Positions 1 to 64,000 are shown, numbered from the stretch's first letter. The stretch: 64,000 bases of DNA from Ignavibacteriales bacterium (GCA_050258815.1 JBLMZM010000361.1:15846-79845); one strand, 5' to 3'. The notes: generated by a model from the letters alone, not told the origin. Made by a program: numbers and translations.

Positions 1-1
1 T

Positions 2-1513
2 TTCCACCCAGATCCTCCCACTGTTTCTTTCCACGAAGTCCTTGCACAATATCAGGCCGAGTCCTGTGCCCTTCTCTTTGTCTGTTCCTTCCTTTATAAC
101 ATTTTCATCAATTTTGAACAGCCTTTTTATCTCTCCTTGTTCAATTCCCATACCCGTATCCGAGACCTCAACTATAACCTCCTCCGGGGTGCTGCTGTAT
201 TGCCTGACCACTACTCTTCCATGCTGGGGGGTAAATTTTATGGCGTTGGAAAGCAGGTTTCTAATGACCGTATTGATCATATTTCGGTCCGCAAACACGT
301 TAAACTCCTCGGAAAATTCGTAATTCAGGTTAATTCTTTTTCTGGCGGCATTAACCTGATAGATGTCAAGGATATCCCTTATCATGACGTTAAGGCAGAA
401 ACTGGCCGGAGAGAACTCCATTCTGCCCGACTGAAGTGAGGACCACTGCAGCAGATTCTCTATAAGCTTGAAGACCCTTTTCAGGGAATTATAAATGCGG
501 TGGGAGAAGTCCCTCACCTCTTCCTTGCTCAGCTCATCAATATTATGGCTCAGATATTCGGTAAAGCCAAGCAGTGCCGAAAAAGGGCTTCGCAGGTCAT
601 GTGCAACAATAGAGAAGAATTTATCCTTGCTGGCATTCAGTTCATGCAGGTTCTTGTTTAATGAGGCCAGTTCCTTTGCATTATTCTCGAGAGCTTCCTT
701 ATTAAGGCGCAGTTCCTCGGCATACCTGCGGATCTGTTCTTCGGCTTTTTTGCGTTCGTCGATGTCCTCAATTATGGATATAAAATATTTAGGCGTTCCG
801 CTCGCATCGCGGACAAGTGAAACCGTGAGGTCCGTCCATATTACCGCGCCATCCCTGCGGATGTAGCGTTTTTCCATGGAGTAGGTTCTTATCTCACCTT
901 CGATAATTTTCTTTATATTCTCCAGATCGGGGGGCAGGTCCTCCGGAAAAGTCATGCTCTGAAAATCCAGGCTGAGCATTTCTTCGGGTGAGTATCCGGT
1001 AATATCGCATATTCTCTGGTTTACCTTGACCCATCTGCCGTCCAGTGCAACGTGTGCAATGCCAACGGCTGCCTGTTCAAACGTAGCTTTTAACTGCGAT
1101 TCCCTCTCAAGCAGGGCCTCTTCGATGCGTTTTCTTTCAATTGCATAGCGCAGCGAGTGTTCCAGCAGGCCGGCATCTATTTTCCCCTTTACCAGATAAT
1201 CCTGTGCTCCTGCCTGAATGGCTTTAACGGCTACCTGTTTATCGTTTAGACCCGTCATGACAACTATAGGCACTCCGGCAGTCTGTTCGTGTACCTTGTA
1301 AAAGGTATCAATGCCGAAGCTGTCGGGGAGCCCGAGATCCAGCAGTACAGCGCTGATGCTGTTCTGCTTCAGGCGTTCCAGTCCTTTGGAAAGCCTGGTG
1401 ACGTGTTCAATTTCAATATTAACTTCTTCAATTTCGCCAATCATATCCTCAATCAGGGCGGCATCACCAGGATTATCCTCAATAATGAGTAATTTAATAT
1501 ATTCTTTGTCCAT
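2..1513 (-). CDS. Hybrid signalling protein: receiver (REC) + PAS + histidine kinase (HisKA/HATPase); truncated by the window edge
   Basis: Not in the ORF track because it has no stop in the window. Read by hand from ATG at 1513, which overlaps the upstream TAA (TAATG): MDKEYIKLLIIEDNPGDA...AVLLDLGLPDS...GAQDYLVK (REC); ATFEQAAVGIAHVALDGRWVKVNQ...MEKRYIRRDG (PAS); SIVAHDLRSP (H box), RNLLSNAIKFT (N box), DTGMGI (G1), GTGLGL (G2). Confidence 0.92.
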   Translation of the reverse strand, partial: MDKEYIKLLIIEDNPGDAALIEDMIGEIEEVNIEIEHVTRLSKGLERLKQNSISAVLLDLGLPDSFGIDTFYKVHEQTAGVPIVVMTGLNDKQVAVKAIQAGAQDYLVKGKIDAGLLEHSLRYAIERKRIEEALLERESQLKATFEQAAVGIAHVALDGRWVKVNQRICDITGYSPEEMLSLDFQSMTFPEDLPPDLENIKKIIEGEIRTYSMEKRYIRRDGAVIWTDLTVSLVRDASGTPKYFISIIEDIDERKKAEEQIRRYAEELRLNKEALENNAKELASLNKNLHELNASKDKFFSIVAHDLRSPFSALLGFTEYLSHNIDELSKEEVRDFSHRIYNSLKRVFKLIENLLQWSSLQSGRMEFSPASFCLNVMIRDILDIYQVNAARKRINLNYEFSEEFNVFADRNMINTVIRNLLSNAIKFTPQHGRVVVRQYSSTPEEVIVEVSDTGMGIEQGEIKRLFKIDENVIKEGTDKEKGTGLGLILCKDFVERNSGRIWVE

Positions 1514-1965
1514 TACTTTCCCATACTAGGGAGCTTTACAATTGAAAACCAAAAATTTTCAATTGAATTGATTACATCGATAAAATGTTCGAAATCCACG
1601 GGTTTTGTTATATAACAATTGGCGTTTAGTTTATAGCTTGTAATTACGTCCTGTTCAGCCTGTGAGGAAGTAAGTATTACGACGGGTATTACCTTCAGCT
1701 TTTCGTCTGCTTTTATCTCGGCCAGCACCTCCTTGCCATTCTTTTTGGGCAGATTCATGTCAAGCAGTATTAAATCCGGGACCGGTGCGTCCTTATATTT
1801 TCCGCTACGGCGCAAAAATTCGAGGGCTTCAATGCCGTTCTTTGTAACGCTCAGGTTGTTATGGATCTTCCCTTCAAAGAGAGCCTCCTTAATGAGAACA
1901 ATATCCCCATTGTTATCTTCTACTAGCAATATTTCCACCGGGGGAACGGCTATTTGATTATTCAT
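1513..1965 (-). CDS. Single-domain response regulator, Rcp1/phytochrome-associated type
   Basis: ILLVEDN, DLILLDMNLPKKNG (phospho-Asp), PVVILTSS, ANCYITKPVDF and the C-terminal NFWFSIVKLP typical of Rcp1-like regulators. Confidence 0.9.
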   Translation of the reverse strand: MNNQIAVPPVEILLVEDNNGDIVLIKEALFEGKIHNNLSVTKNGIEALEFLRRSGKYKDAPVPDLILLDMNLPKKNGKEVLAEIKADEKLKVIPVVILTSSQAEQDVITSYKLNANCYITKPVDFEHFIDVINSIENFWFSIVKLPSMGK

Positions 1966-2597
1966 ATAAAATTTTCCTTAATCCATAGAGCCACTTTAAT
2001 GTTTTAATAATTCAGCACGATGCTGTAACCATTCAGATAATTCCACTGCGTTATTCTTAATTATACAACGATCCGGAACTACCCGGTAAATCTGTATGTT
2101 ATCCAGATGAATTTGATGGCATGAGTAAAATAATATATGCCGTCCGATTCATATTATAACTATAATATACAATAATTGGGCTGCCCTAATAAAGAGTAAA
2201 AACTTATCCTAAAAGGAGGGAAGAGGGTATGGGTCACGCTGTTATCAGATCAAACTTGAGGGCAAAAATTTTGCCACAGCAAATAAAAAGAGATACAATT
2301 CTCCGTAATTGCCAATCTGTACCTGTTAATCAGCAGAATACCATAATAGCTAAACAGTAAAATATCCGCCATTTCATCGTTTTTCCTGAAAATCCATTCT
2401 GACCGGCTCCATTTGCACCGCTAATAGGGCAAGCATAAATGCGTGCGGGGCGTATTCCGGGGGAAGTGGATAAAAATATGGACTAAAAGGCCTATAAACT
2501 AATTCCCAATTAATCCGAATATTCCAAAAACGCAGAGATAGCAATAAGCAGAAGATAAGTAGACAGTTTGAAGTAAAAATGAATTGGAGTTGAGTAA

Positions 2598-4661
2598 ATG
2601 CGAGCACGTATTCAAAATCTTGATTTGTATCTGGATGAATTAAAAGGGGGACAGCATAGATTTGAAAATGTTTTTGAATCGATTGCCAGGATGCTGTTTG
2701 ATGATCCTAAACAGATACAGCCGATTGTGGTAAACGGAAAGAATACCTACGATTTTTTAAAGTTCAGGACCGGAAAGAAGCACATTATTGGGATGTTCGA
2801 TGTATTGAACAAATTTATAGCCTTTATTAAAGATGCAGCTGAGGAAGGTGAAAGCAAGGAAATGGCATTCGTTCTGGTTGGTGAGCCTGGCAACGGAAAA
2901 ACCTATTTTGTGGATTATTTATCGGCCATGTACCGCGATTTTGTTAATGTCCCTGAAAATCGCAAATATACCTTCAGGTTCAGGATACCGAAAGAGATGG
3001 AAGGCTACGGAAACATCAGGGAAATTGAATCACAGACATATGAGGACCCCGTCATACTGGCAATGAACCTGTACTGCAACAAGGAAGAAAGCATGGAAAT
3101 GCTTTTAAGCAAGGGTTTCAGTACCAGCGAGGTTGAGAATTATTATAAGAATTTCAGACCACTTGGTGCCGACAGTGAGTTCATACTGAACGACCTGAAG
3201 TCTTACTTTGACGAAGACATTGAACGCGTAAAAGAGTGCATAGAAATTGTTCAGGTGCCAATCAGCGAGACCATGGGCACCATTACGGGTAAATATCCGG
3301 CCAAGGACAAAATCACCAGTTCGGGTGTTGATCTGGTGGGTGAGGAGAGCATACAAAGGCTGCTGCATATAACCAATACAAACAATCCTTACCGTTTTGA
3401 CCTCAGAAGGGGTGCACTTGCGCGTGTTGGCGGCGGCGGAATTCACTTTGCAGACGAAATCTTCAAAAACAAGACCGATCTGATGAAAATCTACCTGGGT
3501 GTGGTACAGAACCGGGTGATTGAAATTGACGCCTTTAAGTGGCCCATCGATACATTTATCATTGCCACAAGCAATAACTCGGATGTTCAGAACTACAGGA
3601 CAAACGGCGAGGAAAAACCTATAATTGACCGTTGCAAGTTCTGCTATGTAGCCCATAACACGGATTATAAACTGCAGCAAAACCTGACCCGCTATGCACT
3701 GGGCAGCAGCGATAAGACCACCTTCTCGGGTGAAAAACTGCACATAGATCCGAACCTGATATATGTCATGTCGACAACTGTTACGCTCAGCAGACTGCCA
3801 AGAGCGGATGACAAGCTTACTCCTGTCGAAATGATGAAGCTTGCAGCAGGTGAAGTCGCGGGCGAAAAGAGCGTGAAAGCCCTGGCTGAAATTGTTGAGG
3901 ACCTGGAGCATGAACCCGATATTACCAAACGTTTTGGGCAGAAGGGCCTGGGACAGCGCGATCTGGCCAGAATGATAAATACGCAGAGAGGATATTCCGA
4001 GACCAACGAAGGCAAATGCATGTTCGGTGAGGACGCCTTTAAGGCGACCGAAGAGGTGATACTTGATTATATACAGGACACCAACGAACGTTCAAAATAC
4101 TTTGAGGACCTGAAAATTGCAAAGAGCCTCTACCGCAAGCGCATCAGAACGGAAATGTTCAACGCCTTTATGGATGAGCCTACGGCAATCAAAAAAGACG
4201 TGCTGATGTACGTCAATATGATAGTTGGAATGGGACGCTCGGATCTGGGAACGGATAAAATAATCACTTACAGGGATCCTCAGACCAGCAAGATGCAGCC
4301 AATAAAAATTGACGAGCGCTTTGTAAATGCAGTTGAAAATGAGCTGGAAATGAAGACCAGGGAGCAGAAAGAATCCTTCCGCGGACAGATCAGAAAGATC
4401 TATGCCCAGAGACTGCAGACGGATAAGAATTATGATTTCATGGACAATGTCGATCTTGTCAAGGCTGTAACCGATACCAGGCTTAATTCCGATATTGCCT
4501 CGGCAGGAGGTTTGGTCGGAGCTCTTGCCAACAGGACCAATGAGGACAATGAGCGCCTGTATAACAGGATTGTTTCAACCATGATCAATAAGCTGGGATA
4601 CTGCTATACTTGTGCCCAGAAAACCATAGAATTCTTCTGTACACAGGATCACCAGACCTGA
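2598..4661 (+). CDS. prkA: PrkA/YeaG-family AAA+ protein (often annotated serine protein kinase), paralogue 1
   Basis: 687 aa; Walker A GEPGNGKT, Walker B IHFADE, sensor-1 ATSN, IDR arginine finger, C-terminal LGYC..CA motif; first gene of the yeaH/spoVR operon. Confidence 0.88.
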   Translation: MRARIQNLDLYLDELKGGQHRFENVFESIARMLFDDPKQIQPIVVNGKNTYDFLKFRTGKKHIIGMFDVLNKFIAFIKDAAEEGESKEMAFVLVGEPGNGKTYFVDYLSAMYRDFVNVPENRKYTFRFRIPKEMEGYGNIREIESQTYEDPVILAMNLYCNKEESMEMLLSKGFSTSEVENYYKNFRPLGADSEFILNDLKSYFDEDIERVKECIEIVQVPISETMGTITGKYPAKDKITSSGVDLVGEESIQRLLHITNTNNPYRFDLRRGALARVGGGGIHFADEIFKNKTDLMKIYLGVVQNRVIEIDAFKWPIDTFIIATSNNSDVQNYRTNGEEKPIIDRCKFCYVAHNTDYKLQQNLTRYALGSSDKTTFSGEKLHIDPNLIYVMSTTVTLSRLPRADDKLTPVEMMKLAAGEVAGEKSVKALAEIVEDLEHEPDITKRFGQKGLGQRDLARMINTQRGYSETNEGKCMFGEDAFKATEEVILDYIQDTNERSKYFEDLKIAKSLYRKRIRTEMFNAFMDEPTAIKKDVLMYVNMIVGMGRSDLGTDKIITYRDPQTSKMQPIKIDERFVNAVENELEMKTREQKESFRGQIRKIYAQRLQTDKNYDFMDNVDLVKAVTDTRLNSDIASAGGLVGALANRTNEDNERLYNRIVSTMINKLGYCYTCAQKTIEFFCTQDHQT

Positions 4662-4762
4662 TGAGGCAGCCTGTATAATATTGTTTGACCGGATATCTGT
4701 GTGTATGTGAAACGATGAAAACGAAATAGAAAAGTCTTACAGAAGAGCAGGGAATTAAAGCT

Positions 4763-6139
4763 ATGAAAAGTAATAAACATCAGGCGTTGATTGAAAAGCT
4801 GAAAAAGCAGGGCCTTTCCGGGGGGCAGCTAAAGCTTATCAATGTGGAAATGGCGCATAAGGGAGATCATGGCATCCAGCCGGAAGCCCCGTATGAAGGA
4901 ATTAGTAATGCACAGAAGCAGGGGCTGTACGGACATAATGATGTTTCTTTTCTCTTGCAGATGAGCGTGAATGCCGGGCAGACCGCCCGGCTTTATGCAC
5001 TTGATAAGCTCCTTGAGCGTGACAAGCAGCGGGAGAAGGACGGTTTTCCAAGAAAGGTAAAGTTAGGAAAACTCGTTAAACCAATTAAAGGCGGAAACGA
5101 CAGGACTATCATCATTCCAACCATTTCCGAAGAAAAGCTCTATCACTGGAAAGGTGAGGCTTCAGGCGGTGAAGGACAGGGTACGGGCGGTACAGGAGAA
5201 GGAGAGGAAGGTGATGTTATTGGTGAGGAACCCTTAAGACCCGAGGATGGAAGCGGCCAGGGAGCCGGACAAGGACAAGGCGGGCAGCATGGAATGGGTG
5301 CTGATGCATATGATATCGGGCGAATTCTGACTGAACAATTCGAACTCCCGAATATCAGGGAAAAAGGAAAGAAAACCTCTCTTACAAAATTTACCTACGA
5401 CCTGACGGACAAGAACCGCGGGCAGGGACAGATACTGGATAAGAAGGCAACGCTGAAAAGGGTAATTAAAACGAATCTCGCCCTGGGAAATATTTCGGAA
5501 TCAGAACCGGTGGATACATCCAGCCTTTTGATTACACCTAACGACAGGGTATACCGGATACTTTCAAAGGAAAGGGACTATGAATCACAGGCCATTGTGT
5601 TTTTTGTGCGTGACTATTCCGGATCGATGACCGGAAAGCCCACCGAAGTCGTCGTTACACAGCACATTTATATTAATAGCTGGCTGGTGTACCAGTATAA
5701 AAGACAGGTTAAGAGCAGATTCATTGTTCACGATACGGAAGCTGAAGAGGTCCCCGATTTTTATACATACTACAACAAGCAGGTAGCAGGCGGCACCGAC
5801 GTGGCCTCAGCATTCAGCCTCGTCAACAAAATTGTCGAAGAGGAAAACCTCGCCAAAGATTATAACATCTACATATTCCATGGTACAGATGGCGACGACT
5901 GGGATTCAAGGGGCGAAAAAGCCCTGGAAGAATTGAAGAAAATGCTGACCTATTCGAGCAGGATCGGTATTACAATTGCCGGTGGCGGCTCGGACTATAA
6001 CAATACATTTGTGGAACAATACCTGAGAAATTCCAAACTGCTGGAGGCATACCCTGACAAACTGCGCCTGGACAGCATGAAGGCTTCTGAGGCAAATGAA
6101 GAACGCATTATAAACAGCATAAAGAAATTGATACAGTGA
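4763..6139 (+). CDS. YeaH/YhbH (DUF444) family vWA-domain protein
   Basis: Gly/Glu-rich linker (GGTGEGEEGDVIG...GQGAGQGQGG), ELPNIREKG, LDKKATLKR, and MIDAS elements DYSGS / GGT / TDGD; lies between prkA and spoVR. Confidence 0.88.
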   Translation: MKSNKHQALIEKLKKQGLSGGQLKLINVEMAHKGDHGIQPEAPYEGISNAQKQGLYGHNDVSFLLQMSVNAGQTARLYALDKLLERDKQREKDGFPRKVKLGKLVKPIKGGNDRTIIIPTISEEKLYHWKGEASGGEGQGTGGTGEGEEGDVIGEEPLRPEDGSGQGAGQGQGGQHGMGADAYDIGRILTEQFELPNIREKGKKTSLTKFTYDLTDKNRGQGQILDKKATLKRVIKTNLALGNISESEPVDTSSLLITPNDRVYRILSKERDYESQAIVFFVRDYSGSMTGKPTEVVVTQHIYINSWLVYQYKRQVKSRFIVHDTEAEEVPDFYTYYNKQVAGGTDVASAFSLVNKIVEEENLAKDYNIYIFHGTDGDDWDSRGEKALEELKKMLTYSSRIGITIAGGGSDYNNTFVEQYLRNSKLLEAYPDKLRLDSMKASEANEERIINSIKKLIQ

Positions 6140-6140
6140 T

Positions 6141-7784
6141 ATGAAGTTAATCGATCAGCATACAAAGAAAATAATGGAAGGCTGCAAGGAACGGGCTGCG
6201 GCTTCGGGACTTAAGTTTGACAAAGAGACCCTGGAATACATGGTTACAAATACCGACATGATTGAACTGTCTCCCAAGAATATGATTCCTACCTTATATG
6301 ATTATTGGGTGCAGGATATTCAGGTCCTGCGGGGTAAGGGCGAATATGAATATTATCCTAATAATCCCTATGAAACAGTAATAAATACGCGCCCGGTTAT
6401 ATCGTTTTATAACAATAATAATCCCGACTGGCTGAACGTCATGATCTTTTATCATGTGCTGGCTCACATCGATTTCTTTCAGAACAATAAGTTCTTTGAG
6501 CAGACGTGGAACTATGATTTTAAGGAAAAAGCCCTGACCGATAAAAGAATTATTGCCAGGCTGAGGGCTGCAAAGAAACGCCAGGTCGATTATATAATAG
6601 AGTTCGCCAGGGGAATTGATAACCTGGTGGGCTTTCATGAATCCTATACAAACAGGGAGGACGAGAGTCAGTTCCAGTTTCCCGAAAAGGTGGAATTCTA
6701 TTTCAGCCGGTTCCTGCAGGGAATTAAAAAGGCCGGATTGCACGAGTTCCTTGAAGAGGTGGAGCGGTATAACAAGGATTCACAACTGGAGGAAAAAGAG
6801 CACGAAGACGTTTTCCTTGCGCGCGTAAGGCAGAAATATCCTGAGTTTGACAATATATTTAACAAGGAAAAAGAACAAAATCCTTCCAGGGACAGCCAGG
6901 ATCTGATGCAGTTTCTGCTGCATGAGAGCAGCATACTCAACCATACGGACAATAAGTGGATGAAATCCATTATTGAGATAGTAAGGGAAACTTCGCTTTA
7001 TTTTGCCCCCATGATCAGAACCAAAACCATGAATGAGGGCTGGGCGAGCTACTGGCATGAAAAATTGTTCCTGGATGATGACAGGATAAAAGGTCACGAA
7101 ATTGCATTCGCCAAGATAAATGCGGGAGTAACTGCTCTGAGTAAGGTGGGATTGAATCCTTATGCCATAGGCTGGAGACTCTTTATGTATATTGAAGAGA
7201 TGGCAGACAAGGGAAGGATATCCTATGACTTCCGCAAGATCAGTAACCGCGAGGAAAGGAACCGCTTTGACAACAGGTCAATGAGCGGGCGCGATTTTAT
7301 ATTCCATGTGCGCGAGAACTACTGCGACTTTACTTTCTTCAATACATTCGTCGATCAGGATTTTGTTGATAAGCACAAGCTTATGGTCGTGGATGAAAGG
7401 ATAAACCCTCAACGCAATACCAGGGAGTATTATATAAAGAGCCGCAAGGCGAAAAACTATAAGCAGATGCTGTTTGAAAGTCTGTACCACCCGCCCTATG
7501 TAACCTTCCGCAGGGAATCAGACAATACTCTGTACCTGAACCACGAGTTTGAGGGACAGGAGCTCTACAGGGAGTATATACCCAATACTTTAATGGGAAT
7601 AGAATACCTATGGGGAGGACCCGTAAAGCTTGAAACAACGGAGCTGGACATGGAGGCAATGAGAAAATCTTCAGGCAGGGATAGTAGTGAAATGAAGCCT
7701 GTTTTTCAGAGGGTCGTTTATACGATGAAGGACCGGAAGATCAGCAAAGAAAGGGTCCAGGCTGATGCCTCAGCATATATTTAA
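6141..7784 (+). CDS. spoVR: SpoVR/YcgB family protein
   Basis: PYETVINT, FYHVLAHIDFFQNN, TKTMNEGWASYWH, LNPYAIG, LYLNHEFEG and YLWGGPVKLET match SpoVR hallmarks; starts 1 bp after the yeaH stop. Confidence 0.92.
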   Translation: MKLIDQHTKKIMEGCKERAAASGLKFDKETLEYMVTNTDMIELSPKNMIPTLYDYWVQDIQVLRGKGEYEYYPNNPYETVINTRPVISFYNNNNPDWLNVMIFYHVLAHIDFFQNNKFFEQTWNYDFKEKALTDKRIIARLRAAKKRQVDYIIEFARGIDNLVGFHESYTNREDESQFQFPEKVEFYFSRFLQGIKKAGLHEFLEEVERYNKDSQLEEKEHEDVFLARVRQKYPEFDNIFNKEKEQNPSRDSQDLMQFLLHESSILNHTDNKWMKSIIEIVRETSLYFAPMIRTKTMNEGWASYWHEKLFLDDDRIKGHEIAFAKINAGVTALSKVGLNPYAIGWRLFMYIEEMADKGRISYDFRKISNREERNRFDNRSMSGRDFIFHVRENYCDFTFFNTFVDQDFVDKHKLMVVDERINPQRNTREYYIKSRKAKNYKQMLFESLYHPPYVTFRRESDNTLYLNHEFEGQELYREYIPNTLMGIEYLWGGPVKLETTELDMEAMRKSSGRDSSEMKPVFQRVVYTMKDRKISKERVQADASAYI

Positions 7785-7844
7785 GGATTTATAAATACTG
7801 ACTATATTTTTTGAAAAGTTTAGATTGAAAAGGTTTGGGATAAG

Positions 7845-10040
7845 ATGGCACCTAAGGCAAGTAAAGAGGTTGCAAATGTAATGGCACTTCTGGATAAAAA
7901 ACTTAAACATGAGGACAAGGGGACGGTTTTAACGTTTTCTCAGTTCCTTGAAAAAGTGGCTTCACAGCCGGAAAAGATTTTCAGAAATATCTTCCAGATG
8001 TTCCATGATATGATATTCCACTATATTCAGGAAGAGGAAGATTTTACCAATGATCCTGAAAGCATAAACTATAAGACTATTCAGTGTGACAAACTGTTCG
8101 TCGAGCAGACAGATACTCCGTTTTTTTCGGATCTGCCCCTGGCCAACAGACTCGTGCGCCTGGCTGATTCCTTCAATGAAGGCACACAGCAGAACAAAAT
8201 CTATATTTTTATAGGTCCTCCGGGCAGCGGAAAGAGTACCTTCCTCAATAATCTGCTGCAGAGATTCGAGGAATACAGCCATACAACAGAAGGACAAAAC
8301 TATGAAGTGGTCTGGAGGCTGGATAGTTCCAGGCTTAGCAATGGTATAACGACGGGGATTCTGGAAATCCCTTGTCCCAGTCACGACCATCCCATACTCA
8401 TGATCCCGAAGGCTTACCGCCAGGAGGTGTTGGAGGAGCTGATCCCTGAGGAGGAAAGGTCCGCCATTTTCAACAAAAAAGAATATGAATGGGTCCTCAA
8501 GGAAAAACCCTGTACAATCTGCAGCTCAATATATGATACACTTGCAAAGAAGCTGGGCTCCCCCCAGGACATATTTAATATGTTATACGTGCGGCGCTAT
8601 TATTTTAACCGCAGACTGGGCGAGGGAATCAGCGTATTTAACCCGGGTGACCCACCTTCAAAACAGTTCGTGCTTACCAATGAGGTAATACAGAAAGAAC
8701 TGAGCGGCATCTTTAAGGACAGCAATATCATTCAGTACATATTTTCGCGCTATGCAAAGACCAATAACGGCGTGTTTGCTCTCATGGATGTCAAAGGGCA
8801 CAATGAAACAAGGCTGGTTGACCTGCATGGCATCATCAGTGAGGGTGTTCATAAAATTGAGGACCATGAGGAGTACGTAAAATCGCTGTTTATTGCCGTA
8901 ATGAATCCTGAGGACAAGGAAAAGATCAGGGACATTAATTCATTTACAGACCGTATTACGGAAATCAATGTCAACTATATACTGAACTATACCGAAGAGG
9001 TAAAAACATATTACCAGTCGATGGGTAAAAAAGTGAGCAGGCATTTTCTGCCCGGCGTGCTGGAAAACTTTGCTAAAATCATCATCAGTTCCAGGCTAAA
9101 CCCCGAGTCAGAAGCAGTCAAGGAGTGGATACAGCATCCCAGGAAATATGAGAAATACTGCGATGACGACCTGCTGCTGCTGAAGATGAGCCTGTATTCC
9201 AATTTAATACCCGGCTGGCTTTCAGATGATGACCGCAAGACCTTCGATAAGCAGATGAGAAGAAAGATCTTCAGCGAATCGGAAAAAGAAGGCCGCGAAG
9301 GCTTCTCGGGCCGGGAATCCATCAATATTTTTAACGACTTTTACAACGTATACAGGAAAAAGGTAAAAAACGGCAAAGGTGAAAAACTGATCACCATGGA
9401 TGACGTAAAGAATTTCTTCCTGAAACAAGTAGACAGAAGGGAAATCATCCCAAGGGGTTTTATCGATTCAATTATAAGGCTCTATGATTACAGTGTCATG
9501 GAAGAAATCAAGGAATCGCTCTTTAATCATAATGAGAAAAGAGTCAGTCAGGATATACAGAATTATCTGTTTGCGTCGAATTACGATATAGGTGAGAAAC
9601 AATTCTGCCCTTATACCAACGAAACAGTTGAAATTGGAGAGGCTTTCTTTGAATTAATAGAGCAGAACCTGTTCAAGAGAAAAATAAGCATGGAATCGCG
9701 CAGGAACTTCCGTTCCGAGATTGCCTCCAGGTTTACGATTACGCTGCAGGAGATGGTAGGAGAAGAAAGAGATATAACAGATACTCACATCTATAAGGAG
9801 CTCTATTCCATTTATATGAACAATCTGCGTGAGAATATTTTTGAGCCGTTTTTGAAATATACGGCCTACGAAAATGCCATTAAGGATTATGGGACTGATA
9901 AATTTGAGAAGTTTGATTCCAGAGTAAAGGAAGACGTGGTGTTTCTGGTAAAGAATCTTACCAGCAAATTTAACTATACCAGTGAAGGTGCCAGACAGGT
10001 ATGCTTGTATATAATAAATAAAAATGCATCGCTGAACTAA
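7845..10040 (+). CDS. PrkA-family AAA+ protein, paralogue 2 (degenerate Walker B)
   Basis: 731 aa; LTFSQFLEKV...FRNIFQMFHDMI N-terminus typical of PrkA, Walker A GPPGSGKST, CPSHDHP...CTIC, NNGVFALMDV at the Walker B position, SFTDR, EGREGFSGRES. Confidence 0.85.
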   Translation: MAPKASKEVANVMALLDKKLKHEDKGTVLTFSQFLEKVASQPEKIFRNIFQMFHDMIFHYIQEEEDFTNDPESINYKTIQCDKLFVEQTDTPFFSDLPLANRLVRLADSFNEGTQQNKIYIFIGPPGSGKSTFLNNLLQRFEEYSHTTEGQNYEVVWRLDSSRLSNGITTGILEIPCPSHDHPILMIPKAYRQEVLEELIPEEERSAIFNKKEYEWVLKEKPCTICSSIYDTLAKKLGSPQDIFNMLYVRRYYFNRRLGEGISVFNPGDPPSKQFVLTNEVIQKELSGIFKDSNIIQYIFSRYAKTNNGVFALMDVKGHNETRLVDLHGIISEGVHKIEDHEEYVKSLFIAVMNPEDKEKIRDINSFTDRITEINVNYILNYTEEVKTYYQSMGKKVSRHFLPGVLENFAKIIISSRLNPESEAVKEWIQHPRKYEKYCDDDLLLLKMSLYSNLIPGWLSDDDRKTFDKQMRRKIFSESEKEGREGFSGRESINIFNDFYNVYRKKVKNGKGEKLITMDDVKNFFLKQVDRREIIPRGFIDSIIRLYDYSVMEEIKESLFNHNEKRVSQDIQNYLFASNYDIGEKQFCPYTNETVEIGEAFFELIEQNLFKRKISMESRRNFRSEIASRFTITLQEMVGEERDITDTHIYKELYSIYMNNLRENIFEPFLKYTAYENAIKDYGTDKFEKFDSRVKEDVVFLVKNLTSKFNYTSEGARQVCLYIINKNASLN

Positions 10041-10085
10041 AGCTGCAAAGATATTTTTATTTTTACTAACAACTCAACTCCAAAT

Positions 10086-10139
10086 CCCGGCAGTTCCGGC
10101 TCACCCATTGTGGGGGCCGGACTGAACCGGATGCTTTTT
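10086..10139 (+). terminator. Probable intrinsic terminator of the prkA operon
   Basis: GC-rich imperfect hairpin (ccggcagttccggctc...gggccggactgaaccgg) followed by a T run, between convergent genes. Confidence 0.5.
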
Positions 10140-10591
10140 CAGCAAAAATTTAGCACCTTGCTTTCGAGGGAATTCCTGAATTTTTCCAGTTTTAACTGCA
10201 GGTCACTGAGCACAGAGGCATTGACCCCGGATTTTTTCAGTTGGCGGCTGTTCTCTTTTGCAGTCCTTATTATCTCGGTGGCATTGGTTAGAAGCTCATT
10301 ATGTTTTAGTCTTACAAAGTAACTTACGCTATTTCTGCACCTGCCTTTGGGATCTGCGTCCTCAATTCCGTAAAGGTATAAAACTGAAGCTACACGCACA
10401 AGGGCAAAGATCAAATCGTCTTTTGCATTCGAAGTCTGAATCGATTTCTCCAGAACGCCGGTTAATGCTTTATGTTCTTTGTTCTTAACTTCTTCCATCA
10501 ACCTCTGATATCTGGAAGCACCCAAAGCATTTTTATCAAACAGCGGTAACGGCTCATACATATTTGCTTTTGTAGTGTGTTGGTTTATCAT
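10139..10591 (-). CDS. Hypothetical alpha-helical protein
   Basis: 150-aa ORF with AGAGG upstream; segments AKDDLIFALVRVASVLYLYG...RLKHNELLTNATEII...SGVNASVLSDLQ resemble an uncharacterised helical family I recall from FCB-group genomes. Confidence 0.6.
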   Translation of the reverse strand: MINQHTTKANMYEPLPLFDKNALGASRYQRLMEEVKNKEHKALTGVLEKSIQTSNAKDDLIFALVRVASVLYLYGIEDADPKGRCRNSVSYFVRLKHNELLTNATEIIRTAKENSRQLKKSGVNASVLSDLQLKLEKFRNSLESKVLNFC

Positions 10592-10739
10592 AATGGAACC
10601 TCTTTGCCTTTCTTCTGATTTTTCCTCAAAAGATCCTTGGTATATTTTTTATTATCATGCTTAATTCGTTTGTTAAAAATAACATCAGAAAGCACGGAGG
10701 CAAATAGGTATATATCTGAAAGATTTGTAGGAGTTTCTC

Positions 10740-11474
10740 CTACTGTTCACTTGTTTCGTCACTCTTGCCTTTATATTCCATATACCAGGAAACAAACCAG
10801 ACAAAGGAGGCCCATGCCAGTCCCAGGGCCCATCCGGCCAGGACGTCCGTAGGGTAATGGACCCCCAGATATACACGGCTGATACCAATTATAAAGGTCA
10901 TGAATATGCCCGTAATAACCACGTAAATTCTTACATTGCGGTTTTTCTGAATGCGGGCAATCAGCACGGCAATGGACAGATATATGACAGCAGACATCAT
11001 CGAATGTCCGCTGGGAAAGCTGTGTGAGTATTCTGGCATGAGCTGGAATGCCAATGCAGGCCTCTGGCGTGCTATTAAGAGCTTTAAGAGGTTTTCCAGC
11101 AGTCCTCCCCCTAAAGTTGCCAGCAGCACCAGCATTGCAGAGCGCCTTTTCTTTTGAAGCAGCAGGTATATTATTGTTATTACTGAAAACAGAACTATTA
11201 CGGTCGCACCCCCGAGGGATGTGATATCCCTCATGATGCCAATGAGTGCATAGGGACCCCGGGGTCTGGTATAACTTCCCGGCTGTCTCAGGCTTAATAG
11301 CAGGAATTCATCCAGGCGATTTGTACCTCCGGCCAATACGGCACCTGCCAGGAGCAGAAACATTAACAATCCGGCTATCATGAACAATATGCTGAGCAGG
11401 ATCTTTATTTCTCCAAAAGCATAGTGCGTGAATATTTTCTTTAAAAGCGAGTTGAGAGTTTCCTTCTTCTGCAT
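10740..11474 (-). CDS. PAP2-family membrane phosphatase
   Basis: KLLIARQRP, SFPSGH and SRVYLGVHYPTDV catalytic motifs plus several TM segments; start placed at ATG 11474 (the ORF extends to 11534). Confidence 0.92.
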   Translation of the reverse strand: MQKKETLNSLLKKIFTHYAFGEIKILLSILFMIAGLLMFLLLAGAVLAGGTNRLDEFLLLSLRQPGSYTRPRGPYALIGIMRDITSLGGATVIVLFSVITIIYLLLQKKRRSAMLVLLATLGGGLLENLLKLLIARQRPALAFQLMPEYSHSFPSGHSMMSAVIYLSIAVLIARIQKNRNVRIYVVITGIFMTFIIGISRVYLGVHYPTDVLAGWALGLAWASFVWFVSWYMEYKGKSDETSEQ

Positions 11475-11595
11475 CCTGAAAAATACTTCCCGTAATTTAA
11501 AGTGATATCTTATAACATACAGAAAAATCCGCAAAATCTCTTGTTATAGGAACCGAATATTTTTATGTTTAGTGTACTCAAATAAAAGGGAAACA

Positions 11596-11892
11596 ATGAA
11601 ATATTTTGTCTGTGAAATTGTTTATAAGGCTCCAATAGAGAAAATAGAAGAAACCACTCTTGAACACAGGAGCTTTCTGAAAGGGGGATATGACGAGGGA
11701 TTTATTCTGCTGTCGGGACCCCAGGTGCCCAGGACGGGCGGTATTGTGATAGCAAAGAGCGAATCAATGGAAAAGATCGCCGAATTTTTTAAGAATGATC
11801 CGTATCAGAAGAAAGGACTGGCTGAGTACGTATTTGTTGAGTTTATGCCAAAAAACTATCAGGAATTCCTGAAGGACTGGATTGAGCAATAG
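11596..11892 (+). CDS. YciI-family protein
   Basis: EHRSFL...LLSGPQVPRTGGIVIA...NDPY motif; AAGGGA upstream of ATG 11596. Confidence 0.88.
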   Translation: MKYFVCEIVYKAPIEKIEETTLEHRSFLKGGYDEGFILLSGPQVPRTGGIVIAKSESMEKIAEFFKNDPYQKKGLAEYVFVEFMPKNYQEFLKDWIEQ

Positions 11893-12087
11893 GTATCAAG
11901 GTACGGGTATCTGGAAAGAAGGGGTATTCAATCTCCTGCCTGCTCCATATCTATATTGTAATATGAGGCATGCAGGGGATCAAATAATATCAGTATAGTA
12001 CGTAGTCAATGTTAAGATCATTTATCAGACGGATGCCAGTATAGGCGGGTGCCAGAAATAACGGAAACGGACGGCGGGAGCCTGGTC

Positions 12088-12444
12088 TCAGACGTAATAT
12101 TCACCGTATGCTTTAAGCAGGTCCACCACCTGATCGGTCAGTTCACATACTGAATCATCACCGCCATCGCCTGAAATCGTGAAAACCGGTTCTGCAATTA
12201 TCCCTGCCTCATGCAATGCTTCTGCAATTCCCTTGTATTCTTTTCTGATGACCACAAGCCTGTTTTCACCAAATGGATATTCCCTGTAAAAATCAGGAAT
12301 GTTGTCAGTACACGTGATGATAGGGGTTTCATCTGAAGCTTTATATACCAAAGCCGGATTTAAGTCGTTGTATCTGGTAAAATACAGCTTACCTTTAAAT
12401 CCCTGCCATGTAAAATTATCTAAGATCAAAACTTCGTATACCAA
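12088..12444 (-). CDS. Hypothetical protein, DUF4313-like
   Basis: 118-aa ORF with a TTG start; RYNDLNPAL...PIITCTDNIPD...GIAEALHEAGII pattern resembles DUF4313-type small proteins (by eye). Confidence 0.55.
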   Translation of the reverse strand: MVYEVLILDNFTWQGFKGKLYFTRYNDLNPALVYKASDETPIITCTDNIPDFYREYPFGENRLVVIRKEYKGIAEALHEAGIIAEPVFTISGDGGDDSVCELTDQVVDLLKAYGEYYV

Positions 12445-12746
12445 TTTATTTTCTCGCTTTCGCTCTTTTTTTAGAATTTTTATTAACTTCCAGGGAAACT
12501 GAACTTAAAAAACCCGGAATATCTGTTTTTTGTTAATTGTTAATTTCAATTAACCCTTTCATTAATAATAACAAAGATATGAGGTCTGGAATTCCAAACC
12601 TGAAAATATTTTTGTGCTTGGGGTATTGAATGGGGAAAAACAGTGGTTTTTGGCAGCATTAAATGTAAGGGAAATGCATACGGGAATGATGAATAGTGTA
12701 TTTAGAGCATAAAATAAACCCGGATTCAGGTTTTTAAGCTGTTTAT

Positions 12747-12790
12747 AAAAACACCTCCCTGGGATGCAGTCAGCTCCCGGGGAGGTGTTT
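12747..12790 (-). terminator. Intrinsic terminator
   Basis: aaacacctccc...gggaggtgttt inverted repeat with a minus-strand T run, just after the stop at 12799. Confidence 0.75.
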
Positions 12791-12798
12791 AGCAGCTA

Positions 12799-14904
12799 TT
12801 ATTTGATCAGCATCATTTTTCTTACCTTCCTGAATTCCTGCGTGCCCTGCTGGGTAGGCTGGGCTATAATGGAATAAAAATAGAGTCCCGAGGGCAGGTC
12901 TGAAGCCTGAAAACTCAGGTGATAGGTGCCCGGGGCCTGGATTTCATTTATGATCTCAGCAACCACCTGGCCAATTGAATTATAGACCGTTAGCTTTACG
13001 TTGCTCTCAAGGGGCAGGGCGTAGCTGAGGGTTGTCGAAGGATTAAAAGGATTCGGGTGATTCTGGAAAAGTGAATACTCCGTGGGTACGGCATTATCCC
13101 TTTTTACAGAGGTAATGGTAGTTACTTCCGCCTGATTGCTGTATTGTGAGGGGGTATTCATATTAAAGCCCCTGATCCTGTAGGTATATAACACTCCTCC
13201 CAGGACGGTAGAATCAATAAACCCTGTAGAATTTGCTTCGGCAGTATCAATTGCGCTGAAATCCCCCTCCAGTTTCCGTTCAATAATAAATCCGGTTTCG
13301 CCTTCTGATTTATCTGTCCATGTAAGTTTTACTTTTTTAATTCCATATGGGATGGCAGCCAGGTTTTCCGGGGGTGGAAGCAGCGTAACGAAGCTGCAGG
13401 AGTTGGAAAACGCGCTTGTTCCGGCTGCATTGCGGGCGTTTATGCGCCAGTAATATCTGGTGCCGTAATAGAGGTTAGTCACTAGTTTCGAAGTAGCCGT
13501 GATCGTTGAGTCATCCAGAAGTATATTTCCGAAAATAGCGTCTGAGGCCAGCTGCAGGCGATAAGTCATGGCACCCTGTACGCTGTTCCAGACCAGTGTT
13601 ACATTTACAGGCTGGAAGGCTGAACCATCTGCAGGAGAGGCCAGTACCGGAATGGCAGGGATAGCCTTGATAGTCGTAAAATTCCAGGTGTCGGAATTAG
13701 GGCCGTAGCTGCCCGCATTTCTGCCTCTTAAGCGCCAATAGTATACAGTATTATTATTAAGGTGAGGAATTTGTCTGGATGTATCTGAAATCGCATATTC
13801 CTCGTATATAAGGCTGGAAAAGCTGGGAAAAGTTGATACCTGCAGGTGATAGCTGTCGGCAAAAGTCATGCGCTTCCATTTAAGCGTAACGTTAAGTGGC
13901 TGGTTAACAGATGAATTCAGGGGAGAAGAGAGAGAAGGCTGTGAAAGAATAACCGTGAAGACACGGATTTCTGACCAGGGACTAACTCCTCCGGCGTTCC
14001 AGGCGTAGACCCTCCAGAAATACTTCCTGCCGTTCTGAAGTGTCTTGAACTGCATGGAATTGGTTTTTATTGTATCGCTGTTATAGATAAGATAGCTGAA
14101 AGTTGTATCGGCAGAGACCTGCAGTCTGTATGCATAGGCTCCATAGAGGGCATTCCAGCTTAGAGTAACATCTATGGGCTGATTTACGGCTCCCATAGCA
14201 GGAGCAATGAGTGCAGGGGCACCGGGGGTGGCCACTATTGTGGTAAACCTCCAGATCTCCGACCACGCACTGTTCCCTCCCGGGTTTGAGGCCCTTACCC
14301 TCCAGAAATATTTTCTGCTATTTTCGAGATTCTTAACCTGCAGATATGTATCCTTAATATCGCTGGCATCATAAGTAATGTAATTAAACAGGGTGTCTGT
14401 AGATAACTGCAGCCTGTAAGAGACAGCACCCGGCGTGGATTGCCAGTTCAGGTTTAAAGTGACCGGCTGGTTCGTTGCCCCGCTGGAAGGGCTGCTGAGC
14501 CTGGGAATGCCGGGGGCTGTTTGTATGGTGCTGAAATTCCATGTGTCGGACCAGGGACTAGCTCCCGAAGAATCCCATGCACTCACCCTCCAGTAGTAGG
14601 TGGTGTTATTTTTCAGATTATTAATGGTGGCCGAAGTACTAAGAATATTAGTATCGATTACCACATTATTGAACTGGCTGTCGTAAGCCAAAACAACCTC
14701 ATAGATCGCTGCGCCAAAGGAATCACTCCAGCTAAGATTGACTGATACGGGCAGGTTGACCGAATTGTTTGCGGGTGAAAGCGGCTGTGGGGAAACAGGC
14801 ACAGTAAAGGCAGGAGCACCTTTTGCAGAGGCACATAGAGCCGAATCCATAAAAATAAGCCAGAGCAGCACACTAATGCCCGATAAAGTAATAATCCGTT
14901 TCAT
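12799..14904 (-). CDS. Secreted multi-Fn3 repeat protein with T9SS type A C-terminal sorting domain
   Basis: Signal peptide; five ~95-aa repeats (P.L.SP...V.L.W...Y.LQ.S...L.N...Y(Y/F)WR...WS..W.FTT) plus a sixth Fn3; C-terminal LFQNHPNPFNPSTT...LPSGLYFY...KMMLIK. Confidence 0.88.
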   Translation of the reverse strand: MKRIITLSGISVLLWLIFMDSALCASAKGAPAFTVPVSPQPLSPANNSVNLPVSVNLSWSDSFGAAIYEVVLAYDSQFNNVVIDTNILSTSATINNLKNNTTYYWRVSAWDSSGASPWSDTWNFSTIQTAPGIPRLSSPSSGATNQPVTLNLNWQSTPGAVSYRLQLSTDTLFNYITYDASDIKDTYLQVKNLENSRKYFWRVRASNPGGNSAWSEIWRFTTIVATPGAPALIAPAMGAVNQPIDVTLSWNALYGAYAYRLQVSADTTFSYLIYNSDTIKTNSMQFKTLQNGRKYFWRVYAWNAGGVSPWSEIRVFTVILSQPSLSSPLNSSVNQPLNVTLKWKRMTFADSYHLQVSTFPSFSSLIYEEYAISDTSRQIPHLNNNTVYYWRLRGRNAGSYGPNSDTWNFTTIKAIPAIPVLASPADGSAFQPVNVTLVWNSVQGAMTYRLQLASDAIFGNILLDDSTITATSKLVTNLYYGTRYYWRINARNAAGTSAFSNSCSFVTLLPPPENLAAIPYGIKKVKLTWTDKSEGETGFIIERKLEGDFSAIDTAEANSTGFIDSTVLGGVLYTYRIRGFNMNTPSQYSNQAEVTTITSVKRDNAVPTEYSLFQNHPNPFNPSTTLSYALPLESNVKLTVYNSIGQVVAEIINEIQAPGTYHLSFQASDLPSGLYFYSIIAQPTQQGTQEFRKVRKMMLIK

Positions 14905-15203
14905 GATGACCCCTCTATTTATATATATAATTATCTGGATGAAAAGGCTTATTAATAAATGCAGCGGTTTTTGCCGGATGCCAGGAATACCGGATTATTT
15001 AAGATTTCTCTCCTCCTGAAAGATCTCAGGCAGTGATATCTATAAATATATATTTAAATAAATGTTAATATTCAAGTCCGGGAGGCCATGCAGGCGAAGG
15101 GCTGTGACGTAGAATAGCAAAAACCGGTCTGAAAATATGCTTCTTCAGGATATTTCCGGGCCGGTTTCGTGTTTTATATGTTTCTTATTTTACTTCTCAA
15201 GTT

Positions 15204-15800
15204 TTACTTCTCAAGTTTGCTCTGTACCGTCTGTGCCATCTGGAGATGATCTTTCAGAACAGGGAGTGTCTGCTGGGCGAAAGCCTTAAGGCCGGGACTT
15301 TGCGCATTCTGTGCCATATCCTCAAATTCCTTGATGTCGTCCTTATGATCCTTTACCATCAGATCAACGTATTCCTTGTCGAAATCGCTTCCTGAAAGCT
15401 TGGATAACTTATCTATATTATCGCGCTGGTCATCTTTCAGAACGCCGGGAACAGGAATATTCTCCTTGGCAGCAATGGATTTAAGCTGCTCATTTGCCTT
15501 TGTGTGGTCATCCATAATGTGGCGTGCCAGGTCCTTAACTTCCTGAGAGCTTGCCCTTTCGAGTGCAATTGTACCCAGCTCTACTTCCATCATTCCGCCG
15601 CTTGCGGCATTATCGACGAATTCCCTGTTCACGCTTGCACCAGTCGTGGTACTGCCCACGTTCTCCCCGGCAGTATTTGTGCCGGTTGAAGTGGTTCCGG
15701 TGCCTGAATTACCCGTACTACCTGTCGACCTTGTGCTGGAACATGCATCTATAAAAAATACCATAGCAACCATCGCCAAAATCACAGCTATCTTCTTCAT
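15204..15800 (-). CDS. DUF4142-domain (ferritin-like) lipoprotein
   Basis: Lipobox-like DAC, Ser/Thr/Gly linker, FVDNAASGGMMEVELG...MDDHTKANEQL...FDKEYVDLMVKDH...LPVLKDHLQMA. Confidence 0.9.
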   Translation of the reverse strand: MKKIAVILAMVAMVFFIDACSSTRSTGSTGNSGTGTTSTGTNTAGENVGSTTTGASVNREFVDNAASGGMMEVELGTIALERASSQEVKDLARHIMDDHTKANEQLKSIAAKENIPVPGVLKDDQRDNIDKLSKLSGSDFDKEYVDLMVKDHKDDIKEFEDMAQNAQSPGLKAFAQQTLPVLKDHLQMAQTVQSKLEK

Positions 15801-15837
15801 AATTGTCTCTCCTTCGATTGTTAAAAATAAACTGTCA

Positions 15838-15851
15838 GCAAAAATATTTCC
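15838..15851 (-). promoter_or_regulatory. Possible sigma54-type -24/-12 element for the DUF4142 gene
   Basis: Minus strand reads cGGAAATATTTTTGCt: GG and GC at the canonical 12-nt offset, 38 bp before the ATG. The -24 box (GGAA) departs from the GGCA consensus. Confidence 0.3.
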
Positions 15852-16110
15852 GGGAAATTATCCGGAAATTCCGACATGCTGACCGATTTAAATATAAACT
15901 AAGGAGTTTTGACTGAATATCAAGAGTATATTTTTAACATGGCACCGGGTGTGTGATGACATGAAAACCATGAGGTAACCGGGGATAAAGCCTGCTTTTA
16001 TGTGCGGCAGTTACGAATTAATTTTACATATGAGATGGAAATAACATAAATTAGCGGGGGATATTTTCGATAATATACTGATGCATTAAAAATTCTCATG
16101 GGGACCGAAA

Positions 16111-18045
16111 ATGAAAATTAAAAGGATAAAGGACTGGAGTATATTTTCCAAGATCCTTAGTTTCAGCGTCTTGTTTTCTGTGTGTCTGGCAGTTGCCTTT
16201 GAACTGTACTTTCTTCCGAAGATAGAAGAAAACATCTATTATAATAAAAAAGACGGTTTAAAAAATGTGCTGGATGCCACCTGCTCAATACTGGAAAATC
16301 TGCAGAATAAGGTGGATAAGGGTGAACTGACACTGGATTCGGCTAAAGCCATAGCATTTAATACCATTCAGAATACGAAATTCCATGAGAAGGATTACCT
16401 TTTTGTAAATGATCTCGATGGATATTGCAGGGTATCGCGCAATTCAGCCAATGTGGGCAAATTTGTGGGCAATGATCATGACGACAAGGGTAATTACACG
16501 CACAAGATCTGGAGCCAGATATGTGAGGAAAAGGGAAGCGGCTCTGCCATATTCTACTATAAAAAAGAAGAAGGAATGGTCTCGAAACTCTATTGTTTTG
16601 AACTTTTCCGTCCCTGGCGCTGGGTTATTATCAATGGGATGCTTATAAAGGATATTCAGGTTGAAGTATCTGCAATCAGAACTGATTTTAATATTGCACT
16701 CGGACTCATGACGCTTCTGTTTTTAATAGCAGGTTATTTCTCTGCCAGGAATATTTCCAAACCGATCAAGCTCCTGGCGCAGGGGGCTGAAAAGGTATCC
16801 CACGGTGATTACAGTGTTTCTATTGACATCAGCACGCGCAATGAAACTGGCAACCTGGCTGAAACGTTTAATCTGATGGTAGGAAATATAAGCAGGCTCA
16901 TTGAGCAGTTTAAGCAGAAAAACGAAGAAGCTGAGTCGGCAGCTTTGCAGGCCAGGAAGGCAAAAGCAGTTGCCGAAGAACAGAGCAAGTACCTGGAAGA
17001 AAGCACAAATAAAATGCTGCAGGCCATTGAAAGACTCTCCGGGGGGGATCTCACGGTTTCTCTTAAGGCTGAGAGGAATGACGACGTGGGCAGACTTTTT
17101 AACGGCTTCAACAAGGCCATCAGCCAAATACGCCAGATGTTCGAGAATATTATGGAAGCCGTCTCAGCAACTGCAAGTGCCAGCAATGAGATTTCCTCAA
17201 GTACCGAGGAAATGGCGGCAGGAGCCAGCCAGCAGAGCATGCAGGCAGGTGAAGTTGCCGGAGCAGTGGAAGAGATGACAAGGACAATATTTGCAAATAC
17301 AGAAAATGCCCGGATTGCGGCCGAATCTGCAAAGGAAAATGGGAAAAACGCCAAACAGGGCGGAAATATAGTAATTGAGACCATAAACGGCATGAACAGG
17401 ATTGCTGAGGTCGTTCTCAGTGCTGCCACTACGGTTGAACAACTGGGTGCCAGCAGCAACCAGATCGGAGAGATCATACAGGTAATTGATGACATTGCCG
17501 ACCAGACCAACTTGCTTGCACTAAATGCTGCAATTGAAGCAGCCAGAGCAGGCGAACAGGGCCGCGGCTTTGCCGTTGTGGCAGATGAGGTGCGCAAGCT
17601 TGCCGAACGTACTACCAAGGCAACGAAAGAAATTGCAGACATGATCAAAAAGATACAGAATGACACGATCCTCGCAGTAAATTCCATTAAGCAGGGTACC
17701 AATGAGGTGGAGAAGGGAAAACATCTGGCAGAAAAAGCTGGTGAATCACTGAGTGAGATAATCCAGGGTACTGAAAAAGGAGCCGAATTGATCAAACAAC
17801 TGGCTGAAGCCAGCGAACAGCAGGCAAGCACCAGTGAGGAGATGAGTAAAAATATTGAAGGCATCAGCACAACAATACAGCAGTCTTCTTCCGGCATCAG
17901 GGAAATTGCCAGGGCTTCGGAGGATTTAAACCGCCTTACGGTTAACCTGCAGGAACTGATATCCAGATTTAAGATCGCCGAAAAAACAGGCATTAAAGCT
18001 GCCTCAGATTATCAGGCAGGAATCAGAAAGCATATAAATGTATAA
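16111..18045 (+). CDS. Methyl-accepting chemotaxis protein (Cache sensor, 2 TM, two HAMP domains, signalling domain)
   Basis: [40 protein letters not shown] hairpin tip; DYLFVND...[18 protein letters not shown] Cache-like domain; HAMP segments GDYSV...[11 protein letters not shown] and GDLTV...[11 protein letters not shown]. Confidence 0.95.
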
Positions 18046-18109
18046 CTGAGAGAGAGTATTGGTAAGTACTGAAGTCAGCAGAGTTTTATTAAGGTACACT
18101 GTTAAAAAC

Positions 18110-18144
18110 AAAGGCTGCGTTAAACAAATAACGCAGCCTTTTTT
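18110..18144. terminator. Bidirectional intrinsic terminator
   Basis: aaaggctgcgtta...taacgcagcctttttt perfect stem between convergent genes. Confidence 0.85.
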
Positions 18145-18171
18145 ATTATCCTTTAATTAGCACCGGGGTAT

Positions 18172-19950
18172 CTAGCCGCCCAGGGTTTCCCAGCCGCGCT
18201 TATTCATGTTGATATAAATAACCGTACCGAAAATAATACCAACCACCAGGAATATAACACCCATTACCGGGTCTCCAAGCAGTATCTTGCCGACACCAAA
18301 GAGAATGGCGTAAATCATTACGACGCCGCTGATCCAGTTCATAAGGTTAAACAACCCATCCTTCTGTGGAATGATATCCGTTGCCTGCTTGGCTATTGGT
18401 GTCCAGAAGGTTGCATTCGGACGTACCCTGCGGTAAAATGAAAGAAGAATGCTGTTGGGTTCCGGACTGGTCAAAAATGTAACTGCCAGCCAGACCGTAG
18501 TTGTTACGCCAACAGTGATCAGGAGCAGGTAAGCAAAGTCATTCGGGTTGTCCTCGCTCAGGTTAAAACCGAACTGAAGCACCAGTGAGGTAACGAAAGC
18601 CGCAGCCATTGCAGAAATTTCGCTCCATGCGTTAATCCTCCACCAGAACCAGCGCAGTATGTAAACAAGTCCCGTTCCGGCCCCGAGTGCCATCAGGAAC
18701 TTCCATGCCCCGGCGATGGAATCCATATAGAATGTGACTACAGCAGAAAGAATCATCAGAACCATAGTAACAACCTGTGAAAACTTCACGTAGTGCTTTT
18801 CGGATTTTTTTGGTATATATCTTCTGTATACGTCATTTACCAGGTAGCTGGCACCCCAGTTAAGCTGGGTTCCGATAGTAGACATATAAGCCGCAGCAAA
18901 TGCCGCAAGCATGAGTCCGCGGAAGTAAGCGGGCAGATCTGCCATAAGAATGCGGATGTAGCCAGATTCCGGATCCTTAATAAAGGCAGGATCATTATAG
19001 TAACGGGCAACAGCCACCAGTGCAACGATGATCCACGGCCAGGGGCGCAGGGCATAATGAGCCACATTGAACCATAAAGTTGCCAGAAGTGAATGCTTTT
19101 CGTTCTTTGCGCAGAAAATTCTTTGTGCTACGTAACCGCCGCCGCCGGGTTCAGCTCCGGGATACCAGGATGCCCACCAGTTGACGGCAATAAAAACAAA
19201 AAACGTTATGAGCGGCATCCACGTTGAATTCAGGTCCGGCACCAGTGAAAGAATAGAGCTGGACGGGTCGCGCTGCTGGTCAATTGTGTGCAGTTTTGTA
19301 ATGAGTGAACTCATACCGCCCGAAGCGCTTACGGCATAAACGGCAAGCAGTATAACCATACCCATTTTAAGCACAAACTGAAATAAATCTGTCCACAGTA
19401 CCCCCCACAGTCCTGAGAGTGTGGATATGGAAGCCGTGATGAACATAATAACAATTGCAAATATAAGTGCTTCGATTTTGGAAATGCCGAGTACGGACAT
19501 CATGATTTTTACAATTGCAAGGTTTACCCATCCCATGATTATAAGGTTAATGGGGAGTCCTAAGTAAATAGCACGGAATATACGCAGGAAAGCCGCAGGT
19601 TTTCCGCTGTAGCGGATCTCTGCGAACTCCACGTCTGTAAGCACACCGGCACGGCGCCAGAGCTTGGCATAGAAAAATACGGTCAAAATTCCGCTGAAAA
19701 CCATGCTCCACCAGATCCAGTTGCCAGCAATACCGTTTTTGGCAACGAGTCCGGTAACAACAAGAGGAGTATCAGCGGCAAACGTGGTGGCAACCATCGA
19801 GGTTCCGGCCAGCCACCAACTGACGTTTCTGCCGGAAATGAAGAAGTCGCTCACGCTTTGAGTGGCCCTCTTGCGAAGATAAAGAGCCACACCTAAGTTA
19901 AACAGGAAGTATAATGCAATGACTATCCAGTCAACAATATTAAGCTGCAT
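18172..19950 (-). CDS. Sodium:solute symporter (SSS/SLC5 family)
   Basis: DFFISGRNVSWWLAGTSMVATTFAADTP, GLWGVLWTDLFQF, AAYMSTIGTQLNWGASYLVND; many TM helices. Confidence 0.92.
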   Translation of the reverse strand: MQLNIVDWIVIALYFLFNLGVALYLRKRATQSVSDFFISGRNVSWWLAGTSMVATTFAADTPLVVTGLVAKNGIAGNWIWWSMVFSGILTVFFYAKLWRRAGVLTDVEFAEIRYSGKPAAFLRIFRAIYLGLPINLIIMGWVNLAIVKIMMSVLGISKIEALIFAIVIMFITASISTLSGLWGVLWTDLFQFVLKMGMVILLAVYAVSASGGMSSLITKLHTIDQQRDPSSSILSLVPDLNSTWMPLITFFVFIAVNWWASWYPGAEPGGGGYVAQRIFCAKNEKHSLLATLWFNVAHYALRPWPWIIVALVAVARYYNDPAFIKDPESGYIRILMADLPAYFRGLMLAAFAAAYMSTIGTQLNWGASYLVNDVYRRYIPKKSEKHYVKFSQVVTMVLMILSAVVTFYMDSIAGAWKFLMALGAGTGLVYILRWFWWRINAWSEISAMAAAFVTSLVLQFGFNLSEDNPNDFAYLLLITVGVTTTVWLAVTFLTSPEPNSILLSFYRRVRPNATFWTPIAKQATDIIPQKDGLFNLMNWISGVVMIYAILFGVGKILLGDPVMGVIFLVVGIIFGTVIYINMNKRGWETLGG

Positions 19951-20179
19951 TTAAGAGTCTCCAGTTTTAGTTATTTAACAAATCAGTAAATCTTTAAAAA
20001 CAAACAGATAATCAGATCCTAATGTTTCGAGTGCAAAGTTAAATAATTATATAGAATAAACAAAAACAGGTAATGCCATTAAAAGCAAAAGATTTTTATA
20101 AAAAAAGATCTTGACATTAAGCTTTGTAAGCTATTGAAGCAGCTTCCCGGATGCACACAACTCCAATGAGTAATTGAGC

Positions 20180-21241
20180 CTATTTCTTAATAAAGTCAGA
20201 GGCTTTTACCCGGGGGGCCATGTATCTTCGCCAGTATTTTGTAAGAGATGAAAACGTAAAGAAATTGTTTATTGCGCGGTTTTGAATTATCCGGTACAGG
20301 AGTCTGTAGGCTACAAAAAAGAATAAAATCTGAAAACTCCAGCCCGCCAGGTCAAATATAATAGAATAGAGAAAACCCCTGCCGGGAAAAATTGTGCTGG
20401 TAAGAACTGCCGTAATCCATAATGAATATGGTATAAAGGAGAGTATAATAAAGGAAATTATTACGAAACCGTGTGCTGCCTGGATGGATTTTTTTGGACA
20501 AATATTCATGCAGCGCATACAGCTCTCGCACCTGAATGACCAGTAGGGGCGGCCGTTGATGATGTGTACGGCCTGAACGGGGCATTTTTCCTCGCACAGC
20601 CTGCAGTCATTGCAAGTGCTGGAAGCAATAAAGGTTTTAGCAAGTATGAAGCGCCCAAATAGTGAGTATGCTACCGCAATTGGAACTAATGCTAAGTCAA
20701 CTGGCAGCCAGAATAGACCCCTGCAGGTCCGTTTACCCTCCAGGATTTTCCCGGCAAAACTATCCACGATACCCTTGCATCTGTTAATAATGAGGCTGAT
20801 GGTTTTGGTGTTTAAGCCCGGGTGGAGTGAAATCCAGCTTGAGGGCATATCCAGCGGCTGCAGGCCTTTTATCTTAAAGCCTTTAAGGAAAAGTATCAGC
20901 ATAGGCAGCAAAAGAGCCATACCGCTCAGTCCCGGTGTAAACCACCTGCCAATTTTAAGACCGCCCCTGGTATTGAGAAGAAATGCGTCTGTGGCCTTTG
21001 TGCTGTGAAGATTTAACATGAATCTGAGCATAATCCAGGGCAGACTAAAGCCGTGTGTAGGATAGAGAAATCCGGTAATTGTGGCCTCAGCTGTCTGCTT
21101 CAGAGGCGGTTTATCCAGTCTGTCGACTGGAATCATCTGCACTTTGATGCCCCTTGTCTCTGCCTGAGCCGTGATCCACCTTGCGGCCGTAAGGGCGTTA
21201 CCCGTTCCGCTGAAATAATATATGATAAGGTTTCTATACAT
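20180..21241 (-). CDS. EFR1-family flavodoxin-fold / 2x[4Fe-4S] ferredoxin protein
   Basis: N-terminal IYYFSGTGN, GFLYPTHGF, and two CxxCxxCxxxCP motifs (CNDCRLCEEKCP, CESCMRCMNICP); hydrophobic C-terminus. The ORF extends to 21259. Confidence 0.85.
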   Translation of the reverse strand: MYRNLIIYYFSGTGNALTAARWITAQAETRGIKVQMIPVDRLDKPPLKQTAEATITGFLYPTHGFSLPWIMLRFMLNLHSTKATDAFLLNTRGGLKIGRWFTPGLSGMALLLPMLILFLKGFKIKGLQPLDMPSSWISLHPGLNTKTISLIINRCKGIVDSFAGKILEGKRTCRGLFWLPVDLALVPIAVAYSLFGRFILAKTFIASSTCNDCRLCEEKCPVQAVHIINGRPYWSFRCESCMRCMNICPKKSIQAAHGFVIISFIILSFIPYSLWITAVLTSTIFPGRGFLYSIIFDLAGWSFQILFFFVAYRLLYRIIQNRAINNFFTFSSLTKYWRRYMAPRVKASDFIKK

Positions 21242-21340
21242 ACTATGGGTCTGAAACAATGGATGAAAACCATGATTGCAATTTATATAATCCAGTGCTT
21301 AAGGGCAAAGTCAATCCTGATCCGTGCGCAACACTAAGCC

Positions 21341-22378
21341 TCAGTACCCCGGAGGATATATTATATCCTGAACAGACAAATAGCCGAATGACTGAAGGTA
21401 ACTTTTATCAAATTGCATGTAATTACTTAAAGTAGCCATTGAACCGAAAATTCCAATGCCACCGGAAATGTTTGAATAATAGGTTTCATCCAGGCGTATG
21501 GAATATTTATCACTTAAGCCACTTGTACTTGAATAGTATTTGGAAAGGGCATCATCATATTCCATCAGCTGAAAAGTTAAATTATCTACATAATAATTCT
21601 CTTTATTTGCGTCTCCGTCAGATAAATGCGTAAGGACAGAATCAAAACATGCAAATCTGAATGAAAGTGATTCGTCGGTTGTAAATTGCGGAGAATAAAC
21701 GGGTATATATCCGTTATCTTTTTTTATGTAATCGAGGGGCATGGGCTTTGAATATGATTTGTAAATTATCTTTCCATTTACAATTTCCTTTTTTACATAA
21801 TTTACAGAGAGCCTGGGGAAGTAAACGTGTCTCTCACGCACCTGTTTTCCCCAGTCTATGTTAATGTATCCGATATCCCACAATATTTTGTATATCTTAT
21901 TAGTGATGCCATGCGGAAAATTATAGGAAAATCCCGGATTCGGGTAGATGGGAATCCTGGTCTCTGCCGAAAGCGTTCTGCCGTCAGGAAGCGTAGCCGC
22001 GATTTTTACCCTTTCATTGTTGCCGGGAGCCAGTATGCAAAAATAATAACTCTGAGGTATGTGGCCCGGATCGCTATTGATTATAGTCGTATCCTTCATC
22101 GGGTATTCGATATTGTTTTTAATCAGCACAACCTTTGCCCCGGCTATGGACGGGTCATTGCTGTTAAGATTTGGATTATACCCGTTTACATCGTAAGAAC
22201 GGCTGATTACCACCCTCTGCATTAATTTAGTAGGGGCTCCCAGGGTGTAGGACGATCTAATGACGCTAAAGAGAATATATGTATCTTTTAACGGGGCTTT
22301 GGGATTGAAATCCTCCTCGCATGAAATCCCCAGTAATGCAGCGGCTAATATGGATGCAAATATTAATATTCTTTTCAT
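21341..22378 (-). CDS. DUF4249-like outer-membrane lipoprotein, partner of the TonB-dependent receptor
   Basis: Lipobox LGISC-EEDFNP; C-terminal YSNISGGIGIFGS; 4-bp overlap (ATGA) with the receptor gene. Confidence 0.75.
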   Translation of the reverse strand: MKRILIFASILAAALLGISCEEDFNPKAPLKDTYILFSVIRSSYTLGAPTKLMQRVVISRSYDVNGYNPNLNSNDPSIAGAKVVLIKNNIEYPMKDTTIINSDPGHIPQSYYFCILAPGNNERVKIAATLPDGRTLSAETRIPIYPNPGFSYNFPHGITNKIYKILWDIGYINIDWGKQVRERHVYFPRLSVNYVKKEIVNGKIIYKSYSKPMPLDYIKKDNGYIPVYSPQFTTDESLSFRFACFDSVLTHLSDGDANKENYYVDNLTFQLMEYDDALSKYYSSTSGLSDKYSIRLDETYYSNISGGIGIFGSMATLSNYMQFDKSYLQSFGYLSVQDIIYPPGY

Positions 22379-24618
22379 AGTTCGGCTTTGATTGAAAATG
22401 ATGGTAAAAATGGAAGCATATATACTTTCCTGCCTGTGTCACGGTCCAGATAAAAAATATTTTTTCTGTCGTAGACGTTCAGGGCGCTTACGCTGGTCTC
22501 GAAATTAAAGGGACCTATGGAAAAATTCTTGGTAATGCCAAGGTCAAGCCTGTGATAGTAAGGCAGGCGCTTAATATTATCCCTTTCCCACATTGTAATT
22601 GCCTTGTAGGCCTGCAGCTCATAGCCCGTAAGCCAGGGGTTCTGTATCTGCATCGTATTATAGAAGCCCGAGATGGGATAAAAGGGCATGCCTGAATTAA
22701 ATGTCCAGGTAACATTGAAGTACCACTCAGCACCCAGGTTCAGGTTGGCTAGAATATTTGCCGAGTGCCGCACATCATAGCGGGGGAAGTATCTTCCCTT
22801 GTCGCCAATTTTATATGACCAGCTCAGTGTATAGGACGCTTTCATGAACAGGCTGGCCGACTGATATTTGAGGAGCGATTCCAGGCCATAGGATTCACCC
22901 TCCACATTAATATAGTCGGGATCTGTGGGCATAAACTTCTTTCTGTTTATTTCTGTCAGATTAGTCAGCGATTTATAGTATGTTTCCATTTCAAGGGAAA
23001 AATTTTCATTCAGGTACGTTTCTAGTCCGGCACTCAGTTGAGTAGCCTCGGCTGCTGCTACATTATCGGGGATGATTGTCCATGGTTCAAAAATAGAGAT
23101 CAGTTCTGTCTCATCAGAGAGCGTTGTAATTTCCTGTGAATGCCTGCTGACTGAAGCCTTCAGCGACAGCAGGGGATTTGGCCTGTAGGTAATACTCAGG
23201 CGCGGTTCAAGCAAAAAGGGTCTCAGCTTTGCAATTGAAATGAAATTTACCCTCATGCCGAGATTCAGGCCTATGGTTTCATACCTGTAAAACTTATAAT
23301 TACAGTAGCCGCTCATTTCGTGTCCCTGCTTACTGAATTCTGTACGCATCAGATAAGTATTTTCCATATTCAGTTTTGTACTCAGATACTTATTTATAAG
23401 GCCGAATGCCAGTTCATCCTTGCTGTCATATATGTATGTGAAATTCCAGTTGGTAGATAAGTCGCGGACTTTATTATCCCGGCTCTTGGTCTTGCTGAGG
23501 TTTGGGAGGACTTCCGCCTGAAAAGTACTCGATGAGAATGAAATGAATGAATAAAGCGGGCTTGCCCAAATCTGGTACCAGTTAAGGCCTATAATATTAT
23601 TAGTAAGATTATAGTCTGCCCTGTCGGGGTCGTTGTTATTAATCCTGTCACCCGTAAAAAAACCGTGTAATACAAATTTCCCGTTTTTCAGCAGGGAGGG
23701 ATCTGCAAAGTTTACTTTATAGGAGAGGTCATAAAAATCAAACGGTGCATCCTGGCCATTAAGGTATTTATTGAGGACTTTTGTGTAGTAGCTTTTTCTG
23801 CCTGTAAAAAGGAATGAGCCCCAGGGTATCGGGCCCTCGAAGGAAGCCTTTCCGGAGAGCAGCCCGGCAGTAGCAGTTGTCCTGAAGTTATTCCTGTTGC
23901 CGTCCTTTGTTACAACATTCAGCACGGAGGAGAGTCTTTCTCCAAATTCAGGTCCGAATCCTCCCTTATAGAATTCAGCCATTGAGATCATGTCGGGATC
24001 AATAACGCTGTAGATGCCGAGTGCATGGAAAGGATTATAAATTATTACATCATTTAATATGACCAGGTTCTGGTTGCTTGTGCCGCCCCTGACATAATAT
24101 CTGGCCGTAACGTCCCCTGTTGCACTTACTCCGGGAGCTGTCTGCAAAACCTTGAATATGTCAGCTTCAAATCCCCCGGGAAGCGATGTTATATCGCCTG
24201 TGGAAATCTTATCCAGTCCCAGGTCCGTCTCGTTGACGCGGACCGATTTTTCTCCTATAACAGACACCTCCCGCATTCTTATAGAAGTAGGCACCAGTTT
24301 AATATCCAGCTGAAAGATTCCATTTCCGGTAATGGCAACCTGCTGCTCTCTGGTCTGGAATCCGATGTAAGATACGACCACTGTATAGCTGCCCGCAGGA
24401 ATTGAGGGTATGAAATAGTAGCCTCTGTTATTGGTAGTTGTGCCAAGGGTGGTTCCTTTCAGGAAAACGCTGGCATAGCCTATAACCTCACCGCTAGTTG
24501 AGTCGGTTACAAAACCCCTGAGTTTTCCTTTCTCAATGGCAAAAGTAGTGGTGGAACCAAAGGCGGAGATTATTATAATTAAGAGAATGAGAGGAGAAAA
24601 CAGACGAAGTAATTTCAT
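22375..24618 (-). CDS. TonB-dependent receptor with N-terminal carboxypeptidase-regulatory-like domain
   Basis: GKLRGFVTDSTSGE...GTTTNNRGYY...VSYIGF; plug region PGV...YVRGG...QNLVILND...IYNPFH, KGGFGPEFGERLSSV; barrel end RLPYYHRLD...LNVYDRKN. Confidence 0.9.
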   Translation of the reverse strand: MKLLRLFSPLILLIIIISAFGSTTTFAIEKGKLRGFVTDSTSGEVIGYASVFLKGTTLGTTTNNRGYYFIPSIPAGSYTVVVSYIGFQTREQQVAITGNGIFQLDIKLVPTSIRMREVSVIGEKSVRVNETDLGLDKISTGDITSLPGGFEADIFKVLQTAPGVSATGDVTARYYVRGGTSNQNLVILNDVIIYNPFHALGIYSVIDPDMISMAEFYKGGFGPEFGERLSSVLNVVTKDGNRNNFRTTATAGLLSGKASFEGPIPWGSFLFTGRKSYYTKVLNKYLNGQDAPFDFYDLSYKVNFADPSLLKNGKFVLHGFFTGDRINNNDPDRADYNLTNNIIGLNWYQIWASPLYSFISFSSSTFQAEVLPNLSKTKSRDNKVRDLSTNWNFTYIYDSKDELAFGLINKYLSTKLNMENTYLMRTEFSKQGHEMSGYCNYKFYRYETIGLNLGMRVNFISIAKLRPFLLEPRLSITYRPNPLLSLKASVSRHSQEITTLSDETELISIFEPWTIIPDNVAAAEATQLSAGLETYLNENFSLEMETYYKSLTNLTEINRKKFMPTDPDYINVEGESYGLESLLKYQSASLFMKASYTLSWSYKIGDKGRYFPRYDVRHSANILANLNLGAEWYFNVTWTFNSGMPFYPISGFYNTMQIQNPWLTGYELQAYKAITMWERDNIKRLPYYHRLDLGITKNFSIGPFNFETSVSALNVYDRKNIFYLDRDTGRKVYMLPFLPSFSIKAEL

Positions 24619-24790
24619 TATTGAATCCGATATTAAAATGGTTCTGCCTGAGAATTATTACCGAACAGGAACAACGCTTACCAGATCTTGAATGAACGCA
24701 TGGGGATAAAAGCCAACGGAGAAGTTAGGGAATCTGGAATAAAATAGCAACAGTACAGGAGACTGATGTCCAGTTTTTTATACGGCGCAA

Positions 24791-24883
24791 GTACAATTGA
24801 TTGTACAATTATGGAATGAAATCCCTCCTCAAAGAGGAATTATATTAAAATACGCTGCCTGGTAACGGGGCATGGATTTTGCT
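24791..24883 (+). promoter_or_regulatory. Probable sigma54 promoter (24869-24882) with upstream inverted repeat (24791-24806)
   Basis: gGGCATGGATTTTGCt matches GGCA-N6-TTGC with correct spacing, 35 bp before ATG 24917; perfect dyad GTACAAT-tg-ATTGTAC lies about 65-80 bp upstream. Confidence 0.55.
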
Positions 24884-24916
24884 CTCAATACGTAAAAAAT
24901 CAACTACGGGGGGAAA

Positions 24917-25672
24917 ATGCCTGTCAAATTAAAACGATCTATTTTATTATGCATTATCTTATTATCCTTCCTGCAGTTTAATTGCGGGAAAACGCCGGTC
25001 TACAGGGTAGTACCCGTGGGTCAGCTTTCAGAATGGGATTTTGGCCGTGAGGTCGTAAGCAGTCAGGACAGCCTGGGTAAAGTCACTTTAAGTTTTGAAG
25101 CAGTCAGGGATAACTACTACGTTTTTTATCTGAATTATCAGAACTTTGGGCACAATTCCGTTTTGCTGGATCCGGCAGAGATATATTATACCAGTTACAG
25201 GGACAGTATAGACGGGAATCTTTCGGCCTCCGGCAGGGGGGCGAGGATTAGCGCAGTAGATCCGGAGCTGACGCTGCTTGGAATTGAAAGAAGAAAGAAC
25301 GATCTCGAAGCTTCTGAAGGCACCAGGCTTGGGGTCAATGCTGTAGTTGGGACAATAGACCTGGTTGCAGCCATTGCTACAATTGGTAAGAAGCGGTCCA
25401 GCGAGGAGGTAAAGAAGGAGGAGAATGAAAGGGAGCAAAGAAGGATTTCGGAGGCAAACGCAAGGATAGAATACGAGAACAATATGGCAAAGATGAGCAA
25501 TGAAAAAGATTACTGGCAGAACGAAGTGCTGCGGAAAGTTACCGTGCATCCAGATGAAAAAGAGGGGGGATACTTTCATCTGCCAATAAATAAAAAAGCC
25601 GGACTTTTAAGGCTTGTGGTGCCGGTGGACAGTTCTCTTTATTACTTTGACTACAGGCAGCTTAAACTATAG
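24917..25672 (+). CDS. Hypothetical lipoprotein
   Basis: 251 aa; signal peptide ending QFNC; central hydrophobic Gly/Ala hairpin followed by a charged coiled coil; YWQNEVLRKVTVHP. Confidence 0.75.
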   Translation: MPVKLKRSILLCIILLSFLQFNCGKTPVYRVVPVGQLSEWDFGREVVSSQDSLGKVTLSFEAVRDNYYVFYLNYQNFGHNSVLLDPAEIYYTSYRDSIDGNLSASGRGARISAVDPELTLLGIERRKNDLEASEGTRLGVNAVVGTIDLVAAIATIGKKRSSEEVKKEENEREQRRISEANARIEYENNMAKMSNEKDYWQNEVLRKVTVHPDEKEGGYFHLPINKKAGLLRLVVPVDSSLYYFDYRQLKL

Positions 25673-25706
25673 CAGTCTCCAGCTGAGGCTTGAGCAAAGC
25701 ATAAAT

Positions 25707-25742
25707 AAAAGGGTAACACCTGAGGTTTCGGGGTTACCCTTT
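25707..25742. terminator. Probable bidirectional terminator
   Basis: aaaagggtaac...gttacccttt stem between convergent genes. Confidence 0.7.
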
Positions 25743-25752
25743 CCCGGAATAA

Positions 25753-27288
25753 TCACGACTCCATTACTTCAAGGCTTCCTATAATTCTTTCTACCTCTTC
25801 AAGTATCTCGCAGGATCTTACCACGTCCTTCATTTTTGTATGGTCAGGATGCAGGGGCCGGTCCTCGTCCAGGTGCTTCACATATTTGCGGACTGTATTC
25901 TTAGCCACACAAACTCCTGTACCGGGATTGAACTGCCTGAAATCCAGCGCCTGGGCTGCGGCAATAAATTCGATGCCCAGCACGCCATAAGCATTATCCA
26001 GTATTTGTGCATTTTTTATCGCTGTATTCATGCCCATGGACACAAAATCTTCCTGGTCCGCTGCAGCAGGGATTGACTGTATGGAGGCTGGTGCTGAAAG
26101 CATTCTTTGTTCAACGATAAGTGTATCTGCCGTATACTGGCTGAGCATGAGTCCCGAGAACATTCCCGCGCCTTTTGTAAGAAATGCAGGTAAGCCGACG
26201 CTGAGGGCAGGATTCAAAAGCCGGTTAAGTCTTCGTTCGGAAAGCACGCTGACCATAGTAATTGCTGCTCCAGCCATATCCATTGGCAGTGAGACCGGTG
26301 TACCCTGGAAGTTGGCGCCTGTAAGGGTTAGTCTGAATTCGGGCAGGAAGATGGGATTATCCCCTACTCCGTTCAGTTCAATTTCAACCTGCTTTCTGGC
26401 GTAAGCCAGGGCATCATGTGCCGTTCCGATTACCTGAGGACTTGAGCGCATGGAGTAGGCGTCCTGGACTTTCATTTTGAGTTTGCCCGTCAGCAGGTCG
26501 CTTCCTTTCATGCAGGCCATTATTGCCTTTGCGCTGCGGACTGCGCCCTGGAATCCCCTGATTTCATGAAGGCGGCTGTCATAGGGTTTCATGTTGGCAA
26601 ACAGGGCTTCAAGCGACATGGCGCACGCTATTTCGGCCTGCTTAAGCCAGCGGTTCATGTCGTATAAATGTATTGCGCTCATTGCAGTAAGAAGGTTCGA
26701 GCCGTTGATGGTTGCAAGCCCGTCCCGGGCCTGAAGTCCCGGCACTTCAATTCCCGCACGTTCGAAAGCAGCCCTGCCCGGCATTCTCACCCCTTCAAAG
26801 AAGGCTTCACCCTCTCCTATTAAAAGCAGGGCAATCTGAGACATTGGGGCCAGATCACCGCATGCGCCCACGGATCCCTTCTGGCAGACTACGGGTGTAA
26901 CGCCCTTATTGAGCATTTCAATGAGAGTGAGTGTGATTTCGGGCCGGCAGCCTGAGTTGCCGTGAGCGTGCACGTTAATCCTGCCTGCCATTGCAGCTCT
27001 TACATATTCCACCGGTGCCGGATCCCCGATGCCGGCTGAGTGGTTATAGATAAGGTACTTCTGGAAGTCTTTGACCTGCTCGTCGTTGAGGACGACTTCT
27101 GAAAACTCTCCGATGCCGGTATTGACTCCGTACATAATCTCATGTGCCTGGATCTTATCTTCAAGCATATTCCTGCAGATTTTAATCCTTTCAAGGGCCT
27201 CAGGGTGCAGTTCCACCTTCTCCCCGTGCCTTGCAATCTGAACGAGTTTTTCGACGGTTAAACCTGAACCGGATAGTACAACAGCCAT
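25753..27288 (-). CDS. Aromatic amino-acid ammonia-lyase (HAL/PAL/TAL family), histidase-like, with an Ala-Cys-Gly MIO triad
   Basis: YGVNTGIG, LIYNHSAG, GSVGACGDLAP, GLATING, VQDAYSMR, DNP, GANFQG, QEDFVSM. Symbol withheld because the substrate is unproven. Confidence 0.9.
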   Translation of the reverse strand: MAVVLSGSGLTVEKLVQIARHGEKVELHPEALERIKICRNMLEDKIQAHEIMYGVNTGIGEFSEVVLNDEQVKDFQKYLIYNHSAGIGDPAPVEYVRAAMAGRINVHAHGNSGCRPEITLTLIEMLNKGVTPVVCQKGSVGACGDLAPMSQIALLLIGEGEAFFEGVRMPGRAAFERAGIEVPGLQARDGLATINGSNLLTAMSAIHLYDMNRWLKQAEIACAMSLEALFANMKPYDSRLHEIRGFQGAVRSAKAIMACMKGSDLLTGKLKMKVQDAYSMRSSPQVIGTAHDALAYARKQVEIELNGVGDNPIFLPEFRLTLTGANFQGTPVSLPMDMAGAAITMVSVLSERRLNRLLNPALSVGLPAFLTKGAGMFSGLMLSQYTADTLIVEQRMLSAPASIQSIPAAADQEDFVSMGMNTAIKNAQILDNAYGVLGIEFIAAAQALDFRQFNPGTGVCVAKNTVRKYVKHLDEDRPLHPDHTKMKDVVRSCEILEEVERIIGSLEVMES

Positions 27289-27428
27289 ATAATTTTCCTT
27301 ATATAATGAAAAGTATTGATGACGCTGCCGTGAACCTCGTACTAAAACTTCATAATAAGATATCTCATATAAAGTTCGTATTCAACTCAAAATTACCGGA
27401 TAAAGGAAGTCAATTAAAAGCATCCTGC

Positions 27429-28460
27429 TTAATTCTTATATATCAGAATTTCGGTTGAGCCGTCTTCTTTTATATATGCCCTGTACATGCCTTCTGTGTT
27501 AAATGGCATCGTGAAGTTTCCGTTTCTATCCAGTGCTATTACGCCGCCCGTGCCGCCCATAGCCGCAAGTTTTTTATTTATTACTTCATTGGCCGCATCC
27601 TTCAATGAGAGCCCCTTATATTCCATCAGAGCCGAAATGTCATAAGCTACAACGCCGCGTATAAAATATTCGCCGTATCCGGTAGAAGAAACTGCGCATG
27701 TTCTATTGTTAGCATAGGTGCCTGCCCCAATGATGGGAGTATCTCCAATTCGTCCGAACTTCTTATTTGTCATCCCGCCCGTGGAGGTCCCGGCCGCAAG
27801 GTTACCGGCTTTATCGAGTGCCACGGCACCAACTGTACCGAACTTTGAATCTCCAAACGGCTTATAATAAAAATTCATGTTTTTTGATTTCAGTGAATCC
27901 TGTTCTGCTTCCTTTTGTTTTATCTTCTGCAGCTGCTGGAATCTTTTTTCATAATAGAAATATTCCTCGGGCATCAGTTTGATTCCCTGCTGCTGTGCAA
28001 ACTCCTCGGCTCCCTCGCCGGCCATCATTACGTGCGGGGATTTTTCCATTACAAGGCGCGCAAGGCTGATGGGATTTTTAATATGGTGTACGCCTGCAAT
28101 GGCTCCGGCCATGAGTGTGTTCCCGTCCATAATTGAAGCATCGAGTTCATTTTTACCCTTGGCATTAAATACTGCTCCTTTGCCGGCATTAAAGAGTGGT
28201 GAATCCTCCAGTATGTTAATGGTTGCCTCGACTGCATCCAGACTGCTGCCGTTGTTTTTCAGAATATTGCTTCCTGCCGTAAGTGCTTCCTGCAGTTTCT
28301 GGCGGTAGGCTGCCTCCTCTTCGGGTGTCATGTCTCCTTTTAATATCGTGCCCGCACCTCCATGCAGTACAAGAACGTAACCCTGTCCGGGAGTCTGGGC
28401 CTGTATTAAAATGAAGCCGAAAAGAAAGAGTATAATTGCTGTAAAACGGAACATAGTCAT
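27429..28460 (-). CDS. iaaA: Isoaspartyl peptidase / plant-type L-asparaginase (Ntn hydrolase), with signal peptide
   Basis: LHGGAG, LEDSPLFNAGKG, ELDASIMDG, G|TVGAVA autocleavage site, AGTSTGG, GRIGDTPIIGAGTYA. Confidence 0.9.
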   Translation of the reverse strand: MTMFRFTAIILFLFGFILIQAQTPGQGYVLVLHGGAGTILKGDMTPEEEAAYRQKLQEALTAGSNILKNNGSSLDAVEATINILEDSPLFNAGKGAVFNAKGKNELDASIMDGNTLMAGAIAGVHHIKNPISLARLVMEKSPHVMMAGEGAEEFAQQQGIKLMPEEYFYYEKRFQQLQKIKQKEAEQDSLKSKNMNFYYKPFGDSKFGTVGAVALDKAGNLAAGTSTGGMTNKKFGRIGDTPIIGAGTYANNRTCAVSSTGYGEYFIRGVVAYDISALMEYKGLSLKDAANEVINKKLAAMGGTGGVIALDRNGNFTMPFNTEGMYRAYIKEDGSTEILIYKN

Positions 28461-28614
28461 TCTCCTAAAGGAATGTGGAAAGTGAAACTTAAAAACTCAA
28501 ACTACAAAGTTCGTGAAATAAAGTCAAAGAGGGCCAGGCATTCAGTTTTTAAGTTCAGTGATCTGAAGCGCCAAAGAGGGGTGCAATGCATTTACAATTT
28601 ATGTGTTCATACAA

Positions 28615-31600
28615 TCAGAATTTTTTTGCAACCACTACGACTGACTTAATTGTATCGGAAACCGACTGGCGCTCATCGAGAGCCTGCAGGAGTATGATGT
28701 AGATCCCCATGCGAAGAGGACTGCCGTTATCGTTCAGGCCATCGAAGATGAGAGAGCCGTGGGCTCCGCTGCAATCCGGGTGCAGTGTTCTTACGAGTCT
28801 GCCCTGGCTGTCGAATACCTTTACAAGTACCTGGTTTACCCCAGGCGAGAGATTATAGTTTATAATTGCAAAGTCCTCCACGCCGTCATTATCAGGGGAG
28901 AATGGATTTGGAAGCACAGAGAAGCGCGATTCCTGCTTCTGGTTCAGTACGAAGATGCTGTTTAGTTTTCCGGGAGTAGCCCCCTCTTCATTGACTGCTG
29001 TCCGCCAGTTCAGGGCATCATTGGAGCTTAATGAAGGATTAATCCTTTCAAGTGATCTGTTCTTTACCTCGGGAATATTTTTTGAGTGCCAGCTGTAGAA
29101 GTAGTGCACCGAATCAATCGTATTTTGAAATGCGTCCTGAAGATGCAGCACGCCGTCATAGTTTGCGAGTCCCAGGCTTGAGGAATTCTTCACGCAAATG
29201 GATTCAGAATTCCTGAGCCACGCATAATTCTTAAGTACCGAGGAATCTGCGGCAATCACATAATATTCACCTTGGGCGAGCGTATAGTTTCCATCTGAAG
29301 CATAGAAAGAGGCGCCACTCTCATTTACTATTTCCCAGTTTGCAAGATTGACCGGCTCATCTCCTGAGTTGAATAATTCTATAAATTCACAGTTGCCCTT
29401 GCCGGGCTCATACATTATTTCATTTATAACTATCATGTTTCTGGAGTAAGGGATGATGTCTGTAACCGAGTTTTCGCTTCCGGGTGTTGCACCCCAAAGG
29501 GCCACGGAAGGCTGCCAGTTCAGCTTGTCGTTAGTATCATTATCGGGTGTGATTCTTTCAATTGAGCGGGCTTCCCTTCCCCAACCGGATGAATATTTCA
29601 GGCTGTCAATCGTATTGCCCTTCAGATCTGAGATTACAATTCCATCCTCACTGTTACCGAGGGAACTGAATGCTACGAAAGAGACTTTCCCCTGAAAGTA
29701 GGGATACATCTTGTGAAAGGATGAATCTCTCGCTATAACCAGGTATCCCCCCGGGAAAAGCAGGAGATCATTTGCTGAAATCTTTACCCTTGAAGGTGAG
29801 GGCAGTAGATCGCTTATGTACCAGTTCCTGAGATTCAGCGTATCGGCTGAAGCATTAAAGATCTCGATCCATTCGGATCTGTTGGGGGGCGGACTGAACA
29901 TGACCTCATTTATAAGCAGGGCATTTTTATAGTAACCCGGTTCAATAACCTTCTCCATATAGTTGTTGGAAGGTTCACCGTCTTCCTTAAAAACGACTTC
30001 AACAGCAACCGTGATTTTGGAACTTATGGGGGGTATGGAGGGGGAATTTGTAATTATAAGTGAATCAGTTGTCTTAAGGCTGAAGTCCGAGAGTTCGTTC
30101 AGTTCTATAAAAGGATCCGTGCTGTTGTATCTGTACAAGAAGCGGACCGAGAAATTTCGTGCCTCCTTTAACCCGCGGTTATAGATCCTGGCTCCAAGAA
30201 ATATTTCATCCTTGTTCCTGGGCTGCGAGGGAAACGTAAAGACCTCCTCGACAGAAATGTCGTAATCCCTCGGGGTAATGCTGTTGATTCTTCCAGGTGT
30301 GCTTTTCGCCCAGGCCTTTGAGAAGCCCCAGTTATCCCTTAGTCCGGAAGCTTTACCGGTGAACTTTCTTTCAAGTGAATGGCCGGAAGGGGAGCCCACG
30401 GGTGTCTGATAGCGGAGGGAATCCATGGTAAGCTGCCGGTTGTCGCGCAGAATGACTCCGTCTTCGTCGTTATTAAAGGCGGGGAGCTGAGCACAAATGA
30501 TTTTTGATGTAATGTCGCTGTGGGAGTTTATGATTGCAGAATCTTTTGCAATTACCAGGAACGTCTTTGGCGGTATGAGCTCGTCATGCTGAGAGATAAT
30601 TGCCTCAGCTGGCGTTGCAAGTATATCCGAAACTGTCCAGCCTTTAATGTTAACCGTATCATCCGAGGTATTGTAAATCTCAATCCATTCGGGTTCAGGA
30701 GTCTCCGGCATATACATGATTTCATTTATGACGAGTGTCCCTGCCTTATATCCCGGGCTAATCATGGCGCAGATAGAATTATTTGTTGAATCCTGGTCCA
30801 GAGAGGAAGATATCTGTATAATAAAAGACACTTCCCTGGAAATTTCCCCGCTGTAATCAAAGGTATATAATAATGAATCCTCCGGACTGAGTGACAGGAG
30901 TTCTGAGGAAGCCAGCAGCTTACCCGGCTTTTGGCTGATAGAAGATGGCGAAAAAAGCCATAGTGAGAACTGAATGCTCATCCTGCCTGTATTTTTTACC
31001 CGGGCTGACAGGGTGATTTTATCATGCAAAAATGGGAAAGGGGGCGTAAAGAGCAGCTGAGTTAAGGCAAGGTCAAAGTCTTTTCTGGATACTGAATTCA
31101 TGCTGCCGGGAGTGCACCTGTTAAGGCTGTGTGAAGCCTGCCAGTTGCTTGTCCAATAAGAAGGAGAATAGGCATCAACTCTTTCCAGGGACCGGCCCAA
31201 AGTGGCCGGCGATGCAGAATACTCCATGCTGTCGATCACAGAGCCGGCTGAGTCCTTTATTACGACCCTGTCTCCGGAGTTATTCAGCGCCGGAAGGCTG
31301 AATGTGATTAGCTGTGAGGTGAAATTATAATATCTGTGCAGCGAGGAATCACGGCATAGCAAGGCGTATTCTCCGGGCTTCAGCAATCTGTCCTTTTGCG
31401 TAATGTACACAGAGCTCGAGTAGTCAGATAATTTCCAGTTGCTGAGATTAATGGTTGCAGAGGATCTGTTATAGAGCTCAATCCATTCGGGTTCACCCGC
31501 TTGGGGAGCAAACATTACCTCATTTATTACCAGGTCATTATATCCGGGCTGGTAAGCGCGTACCAAAAGCCGGAGTAAGCCCGCATTATTCTGCGGATTC

Positions 31601-32463
31601 TCATCCTTATTGAAGGTAATATTCCCCTTAATCAGGTAACTGCCAGCCTTAAATCCTGCCAGCTCATAGGTAATTACAATTGAATCTCCGGGCATGAGCA
31701 TGGACAAGGCCTTTGAGTACAGCTTTTCTGCGCCAGTGAACAGGGAATCAGAGTTCTCTTCGCAATAGATTTCCGCTGTGAAGTTTTCTGCCGGCAGCAG
31801 CCCGTGGTTTTTTATTGTAAAGCTGAGGAGTATATCATTGGATTCAATGGGTGACTGCGGGGCGGTCGAGAGGTTTTCAAGGCTGAGGTCGAAATCCCGG
31901 GGAGCAATTGAATTTTTCCTGCCCGGGGTACCCTTAAAATTAAGTGAATTACCCCAGTTGGACGGGGCATTGTTCTTGTCCCGGAGGATTTTTTCGTCCG
32001 AATAACCGGGCCTGTTTCCAGCCGTATAGAGATACAACTCCAGTGTGTCATTGTCCTGATCCAGAATAGCTATTGTCCGGTCAACCGTATTTGCCATGCC
32101 CGTGCTGCCGAACGCATTATCCTTTATTCTAAGCAGCAGGCACTCCCGGGGAATAATATCCTTGTAGCCGCCGGAGGTAAAATCATAGTCACCCTCAAGA
32201 ACTACCGCGTAGGAGCCGGGACCCAATATCATGCCCTGATTGCCGGCAGGGACAATTGTATCCGGATTTGATGTCTGATATTTAATTTTAAAATGGCTGA
32301 GGTCCAGCGCTTTATCAGCGCTCAGGTTATAGATCTCGATGAATTCACCATTGCCGAAAGGTGCATTAAACATGACCTCGGTAACAGTAATGAGACCGTT
32401 TTGCTGAGGATAAACAAAAACAGGCAGTAAAAAGAACAATACAATGGTAATTGTACTTTTCAT
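28615..32463 (-). CDS. Large secreted protein: five lamin-tail domains alternating with three CARDB/Ig-like domains, and a C-terminal sorting domain
   Basis: Five (I/V)(N/T)E(V/I)M(F/Y).P....E(W/F)IE(L/I)(Y/F)N repeats each ending TPG..NS; three D(F/Y)D(L/I)...N.G...D....NN CARDB-like units; C-terminal PNPFSPDNDG...G.L.FDG. Confidence 0.85.
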   Translation of the reverse strand: MKSTITIVLFFLLPVFVYPQQNGLITVTEVMFNAPFGNGEFIEIYNLSADKALDLSHFKIKYQTSNPDTIVPAGNQGMILGPGSYAVVLEGDYDFTSGGYKDIIPRECLLLRIKDNAFGSTGMANTVDRTIAILDQDNDTLELYLYTAGNRPGYSDEKILRDKNNAPSNWGNSLNFKGTPGRKNSIAPRDFDLSLENLSTAPQSPIESNDILLSFTIKNHGLLPAENFTAEIYCEENSDSLFTGAEKLYSKALSMLMPGDSIVITYELAGFKAGSYLIKGNITFNKDENPQNNAGLLRLLVRAYQPGYNDLVINEVMFAPQAGEPEWIELYNRSSATINLSNWKLSDYSSSVYITQKDRLLKPGEYALLCRDSSLHRYYNFTSQLITFSLPALNNSGDRVVIKDSAGSVIDSMEYSASPATLGRSLERVDAYSPSYWTSNWQASHSLNRCTPGSMNSVSRKDFDLALTQLLFTPPFPFLHDKITLSARVKNTGRMSIQFSLWLFSPSSISQKPGKLLASSELLSLSPEDSLLYTFDYSGEISREVSFIIQISSSLDQDSTNNSICAMISPGYKAGTLVINEIMYMPETPEPEWIEIYNTSDDTVNIKGWTVSDILATPAEAIISQHDELIPPKTFLVIAKDSAIINSHSDITSKIICAQLPAFNNDEDGVILRDNRQLTMDSLRYQTPVGSPSGHSLERKFTGKASGLRDNWGFSKAWAKSTPGRINSITPRDYDISVEEVFTFPSQPRNKDEIFLGARIYNRGLKEARNFSVRFLYRYNSTDPFIELNELSDFSLKTTDSLIITNSPSIPPISSKITVAVEVVFKEDGEPSNNYMEKVIEPGYYKNALLINEVMFSPPPNRSEWIEIFNASADTLNLRNWYISDLLPSPSRVKISANDLLLFPGGYLVIARDSSFHKMYPYFQGKVSFVAFSSLGNSEDGIVISDLKGNTIDSLKYSSGWGREARSIERITPDNDTNDKLNWQPSVALWGATPGSENSVTDIIPYSRNMIVINEIMYEPGKGNCEFIELFNSGDEPVNLANWEIVNESGASFYASDGNYTLAQGEYYVIAADSSVLKNYAWLRNSESICVKNSSSLGLANYDGVLHLQDAFQNTIDSVHYFYSWHSKNIPEVKNRSLERINPSLSSNDALNWRTAVNEEGATPGKLNSIFVLNQKQESRFSVLPNPFSPDNDGVEDFAIINYNLSPGVNQVLVKVFDSQGRLVRTLHPDCSGAHGSLIFDGLNDNGSPLRMGIYIILLQALDERQSVSDTIKSVVVVAKKF

Positions 32464-32760
32464 AAGTACTCCCGATAGTTTGGTAAATTAACCGGCGTAA
32501 CTATAGGGAAGAATATGTTGGAGCCCCTCGAGGGTGTAATATACACGAGATTAAATAAAATGCAAGTGCCTCTGGACAAAAAGAAGTCAAAAAAAAGACA
32601 CGAGGTTCATTAATAATATTCGGGAATATGGTGGTATTGCCAAATTATATTTTGACAAATTAGAAAATATACGTATATTATTCGGCATAAATTTTAATTT
32701 TATGAATAATATTTGTCACGGGCTCTTGCCCTGGTGATGAATACTGGACAGCTGGTTAAA

Positions 32761-33243
32761 ATGAAACTGGACGACACCGACAAGAAGATATTAGACAGGC
32801 TGCAGTCTGATGCAAACATTACTAATGCTCAGCTGGCCTCAGAGTTTAACGTTTCGCAGGCCGGGATGCTCGAAAGGGTAAAGAGGCTTGAGAACTCCGG
32901 AGTTATAAAGCGTTACGTAGCCCTGGTTGACGGTGAGAAGGTTGGGCGCGGGATGTCCGCCTTTATTTCGGTATCCCTGTCTGTTCATCAGCTCAATTCG
33001 ATTGACAGTTTCAAGCAGGAGATAATCAAGCTAAGCGAAGTGCTGGAGTGTTATTATGTGGCAGGTGAAGAGGATTTTATACTGAAGATTGCCGTAAGGA
33101 ACATGCAGGAGTATGAAAACTTTCTGCTGCACAAGCTTACAAAGATCGGCGGAGTCAGCAAGGTTAAGACCACTTTTGTGCTCTCCCCGGTAAAGTACGA
33201 CACAAAAATAGAAATAAACAGTAACACGATTGAAAGTGTTTAA
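32761..33243 (+). CDS. Lrp/AsnC-family transcriptional regulator
   Basis: MKLDDTDKKILDRLQSDA, ERVKRLENSGVIKRY, EVLECYYVAGEEDFILK. Confidence 0.93.
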   Translation: MKLDDTDKKILDRLQSDANITNAQLASEFNVSQAGMLERVKRLENSGVIKRYVALVDGEKVGRGMSAFISVSLSVHQLNSIDSFKQEIIKLSEVLECYYVAGEEDFILKIAVRNMQEYENFLLHKLTKIGGVSKVKTTFVLSPVKYDTKIEINSNTIESV

Positions 33244-33337
33244 GATATATAAATGGGCATGAGTGTAGAATTGTTGATATTGAGGTAATAAGGGTTTTTA
33301 ATTTTTTCGCAATACTTACTCGCTAATATATAACCGG

Positions 33338-33372
33338 ACCCCTGACTCTTCGCTGGAGCTCAGGGGTTTTTT
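33338..33372 (+). terminator. Intrinsic terminator after the Lrp gene
   Basis: acccctga...tcaggggt followed by a T run. Confidence 0.7.
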
Positions 33373-33516
33373 ATTTGCTAAATATTTCATAGATTTTTAT
33401 ATGATTGTTTTACAGTTGTGTGGGGCAATTGGGAATCATTTAATTATCCCGTATAATTTCGGGTCACGTCATGCAATTGACTGACTCAATTAAGTTATAA
33501 CACCTGGAGAAATATT

Positions 33517-34881
33517 ATGCCGATACAATCCATCAATCCCGCAACAGAAGAAATAATTGAGACCTATGCAGAGCTTACCGAAGATCAGCTCTATGCTGAG
33601 ATAGACAAATCCCATGATGCATTCCAGGAATGGAAGATTACCAGTTTCTCAGAACGCAGGCAGCACATGCTTAATGCCGCCAGGGTGTTACGTGACAACA
33701 GGGAAAGTTACGCCCGCGTGCTCACGCTTGAAATGGGAAAACCGATTAAGCAGGCCTATTCCGAGGTGGAAAAATGCGCCTGGGTGTGCGAATACTACGC
33801 AAATAATGCAGGAGAGATTCTTAAAAAGGAAACAGTTGAGACCGACGCCTCGGAAAGTTACGTCCAGTTTGATCCTCTGGGGGTCATACTTGCCGTTATG
33901 CCCTGGAATTTCCCCTACTGGCAGGTATTTCGTTTTGCTGCGCCTGCAATTATGGCCGGTAATGTTGGGCTGCTGAAGCACTCCTCAAACGTTCCCATGA
34001 GCGCTCTTTCAATTGAAGAGGTGTTTTTAAGGGCGGGATTCCCGCTGAACGTCTTCAGAAATCTTTTTATAGGCTCTTCAATGGTAGAGAAGGTAATTTC
34101 ACACCCAAAGGTCAGGGCTGCCACACTGACAGGAAGTGAAGGCGCCGGAAGGACCGTGGGCTCAACGGCTGGCAGAAATCTGAAGCCATCGGTACTGGAG
34201 CTTGGCGGCAGTGATCCGTTCATTGTTTTGAAGGATGCCGACCTGAATCAGGCCGTAAAAACGGCGGTGGAGGCAAGGATTATAAATAACGGCCAGAGCT
34301 GCATTGCAGCCAAGAGGTTTATTGTTGTTAAGGACGTAATTGACGAATTCGAACGCAGGTTCACCTCCGCAGTTAAGAATCTCAAGATTGGTAATCCTAT
34401 GGACGAACAAAACGACCTGGGTCCCATGGCGCGTGAGGACCTGCTCCTGGAGCTGGATAAACTGGTAAAGCGGTCGGTTGCAATGGGTGCAAGGCTGCTT
34501 ACAGGCGGAGAGCGCCTGGGCATGAAAGGGTATTATTATCCTGCTACCGTTCTTTCAGGTGTAAAGCCCGGTATGCCGGTCTTCGACGAGGAGACCTTCG
34601 GTCCCGTAGCCGCACTGATAACTGCCCAGGATGAGGATGATGCCATAAGAATTGCCAATGAATCGGCATTCGGACTGGGGGCAAGCCTTTGGACGCAGAA
34701 TCTTGAAAGGGCAAAAAGACTGGCTTACAGGATCGAATCCGGCTCTGTATTCATTAATGGGATGGTTAAATCCGATCCCCGCCTGCCTTTTGGCGGCATA
34801 AAGATATCCGGTTACGGCAGGGAACTGTCCCACTATGGAATTAAGGAATTCGTAAACATAAAAACGGTCTGGATTGCATAA
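33517..34881 (+). CDS. NAD(P)-dependent succinate-semialdehyde dehydrogenase (Sad/GabD1-type aldehyde dehydrogenase)
   Basis: SINPAT, VMPWNFPYWQVFRFAAP, LTGSEGAG, LELGGSDPF, NNGQSCIAAKRF (catalytic Cys), EETFGPV, PFGGIKISGYGREL. Confidence 0.9.
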   Translation: MPIQSINPATEEIIETYAELTEDQLYAEIDKSHDAFQEWKITSFSERRQHMLNAARVLRDNRESYARVLTLEMGKPIKQAYSEVEKCAWVCEYYANNAGEILKKETVETDASESYVQFDPLGVILAVMPWNFPYWQVFRFAAPAIMAGNVGLLKHSSNVPMSALSIEEVFLRAGFPLNVFRNLFIGSSMVEKVISHPKVRAATLTGSEGAGRTVGSTAGRNLKPSVLELGGSDPFIVLKDADLNQAVKTAVEARIINNGQSCIAAKRFIVVKDVIDEFERRFTSAVKNLKIGNPMDEQNDLGPMAREDLLLELDKLVKRSVAMGARLLTGGERLGMKGYYYPATVLSGVKPGMPVFDEETFGPVAALITAQDEDDAIRIANESAFGLGASLWTQNLERAKRLAYRIESGSVFINGMVKSDPRLPFGGIKISGYGRELSHYGIKEFVNIKTVWIA

Positions 34882-34944
34882 CAAATATCCGGGCAGACAG
34901 CAAACGGGCTGTCCGTCCCGATCATTAAAGGGAGGGGTTTTACC

Positions 34945-35301
34945 ATGTTAAAACTTAAAATTGCTGCTGTTATAACTATTATCCTGGGGCTCATTTCCCT
35001 GGGCTGGATATTCTATGATTATCTTGCACTCGCCGATATTTCATACAATTACGGAGCCGACCTGGTAAGCAAGCGCAGGATTGTTACCCTGGGGTTCATT
35101 CCTGTTATACTCTTCCACTTTGCTTTTTTTGGTACAATGTATCTCTTGTTCGACTTTCTCAAAAAGCAGAAGCTGATAATAAAAGAGCACACAAAAATGA
35201 AGGCTGAGGCAGTATTGAAACCTGCCGCGGATTCCAAAAAGGATCCACTCAGGCAGGAGATGCCCAAAATGACCGGCGACGCCCCGAAAAAGGATATCTG
35301 A
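34945..35301 (+). CDS. Hypothetical membrane protein (2 TM)
   Basis: Strong SD (GGAGG); two hydrophobic helices followed by a Lys-rich tail. Confidence 0.7.
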   Translation: MLKLKIAAVITIILGLISLGWIFYDYLALADISYNYGADLVSKRRIVTLGFIPVILFHFAFFGTMYLLFDFLKKQKLIIKEHTKMKAEAVLKPAADSKKDPLRQEMPKMTGDAPKKDI

Positions 35302-35436
35302 GAAGATAATAGCCTGTTTCCTTTCGCCTGCTTAAAGCAGAAAATAAATTCTTTTAAAAATGATGTTTTCTGACGGGCGAATTCTTATTTTTGCAATCAA
35401 ATAAGAAATCATGTTTTAATAATTTTCGGAAATGAT

Positions 35437-35946
35437 ATGAAGCAAAAAGAAGAAAACGAAAAACCTGTATTTAATTCAAAGAGAGTAAAAAGGACTTATA
35501 CACAGAAGATCAATTCAACTCCGGATAAAATTTTCCCGCTTTTGTGTCCCAAAAGAGAACTTGACTGGCTGGATGGCTGGCACTATGAAATGGTATACTC
35601 GGAATCCGGCTTTGCCGAGGAAGGGGCCATATTCAAGACAAAGCATGAAGGGACGGTGGATACAATATGGGTGGTTACAAAACATGACAAGGAAAACTTC
35701 ATAGTTGAATTCGTGAGGATGACCTGGGAAACCGTGGTTGTAAAGATAAACATGAAACTGGAGGATAATTACAACGGTACCTCAGACCTTCACATAGAAT
35801 ACATATTTACATCAATTACTGAAAAGGGAAGTGAATTTATCGATGGTAAGTCCTCCAGGCAGTTTCTAGACATGATGAAGTGGTGGGAGAAATCGCTGAA
35901 CTATTACCTGGAAACCGGAAATAAACTTCTGGCCCTTAAACTTTGA
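35437..35946 (+). CDS. SRPBCC/START-like hypothetical protein
   Basis: PDKIFPLLCPKRELDWLDGW...SGFAEEGAIF...WWEKSLNYYLETG; pattern of an SRPBCC-like fold. Confidence 0.7.
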   Translation: MKQKEENEKPVFNSKRVKRTYTQKINSTPDKIFPLLCPKRELDWLDGWHYEMVYSESGFAEEGAIFKTKHEGTVDTIWVVTKHDKENFIVEFVRMTWETVVVKINMKLEDNYNGTSDLHIEYIFTSITEKGSEFIDGKSSRQFLDMMKWWEKSLNYYLETGNKLLALKL

Positions 35947-36063
35947 GAGCTGAATGGTTCTTCAGATTTTCCTTTTTGTTTTAAAAATTATTTCTAAATT
36001 TGATGTCTTCTGTTTTCGAAGGGATTGGAACAGAAGAGAATAATATTCCACTAAAGAGAAAAA

Positions 36064-36480
36064 ATGCCGTTAAACAAATCGCAGGAAACTTTAGCTGAAA
36101 AACTTGGTTTAAAAAGAGGAATTAAGTTATTAATTCTTAATCCAATTGAAAATATGTTCGAAATGCTGTCCCCGCTGCATGAAATTACAATCCTGTTGCG
36201 TAAAGTAAAGGGAAGTGCTGACCTGGCACTCTGTTTTTTCAATACGAGAAAACAGCTGGATCAGGAATTGCCGCGCCTGGAAGGCCTGTTGAGGGCAGGG
36301 GGATTTATCTGGATATGCTGGCCTGCTGCAGAAAACGGGTTTGAATCCAGTCTGGACGAAAGCTATATAAGGCAGGCTTGTAAGACCATGGGACTGCTGG
36401 AAACAGAAACCTGCAGGCTTGACGGAAATTGGAGCGGGATAAAATTTGTACCCGCAACTATGAATGATTATGGTATTTAA
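36064..36480 (+). CDS. DUF3052-like protein
   Basis: LAEKLGLK...GFIWICWP...LDESYIR...GL.ET...LDGNWSGIKF. Confidence 0.75.
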   Translation: MPLNKSQETLAEKLGLKRGIKLLILNPIENMFEMLSPLHEITILLRKVKGSADLALCFFNTRKQLDQELPRLEGLLRAGGFIWICWPAAENGFESSLDESYIRQACKTMGLLETETCRLDGNWSGIKFVPATMNDYGI

Positions 36481-36524
36481 GATCGGCAAAAGAAACGAAA
36501 AGGTCAGGAAGAAAACAGGGCAAG

Positions 36525-37379
36525 ATGGTACAAAAGGAATTCTGCTGGACAACTGAAGACGGTGTAAATATATTTGGACAACTATGGCAGCCCGTAGATG
36601 AAACCAGGGCGGTGGTCTGCCTGGTGCATGGACTTGGCGAACACAGCAGCCGTTATAAAACGCTGCCCCGGCGCCTAGTGGATGCCGGGTTTGCTCTTGT
36701 GGCTTTTGATATGAGGGGACACGGCAAGTCCGGCGGCAAGAGGGGACATACGCCCTCATACAAGGACATGATGGACGGCATTTCCAGACTGCTTGGTGAG
36801 GCTTCCTTGCGTTTTCCCGAGAAGGACCTTTTCCTTTATGGACACAGCATGGGCGGCAATCTCGTTATAAATTATGCCCTGAGGTATAAGTCCCATATAA
36901 AAGGTGTGATTGCAACAGGACCCTGGCTCCGCCTTTCAAACCCTCCAGGACCCTGCATGATTCGGGTGGCAAAATTACTGGACCGCTTCTGGCCAAGCCT
37001 CAGGACCTGGAACGGCATTAAACCCAAAAGTCTTTCACACAGGGAAAAAGAGAAGCACTCTGCGAAAGATCCCTATATGCACCCCTGGATATCGATGCGT
37101 ACGTTTGTTGAGGTGCACGAAGCCGGCTACTATGCGCTCAGACATGCCGCTGATCTGCGGTACCCGCTGCTGCTGCTGCACGGCAGCGAAGACAATGTCA
37201 CATCAGCCGAGGCGAGCAGGGAATTTGCCCGAAGCGCCAAAGACAACTGCAGCATTATTATCTACGAGGGGCTCTATCACGAGGTGCACAATGAACCGAG
37301 GAATGAAGAGATATTCTCGGATGTGGTATCCTGGCTCGACTCCAATCTTAGCCTCGCCGACAGCAGCACAGAACGCTGA
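36525..37379 (+). CDS. Alpha/beta hydrolase, lysophospholipase/monoacylglycerol lipase family
   Basis: VHGLGEHSSRY, DMRGHGKSGG, GHSMGG nucleophile, HGSED, YHEVHNE. Confidence 0.92.
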   Translation: MVQKEFCWTTEDGVNIFGQLWQPVDETRAVVCLVHGLGEHSSRYKTLPRRLVDAGFALVAFDMRGHGKSGGKRGHTPSYKDMMDGISRLLGEASLRFPEKDLFLYGHSMGGNLVINYALRYKSHIKGVIATGPWLRLSNPPGPCMIRVAKLLDRFWPSLRTWNGIKPKSLSHREKEKHSAKDPYMHPWISMRTFVEVHEAGYYALRHAADLRYPLLLLHGSEDNVTSAEASREFARSAKDNCSIIIYEGLYHEVHNEPRNEEIFSDVVSWLDSNLSLADSSTER

Positions 37380-37632
37380 TTCCAATCCTTGTTAATCTGT
37401 TCTATATTCTTTAAGGAGAATGCGCAGGGACTGTAGATAATTCCGGATTCATTAAAACCGGGAAGTTAATCTTCCCGCATAAAATAAGAACATTTTAAAA
37501 TATTGTACCGAAACCAGCATTTTGAATTTATTATCCTGTTAAACCAGGTAAAATAATATTGCATTGAGTTAAAATTATGAAGGAGTTTATTTCCCCTCTA
37601 TTATTTTAATTTTGTTCCTTTATTGTTTGTTT

Positions 37633-37689
37633 GTGCACGTGGTTTTGTGTGCCCGTCCGCCGCGGCGGACGACGGGCGTGTGCCCCTAC
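37633..37689. repeat. REP-like palindromic element carrying a nested GC-rich palindrome
   Basis: Minus strand begins GTAGGGGCACAC; contains the perfect 16-bp palindrome GTCCGCCGCGGCGGAC (37655-37670); GTGTGCCC is directly repeated at 37647-37654 and 37678-37685; lies in an AT-rich intergenic region. Confidence 0.55.
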
Positions 37690-37759
37690 GAAACTTTAAT
37701 GATTATTTATCGATATTGTTAATTGGTTCAATTGTAATTATTTATCGATTTTGTTACCC

Positions 37760-37814
37760 GAATCGATTGTGGTATTTTGAATCGAATGTGGTATGTGAAT
37801 CAATTATGGTATTT
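37760..37814. repeat. Three degenerate tandem 18-19 bp repeats
   Basis: gaatcgattgtggtatttt / gaatcgaatgtggtatgt / gaatcaattatggtattt starting at 37760, 37779 and 37797. Confidence 0.6.
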
Positions 37815-37993
37815 AATTGTTTTGGGGGTGTACCCATGCACGTAAAAAAAAGTAAATGATAATTGAATTATATGAAATAAAATGAACACATTACTTTCAG
37901 TTAACCCGCCCTGCTTTATTTTTAAATAAATTAAATTTTAAGTTTTTCCCTAAATATTATATATTATGTAAAAAGCAATAAACAGAGGGAAAA

Positions 37994-38485
37994 ATGACTT
38001 TGCAGGCAATTCTTACCATAATTCATATACTTTCAGCCGTAGTATGGCTGGCTCTCATACCTGCCGATCTGGTACTAAGAAGAAATATAAGACGCTCAAG
38101 GGGGAAATCCGGTGAAAAGAGGCTGATCTCCATATACATGTATCTGGTCAACCTGTGCGGAATGATAGGCATGACGGGCATACTGATTACAGGAATAATA
38201 CTAATATCCATCATACCATACTACTTTTTCTTTAGTTTTGCGTCTAATCACTGGCTGGCCACCAAACAGGTGATAATGGTTATACTCCTTGTGCTTGTAT
38301 TTGCGTTTTTAATCCCTACGGCAAAGAGAGTGAGGGGTGCTTTGGGGGCAGATCTTGAAAATAATCTGCCTTTATCGGCCGATTCGTACAATAATCTGAA
38401 GAAATTGGAAACAATTATCACCATTAGTAATGTTTTAGTATTAATAAACTTTCTTCTGGCAATCACGCACAGGTATATTGCGTAA
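37994..38485 (+). CDS. Four-helix membrane protein (DUF2269/CopD-like)
   Basis: IHILSAVVW...GILITG...HWLATKQ; four hydrophobic segments; GAGG SD. Confidence 0.7.
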   Translation: MTLQAILTIIHILSAVVWLALIPADLVLRRNIRRSRGKSGEKRLISIYMYLVNLCGMIGMTGILITGIILISIIPYYFFFSFASNHWLATKQVIMVILLVLVFAFLIPTAKRVRGALGADLENNLPLSADSYNNLKKLETIITISNVLVLINFLLAITHRYIA

Positions 38486-38565
38486 TATAAACGGGCATCA
38501 CTATTCTTTTACGTTGCTTTGTAGAGGTTACTTTTTTAATTTTTGATGTATAATAATTGGTAGAA

Positions 38566-39705
38566 ATGAAAAAAGTCTTAATTTTAGGCTCGACAGGATC
38601 CATAGGGGTAAATACACTAAATGTCATCAGGAATTTTGCGGACAGATATTCGGTTGAAGGCATAACTGCAAATTCCAATATCGACCTACTCGAACAGCAA
38701 ATAAAAGAATTCAAACCGTCTCTGGCAGTTGTTGGCAACAGTGATGCTGCGCGGGAATTAAAAAAGCGGGTTACCGGGTGCGAGATTCTCAGCGGTGAAG
38801 AGGGCCTGATTGAAGCCGCTAAAAGGGGTAATTATGATATTCTGGTCAGTGCCCTGGTCGGTTTTGCGGGGCTGGCCCCGACGATAGAGGGAATAAAGCT
38901 TTCCAGGAGGATCGCTCTTGCGAACAAGGAAACTCTGGTCGTTGCAGGTGAGCTGATTACGGATCTCTGCAGGCGTCATAACTCCGAACTATTACCGGTT
39001 GATTCCGAGCACAGTGCAATATTCCAGTGCCTGGCTGGCGAAAAAAGTGAGGAAGTGGAAAAGCTGATACTGACTGCCTCCGGGGGACCCTTTCTGAACA
39101 GGGGAATCGACAGCCTGAAAGACGTTACGGTAGCCGAAGCCCTGAATCATCCCAACTGGAAGATGGGCAACAAGATCACCATCGATTCGGCTTCCATGAT
39201 GAACAAGGGCTTAGAGGTAATTGAAGCCAAATGGCTTTTCGGCGTTCCAAGGGAAAGAATTGAAGTAGTAATACATCCCCAGTCAATCATTCATTCAATG
39301 GTTGAATTTGTAGATGGTTCCATTAAGGCGCAGATGGGACTCCCTGATATGAAGCTTCCCATTCAGTATGCCCTTTCATATCCGGAGAGGCTGCCAGGCG
39401 GAAACAAAAAAACCAGGCTGCAGGAAATTCAGAACCTCACGTTTATGGAACCGGATATGGAGAAATTCGAATGCCTGAAACTGGCATACAGCGTTATGGA
39501 ATGCCAGGGTACCGCCCCGTGCATTATGAATGCCGCAAACGAAATTGCCGTGGGACAGTTTCTGCAGGGAAAAATTAAGTTTCTGCAGATCCCGCAGCTT
39601 ATAAAAGAATCTTTGAACGCGATAGAGAACCATAAAACGCCGGATATTGAAACAATCTTTGAGTGCGACAGGCGGACCAGGGAGTTTGCCTCAAATTTAT
39701 TTTAA
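38566..39705 (+). CDS. dxr: 1-deoxy-D-xylulose-5-phosphate reductoisomerase
   Basis: ILGSTGSIG, LANKETLV, LPVDSEHSAIFQC, LTASGGPF, HPNWKMGNKITIDSASMMNKGLE, NAANE. Confidence 0.97.
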   Translation: MKKVLILGSTGSIGVNTLNVIRNFADRYSVEGITANSNIDLLEQQIKEFKPSLAVVGNSDAARELKKRVTGCEILSGEEGLIEAAKRGNYDILVSALVGFAGLAPTIEGIKLSRRIALANKETLVVAGELITDLCRRHNSELLPVDSEHSAIFQCLAGEKSEEVEKLILTASGGPFLNRGIDSLKDVTVAEALNHPNWKMGNKITIDSASMMNKGLEVIEAKWLFGVPRERIEVVIHPQSIIHSMVEFVDGSIKAQMGLPDMKLPIQYALSYPERLPGGNKKTRLQEIQNLTFMEPDMEKFECLKLAYSVMECQGTAPCIMNAANEIAVGQFLQGKIKFLQIPQLIKESLNAIENHKTPDIETIFECDRRTREFASNLF

Positions 39706-39724
39706 GCAAAGGAGATAATTCTTA

Positions 39725-41080
39725 ATGAACTATGTTATATATTTTTTAATTACAATCGCTATCCTGGTTTTTGTGCACGAATTCGGTCACTTCCTGGCGG
39801 CAAAAATTTCAAAGATGAGGGTGGATGTATTTGCCATAGGCTTTGGCAAACGCCTGGTTGGATGGAATAAGCTTACGGGATTATCCTTTGGTGACCTGCC
39901 CGATGATTTTGACGGGAAAGGCAACACTGACTACAGGATCTGCCTGCTCCCGTTTGGCGGATACGTCAAGATTGCCGGAATGGTGGACGAGAGCTTTGAC
40001 GTGAAATTTGCCGACAAGACTCCCGAGCCCTACGAATTCCGCAGCCGCCCGACGCACCAGAAGCTCTTTGTAATTACTGCCGGTGTACTGATGAACCTCA
40101 TACTGGCATTTCTGATCTTTGCGGGTATTAATTACTTCCAGCAGAAGCAGTACGCAAAGACCACTACTATTGGCTATGTTGCTCACGGAAGCCCTGCCGA
40201 AAAAGCAGGCCTGAAGGAGAATGACAGGATTGTAACAGTAAACGGTAAAAAGGTAACTTATTGGGAAGATGCTGCCTCCCAGATATATATAGATAATATA
40301 GTCAGTGACGTAAGGATATCGGTTGACAGAAACGGACAAAACGTCGTGGTGGATGCCCCCCGCAAGACTTTTTCACAGGATGCAACCAAGGGTATGCCGC
40401 TGTTGCCCGCCGGTTTTAAAGTATCAGCAGACAGCGTAATGAAGGGATATCCGGCAGAAAAGGCGGGCATCAAAAAAGGCGATGTTTTCCTGAGTCTTAA
40501 TGACCAGCCAATTAGAAGTTATGGACAGACTACTTACCTGATATCGGAAAATAAGGCAAAAACAGTTCCACTGAAAGTCCTGAGGGGCCAGGATACTGTA
40601 CAGCTTTCCGTTACCCCAAGCAAGGACGGCAAGATCGGTGCCTTCTTAAGCGAACAGTTTACCGGTGAGATTGAATATAAGTCCATGAATGCAGGGGAAG
40701 CTCTCTGGAGCGGTGTAAACGATATCAAGAAAATTACTGTAATGACCTTTACTATGCTGAGTAACGTCGTCAGGGGCAAGGTAGAATTCTCATCCGCATT
40801 CGGAGGACCGGTTAAAATTGCACAGTTTGCGGCCAAATCCGCCGATACCGGCATAATTTCGTTCATATTCTTCCTCGGGATGCTGAGCCTCAGTCTTGCC
40901 ATACTCAATATTCTGCCCTTCCCGGTGCTGGACGGCGGGCACTTTGTGATTATACTGATTGAGGGGATAATCAGGAGAGAAATACCCATCAAGGTCAAGC
41001 TCGCAATTCAGAACGTAGGCTTTGTAATACTGCTGCTCTTTATGGCATTTGCAATATATAATGATATAATCAGCCTGTAA
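39725..41080 (+). CDS. rseP: RIP metalloprotease RseP with two PDZ domains
   Basis: HEFGH, LPFGGYVKIAG, NILPFPVLDGGH; two PA(E)KAG(L/I)K..D PDZ starts; canonical position after dxr. Confidence 0.95.
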   Translation: MNYVIYFLITIAILVFVHEFGHFLAAKISKMRVDVFAIGFGKRLVGWNKLTGLSFGDLPDDFDGKGNTDYRICLLPFGGYVKIAGMVDESFDVKFADKTPEPYEFRSRPTHQKLFVITAGVLMNLILAFLIFAGINYFQQKQYAKTTTIGYVAHGSPAEKAGLKENDRIVTVNGKKVTYWEDAASQIYIDNIVSDVRISVDRNGQNVVVDAPRKTFSQDATKGMPLLPAGFKVSADSVMKGYPAEKAGIKKGDVFLSLNDQPIRSYGQTTYLISENKAKTVPLKVLRGQDTVQLSVTPSKDGKIGAFLSEQFTGEIEYKSMNAGEALWSGVNDIKKITVMTFTMLSNVVRGKVEFSSAFGGPVKIAQFAAKSADTGIISFIFFLGMLSLSLAILNILPFPVLDGGHFVIILIEGIIRREIPIKVKLAIQNVGFVILLLFMAFAIYNDIISL

Positions 41081-41133
41081 GGATTTCCTAAAAGGATTTT
41101 CCCAAAAACAGGTTCTGCAATATATCCCATTTT

Positions 41134-41170
41134 CTGAACCCGGATTGAAGTTAGTTCATTCCGGGTTCAG
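41134..41170 (+). terminator. Hairpin after rseP, probable terminator
   Basis: ctgaacccgga...tccgggttcag inverted repeat. Confidence 0.6.
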
Positions 41171-41361
41171 TTATTTCAGGACCGGCTCATCTCCTGGGAC
41201 TGCCATTAGTTTCACGCCTTTAATACGATAAAACTGTAGGATATTTCCTACATAGGTACATACCTAATACTGACAACAATTTCAGAAGTTTTCTTATTCT
41301 CAGTAACCCGTAAAAATACTAAGTTCATATGTAAACAACATTAAAAGAAATGGAGGGTACT

Positions 41362-41514
41362 ATGCTCTGGACTATTTTTGCAATATTGGTGGTTTTATGG
41401 CTCATAGGGATGGTAAGTTCCTATACACTGGGCGGTTTTATACATGTATTGCTGGTAGTGGCAATTGTCCTGGCGCTGATCAGCCTTTTCCGTGGCGGCA
41501 GGAGCGTAGTATAA
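41362..41514 (+). CDS. lmo0937-family small membrane protein (50 aa; absent from the ORF track)
   Basis: SD GGAGG; MLWTIFAILVVLWLIGMVSSYTLGGFIHVLLVVAIVLALISLFRGGRSVV carries the family pattern W..G....Y..GG.IH.LLV.A. Confidence 0.9.
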   Translation: MLWTIFAILVVLWLIGMVSSYTLGGFIHVLLVVAIVLALISLFRGGRSVV

Positions 41515-41596
41515 GTATAAATTACCCTGATGCAGCTGATTTTGAAAAGATGTTACTATGTGTAAAGTGTGCGTATGAATAAATATGGAGGTAAGG

Positions 41597-42574
41597 ATGA
41601 GAAATAAAATGATGAAGTATGGGTCTGTTCTTGTAATAGCAGTATTGTTGCTCATGTCCCGGAATTCAGTGATCGCTCAGGAATATAATAACAAAGACGT
41701 AAAGAGTGATAACCAGGAAGATGTGTACAAGAAGAAAGCGCAGCAGATGACCTCAAGACTGAGCCAGAAGCTCAACCTTTCAAAGGACCAGTCGGAGAAA
41801 ATCGGCGATATTCTTGTTGATTTTCAGAAAGATGTTGCCGAGGATACCAGAACAGGAGATAAGAGTGATGTAACAGGCAGCGCTAACAGTCTTCAGGACG
41901 ACCTGAAGAAGGCCGATATATCGGCAAATGATAAAATCGAAAAGATACTGCCCGAAAACCAAATATCCGCATATATGAAAGTAAAGAAGGAATGGTGGGC
42001 AAAAATTAAGGATAAAGTATATTCAAAGGATTTTATAAGGAATGAAGAACAGGCCAGCCGCAGCGATAATGACAACGACAGAAGTGCCAGAAAAACTGAC
42101 AAAAATAAAGACAAGTCAGACATGGTGGGCAGCAGCAGGGATGAAAAGGATAATTCTGAATACGGACAATTTGCAAAGGAAATGGCCGTTAACCTTATGA
42201 ATCAGCTGAATATCTCGCTGGATAAGGCTTCAGATGTACAGGATGCCCTGATGGATTACGGAAAGTCAGTTGCTGATGCACAGAGCCGTTATTTTAGCAA
42301 TGTTAACAGGGAAAATGTAGCAGTTACGGACAGAGAGAGCAGAAGAACGGGCGATGTCAGACAGGACAGGACCCGAGTGGATAAAGATAACATGGTCGGC
42401 AGCAGCAGAAGCAATGAATATAACGCAAAGATACAGGATGCTATGAAATCGGCAGATGACAAGATAGTTGATGTGTTGCGCGACAACCAGAAGCAGCAGT
42501 ATGCCAAGATAAAAAATCAGTGGTGGAAAGATGTAGTGGCAAAAGCTGAGACTCATTCTGCAAAGAAACGTTGA
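41597..42574 (+). CDS. Exported protein with two tandem Spy/CpxP-like helical repeats
   Basis: SD GGAGGT; signal peptide ending VIA-Q; repeat 1 AQQM...KLNLSKDQ...ANDKIEKILPENQ...YMKVKKEWW; repeat 2 AKEM...QLNISLDK...ADDKIVDVLRDNQ...YAKIKNQWW. Confidence 0.7.
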   Translation: MRNKMMKYGSVLVIAVLLLMSRNSVIAQEYNNKDVKSDNQEDVYKKKAQQMTSRLSQKLNLSKDQSEKIGDILVDFQKDVAEDTRTGDKSDVTGSANSLQDDLKKADISANDKIEKILPENQISAYMKVKKEWWAKIKDKVYSKDFIRNEEQASRSDNDNDRSARKTDKNKDKSDMVGSSRDEKDNSEYGQFAKEMAVNLMNQLNISLDKASDVQDALMDYGKSVADAQSRYFSNVNRENVAVTDRESRRTGDVRQDRTRVDKDNMVGSSRSNEYNAKIQDAMKSADDKIVDVLRDNQKQQYAKIKNQWWKDVVAKAETHSAKKR

Positions 42575-42682
42575 GAAACCGGAAACTATTCTGCTTTCCG
42601 GGCTAAAAATTGTTTTACCGTTAAAAATCCTAAAAACAATTTTTCCGTAAGTTAAAATAATCCCATAAGGAGGTGAAATAGT

Positions 42683-42868
42683 ATGGATAGGCTGGAGATA
42701 AAAGGAAACTGGAACGTAATAAAAGGAAGACTGAAACAGAAATATAGTAATCTTACCGATGATGACCTGAAATATGAAGAGGGTAAGGATGATGAACTCC
42801 TGGGCAGACTTCAGAAGAAAACAGGCCAGAGCAGACAGGAAATAATTAATTTTATAAATAATAGATAG
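42683..42868 (+). CDS. csbD: CsbD-family general stress protein
   Basis: [24 protein letters not shown]...[15 protein letters not shown]; SD AAGGAGGT. Confidence 0.93.
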
Positions 42869-42919
42869 CACCCTTAAATCTGTCTATTATTCGTAAAAGA
42901 TAAATACTGTACGGCTTCA

Positions 42920-42955
42920 GCAGGCCGGCCATCAAAAGCCGGCCTGCATAGTTTT
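42920..42955 (+). terminator. Intrinsic terminator after csbD
   Basis: gcaggccggc...gccggcctgc stem followed by atagtttt. Confidence 0.7.
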
Positions 42956-43099
42956 AAAGAGTTCATCCTGGTTAAACTAATAGCATAATATTGCGATAAT
43001 CTTCAATAAAATGACCCGATGCACTTGCATTAGAAGATTGTGAATTGTTATTATATATTAAATCCAGAGAAGATGAATCCTATAAAATTATGCCTCAGT

Positions 43100-45157
43100 A
43101 TGAAGACGGCCATATTTATCCTGGCCTGCCTTTTTATCATATCAGGACGGCTTGCCGCCAGTCAGCCGCTGGGTGCCAAAATTATCTCAATAAAAAATTC
43201 GAAAACAACCTATCACTATGAGCCCGTTCCGGGAAAGCTTGTGGGTATCTGGCCTGCAGTCAGGTACTGGACGGCGGATGGGGCAAAAACATTCAAAAAG
43301 AAATGGGGCTTCTCGGGTATTGTAGTTATGCCTGAGATGGATGCCCCTTATTATTTTTACAAGAAGTCTATTGATGCAGGCTTTAAACCTGAAAACATTA
43401 TGGTGCTCACGCATGATGATTCATACATACAGGGTGTGGATGAAATGCCTGCCGGGTATTACTACCTGGATGAACCGGTTGAGCACGACTGTTCAGGGCA
43501 TGCCTCGAACGGAACACACATTTATCCTCCTGCAGAACTTCAGAAAAGGTATTCTTACGTACATGAAAAAAGGCCGGATGCAAAATTTGTCATCGGCGGT
43601 TACAAGCGCTGCAGCCACCTGAAGATTGCGGTAGACTGTGCGGATAATGTAATGTATACTTCGTATGTGAACTGGAGCTCATTATGGCTGCCGGTGTGCC
43701 ACGTAAATATGGGCTTCGGGGATAACTATGAGGCTCCCTGGAATCAGGGAAATACTCTGCAGACTGACAGCTGGAAGGATATGCGTTCGAAATACGGAGA
43801 AAAATTCTCCATGGCCTGGATGACGAGCAAAGGGGATGAATATGCGCAATTATTTGCCGAGGCTTCAGCAGAGGGGCTCAAGGGTATATGGCTTTATGCA
43901 TTGGAGAATTGGGAAACTGACTCGGCTTCTACGCTTGCTAAATTTTGTGATGCCGCCTGGCAGAACGGATGGCTGAATAAAGTTGAAGATACCCCGCCGG
44001 GAGAACCTCCTGTTTTAATTCAGCCGTTAAAAGGGATGATAAATCTGCCCGAGGTAAATGTATCCTTTGCCTGGACGCGGGTCCAGGATGCTGAAGGCTA
44101 CAGGTTCCAGTTGTCAAAAGACGGAAGTTTTACTGAATGTCATACCGATACTACTATAAATGCTGACACCTGCCTGACAATACCGCTGCTGGAAAAAAAC
44201 AGATATTATTACTGGCGGGTTCAGGCCGTAAATTTTGTGGGTGCAGGCAGCTGGACGGAAGCGGGTACTTTTACTACTATACCTCAGAGGCCATCAGCAC
44301 CTGCGCTCATCACTCCTGGAAACGGCGCATTAAACCAGATGACAGAACTCAGGATGAGCTGGAGCGGGCAACCGGGTACTGAAGGTTATGTGCTGCATGT
44401 TGCAAAAGATTCATTGTTCCTGAATATGGCAGCTGCCGATTCAGCCATTACTTCTCAGGAGTATAATATTACGGGACTTGAAAAGGGCAGCCGTTATTAC
44501 TGGAGGGTGGGGGCAAAAAATGCAGGTGGTATGAGTCCGTACTCTCCCGTCAACAGCTTTATTACTCTGATGAGTCCCCCTGAGAGCCTCAAGGCCGAGG
44601 TAAGCGGGAAGCACTCAATAATGCTTTTATGGAATGACAAGGCTGAAAACGAAACCGGGTTTATTCTTGAGAAGAAGAGCAGCCGCGATAGTTCGTTCAG
44701 TATTCTGAGCACATTAAAGGCTAATTCAACGTCTTATACCGATACACTTGTTTCTTCAGGATTGTCCTATAAATACAGAATTAAAACATACAATGAAGCG
44801 GCAACTTCATTTTACAGCAATGAAGCTGAGGCTGCAATTACCGTAACGGCTGTTTCTAACAGGGAAGTGCCTCCCACAGATTACGTACTCTATCAGAATT
44901 TCCCCAATCCCTACAATCCATCTACCAGGATAAGTTATATGCTGCCTTCTGAAAGCAGGATCAGGGTAATAATATATAATTCAATAGGCAGTATAGTAAA
45001 AGAACTTGCAAACGAAATTGAGCAGGCGGGATATCACGAGCTTGATTTCAGGGCCGGAAACCTGCCCTCGGGCACGTACTTTTATTCCATGGAGGCAAGG
45101 CCGGTTGATCACTCCACTATTTTCAGATCAGTTAAAAAGATGCTTCTTTTAAAATAG
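43100..45157 (+). CDS. T9SS cargo: unrecognised N-terminal domain + three Fn3 domains + type A sorting domain
   Basis: Signal peptide MKTAIFILACLFIISGRLAA; about 280 aa containing YYYLDEP and GIWLYA; Fn3 repeats with YYWRV; C-terminal LYQNFPNPYNPST...KKMLLLK. The ORF extends to 43040. Confidence 0.82.
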   Translation: MKTAIFILACLFIISGRLAASQPLGAKIISIKNSKTTYHYEPVPGKLVGIWPAVRYWTADGAKTFKKKWGFSGIVVMPEMDAPYYFYKKSIDAGFKPENIMVLTHDDSYIQGVDEMPAGYYYLDEPVEHDCSGHASNGTHIYPPAELQKRYSYVHEKRPDAKFVIGGYKRCSHLKIAVDCADNVMYTSYVNWSSLWLPVCHVNMGFGDNYEAPWNQGNTLQTDSWKDMRSKYGEKFSMAWMTSKGDEYAQLFAEASAEGLKGIWLYALENWETDSASTLAKFCDAAWQNGWLNKVEDTPPGEPPVLIQPLKGMINLPEVNVSFAWTRVQDAEGYRFQLSKDGSFTECHTDTTINADTCLTIPLLEKNRYYYWRVQAVNFVGAGSWTEAGTFTTIPQRPSAPALITPGNGALNQMTELRMSWSGQPGTEGYVLHVAKDSLFLNMAAADSAITSQEYNITGLEKGSRYYWRVGAKNAGGMSPYSPVNSFITLMSPPESLKAEVSGKHSIMLLWNDKAENETGFILEKKSSRDSSFSILSTLKANSTSYTDTLVSSGLSYKYRIKTYNEAATSFYSNEAEAAITVTAVSNREVPPTDYVLYQNFPNPYNPSTRISYMLPSESRIRVIIYNSIGSIVKELANEIEQAGYHELDFRAGNLPSGTYFYSMEARPVDHSTIFRSVKKMLLLK

Positions 45158-45220
45158 TTTTTAAAGAGGTATAACTTAAGCGGAATTTTATTATTTTTGC
45201 CTGCACAAATTACGGGGAGC

Positions 45221-45859
45221 ATGATGAGGACAAAATTCCGCGAGCCTGTGAGCGGGCTTACACATCTGTTTGCAGCCCTGGCTGCATTGCCGGGCGGCGC
45301 GTACTTAATATTAAGCCGCAAGGCCGGCTTCACAGAAGAAATACCTCTTTTAATATACTCATTCAGCCTGGTTTTTATGCTCTCAGCCAGTGCTGCCTAT
45401 CACCTCATTAATATGGGACCAAACGTTACGCGTATATTGCGGAAAGTTGACCACTCGGCCATATTTATTCTGATTGCCGGAACATATACCCCCATCTGCA
45501 TGAATCTGTTCGGTGAATACTGGAAATGGAAACTGCTCGTTACGGTATGGGTAATTGCGGCTGCGGGCATTGTGCTGAAGATATTTTTTATTGGTGCCCC
45601 GCGCTGGATCTCAACTGCAGTATACCTGGCCATGAGCTGGCTGTCGGTGCTGGCGGGCAAAGAAATACTAAGTTCCTTCCCCACAGGCGCAATCATGTGG
45701 CTTTTCATCGGCGGATTCTTTTACACGGCGGGAGCCATAATCTATGCCACAAAGAAGCTGGACCTGAAGCCCGGTGTCTTCGGTTTTCATGAAGTTTGGC
45801 ACATATTCGTGATCCTCGGCTGCCTCAGCCACTTTATCCTCATTGCCTTGTATGCCTGA
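45221..45859 (+). CDS. Hemolysin III / PAQR-family membrane protein
   Basis: REPVSGLTH, SAAYH, RKVDHSAIFILIAGTYTP, FHEVWHIFV, H in the last TM. Confidence 0.92.
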   Translation: MMRTKFREPVSGLTHLFAALAALPGGAYLILSRKAGFTEEIPLLIYSFSLVFMLSASAAYHLINMGPNVTRILRKVDHSAIFILIAGTYTPICMNLFGEYWKWKLLVTVWVIAAAGIVLKIFFIGAPRWISTAVYLAMSWLSVLAGKEILSSFPTGAIMWLFIGGFFYTAGAIIYATKKLDLKPGVFGFHEVWHIFVILGCLSHFILIALYA

Positions 45860-46051
45860 AAGATGGATGGGGCTGGTGGACTCAGGGAAAATTATTTTCC
45901 ACGGGAAAATTGCCTTTTGTCAAATACCTGGTGTTTTAAGAATTTACAGGTGATATTTAATGAATTTCCTGCTATCTTATATAGATATATTCATTTGCTG
46001 ATAATAATATGCCGGGATTAATGCTGCTTACGGAAAAATGCGGGAAGGATA

Positions 46052-48829
46052 ATGAATACAAAACCACTTACAATGCTGGAAGAGAATGAGAAGGACGAAC
46101 CCTTAAAGAGGGACATACACGAGCTTGGTGAAATACTTGGCAGCATCTTAATTGAGCAGGAAGATAAAAGCCTCTTTGAAGCCGTTGAAACGCTGCGCTC
46201 ACTGACCAAAACTCTCAGAACAGAATACAGTGACGATATAAAAAATCAGATAGTCCGATTGATAGATACCTTTTCAGTTGAGAAGGCTTATAAGGTTGTA
46301 AGGGCTTTTTCTGTATACTTTATCCTAGTCAATGCTGCAGACGAGGTGCACCGTATAAGGCGCATGAGAGTTCACATGCTCCAGGATGACAGGCCGCGCA
46401 AAGGTTCCCTGGAAGAGGCACTTAATATACTTAAGAAGAAGGAGTTGCACCCGGCCTCAATACAGGAACTGCTGAACTCAATAGAAATCATACCGGTCTT
46501 TACCGCACATCCAACGGAAGCTGTCCGCCAGACTATCCTGAAAAAAATCCTGAGAATAAGCCAGTTACTCCTTCAGCGCGAGATAAGAACAAACACACGC
46601 TCTGAAATTGTTGATATGAAGGAACAGCTGAAAACTGAGATCACACTGCTATGGCAGAGTAATGAGATAAGATTCCATAAGGTTACTGTAAGAGATGAAA
46701 TTCAGCACGGCCTGTTTTTCTTTAAGAATATTTTGTATGACGTCATCGCCTCGTTTTATAAAAACCTTAATGAGAAACTGAAGACGGTTCTCGGCATGGA
46801 TTATCCTTCTCCGGCTTTGATAAGGTTCGGCTCCTGGATGGGAGGCGACAGGGACGGCCACCCGTATGTAACGGTGGACATCACAAAGCAGACTGTAACT
46901 GAGCACAAAAAAAATATACTCGAACTCTACCGCCAGGATCTTAACCAGCTGTATGACTCACTGAGCACCTCATTGAACCTGGTTTCAGCAAGTCCGGAAC
47001 TGCATTTATCAATTGAAAAGGATAATGCCCTGTTGAAAGAGACCCGGACGGATAGCATACTGCGCGACCCTTCGGAAATTTACCGCGGCAAACTTTTCCT
47101 CATCTCACGCAAGCTGCAGAATGCAGATGAGGGTCGGGAGGCCGGATATAAGAATGCGGATGAACTGCTGGAGGACCTTTATCTTATTTACAACAGTCTG
47201 AGCAGTAACAAGGGGCAGGTGATTGCTGATTCAAAAATATTGCCATTAATCTACAAGGTAAAAACATTCAGGTTTAATTTTATAGCCCTGGATATAAGGC
47301 AGAATGCGTCACTCATCAGACAGGCTATTGAGGATATCCTGAAATACTGCGGTATCAGTGAGGCTTTCCTTAAGCTGAGTGAAGAAGAAAGGGTTGCCAT
47401 ACTCACAGGTGAAATATTTAATCCCCGGCCCCTGGTAAACCAGTTCAGCCGCCTGAACGACACTACCCACCAGGTAATTGAGGAAATATCTGTCATAGCA
47501 TGGGCAAAGAAAAACATTTCGGAAGACGCGTGCAGCGATTACATAATAAGCAACTGTTCCTCGCAGAGCGACGTACTCTCAGCCCTGTTGCTTGCAAAAG
47601 AAGCGGGACTCGTAGGCTCTGACGGGCAGAAGATCACCTCATCAGAATTCGACATACTGCCCTTATTCGAAACGATCGGGGACCTGAGGAATTCCGGACA
47701 GGTAATGAATTCACTCTTCCATAATACTGCATACCGGGGCCACCTGGAATTGAGAAACCGTGTGCAGAAAATAATGATAGGATACTCCGACAGCAATAAA
47801 GACGGCGGAATAGTAACATCAAACTTCGAACTCTTCAGGGCTCAGAAAAATCTCACGGAACTCTGCAAAGATGAAAATATAGAACTCATACTCTTTCACG
47901 GCAGGGGAGGCAGTATCTCCAGGGGAGGAGGCCCTCTCAACCAGTCCATACTGGCCCAGCCTCCCGGCAGCATACAGGGCAAGATCAAGATTACCGAACA
48001 GGGAGAAATGATATCTTCAAAGTATCTCATCCCGAGCATTGCCAACAGGAGCCTGGAACTGATTACCTCGGCAGTGCTTCTGGCAGCAGCTAATTCACGT
48101 TTTAACAAGGATACTAATGGCTTCAGCAAGTATCACGAAATAATGGAAGCCGTTTCTGAAAAGGCGTTCGGATTCTACAGGGAGCTGATCACTCATCCTT
48201 ACTTCTATAATTATTTCAGGACGGTTACACCGATAGACATCATTGAGCAGATCGAGATCGGATCACGTCCCTCCTCAAGAAAAAAGGGGAAGGACATACG
48301 CCTTTTGAGAGCAATCCCCTGGGTGTTTTCATGGACGCAGAACCGTCAGTCCATAACCGGCTGGTACGGCTTCGGCTATTCTGTTACCAGGAGTATAGAG
48401 GAAAATATTGTAACGCCGGAGCTGTTAAGAAAGATGTATAACGAATGGGAATTTTTCAAGGCCCTGGTCAACAATATTGAAATGGTATTGCTGAAAACAG
48501 ACATGATAATTGGAAGGGAGTACCTCCTGTTATGTGAGAATGGGGTATGCGAGCAGGAAATATTCAGCATGATTGAGGAGGAGTATAAACGCACCCAGAG
48601 GCTGATTCTGGATATAACGGGAGAGGAAAACCTGCTGGATACTAACAAATCACTTCAAAGGTCGATCCTGCTAAGGAATCCCTATATTGATCCCATCAGT
48701 TTCATACAGGTAAGGTTCATAAAGGAATTCCGTACACAGAAACTCCCGCAGGCAGAAAAGTCCCAGATGCTTGCGCTCTTAAGGACCACTGTAAACGGTA
48801 TTGCAGCAGGAGTAAGAAACACCGGGTGA
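46052..48829 (+). CDS. ppc: Phosphoenolpyruvate carboxylase
   Basis: VFTAHPTE, GSWMGGDRDGHP, PLFETI.DL, MIGYSDSNKDGG, FHGRGGSISRGG, LRAIPWVFSWTQNR, C-terminal GIAAGVRNTG. Confidence 0.97.
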   Translation: MNTKPLTMLEENEKDEPLKRDIHELGEILGSILIEQEDKSLFEAVETLRSLTKTLRTEYSDDIKNQIVRLIDTFSVEKAYKVVRAFSVYFILVNAADEVHRIRRMRVHMLQDDRPRKGSLEEALNILKKKELHPASIQELLNSIEIIPVFTAHPTEAVRQTILKKILRISQLLLQREIRTNTRSEIVDMKEQLKTEITLLWQSNEIRFHKVTVRDEIQHGLFFFKNILYDVIASFYKNLNEKLKTVLGMDYPSPALIRFGSWMGGDRDGHPYVTVDITKQTVTEHKKNILELYRQDLNQLYDSLSTSLNLVSASPELHLSIEKDNALLKETRTDSILRDPSEIYRGKLFLISRKLQNADEGREAGYKNADELLEDLYLIYNSLSSNKGQVIADSKILPLIYKVKTFRFNFIALDIRQNASLIRQAIEDILKYCGISEAFLKLSEEERVAILTGEIFNPRPLVNQFSRLNDTTHQVIEEISVIAWAKKNISEDACSDYIISNCSSQSDVLSALLLAKEAGLVGSDGQKITSSEFDILPLFETIGDLRNSGQVMNSLFHNTAYRGHLELRNRVQKIMIGYSDSNKDGGIVTSNFELFRAQKNLTELCKDENIELILFHGRGGSISRGGGPLNQSILAQPPGSIQGKIKITEQGEMISSKYLIPSIANRSLELITSAVLLAAANSRFNKDTNGFSKYHEIMEAVSEKAFGFYRELITHPYFYNYFRTVTPIDIIEQIEIGSRPSSRKKGKDIRLLRAIPWVFSWTQNRQSITGWYGFGYSVTRSIEENIVTPELLRKMYNEWEFFKALVNNIEMVLLKTDMIIGREYLLLCENGVCEQEIFSMIEEEYKRTQRLILDITGEENLLDTNKSLQRSILLRNPYIDPISFIQVRFIKEFRTQKLPQAEKSQMLALLRTTVNGIAAGVRNTG

Positions 48830-48950
48830 AAAAATATCAGTATAATTTTTGTCCGCTAAGGACAGGAAGCTTCGCTCCACAAAATTTAACCACTGGCATG
48901 TTGATCTAATATGCATTAAATTGCACGTCAAAAATTGTGGAGTGTCCTGC

Positions 48951-50495
48951 ATGCAAACCATTAAAAGTCCAAGATTAAACCGTGTTTTTTTCAGTTCCAG
49001 TAAAATGGCAATTGGCCTTTTTATTTCGGTACTCATTTCCCTTACCGGATGTTCTTCATCAAAAGTAGCCGGTGATTCTGAAAAGAGGATTACAACTGTT
49101 GAGGAGCTGCGCGAAAAAATAGATGAGCGTTTCAGTGATCCCAACTTTGCACACGCCCACTGGGGTGTAATGATTCAGTCATTAAAGACGGGTGAGGTAT
49201 GGTATGAAAGGAATTCAGAGCGCATGTTCATGCCTGCCTCAAACAACAAGATCCTCTCGGCTTCATCTGCCCTGACGAAGCTGGGTCCCGATTTTACGTT
49301 TGAAACCGATCTGTGCTACAGCGGCAATATAACGGATTCGGTTCTGGACGGCAGTCTGGTAGTATTCGGAAACGGTGATCCAACGCTCTATTCCCATTTC
49401 CAGAAAGATCCGAGGGACTTGTTTCGCAGTTGGGCAAATGTGCTGAAGAGCAGGGGAATAAAACGCATTACAGGTAATGTTATTGGTGATGATAATGCAT
49501 TCGATGACAACACCCTGGGCGACGGCTGGTCGCTGGATGGCCTGGATGCCTGGTATTCGGCTGAAGTCGGTCCATTACAGTTAAATGAGAACTATGTGGA
49601 CCTGAAGATCATTCCTCCGGCTCTGAAGACAGGCGCAGTAGTAATTGAACCGAATCTGCCCAGCAGCTATTACACGATAACAAATAATGTTACGGTGAGC
49701 GATTCAGGCAGAAGCTACATTTCTGCCAGCAGGGCTTACGGATGCAATAATATAGTGATAAAAGGAAACGTAGTTGCAGGCAGCAGGCCGATCATTGAAT
49801 CGCCTACAATTACAAATCCAACTCTCTTTTATGTAACGGTGCTCAGAGAAGTCCTGCAGCAGGAAGGCATACAGGTAGATGGAAAGCCCATGGATTGCGA
49901 TGACATTCAGGGCTGGAAACATACTGCATCAGAATTTAACAGGCTTGATGCTCATTATTCTCCCCTGATGAAAGACGTGATAAAGGAAATGATGAAGCGC
50001 AGCCAGAATATGTATGCCGAAATTATGCCCCGCATACTCAGCTGGAAGTTTAATGGCCAGGGATCTTTCAGGCAGGGGAAAAAGATCGTGGAGGGTGTGC
50101 TTGAGCAGTTTGGAATTGCACCCGGAACATACGTGTATGCTGATGGTTCGGGACTCTCAAGGTACAACTATGTAAGTCCGGCCGAGCTGGTATCAATTCT
50201 AAAGGGCATGAGAAAGAGTCCTTACTGGAATGCCTGGTATGATGCTCAGCCAGTTGCCGGAGTTGACGGAACATTAAAAGGACGCATGAAGGGTACCAGA
50301 GCAGAGGGCAACGTGCACGCAAAGACTGGTACCATATCCAACGTACGCGGTCTTTCGGGTTATGTAACAACGGCCGATGGAGAAGAGGTCGTGTTTTCCT
50401 TCCTGGTCAACGGGCATCTGAGGTCCTCGCAGGAAACTGAAGACATTACAGACAGTGTGCTCAGGATAATTGCAGAATTTGACAGGACGAAATAA
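48951..50495 (+). CDS. dacB: D-Ala-D-Ala carboxypeptidase/endopeptidase (PBP4, peptidase S13), lipoprotein
   Basis: Lipobox LTGC; PASNNK (SxxK), SQN (SxN), DGSGLSRYN, AKTGT. Confidence 0.92.
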   Translation: MQTIKSPRLNRVFFSSSKMAIGLFISVLISLTGCSSSKVAGDSEKRITTVEELREKIDERFSDPNFAHAHWGVMIQSLKTGEVWYERNSERMFMPASNNKILSASSALTKLGPDFTFETDLCYSGNITDSVLDGSLVVFGNGDPTLYSHFQKDPRDLFRSWANVLKSRGIKRITGNVIGDDNAFDDNTLGDGWSLDGLDAWYSAEVGPLQLNENYVDLKIIPPALKTGAVVIEPNLPSSYYTITNNVTVSDSGRSYISASRAYGCNNIVIKGNVVAGSRPIIESPTITNPTLFYVTVLREVLQQEGIQVDGKPMDCDDIQGWKHTASEFNRLDAHYSPLMKDVIKEMMKRSQNMYAEIMPRILSWKFNGQGSFRQGKKIVEGVLEQFGIAPGTYVYADGSGLSRYNYVSPAELVSILKGMRKSPYWNAWYDAQPVAGVDGTLKGRMKGTRAEGNVHAKTGTISNVRGLSGYVTTADGEEVVFSFLVNGHLRSSQETEDITDSVLRIIAEFDRTK

Positions 50496-50519
50496 AAATC
50501 AAAGTAAATATAGAAATAA

Positions 50520-50556
50520 AAAAAGCACAGGAAAGATAATCTCTCCTGTGCTTTTT
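50520..50556. terminator. Bidirectional intrinsic terminator
   Basis: aaaaagcacagga...tcctgtgcttttt between convergent dacB and hppA. Confidence 0.85.
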
Positions 50557-50574
50557 AATTTGTATAAAGAAACC

Positions 50575-53181
50575 TCAGGAAACGTGTTCCTCTTCCATGG
50601 TCACTTCTTCAACCGAACTAATGGCTGCCTCTTCAAATCCGGCAGCTTCGGCAGAATCTCTCTTACTCTGCCATACGGCCCAGATAATGGAAGCAATAGC
50701 CAGAAGTGTTACTATCAGGCCTACGAATATGGCTCCCGGCGACTTGATGCGTGCACTGAACAGGTTATAATCCAGTACCATACCCAAAGTCAGCAGGCTC
50801 ACCATATTCATTACTTTTATAAGAGGGTTGATGGCTGGACCCGCGGTATCCTTCAGAGGATCACCCACTGTGTCACCCGTAACGGCAGCCTTATGAGCAT
50901 CGGAGCCCTTGCCGCCATAGATACCATCCTCTATCATTTTCTTTGCATTGTCCCAGGCACCGCCGGCATTGGACATAAATACTGCGAGCAGCTGTCCCAC
51001 CAATATCATACCGGCCAGAAAACCGCCGAGTGCGTATGGACCCAGCAGGAAGCCAACGAGTATCGGGGTCATTATAGCCAGGAATCCCGGGCCTATAAGT
51101 TCTTTCTGTGCAGTATTTGTGCAGATATTAACCACCCTGCCGTAATCCGGTTTCTTAGTGCCATCCCAGATATGCGGGTCGCGGAACTGGAGGCGGCATT
51201 CGTGTACGATATAGAAGGCTGCACGGCCAACGGCACGGATGAGCATGCTGCTGAAGAGGAATGGCACGGCACCGCCAATTAGGAACCCGATAAATACAAA
51301 AGGATTGGCTACTGTCAGTCTGCCAGCTTCAATCACATACTGTGCTATACTCATCTCATTGATCTTATCCTCGCTGCCCACGGCAATTACGGCAATAAAG
51401 CTGGAGAATAAGGAAACGGCTGCTATAACTGCAGAACCGATTGCAATACCCTTTGTTTCAGCTTTTGTAGTATTGCCAACGGCATCCAGGTCGGCAAGTA
51501 TCTGGCGGGCGCGTTTGTAGCTGCCCGGTTTCTGTTTTTCCATGTCCTTGGGTTCATAGCCCATTTCGCCGATACCATTTGCGTTGTCGGCTACTGGACC
51601 GAATACGTCCATGGAAATTGTATTACCAGTCAGTGTCAGCATACCAATGCCCGTCATGGCAACGCCATAAGCCACGAACAAAGGCGGTGTGCCTGCATAG
51701 CATAGAACTGAAAGCATAATAGCGGTTGCAATAACAATAATTGCGGCAACGGTGCTTTCGTAGCCAACGGCAAAGCCCTGGATGATGTTTGTAGCGTGGC
51801 CCGTCTGGCAGGCTTTTGCCAGGCTTTTAACGGGAGCGTGACCCGTGTGTGTGAAATAACTGGTGACCTTGTTGAGTGCAATAGCCAGGAACACGCCTAT
51901 AAGGCACGTCCAGGCGGGGCGCAGGTCAAGGCCAATGACACCGAAATTAGCAAACCAGGGCAGGTTGCGCGGGTCAACGGCCCAGTAGCCCAGTTTAGTC
52001 ATTTCGCTTAATTTATCTATTCCAAAATAATTTACGTCAAAGTGCAGGTATCCGAATCCGAGCAGGAAGAATCCGAGTACAGATATCATCGAACCGATCC
52101 AGAAGCCGCGGTGTACACTGTGAAGGGCCGTATCGGAAGTGTCGTTTGGACCAGCCTTTACGGTATAGGTACTTATAATTGATCCAAGTACGCCGATACC
52201 CCGTACGAGCAGCGGGAAAATCACGCCTTTGTGTCCGAAGCTTGCCAGACCGAGTATCATTGCCGCCACGATTGTAACTTCGTAGCTTTCAAAGATATCG
52301 GCTGCCATACCGGCGCAGTCGCCCACGTTATCACCCACGTTGTCGGCAATTGTTGCTGCGTTGCGGGGATCATCCTCGGGTATATCTTTCTCAATTTTAC
52401 CTACGAGGTCGGCGCCCACGTCGGCTGCCTTGGTATAGATACCGCCGCCCACGCGCATAAACAATGCCAGCAGTGTGCCGCCGAATCCAAATCCAAGAAG
52501 GGCCTCAGAAGCAACGTCTCCGAAAATAAGGAATATGACAGTTCCTCCCAGGAGTCCCAGGCCATCTGTCAGCATACCGGTTACAGTTCCCGTCCTGTAG
52601 CCCAGCTGCATTGCCTCGCCATAGCTTCTTGTAGCAGCGGCAGCAACCCTGAGGTTTCCGGCTGTTGCAAGGCGCATACCTACGAAGCCGACCATCCAGC
52701 TGAAAAGGGCACCCACGAGGAATGAACCCGAGCGTCCCCAGCGGAAGGCGTCAACGGCACCGCTATAGGTAAAAAATAATAATAGTGTAAGTATAACGAT
52801 AAGAGGACCGATGCGTTTAAACTGAGCTGCAAGGTATGCATTGGCACCTTCGCGCACGGCAGCAGCAATTTCCTGCATCTTTTTTGTGCCTGTGTCGGCC
52901 TTATAAACCTGTTTAACGAGTAAAAGAGCGTAAAGCAATCCTGCTACAGCAATTCCAAGAACCGTCAGCAAGCAGACGATTTCGAGTGTGCTGTATTTGG
53001 GATCGGAAAAGAGGGCAAAAGGAACAAAGCTTTTAACTTCTGAAGAAACGGTAGCTGTTGTTTGACTCTGGCTTATACCCGGCCGCCAGAATAAACCAAC
53101 TACAAACAGTAGTAAGAGGGCGAACAAATAGTTACGCCGGGCTGTACTTGAGCGCATGAATAAGTTTTTAATTCGAGTCAT
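50575..53181 (-). CDS. hppA: Membrane-bound ion-translocating pyrophosphatase, K+-independent signature, extended form
   Basis: GGGIYTKAADVGADLVGKIE, EDDPRN, DNVGDNVGD, FGPVADNANGI, DAVGNTTKAETKG, GGAWDNAKK, GDTVGDPLKDTAGP. The start is uncertain (53238/53181/53157). Confidence 0.95.
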   Translation of the reverse strand: MTRIKNLFMRSSTARRNYLFALLLLFVVGLFWRPGISQSQTTATVSSEVKSFVPFALFSDPKYSTLEIVCLLTVLGIAVAGLLYALLLVKQVYKADTGTKKMQEIAAAVREGANAYLAAQFKRIGPLIVILTLLLFFTYSGAVDAFRWGRSGSFLVGALFSWMVGFVGMRLATAGNLRVAAAATRSYGEAMQLGYRTGTVTGMLTDGLGLLGGTVIFLIFGDVASEALLGFGFGGTLLALFMRVGGGIYTKAADVGADLVGKIEKDIPEDDPRNAATIADNVGDNVGDCAGMAADIFESYEVTIVAAMILGLASFGHKGVIFPLLVRGIGVLGSIISTYTVKAGPNDTSDTALHSVHRGFWIGSMISVLGFFLLGFGYLHFDVNYFGIDKLSEMTKLGYWAVDPRNLPWFANFGVIGLDLRPAWTCLIGVFLAIALNKVTSYFTHTGHAPVKSLAKACQTGHATNIIQGFAVGYESTVAAIIVIATAIMLSVLCYAGTPPLFVAYGVAMTGIGMLTLTGNTISMDVFGPVADNANGIGEMGYEPKDMEKQKPGSYKRARQILADLDAVGNTTKAETKGIAIGSAVIAAVSLFSSFIAVIAVGSEDKINEMSIAQYVIEAGRLTVANPFVFIGFLIGGAVPFLFSSMLIRAVGRAAFYIVHECRLQFRDPHIWDGTKKPDYGRVVNICTNTAQKELIGPGFLAIMTPILVGFLLGPYALGGFLAGMILVGQLLAVFMSNAGGAWDNAKKMIEDGIYGGKGSDAHKAAVTGDTVGDPLKDTAGPAINPLIKVMNMVSLLTLGMVLDYNLFSARIKSPGAIFVGLIVTLLAIASIIWAVWQSKRDSAEAAGFEEAAISSVEEVTMEEEHVS

Positions 53182-53275
53182 TTTCACTTTTCCATATAAT
53201 TCGCGATTATGCAGAAAAACCGGGAGTGAAAAAATCACCCGCTGATTTTTTCTGATTTGTTAAACAATAAGTTAA

Positions 53276-54049
53276 TTAAGAGACCAAGCTTTCTGAAGCG
53301 GACCTCCACCATTTGGAATACTCAACTTCCAGTTCGCGTCTCTCAGGGAATGGGTAGCACTTAAAGCCTGACTGATCGCCCAGGAAAAAGCCCCTGCGAA
53401 TAGTCCTGAAAAATGAATGGATGTGAGGATTGCGTGAAACAGTTTTGGTTTGTTTTGTCCTGCTGTGCTTCAGTTCATTGATGCAGTCTATGATGTGCAT
53501 CGGATCCTCATATGGCAGGTTTCCGGCCAATCTCCCGTGTATATCCAGGTCCAGCAGCATGTCCGCAAAGAATATGCGGGGTACGCTGACCGGGTTGCAG
53601 GGATCGGTCATGAACTTTGTGAAAGCTTCCGGAGCTAAAGCAGATAACACTAATGGAGAAACCGGACAGAGTTCCTGATAAAGATTTGAGCTGGTTTCAG
53701 CATGACCCAGGTTATGAGGGGCTGAATCTATACTGATCACCCTGCCGTCAGCCGTTGTGAGATAAAGTTTGCCAAAGGCAGAGAGGTCGAGATGTTCCAT
53801 GACGCGGTAGACACTTATGTATTTACTGCGTTTAGGACTACCATCTTTGTGAGGTTTGCAGCGCTGCTGGATGTCTTCAAGATGGAAGTAGTCGCTGGTG
53901 AGATCCGGATCAATCTCGAAAAACAGAACGTTACCCCGTGTGTTTTTCTGGGTGCCGACAGCCATATACAAGCCAAAAGCCTCCGGTTCCAAATGAGATG
54001 CCAGTAGCGCCTCGAACCGGTAACAGAGCATGTAATAGTGAATCTTCAT
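53276..54049 (-). CDS. Conserved-looking hypothetical protein with an internal two-fold repeat
   Basis: SD AAGGAG; 257 aa, soluble; the two halves share motifs (see findings); directly upstream of hppA on the same strand. Confidence 0.8.
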   Translation of the reverse strand: MKIHYYMLCYRFEALLASHLEPEAFGLYMAVGTQKNTRGNVLFFEIDPDLTSDYFHLEDIQQRCKPHKDGSPKRSKYISVYRVMEHLDLSAFGKLYLTTADGRVISIDSAPHNLGHAETSSNLYQELCPVSPLVLSALAPEAFTKFMTDPCNPVSVPRIFFADMLLDLDIHGRLAGNLPYEDPMHIIDCINELKHSRTKQTKTVSRNPHIHSFFRTIRRGFFLGDQSGFKCYPFPERRELEVEYSKWWRSASESLVS

Positions 54050-54377
54050 TTCTAAACTCCTTGCTGAATACTCTTTCAGATTGCTGAAGAGCAGGACGGG
54101 ATGGAGATAGGGGGCGACTAGGGTGAGGTATTGGCACTTAGCTTGTCAGTACCGCAACGGAAGTGCTCGATATTACACATCTTATCCAATCCTCAGTACG
54201 GGAAGAACATTCAACCGATAAATTAGAAAATGTGTTTACTGCGGATATAAATGTATGACATTGAACGCTTAAAAGCAAATTGGTAAATATCGGGGAATAA
54301 GTCAAGTTTGGGGCAAAAACCGGGTCAAAAGAGCCTGATTCCGCAGGAATTCTGACCCGGAACTTAAAAAACAAATA

Positions 54378-55757
54378 CTAGTCTGCCATGGTTTCGGCTG
54401 CTATTTCCTCCTCTTCCAGGGAGGCTTTATCGAGATTTTTATTCCAGAGGTATTCTCTTGTCTCGGCAACTACAACGCCGCTAAGAGCGATGAGCGAGAT
54501 AAGGTTCGGTATTGCCATGAGAGCATTGGAAATATCTGCAAACGACCATACCACGGGAAGTGAGAGTACTGAGCCGAGCATCACTGCAAATACCCACATC
54601 CACCTGTAGGGTTTAATAATTTTGCTGCCGAAGAGGTATTCGGCTGCTTTTTCACCGTAGTACGACCAGCCGAGGATTGTAGAAAAAACAAATGTAAGGA
54701 GTCCGACAGTGAGCACTATGGGTCCGATTACCGGTATATCTGAAAAGGCTGAACTCGTGAGGGCACCGCCTTTTAGCCCTTTGGTCCAGTCGCCCGAATT
54801 AACAACCACCAGTCCTGTCATAGCGCAGACTACAACTGTATCCCAGAATGTGCCGGTTGAGGATACCAGGGCCTGGCGTGTGGGGTTTTTAGTCTGTGCC
54901 GCCGCTGCCACTATGGGAGCGCTGCCCAGGCCCGACTCATTTGAAAAGAGTCCCCTTGCAATACCAAAGCGTACTGCTTCCTTGAAGCCCGCACCCAGAA
55001 ACCCGCCTATCATTGCGTGTCCGGAAAAGGCGCTTCTTAAGATCAGCATAAAGGTATCGGGTACGGTAGCGTAGTTAATTGCAAGAATTATAATACAGCC
55101 GAGGACGTAAAAGATGGCCATAAAGGGCACCAGCTTCTCGCATACGCTGGCTATGGATTTGATGCCGCCAATGATTACAACGGCGGTAAGGATTGTCATC
55201 AGTATTCCGGAAATCCAGGCCGGAATGTGAAAGTTATCTGATACCATTGTGGAAATTGAATTAGCCTGTACCATGTTGCCTATTCCAAAGGCGGTAACGG
55301 CCGTAAGTGCCGCAAATGTTACTCCCAGCCATTTGCTCTTAAGTCCGCGTTCCAGTACATACATGGGGCCGCCAGCCATGAGTCCTTCTTTTGTTTTTAC
55401 CCTGTACTTAACCGACAGAAGGGCCTCTGAATATTTGGTTGCAATGCCGAAGACGCCCGTAAGCCACATCCAGAGCACGGCTCCGGGTCCGCCTGCAGCA
55501 ACAGCTGTTGCAACGCCCACGATATTGCCGGTTCCAATCGTAGCGGCCAGTGCGGTTGTAAGTGCACCAAACTGGCTGACGTCACCCTGACCTTCTTTGG
55601 AGCGCTGGAGTGATATTTTTATAGCCTTTCCCGTGTAGCGCTGAATAAAACGAAGTTTAATTGTGAGAAAAATGTGCGTGCCGAACAGCAGAATGAGCAT
55701 CGGGTAGCCCCATACCAGGTCGCTGATCTGGGCCAAAAGTTTTTCAAGTCCTTCCAT
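54378..55757 (-). CDS. Alanine/glycine:cation symporter (AGCS family)
   Basis: LAATIGTGNIVGVATA, GGPGAVLWMW, GGPMY, GIARGLFSNESGLGSAP, FSTILGWSYYGE, MAIPNL. Confidence 0.95.
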   Translation of the reverse strand: MEGLEKLLAQISDLVWGYPMLILLFGTHIFLTIKLRFIQRYTGKAIKISLQRSKEGQGDVSQFGALTTALAATIGTGNIVGVATAVAAGGPGAVLWMWLTGVFGIATKYSEALLSVKYRVKTKEGLMAGGPMYVLERGLKSKWLGVTFAALTAVTAFGIGNMVQANSISTMVSDNFHIPAWISGILMTILTAVVIIGGIKSIASVCEKLVPFMAIFYVLGCIIILAINYATVPDTFMLILRSAFSGHAMIGGFLGAGFKEAVRFGIARGLFSNESGLGSAPIVAAAAQTKNPTRQALVSSTGTFWDTVVVCAMTGLVVVNSGDWTKGLKGGALTSSAFSDIPVIGPIVLTVGLLTFVFSTILGWSYYGEKAAEYLFGSKIIKPYRWMWVFAVMLGSVLSLPVVWSFADISNALMAIPNLISLIALSGVVVAETREYLWNKNLDKASLEEEEIAAETMAD

Positions 55758-55895
55758 TGGTACTCCTTATTAAATAAAAACCGGAATAATACGACTATGG
55801 TCGAAAATATAAACTGGAAATTAAGAAAGAAAAAGTTAAAGTGAAATTGCTATAATAAGGAATATGCAAATAATCCAAATCAGGCTGACTGGGGA

Positions 55896-56642
55896 TTAAG
55901 TCCGGCATCTGTTGATTTTTGTTATCAGGTCTTTCATGCGTTCGTAGTGGGTGCCCTTCCAGTATATTCTCCCGCAGTTTGGGCACTGGTAGAAATCCGT
56001 GTGGTATGCTTCTACCTTGGGGGGCAGTTTCGCGGATACAGAGTCCTTATCCACCTTTTCAAGCAGCGTGTTGCATTCCATGCAGCGGCTGAATTCCTTT
56101 ACCTCATTATGGAGGTGAAACCTTTCAATTACTTCAGATGCCTGTTCCGTGGGTTCTTCGCTTCTTATCCAATAGGCGTGTGTTATATCATTTCTTTTCA
56201 GCAGGTTCCTGTCTTTTGTCAGTATGACTCTTTTTTCATCGAGGGAGATCCTTACGAGGCCTTCCTTTGTGAAATTATTTTCATAAAGCGTATCGAGCCC
56301 CATCATGCGCAGATACCTGGCAAGTTTGCCAAGGTGTACGTCGGCAATAAACCTGGGCTCACGCAGCGGTTTCGGGCGCAGGCGGGTTACTTCTCCAATA
56401 TCGAAGGACTCAAAAACAGGGTAAACGCTGATGTCATCGTCATCATGCACAATATAAGTAAAATCAACCGGGCGGCCATTAACGAGTATAAGATCGATTT
56501 CCGAATGCGGTACTCCAAGGGATTCAATCATGTCCTTGACTGAAGTCCTGCCTGTATAAAGGTGAGTGAATCTTACCTTGCGCCTTTGCGGCGGCAGAAA
56601 GTCATTCAGCTCCTCATAAAACCTGAAAAATGCTCTGTGCAT
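55896..56642 (-). CDS. Mut7-C RNase (PIN-like) protein with N-terminal ubiquitin-like domain and Zn ribbon
   Basis: FRFYEELNDFLP...SVKDMIESLGVPHSEIDLILVNG; FIADVHLGKLARYLRMMGLDT; ILTKDR; CMECN...CPNCGRIYWKGTHY. Confidence 0.93.
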   Translation of the reverse strand: MHRAFFRFYEELNDFLPPQRRKVRFTHLYTGRTSVKDMIESLGVPHSEIDLILVNGRPVDFTYIVHDDDDISVYPVFESFDIGEVTRLRPKPLREPRFIADVHLGKLARYLRMMGLDTLYENNFTKEGLVRISLDEKRVILTKDRNLLKRNDITHAYWIRSEEPTEQASEVIERFHLHNEVKEFSRCMECNTLLEKVDKDSVSAKLPPKVEAYHTDFYQCPNCGRIYWKGTHYERMKDLITKINRCRT

Positions 56643-56791
56643 GGAAGAGTCTTCAGTAAATTGTCAATTCTAATAACAAACAGGCTAAGAGTCAGGTTGT
56701 TTGCTTATAAAATGAATCATATAAATATTAAATATAAAAAAGGGGAATTTTGAAAGGGATATTTTAAGGGGATATCTTGCAGAACAAGCAT

Positions 56792-56827
56792 AAAAAAGCC
56801 CTGAAAGCCGGTTAAAGCCTTCAGGGC
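56792..56827 (-). terminator. Intrinsic terminator after the PBP gene
   Basis: gccctgaa...ttcagggc stem with a minus-strand T6 tail. Confidence 0.7.
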
Positions 56828-56854
56828 CGCCTTGCAGAAAAAGCTATAAAAGGA

Positions 56855-58804
56855 TTATCTGTGGCCGATCTGACCTGAGTGCAGGTGGCAGCTTCCCTGC
56901 AGCTTCAGGAAATCCACCGGGTATACCTTGCGGTGAGGGCAGCTCAGGGTTGCCGGTTCACCCGAATCCTCACAGAGTTCAACGTCCTGTATGCTTTGAG
57001 GGCGTGCGAAAGGGGTGCCATAGAATCCGGAGAATTTCCTGGAGGCATCAGCCATCATTTTTGCCCAAATGGGTGCGCATGCCGAACCTCCGTACTGGAA
57101 ACCGCCACCCAGCTTTCTTGAAGGGTTATCATAGCCTATCCATATTGCAGTGGAAAGCTGTGTATTATAACCCACGAACCATACGTCGGCTGAATTTTGT
57201 GTGGTGCCGGTCTTGCCGGCAGCAACGCCTTTGTAGTATGACCTTACCGAAGAAGCCGTGCCGCCGTTGACAACTTCCTGGAGTGCGGTGCTCACCAGAT
57301 ATGCCGTAGCAGAATCAAGTACGGCTGCTGTTTCCTGGTGTGCGCTGTAGAGTACACGGTTGTTTTTATCCTCAATTTTAAGTATTGAGTATGGTTTTGC
57401 ATAGATGCCCTCTGCAGGAAATACCTCGAATGCTGCCGCCATTTCAAGTGGGGTTACTTCTGAGGTGCCAAGCGCAATTGAAGGATAAGGCAGTAATTCC
57501 GATTTAATGCCGAGTCTTGAGGCAAATACGGCCACAGAATCAGGTTTTGTCAGGTTAACAATTGCATCAGCAGCGCAGGCATTAACAGAGTGCTGGACCG
57601 CCGTGATCATGGGCATCATTGTGTTTGAAAAGGTTCCCGTAGAATTCTCGGGCTTCCATTCCCTTACCGTACCCGAATCCACTGTAATAGGAAAATCGTG
57701 CAGCGGAGTGGCAAGCGAGTATCCCTTTTCAAGCAGGTTTCCGTACAAAAATGCCTTGAAGGAGGATCCGGGCTGGCGATGAATTTCATCGGCGTGGTTT
57801 AAGCCGCGCGATTCTGAACCGGGATTTCCGCCAACCATTGCTCTGATTCTGCCCGTTCCTACTTCAACAGATACGAGCCCGATCTCTGCCTGCTTCATGG
57901 AACCCGGGAAACGGCCGAACTGCCAGCTAACGGCGTCCTCGGCTGCCTTCTGAATGTCGTAGCTTAGGGTGGTTGTAATTTTTATTTGATCTTTGTTCAG
58001 TGAAATTCCTCTTGAATTTAGTATTGCGAGCGCCTCCTTGCGCACGTGTTCTAAAAAATGGCGCCCAAACCCCGGATTCATCTTAAGTCCCAAGGGCAGG
58101 TCCCTGTACTTCCCGAATTCCTTTTCCGAAATCTTGCCGACCTCGAGCAGGTTGTGCAGAACCTCGTTGCGCCTGGCGAGCGTTTTCTCCGGATGTTTCG
58201 TGGGATCATAGCCGCTCGGGGACTGCAGGAGTCCCACCACTGTGGCACATTCTGCAACCGTGAGCTTCTCGGGAGTTTTGCCGAAAAATTCCTGTGCTGC
58301 GGCCCAGATACCGTAGGCTCCGTGTCCAAAATAGCAGGTATTCAGGTAAAGAAGCAGAATCTGGTCTTTTGTGTACTTCTTCTCTATTTCCTTTGCAATG
58401 CTGATTTCGGTAAGTTTTCTCGAGATTGTCTGTTCTTTTGTCAAGAAAAGATTACGTGCAAGCTGCATGGTTAGTGTGCTTCCGCCCTGTGTTGAACCGG
58501 TCAGCGTCTTAAGGATTGCCCGTCCGAGGCCTTTATATGAAACCCCGTCGTGATTGTAAAAATCCCTGTCCTCGGTAGCAATCAGCGCGTAGATTACATA
58601 TTTGGAAATGTTGCCGGTGCTTTTAACCTCAACGCGGTGTTTCTCACCATAGTATCCTATCAGCCTGCCATCGGCTGTAAGTGCGTAGGACGAATAGTCC
58701 AGCTTTACAGGGGGCAATTGGGAGTAAATAGGATTAGATATTGCGGACAGAAGAAAGAGGCAGAGCACCAGGTTCTTTACGGATAAAAAATATTTATTAT
58801 TCAT
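56855..58804 (-). CDS. Class A penicillin-binding protein (transglycosylase + transpeptidase)
   Basis: EDRDFYNHDG, QGGSTLTMQLARN, RKLTE, LYLN..YFG; PGSSFK (SxxK), SVN, GKTGTT. Confidence 0.93.
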   Translation of the reverse strand: MNNKYFLSVKNLVLCLFLLSAISNPIYSQLPPVKLDYSSYALTADGRLIGYYGEKHRVEVKSTGNISKYVIYALIATEDRDFYNHDGVSYKGLGRAILKTLTGSTQGGSTLTMQLARNLFLTKEQTISRKLTEISIAKEIEKKYTKDQILLLYLNTCYFGHGAYGIWAAAQEFFGKTPEKLTVAECATVVGLLQSPSGYDPTKHPEKTLARRNEVLHNLLEVGKISEKEFGKYRDLPLGLKMNPGFGRHFLEHVRKEALAILNSRGISLNKDQIKITTTLSYDIQKAAEDAVSWQFGRFPGSMKQAEIGLVSVEVGTGRIRAMVGGNPGSESRGLNHADEIHRQPGSSFKAFLYGNLLEKGYSLATPLHDFPITVDSGTVREWKPENSTGTFSNTMMPMITAVQHSVNACAADAIVNLTKPDSVAVFASRLGIKSELLPYPSIALGTSEVTPLEMAAAFEVFPAEGIYAKPYSILKIEDKNNRVLYSAHQETAAVLDSATAYLVSTALQEVVNGGTASSVRSYYKGVAAGKTGTTQNSADVWFVGYNTQLSTAIWIGYDNPSRKLGGGFQYGGSACAPIWAKMMADASRKFSGFYGTPFARPQSIQDVELCEDSGEPATLSCPHRKVYPVDFLKLQGSCHLHSGQIGHR

Positions 58805-59054
58805 TGTACATGTTGTGTAATAAGTAAAAATAGTAATGCCGGATCTCTTAACAGGGCATTAAATCGCCGGATAAGGAAACCGGTTCCAAAAAAAATAACG
58901 GTACAAAATTAAGGCTTCTCTGAAACAGATGCCAATTAATCTTTCGGAAGAAAAATCACTGGTTTATTATCAGGATTATGCTAAATTAAAATAATGAGCA
59001 CTGAATTTAGACAAGAGCCGTTGAAAAAGATCAGATGAAATGAAAGAGGTTTGC

Positions 59055-60569
59055 ATGGAAAAGCCCGCTAACTGCATAATTGTAATATTCGGAGCCTCGG
59101 GTGATCTTACCAAAAGAAAGCTGATTCCCGCCCTGTATAAACTTTACATTAAAAAGCTCCTGCCCGAAAAATTTGCCATCTTAGGCACAGGCAGGACGCA
59201 GATGACGGATGATTCATTCAGAGAGTCCGCTACAGAGGGTATCAGGAGTGAAGATGACAAGGATGAAAAAATGTCAGGACAGTTCCGGCAGCTGCTGCAT
59301 TATACCTCATTGAACACAAACTCACCGGAGGAATACGTAAAAATAAAGGACAGGCTCCGGGATCTGGATTCCAGCATGGAGATTGGGGGTAATTATATCT
59401 ATTATCTTGCGACTCCGCCAACAATGTACGAAACTATTGCAATGAGCCTTGGTCTGCACAGTCTTCAGGTCCAGAGCGAGGGCAGCTGGAAAAGAATGAT
59501 AATTGAAAAGCCTTTCGGCAGCGACCTGGAATCTGCAAAATCATTAAACAGGAGGCTCTGCAAGATTTTTAATGAGGACCAGATATACCGCATTGATCAT
59601 TTCCTGGGTAAGGAAACCGTGCAGAACATATTTATAATGAGGTTTGCAAACGGGATATTTGAACCCTTATGGAACAGGAACTACGTGCATCACGTGGAAA
59701 TTACTGCGGCCGAAAGCCAGGGCATTGGCAGCCGGGGAGGTTATTACGACACCTCAGGCGCATTGAGGGATATGGTGCAGAACCACCTGCTGCAGCTAGT
59801 GGGACTGGTTGCAATGGAGCCGCCTTCGACGCTTGAACCGGATTCCATACGCAATGAAAGGGTAAAGGTATTCCAGTCGTTAAGGCCCTTAAAGGCCGAA
59901 GCAGTTAACAGTTGTGTGATCCGGGGCCAGTATACGGCCTCAAACGTCAGGGGCGATGTGCTGACCGGCTACAGGGAAGAGGCAAATGTTGACCGGGAAT
60001 CGAGGACTGAGACCTACGTGGCTATTAAATTTTATATTGATAACTGGCGCTGGGGAGGAGTACCTTTTTATATCAGGACGGGCAAAAGGCTGCCCACCTC
60101 GGTAACTGAAATAGTCATACATTTCAGGCCGACACCCCACAGGTTGTTCAGACTGGCTGAAAATCCATATAATCAGCTGGTCATCCGCATCCAGCCGGAT
60201 GAGGGAATCCTTGTAAAACTGAGCATGAAAATTCCTGGTGCCGGGTATAACGTGAGGGAAATAAACCTGGATTTCCATTACTCCGAGCTCTCGGATATTC
60301 ATCTGCCTGAGGCATATGAACGCCTGCTGCTGGATGCCATGGTGGGTGATTCAACGCTGTATGCAAGGGGTGATTCGGTTGAAGCCTGCTGGGAGTTCAT
60401 ACAGCCCATTCTGGATGCCTGGAAAGAATATCCGTGGATCAGGCTCTATGGATACCCTGCCGGCAGCTGGGGACCCGAAAACGCAGATGACCTGATAGAG
60501 GGATCGGCCCTGGCCTGGAGGTATCCGTGCAAGAACCTGGAGGGGGACGGCCTGTACTGCGAGCTTTAG
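59055..60569 (+). CDS. zwf: Glucose-6-phosphate 1-dehydrogenase
   Basis: IFGASGDLTKRKLIPAL, IEKPFG.DL, RIDHFLGKETVQN, GALRDMVQNH, WRWGGVPFYIRTGK, EAYERLL; GAGGT SD before ATG 59055. Confidence 0.96.
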   Translation: MEKPANCIIVIFGASGDLTKRKLIPALYKLYIKKLLPEKFAILGTGRTQMTDDSFRESATEGIRSEDDKDEKMSGQFRQLLHYTSLNTNSPEEYVKIKDRLRDLDSSMEIGGNYIYYLATPPTMYETIAMSLGLHSLQVQSEGSWKRMIIEKPFGSDLESAKSLNRRLCKIFNEDQIYRIDHFLGKETVQNIFIMRFANGIFEPLWNRNYVHHVEITAAESQGIGSRGGYYDTSGALRDMVQNHLLQLVGLVAMEPPSTLEPDSIRNERVKVFQSLRPLKAEAVNSCVIRGQYTASNVRGDVLTGYREEANVDRESRTETYVAIKFYIDNWRWGGVPFYIRTGKRLPTSVTEIVIHFRPTPHRLFRLAENPYNQLVIRIQPDEGILVKLSMKIPGAGYNVREINLDFHYSELSDIHLPEAYERLLLDAMVGDSTLYARGDSVEACWEFIQPILDAWKEYPWIRLYGYPAGSWGPENADDLIEGSALAWRYPCKNLEGDGLYCEL

Positions 60570-60763
60570 GAGCTAATGGGAGAAATCAGCATCTGATATA
60601 TGATTACTGAGATCGTGAATATTGGAATTCTGAGGGCATATATTCAAAAAAGGTACAAAGATTTTGTGCTTTTTTATTTATTGATAATATCATTCATTTT
60701 ATATATCCTATATGAGAATAGCTATAATTTACAATTGACACAATATATATGAGGAGGGATAGT

Positions 60764-61015
60764 ATGAGCAGAGGATCGGAACAGATGACGGGATTTTTCA
60801 CCGGGATAATTGTAGGTGGACTGGTTGGAGGCATAGCAGCTTTGCTGTATACTCCTGTTTCCGGGAAAAAACTGAGAAAACAGATCGCCAAGAAGACCGA
60901 TAATATCATGGACGATATGAACGAATATTATGAAACAGTAGAGGAGATTATCAAAGATGGCAGAAAGAAGGCCGAATCCTTAATTGATGATGCAAAAAAA
61001 ATCATAGCCAGCTAA
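60764..61015 (+). CDS. YtxH-domain protein
   Basis: FFTGIIVGGLVGGIAALLYTPVSGKKLRKQI followed by a charged helix; SD GAGGAGG. Confidence 0.9.
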   Translation: MSRGSEQMTGFFTGIIVGGLVGGIAALLYTPVSGKKLRKQIAKKTDNIMDDMNEYYETVEEIIKDGRKKAESLIDDAKKIIAS

Positions 61016-61029
61016 CCCAAAAAGAAATT

Positions 61030-61063
61030 AAAAAAGCCGCCCCACGTCTGAGGCGGCTTTTTT
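61030..61063. terminator. Bidirectional intrinsic terminator
   Basis: aaaaaagccgcc...ggcggctttttt between convergent genes. Confidence 0.88.
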
Positions 61064-61091
61064 AATATACAGTAAACCGGCAAATCAGTCT

Positions 61092-62363
61092 TCATGCACC
61101 TTTTTTGCCTGATCTGGGCTGAATGGTCTTAGGCACGAAGGTCTTAACATCAAAGGGCCTGTCGATCCTGTCCGGGGGCAGTGCAGCCATTGTTGTCAGG
61201 TATCCGAAATGGAACCTTTTTGCAATTTCTCTCCAGAGTTCCGGTCTGTTGCCGTCAAAGCCCAGGGCCCATATTCCAACGCCCCGCAGGTTTTTGGATA
61301 TGGCATAATCGTACTTCATGCCGATGCTCTTTGAGTCCTCATACCATACCTGATGCCACTGGCCGTCCTGCTGATAACGGTACCAGGGCACATTATTAAT
61401 CCGGTCCCAGAATCGCTTAAGCTTTTGCCTGCCGGCCTCCTGAATTACGGTGCTGTATGTGGTACTTTCCACAAACTGCAGGTTAAAGGCCTGCGGTTCG
61501 CCGGTTTCAGTTATCCAGTGATATCCATAATAGGGAACTCCGAGTATAAGTTTCCGGGGATTGGAAGCTGTTACCTCCCCGTAGCCGAAAACTGTGCTCA
61601 AAAGGGTGCTTTCAACGCTGTAGTAGCTGCCGTTCAGAGAGGCTGAAGGACCTGAAACCCTGCTTTTGGCGTCAAAATAGTCATATCCCATCACAAATAT
61701 ATAGTCGCACGCATCTGCAAGCCCCTTGAAATTCCATCCGCCCCAGTTTACCGGGGGACCGGCAAAGGAAACCTCTGAGCCGGGCAGTTCGCGGTGCAGC
61801 TGTGCTGTAAGTTCCCGCATATAGTTGTTTACCGCACTGTTCCTGTCGCTTCGTTTCAGGCTTTCAAAATCGATGTTTACCCCGTCCAGATTAAATGTGG
61901 TAATGATATTCTTAATATGAAGGAATGTCTTTTTCTTTACATCATTATTCGTAAGTATCTGGTGTATCTGTGTGGAGTCCGTATTTGTAACGGTCATAAT
62001 TACCTTTACCCCCTTTGCGTGCGCCGAATCAATCACATCCGTCCACGGCCACATATCGGGATAGGTAATATTTCCAGAGGGGTCCGCCGGGAAATCGAAG
62101 ACGGCCAGGTGTGAAAGCAGCTCATATCTTATGCTGCTGCGGGAATCGGAATACTTCCAGGAAGGCAGATAGCCGAATACCGTACCGTTAAGGCTTTTGT
62201 TAACCGGAACCGGGCGTGCCTGGCTGTTTTCATTCAGGGAAACTTTGGGTTCTGCGGATTGGTGTCTGATATTTCTGCTGCCGACCGATTCCAACGAAGG
62301 AGCAGCAAAAATTGTGAGAAAAATTATAATTATTAGACATAGTTTAGCGGCATAATTATTCAT
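61092..62363 (-). CDS. Glycoside hydrolase family 18 protein (exported)
   Basis: LDGVNIDFE catalytic motif, FVMGYDY, KLILGVPYYG, WYED..SI..KY, GVGIWALG. Confidence 0.9.
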   Translation of the reverse strand: MNNYAAKLCLIIIIFLTIFAAPSLESVGSRNIRHQSAEPKVSLNENSQARPVPVNKSLNGTVFGYLPSWKYSDSRSSIRYELLSHLAVFDFPADPSGNITYPDMWPWTDVIDSAHAKGVKVIMTVTNTDSTQIHQILTNNDVKKKTFLHIKNIITTFNLDGVNIDFESLKRSDRNSAVNNYMRELTAQLHRELPGSEVSFAGPPVNWGGWNFKGLADACDYIFVMGYDYFDAKSRVSGPSASLNGSYYSVESTLLSTVFGYGEVTASNPRKLILGVPYYGYHWITETGEPQAFNLQFVESTTYSTVIQEAGRQKLKRFWDRINNVPWYRYQQDGQWHQVWYEDSKSIGMKYDYAISKNLRGVGIWALGFDGNRPELWREIAKRFHFGYLTTMAALPPDRIDRPFDVKTFVPKTIQPRSGKKGA

Positions 62364-62625
62364 GCGTATTCATTCCTGACAAATCTTATCTTGGTATAAA
62401 TGCAAAAAAATCCGGAAGGCTTTTATGCTGATATGGCCCTCATATTCAGAATAAAGACAAGCTTCCTAAGTACAATTAAAATAATGTAATTAAAAATAAG
62501 CAAATTGCAAAGAAAAACGAATTTTTTTGCATTTGCCTGAATGTAATAACATGTTCCACAACAAGGCAAATTACAAAAAAATTCACTTGGGCGTAAAAAT
62601 TTCAGTGCAAAATTAACGGGTAAAA

Positions 62626-63999
62626 TTACTTGCCCATTTTATACTTTACCAGTCCCGCATTTGTGGTCATCCAGAGCTGACCCTTATAGTCCAGGGTTAT
62701 GGCCTTAACCTGATTGGAAGGCATTCTGGTATTCCCTGTATTCATCGCTATAAATGAATTAATATCCTGGAATTTAAGCAGTCCTTCCGTTGTACAGACC
62801 CATCTTACATTATTGCGCACTAGGATACTGTTTATATAGTTGCTCGGCAGGCCTGAAGTCATGTTATGCCATGCATAATTAACCAGGACCGCCACGCCTC
62901 CAGGTAATCCGTTTTTAAGGTTGGGTGAAAAACCGGCCCAGACACCTTCTCCATACATTCCCACGGACAATGCAGTAACGTCATTGCCGGGCAGGTTATG
63001 GGTCTCTCTTGTATAGGTGGTCCATTGTGATCCGTCATATGAGGTAACGCCAATGCCTGCAACACCCGCCCAGAGTCTTGACTGTGCGTCACAGCTTAAA
63101 GCCTGAATCCCGTTACCGGGTATTTTGGAGTTGGAGGTGTTATAAAGTGTCCAACTTAACCCCTGAATCCTTACCAGACCCTTAAAGGTTCCTACCCATA
63201 TTACCCCTTTGGAATCAATGGAAATTGCGGTAATATAATTATCCGGGAGGATAGAGTTGCTGGTATTCCAGACCGTCCAGCCCGAGGTGCTCAACATGCA
63301 GAGCCCGTTATTAGTGCCGATCCATTTGGTAGGAGTGCTGTTTTCCTGTACAATTGCAGTAATATAATTTGATGCAATTGGCGAGTTCTGGATGTTATAG
63401 GTTTTCCATGTATCCGCATTTTTGTATACCAGCCCTCCGCCGTCAGTCCCAATCCACTGGGCATCCTCCCTGTCGGAAATTATGGCTGTCAGGGAATTTC
63501 TTGGTATCGGCGAATTTGATGTATTATAAGTTACCCATACAGAAGTATCCGCAAGTTCTTTGTAGGCGGATTTTATGTAGCTGCTTTCCACGATTACCGA
63601 GACGCTGTCATCCCTGCACTCACTGTGCCGGAATTTTATAGTATAGCTTCCGGGAATCAGGTTATTGATAGTAAATGGGGTTTTCTGTCCTATATCCTTG
63701 CCATTCAGATAAATTGATGAGTTACTGGGCTCTGATGAGCATAAGATGCTGCCGTACATGAGCGGATTTGAAAAATAGTCGACAAATATGCTTTTCTTCA
63801 CGCTATCCTTTGCCGATAACAGAAATGTAGTATCCCTGTACAGCGGCATTTTAAGAGTAATAGTATAATCCCCGCCCTTAAGCCAATTAAGGCTGTCGGG
63901 AGTATATCTTCCTGTATTTTTATTATTAAGGTATATCAGTGCTCCTTTAGGATCAGAGGAAATGGCCAGGACTCCCGTTGGAACGGGTTCGTCGGGCGG
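62626..63999 (-). CDS. PEGA-domain protein with C-terminal two-component-regulator-type beta-propeller; 5' end outside the window
   Basis: The frame stays open to the window edge: GVLAISSDPKGALIYLN...TP and GSILCSSEPSNSSIYLNG...KTP (two PEGA domains), then repeats N(T/I)(S/Q)NS.(I/L)P.N.I.AI......W(I/V)GT..GL. Confidence 0.85.
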   Translation of the reverse strand, partial: PPDEPVPTGVLAISSDPKGALIYLNNKNTGRYTPDSLNWLKGGDYTITLKMPLYRDTTFLLSAKDSVKKSIFVDYFSNPLMYGSILCSSEPSNSSIYLNGKDIGQKTPFTINNLIPGSYTIKFRHSECRDDSVSVIVESSYIKSAYKELADTSVWVTYNTSNSPIPRNSLTAIISDREDAQWIGTDGGGLVYKNADTWKTYNIQNSPIASNYITAIVQENSTPTKWIGTNNGLCMLSTSGWTVWNTSNSILPDNYITAISIDSKGVIWVGTFKGLVRIQGLSWTLYNTSNSKIPGNGIQALSCDAQSRLWAGVAGIGVTSYDGSQWTTYTRETHNLPGNDVTALSVGMYGEGVWAGFSPNLKNGLPGGVAVLVNYAWHNMTSGLPSNYINSILVRNNVRWVCTTEGLLKFQDINSFIAMNTGNTRMPSNQVKAITLDYKGQLWMTTNAGLVKYKMGK

Positions 64000-64000
64000 A

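Follow-up and report, generated by a model that had tools for sequence, protein, structure and literature searches.

The window, a 64,000-nucleotide stretch of DNA from an Ignavibacteriales bacterium, contains a genuine and typical copy of a widespread and so far unstudied four-gene form of the PrkA/YeaH/SpoVR starvation system, in which a second, highly different PrkA is almost always inherited with the first. Within the PrkA/YeaH/SpoVR stress and dormancy module the cassette represents an old lineage of its own, and its layout is not restricted to the Ignavibacteria-like genome of the window. We consider it very probable that the four genes form a co-inherited functional unit, and on balance probable that this conserved cassette acts as an ATP-driven remodelling unit with PrkA1 as main motor and PrkA2 as specialised partner.

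The initial annotation had described four plus-strand genes in the order prkA1-yeaH-spoVR-prkA2, separated by gaps of 101, 1 and 60 nt, and both coordinates and gaps were confirmed. The features of the locus are:

2463..2525, plus strand: conserved upstream block, candidate promoter/operator, from alignment with relatives' DNA upstream of prkA1
2598..4661, plus strand: prkA1, PrkA-family AAA+ ATPase of 687 aa (Pfam PF08298 and PF06798)
4763..6139, plus strand: yeaH, DUF444 protein of 458 aa with a vWA domain (PF04285)
6141..7784, plus strand: spoVR, SpoVR-family protein of 547 aa (PF04293)
7845..10040, plus strand: prkA2, second PrkA-family AAA+ ATPase, 731 aa (PF08298 and PF06798)
10087..10139, plus strand: terminator-like hairpin followed by AUGCUUUUU, from RNA folding of 10041-10145
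10139-10591, opposite orientation: convergent gene downstream of prkA2, with the hairpin lying between both genes

All four family assignments exceed the Pfam gathering cut-offs (25 bits for the PrkA domains, 27 bits each for PF04285 and PF04293): PF08298 and PF06798 score 46.2 and 102.9 bits in PrkA1 and 45.2 and 125.1 bits in PrkA2, YeaH scores 108.1 bits and SpoVR 189.2 bits. YeaH also matches the NCBIfam equivalog NF003712 at 639.1 bits (cut-off 421). The E. coli-type YeaG equivalog NF011999 (cut-off 576 bits) gave 27.9 bits with PrkA1 and no match with PrkA2, and SpoVR reached 74.9 bits against the E. coli YcgB equivalog NF008737, below its cut-off of 679. PrkA1 and PrkA2 account for both of the PF06798 matches in the whole genome, and they are strongly diverged, as had been claimed, since their BLASTP alignment extends over only 97 residues, with 23% identity (E 2e-7). 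We defined the four-gene cassette as a PrkA1-clade gene, an NF003712-type yeaH, a spoVR and a PrkA2-clade gene on the same strand in this order; the window has this order, with its two PrkAs inside the respective 100%-supported clades. The closest homologues come from sources named as Ignavibacteria and Bacteroidota, which agrees with the suggestion of a non-sporulating diderm host, as does a type IX secretion sorting domain encoded at 12799-14904.

The surveys show how often the genes travel together. Among 48 PrkA2 loci on genome contigs, 34 have PrkA1-YeaH-SpoVR-PrkA2 on the same strand, 11 are interrupted by the contig start with a partial order that agrees with the cassette, and three (L009, L039 and L044) are rearranged. 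A PrkA1-based survey of 80 metagenome loci, 51 of them evaluable because at least 3.6 kb of downstream DNA was present, recovered the complete four-gene order in 46 and PrkA1 without any partner downstream in five; the remaining 29 loci were too short, their partial orders all agreeing with the cassette. Within the window's own order, PrkA is present in 12/41 genomes, and both copies lie on a single contig, 5.2–5.6 kb apart, in ten of these, the other two comprising a pair spread over two contigs and a lone copy near a contig start. Only 6/401 genomes sampled from its phylum exceeded the PrkA cut-off, five of them with the pair. In the phylum of genome G417, where 47/301 genomes have a PrkA, PrkA1-class and PrkA2-class matches (assigned by score and length, with fetched examples checked) are confined to the same 19 genomes and share one contig in 18. 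Frequent occurrence of PrkA2 without PrkA1, which the initial annotation had named as the observation that would count against it, was thus not what we found, the two being paired in 19/19 genomes and in most evaluable loci, and the proposed two-ATPase variant of the module proved recurrent in genome and metagenome surveys alike.

The cassette is not always intact. PrkA1 is encoded on one contig and yeaH-spoVR-prkA2 on a different one in G259, prkA2 lies 9.4 kb from the other three genes in a Kapabacteria genome, and prkA2 is inverted at locus L039; because the cassette is split in these cases and in the five metagenome loci noted above, co-transcription of prkA2 is not obligatory. In the genome of locus L056, two copies of prkA2 flank a single prkA1-yeaH-spoVR. 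Three-gene operons with a single PrkA are found at loci L057, L060–L063, L065, L066 and L068, and loci L054 and L055 carry a third, unrelated two-PrkA cassette that is alike in layout and in the kind of motif asymmetry.

Phylogenetic analysis placed 18 PrkA1 rows and 19 PrkA2 rows in two clades, each with 100% SH-aLRT support, on stems of 4.09 and 3.84 changes per column respectively; every single-copy PrkA is distant from both. The two clades hold the same three subgroups in matching subtrees. Across 31 cassettes mean p-distances were 0.278 for PrkA1, 0.409 for SpoVR, 0.420 for YeaH and 0.474 for PrkA2, making prkA1 the slowest and prkA2 the fastest evolving gene, and distances among the cassette genes correlate (r 0.78–0.92). 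In Ignavibacteria, Bacteroidota, Fibrobacterota and Thermodesulfobacteriota alike, the four genes are co-inherited and have diversified as a set.

The two ATPases differ consistently in their catalytic motifs. Walker A is conserved as GEPGNGKT across 33 locus sequences of PrkA1 and as GPPGSGKS across 46 of PrkA2, with no variation in either motif in alignments A3 and A2, and both proteins retain the P-loop Lys, the sensor-1 Asn, the 'DR' arginine and the sensor-2 Arg. In PrkA1, Walker B has the classic form IHFADE, conserved as IHF(A/S)DE across 33 PrkA1 sequences; in PrkA2 it is FALMD with a lone Asp, the pattern being (F/Y)A(L/I)MD with V or I as the next residue, so that the Glu is absent. 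Among 60 PrkA2 sequences M314 and D315 are invariant, as are the sensor-1 Asn and Arg and a Cys/His cluster formed by C177, H180, C223 and C226. To read PrkA2 from these motifs as a weak hydrolyser would nevertheless be a soft interpretation, since single-copy PrkAs likewise lack a classic hhhhDE and have E-x-x-E instead, three of ten distant PrkA2-like proteins have E-D or E-E at the Walker B position, and sensor-1 is intact. In the AF2 model of PrkA2 (pLDDT 82.9), residues 46–538 match AAA+ proteins (CLPB, LonC, ClpA, Lon, NorQ and BchI) at Z 8–10.5 in a fold library from which 9xip was absent, and residues 444–726 are nearly all helix with two short strands only. The sole solved relative by sequence is PDB 9xip/9xiq/9xir, a 692-residue 'Serine protein kinase' that matches PrkA2 at 89.5 bits (E 1.7e-24) and PrkA1 at 38.8 bits (E 3.8e-9); a literature search found no paper on these entries. 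The printed alignment shows that 9xip also has the C-P-x-H and C-x-x-C positions of PrkA2, whereas its Walker B, IVEFIE, resembles that of single-copy PrkAs.

The MIDAS residues of YeaH are intact, as had been described: DYSGS, GGT and TDGDD each reach at least 90% conservation among 37 YeaH proteins of the cassette type and align with DVSGS, GGT and SDGDN of E. coli. The protein also contains a Gly/Glu-rich linker. For SpoVR, the label of metallopeptidase survives in part. In its AF2 model (pLDDT 83.1), residues 1 to about 415 match zincin folds, a region bearing H105-V-L-A-H109 and N298-E-G-W, and the best 50 rows of a wide VIA-align search were mostly zincin peptidases at Z 11.6 to 6.4, although by the search tool's own note a Z of about 11 falls within the chance range for helical models. 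A Foldseek search with the model found nothing, and a profile search of PDB sequences matched no solved chain. Both His and the Glu of NEGW are kept, but the catalytic Glu of the usual HExxH is absent, replaced by Val, and H105, V106 and H109 are invariant in all 43 sequences of cassette and canonical types; a role as a conventional peptidase is doubtful because of this invariant HVxxH.

In an alignment of the 650 nt 5' of prkA1 from the window and seven relatives, the block at 2463..2525 is the sole upstream stretch conserved among same-genus loci (L069–L071), and it is kept in part at L072 and L073. In it a direct repeat, GTGGA-N8-ATGGAC, precedes CTATAAAC and, further on, TCCGAATAT, and about 70 nt lie between its end and the prkA1 start; it may serve as a promoter or operator. 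A search of 29 loci for a sigma-54 -24/-12 element 5' of prkA1 gave none. A terminator had been proposed after prkA2, and RNA folding of 10041-10145 did find there a G+C-rich hairpin (10087-10130) with a following U-run, at -31.9 kcal/mol and z -2.6, as stable a fold being reached by three of 200 shuffles; a simple terminator scan, however, gave no site in the interval from prkA2 to the convergent gene, its total of ten sites being not above shuffled sequence (7.8, sd 2.7). One soil metatranscriptome run yielded 13 contigs, 12 of them at 99% identity or more, which lie on all four genes and span the prkA1-yeaH and yeaH-spoVR junctions, in a library where DNA may be present.

We propose that transcription would start at a promoter in the conserved block and stop at the hairpin, and that the four proteins would work as a single ATP-driven, AAA+/vWA-type remodelling unit, comparable to MoxR-vWA pairs. 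PrkA1, with its classic Walker B 'DE' and the strongest constraint, would be the principal hydrolysing motor, and PrkA2, with its lone Asp, Cys/His cluster and weakest constraint, a specialised partner in a mixed or a second ring. YeaH would link the ATPases to the target through its MIDAS site, while SpoVR would bind metal and a peptide segment without standard zincin-type cutting. Whether both PrkAs are needed within one pathway is to us an evenly balanced question, and a ring built from PrkA1 and PrkA2 together is a tentative suggestion that we would not call likely.

PrkA1 and PrkA2 could instead form two separate homo-oligomeric rings that act sequentially or antagonistically on one pathway, PrkA2 being for example a regulator, or an alternative motor for particular conditions, with YeaH and SpoVR in common. 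The low identity of the two proteins and the very long stems of their clades favour this arrangement, since the interfaces of a mixed ring would have had to be maintained over a very long term; so do the loci at which prkA2 lies away from the other three genes, the genome with two prkA2 copies around one prkA1-yeaH-spoVR, and the complete set of nucleotide-site residues that PrkA2 retains of its own. That the paralogues almost always co-occur and that their divergence is correlated (r 0.91) suits tight functional coupling, but does not distinguish mixed from separate rings, and we regard separate rings as a possible though rather unlikely outcome. A looser relationship, in which the two are subfunctionalised duplicates without joint action and either PrkA suffices by itself for the YeaH/SpoVR pathway, with the second a spare or diverged copy nearby, would fit with the existence of three-gene operons and with the sufficiency of a single PrkA in most module carriers (24 single/canonical against 19 cassette carriers in the 301-genome sample). 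Neither paralogue was seen alone in the whole genomes examined, however, the single-copy PrkAs are all far from both on the tree, the catalytic motifs of the two differ consistently, and the unrelated third cassette repeats both layout and motif asymmetry; such redundancy is improbable.

Sources call both proteins 'serine protein kinase PrkA', and older work cited in 10.1101/072470 records autophosphorylation of YeaG and phosphorylation of casein, so that the operon might be imagined as a phosphorylation cascade with a signalling pair of Ser/Thr kinases. Yet in neither PrkA did Pfam detect a Pkinase-type domain at E up to 0.001, the PrkA2 model is nearly all-helical in its C-terminal part, and Bacillus PrkA lacked kinase activity in two recent studies (PMC13001217, PMC9512850), which makes this the least credible explanation and a very improbable one.

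The canonical module (E. coli yeaGH and ycgB, B. subtilis prkA-yhbH and spoVR, and the R. etli operon) comprises the same three families, and its order prkA-yeaH-spoVR is that of the cassette's first three genes, with the YeaH MIDAS and the SpoVR HVxxH and NEGW in common. The cassette differs in having a second PrkA after spoVR, in the distance of both PrkAs from single-copy PrkAs, in its Walker B forms, and in a YeaH that belongs to the separate equivalog NF003712, whose cut-off was reached in none of 14 control genomes and not in Haloferax volcanii. The cofitness of yeaG, yeaH and ycgB exceeds 0.7 in six bacteria (10.1101/072470), Rhizobium etli has the module as a three-gene operon (PMC3188799), and B. 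subtilis PrkA hydrolyses ATP and is reported to have weak ATP-dependent protease activity (PMC9512850), whereas B. anthracis PrkA showed neither protease nor kinase activity after stringent purification (PMC13001217); even the canonical biochemistry is therefore disputed. It had been anticipated that similar operons might already be annotated, and indeed sources name both genes PrkA, while a 2011 study records a haloarchaeal signature cluster of two adjacent PrkA-related genes, always with DUF444 and SpoVR genes (PMC3102087). Compared by that description, the haloarchaeal PrkA genes adjoin each other, whereas those of the cassette bracket yeaH and spoVR. Our literature search found no mechanistic study of the two-PrkA four-gene type.

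The SpoVR model, over residues 1 to about 415, matches the gluzincins (M1 aminopeptidases, leukotriene A4 hydrolase and thermolysin) and DUF885 at Z 11.6 to 8. As in gluzincins, a helix bears two His four residues apart and is followed later by N-E-G-W, which we take to resemble the third-ligand motif of M1; unlike them, SpoVR has HVxxH in place of HExxH, with NEGW about 190 residues away from the His pair. Lon-like AAA+ proteins (LonC of Meiothermus, LonB and LonA) gave the best Foldseek rows for the PrkA2 model (4fwg, E 1.3e-3, TM 0.21) and rank high in its VIA list (4fw9, Z 9.8; 3m6a, Z 9.4), but the matches are weak and limited to the AAA+ part, and Pfam found no Lon protease domain in PrkA1 or PrkA2. 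A likeness of PrkA to Lon has been argued by Zhang et al. 2022 (PMC9512850). A related gene arrangement is that of the MoxR-type pairs NorQ-NorD and CbbQ-CbbO and the Mg-chelatase BchI-BchD, where, as in the cassette, an AAA+ gene adjoins a gene for a vWA protein with a MIDAS. The PrkA2 model matches NorQ, CbbQ2 and BchI at Z 8.9, 8.5 and 8.7, values of generic AAA+ similarity, and PrkA differs from MoxR-type AAA+ proteins in its extra long helical C-terminal domain, PF06798. By analogy with these pairs, we infer that the cassette may share the working logic of the MoxR-vWA and chelatase systems.

The cassette in the window is a real, typical and ordinary copy of a widespread and conserved four-gene variant of a known module. 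Open reading frames (ORFs) and Pfam domains agree on the four same-strand genes described in the initial annotation, which are separated by 101, 1 and 60 nt and lie downstream of a conserved block:

About 2463–2525, ahead of prkA1: conserved upstream block, kept in same-genus genomes
2598–4661, forward strand: prkA1, ORF of 687 aa with the PrkA AAA and C-terminal domains (Pfam)
4763–6139, forward strand: yeaH, ORF of 458 aa matching DUF444 (Pfam) and NF003712 (NCBIfam)
6141–7784, forward strand: spoVR, ORF of 547 aa matching SpoVR (Pfam)
7845–10040, forward strand: prkA2, ORF of 731 aa with the PrkA AAA and C-terminal domains (Pfam)

YeaH falls within an NCBIfam equivalog of its own (NF003712, 639 bits compared to a cut-off of 421), and its MIDAS residues are all present and conserved, as first described for this vWA protein. 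Neither PrkA1 nor PrkA2 reaches the NCBIfam equivalog for E. coli-type YeaG, and the two are indeed strongly diverged, aligning at 23% identity over only 97 residues around the P-loop; the 5.36-Mb assembly holds no PrkA genes beyond these two. The source names of the nearest homologues, together with a type IX secretion sorting domain encoded nearby, point to an Ignavibacteria-like organism and fit the diderm host originally assumed. The sorting domain is at the C-terminus of a 701-aa protein with fibronectin type III repeats (12799–14904, reverse strand).

A search with PrkA2 against 1.84 billion representatives returned 132 proteins at E ≤ 1e-30 and 586 at E ≤ 0.001, and the ESM Atlas gave the PrkA family again and nothing further. 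Contigs from one genome per species yielded 48 true PrkA2 loci, from Ignavibacteria, Bacteroidales, Flavobacteriales, Kapabacteria, Fibrobacterota, many Desulfobacterales and their relatives, and Geomonas. The order PrkA1-YeaH-SpoVR-PrkA2 on one strand is found at 34 of these, while a further 11 are interrupted by the start of the contig and show a partial order that agrees with the cassette. The three deviating loci have prkA2 inverted (L039), prkA2 at a distance of 9.4 kb (L044/L067), or no yeaH in the 2.9 kb ahead of spoVR (L009). Starting from PrkA1, we obtained 80 loci on metagenome contigs, 51 of them with at least 3.6 kb of downstream DNA; the full order is present in 46 of these 51, and the remaining 29 loci are too short but consistent in order. 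The other five (L099, L101, L102, L119, L156) have no partners downstream, and in three of them yeaH lies 4.7 kb upstream on the opposite strand. One metagenome contig with the full order carries prkA2 as two consecutive ORFs (L081:8935–11283), the split being due to a frameshift, to a stop codon or to faulty assembly.

Whole genomes were also surveyed. PrkA is present in 12 of 41 genomes of the window's order, ten of which have both copies on one contig, 5.2–5.6 kb apart, with one further pair split across two contigs and one single copy near a contig start. Six of 401 genomes sampled from the window's own phylum scored above the cut-off, five with the pair and one with an ordinary three-gene operon. 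In a sample of 301 genomes from the phylum of Geomonas, where classes were assigned from score and ORF length with fetched examples as a check, 47 carry PrkA: PrkA2-class and PrkA1-class matches occur in an identical set of 19, and the others comprise 24 with canonical PrkA only, three with a further two-PrkA type and one with a fragment. Since the two paralogues co-occur in the PrkA2, PrkA1 and whole-genome surveys, PrkA2 is not often found without PrkA1, and the pairing proposed initially withstands that objection.

Variants of the layout were also encountered. The further two-PrkA type is a third, much more diverged cassette (L054:4965–12642, L055:6315–13749), with a PrkA of ~760 aa followed by YeaH, SpoVR and a PrkA of 875 or 1367 aa. 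Genome G681 contains a five-gene form, prkA2-prkA1-yeaH-spoVR-prkA2 (L056:4687–14839), the two PrkA2 copies of which are not each other's nearest relatives in the tree described below. At L058/L059 the cassette is split between two contigs, one carrying prkA1 by itself and the other yeaH-spoVR-prkA2.

A quick IQ-TREE phylogeny was built from 50 PrkA rows, midpoint-rooted purely for display. It places the 18 rows of PrkA1 in one clade and the 19 of PrkA2 in another, each with 100% support and on a stem of about four changes per column. All single-copy PrkAs, including those of E. coli and Thermomicrobium, lie on the other side of the tree and are joined there by the PrkA that opens the third type of cassette; long branches meet, however, and the deep order is therefore unsure. 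The same three subgroups recur inside both the PrkA1 and PrkA2 clades, and for the four proteins pairwise distances across 31 cassettes are correlated (r 0.78–0.92); constraint is strongest on PrkA1, with a mean p-distance of 0.278, and weakest on PrkA2, with 0.474. The patchy spread of the cassette, and the nesting of Fibrobacterota copies among Desulfobacterota copies in the tree, suggest that it moves as a unit.

PrkA1 and PrkA2 have Walker A, the sensor-1 Asn, the 'DR' arginine and the sensor-2 Arg in common. Their Walker B motifs differ, from each other and from those of single-copy proteins:

Walker B of PrkA1: classic IHF(A/S)DE
Walker B of PrkA2: (F/Y)A(L/I)MD with no acid after; M314 and D315 invariant (60 sequences)
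Walker B of single-copy PrkAs: G-h-h-E-h-h-E

An asymmetry is seen again in the third cassette type, the first PrkA of which has E-x-x-E and the second a lone Asp. That PrkA2 hydrolyses ATP poorly is only weakly suggested by its motif, as canonical PrkAs are also non-classic at this position and three of ten distant PrkA2-like proteins examined have E-D or E-E there. A Walker A of the form G-x4-G-K-[ST] cannot be recognised in four full-length distant PrkA2-like proteins (P0360, P0370, P0378 and P0390, 25–27% identity), the Walker B of which reads H-(L/Y)-(T/S)-D.

Each paralogue also has conserved cysteines of its own. C177, H180, C223 and C226 of PrkA2 are invariant, absent from both E. coli YeaG and PrkA1, and matched in position by a Cys/His cluster in the printed alignment with 9xip (PDB 'Serine protein kinase', 692 residues), the only solved relative by sequence; we infer that they form a zinc site. 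Six cysteines of PrkA1 (residues 346, 349, 474, 669, 672 and 681) are invariant or close to it and absent from PrkA2 and E. coli YeaG; they include a C-x2-C past the 'DR' arginine and a C-x2-C-x8-C at the C-terminus, and could constitute a second metal or redox site. The PrkA2 model (pLDDT 82.9) gave general AAA+ matches (Z 8–10.5) including LonC, Lon, NorQ, CbbQ and BchI. Its C-terminal 280 residues are modelled as nearly all helix with two short strands, an arrangement unlike that of a protein kinase.

SpoVR was initially described as a metallopeptidase. A search of its model (pLDDT 83.1) independent of Foldseek returned, among the top 50 matches, mostly zincin peptidases or zincin-like proteins, including M1 aminopeptidases, leukotriene A4 hydrolase, DUF885, M3, M32 and thermolysin; these span residues 1 to ~415 with Z values of 11.6 to 6.4, which by the search tool's own note are alone no proof of fold. 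Foldseek against a copy of the PDB lacking 9xip gave no match at E ≤ 0.001 for the PrkA2 or SpoVR model, and a profile of 43 SpoVR sequences had no matches at E ≤ 10 among PDB sequences. Within the 43-protein alignment H105, V106, H109, N298, E299, G300 and W301 are invariant. The His pair is placed as in zincins, on a helix after a small sheet, and the N-E-G-W-A-S-Y stretch resembles the M1 motif in which the third ligand of the zinc resides; where the zincin HExxH has its catalytic Glu, however, SpoVR has an invariant Val. From these features of model and alignment we read SpoVR as zincin-derived, probably metal-binding, and not a standard peptidase, so that the original description is only half right.

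The locus is represented in X1, one soil metatranscriptome run in which 46% of sampled words were present, although the search tool warns that such a library may contain DNA. X1 contigs lie on all four genes, 12 of 13 at identities of at least 99%, and bridge the prkA1-yeaH and yeaH-spoVR junctions. The spoVR-prkA2 gap (7785–7844) is not crossed by the contigs listed, and several bins are without cover; as those listed are 8 of 13, this is not evidence for separate transcription. The first contig begins at 2460, and the block at 2463–2525, which contains a GTGGA-N8-ATGGAC direct repeat followed by CTATAAAC and then TCCGAATAT, could serve as a promoter or be bound by a regulator. No sigma-54 −24/−12 element was found ahead of prkA1, either in the window or at 28 other loci, a sigma-70-type scan gave fewer sites (10) than shuffled sequences (19.1), and Rfam has no family in the whole window. 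At the terminator initially placed after prkA2, RNA folding gives a G+C-rich hairpin with a U-run, which was not listed by a simple terminator scan, whose total count was not above chance. Divergently upstream of prkA1 (2–1965, reverse strand) are a hybrid histidine kinase (REC-PAS-HisKA-HATPase, extending beyond the window) and a single-domain response regulator of 150 aa, a pair retained at the same place in two same-genus genomes. A 43-codon ORF (2229–2360, forward strand) with a strong Shine-Dalgarno-like AAGGAGG is probably not a gene and was dropped, as relatives show no conservation of this stretch; it has hardly any RNA-contig cover.

We infer that the four proteins may act as a single machine. 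An obligate mixed AAA+ motor of PrkA1 and PrkA2 with a division of labour is a tentative and rather unlikely proposal for its mechanism. PrkA1 would be the hydrolysing subunit and PrkA2 the zinc-bearing one, with slow hydrolysis or nucleotide sensing; YeaH would use its MIDAS site to dock with the motor, and SpoVR, as a 'dead-base' zincin, would clamp the target peptide and not cut it. A complex prediction with PrkA1 1–410 and PrkA2 1–445 as alignments scored 0.00, which speaks neither for nor against binding. If true, the mixed motor would be the first way into the mechanism of the PrkA/YeaH/SpoVR module as a whole, the biochemistry of which is disputed.

This trio is among the most widespread bacterial stress and sporulation modules for which no biochemical function has been agreed, the claims so far being kinase, protease and neither. 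The four-gene variant is conserved, widespread and mechanistically unstudied, and its ATPase, split into two co-inherited and consistently different paralogues, provides natural separation-of-function variants that help assign a role to each nucleotide site and a binding place to each partner. Beyond the cassette, SpoVR family-wide retains zincin-like metal ligands and never the catalytic Glu, and the Cys/His cluster is found in both PrkA2 and the solved 9xip-type protein. The literature searched did not turn up any paper about the bracketed form of bacteria; it likewise yielded nothing on PrkA Walker B asymmetry, SpoVR as a zincin relative or 9xip, and no bacterial use of the names 'prkA1' and 'prkA2'.

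According to earlier reports, cofitness ties together the genes of the three-gene module in six bacteria (10.1101/072470), and the module forms an operon in Rhizobium etli (PMC3188799). PrkA is described as an ATP-dependent protease in B. subtilis (PMC9512850), and as inactive both as a protease and as a kinase once stringently purified in B. anthracis (PMC13001217). A plasmid collection searched for haloarchaeal PrkA returned Thermomicrobium only, and the four most distant PrkA2-like matches have no halophile-like acidic composition. A two-PrkA cluster is already in print: according to a 2011 haloarchaeal genome comparison, a pair of adjacent PrkA-related genes is accompanied in every case by DUF444 and SpoVR genes (PMC3102087). 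By that published description the haloarchaeal pair is adjacent, whereas the PrkAs of the window bracket yeaH and spoVR.
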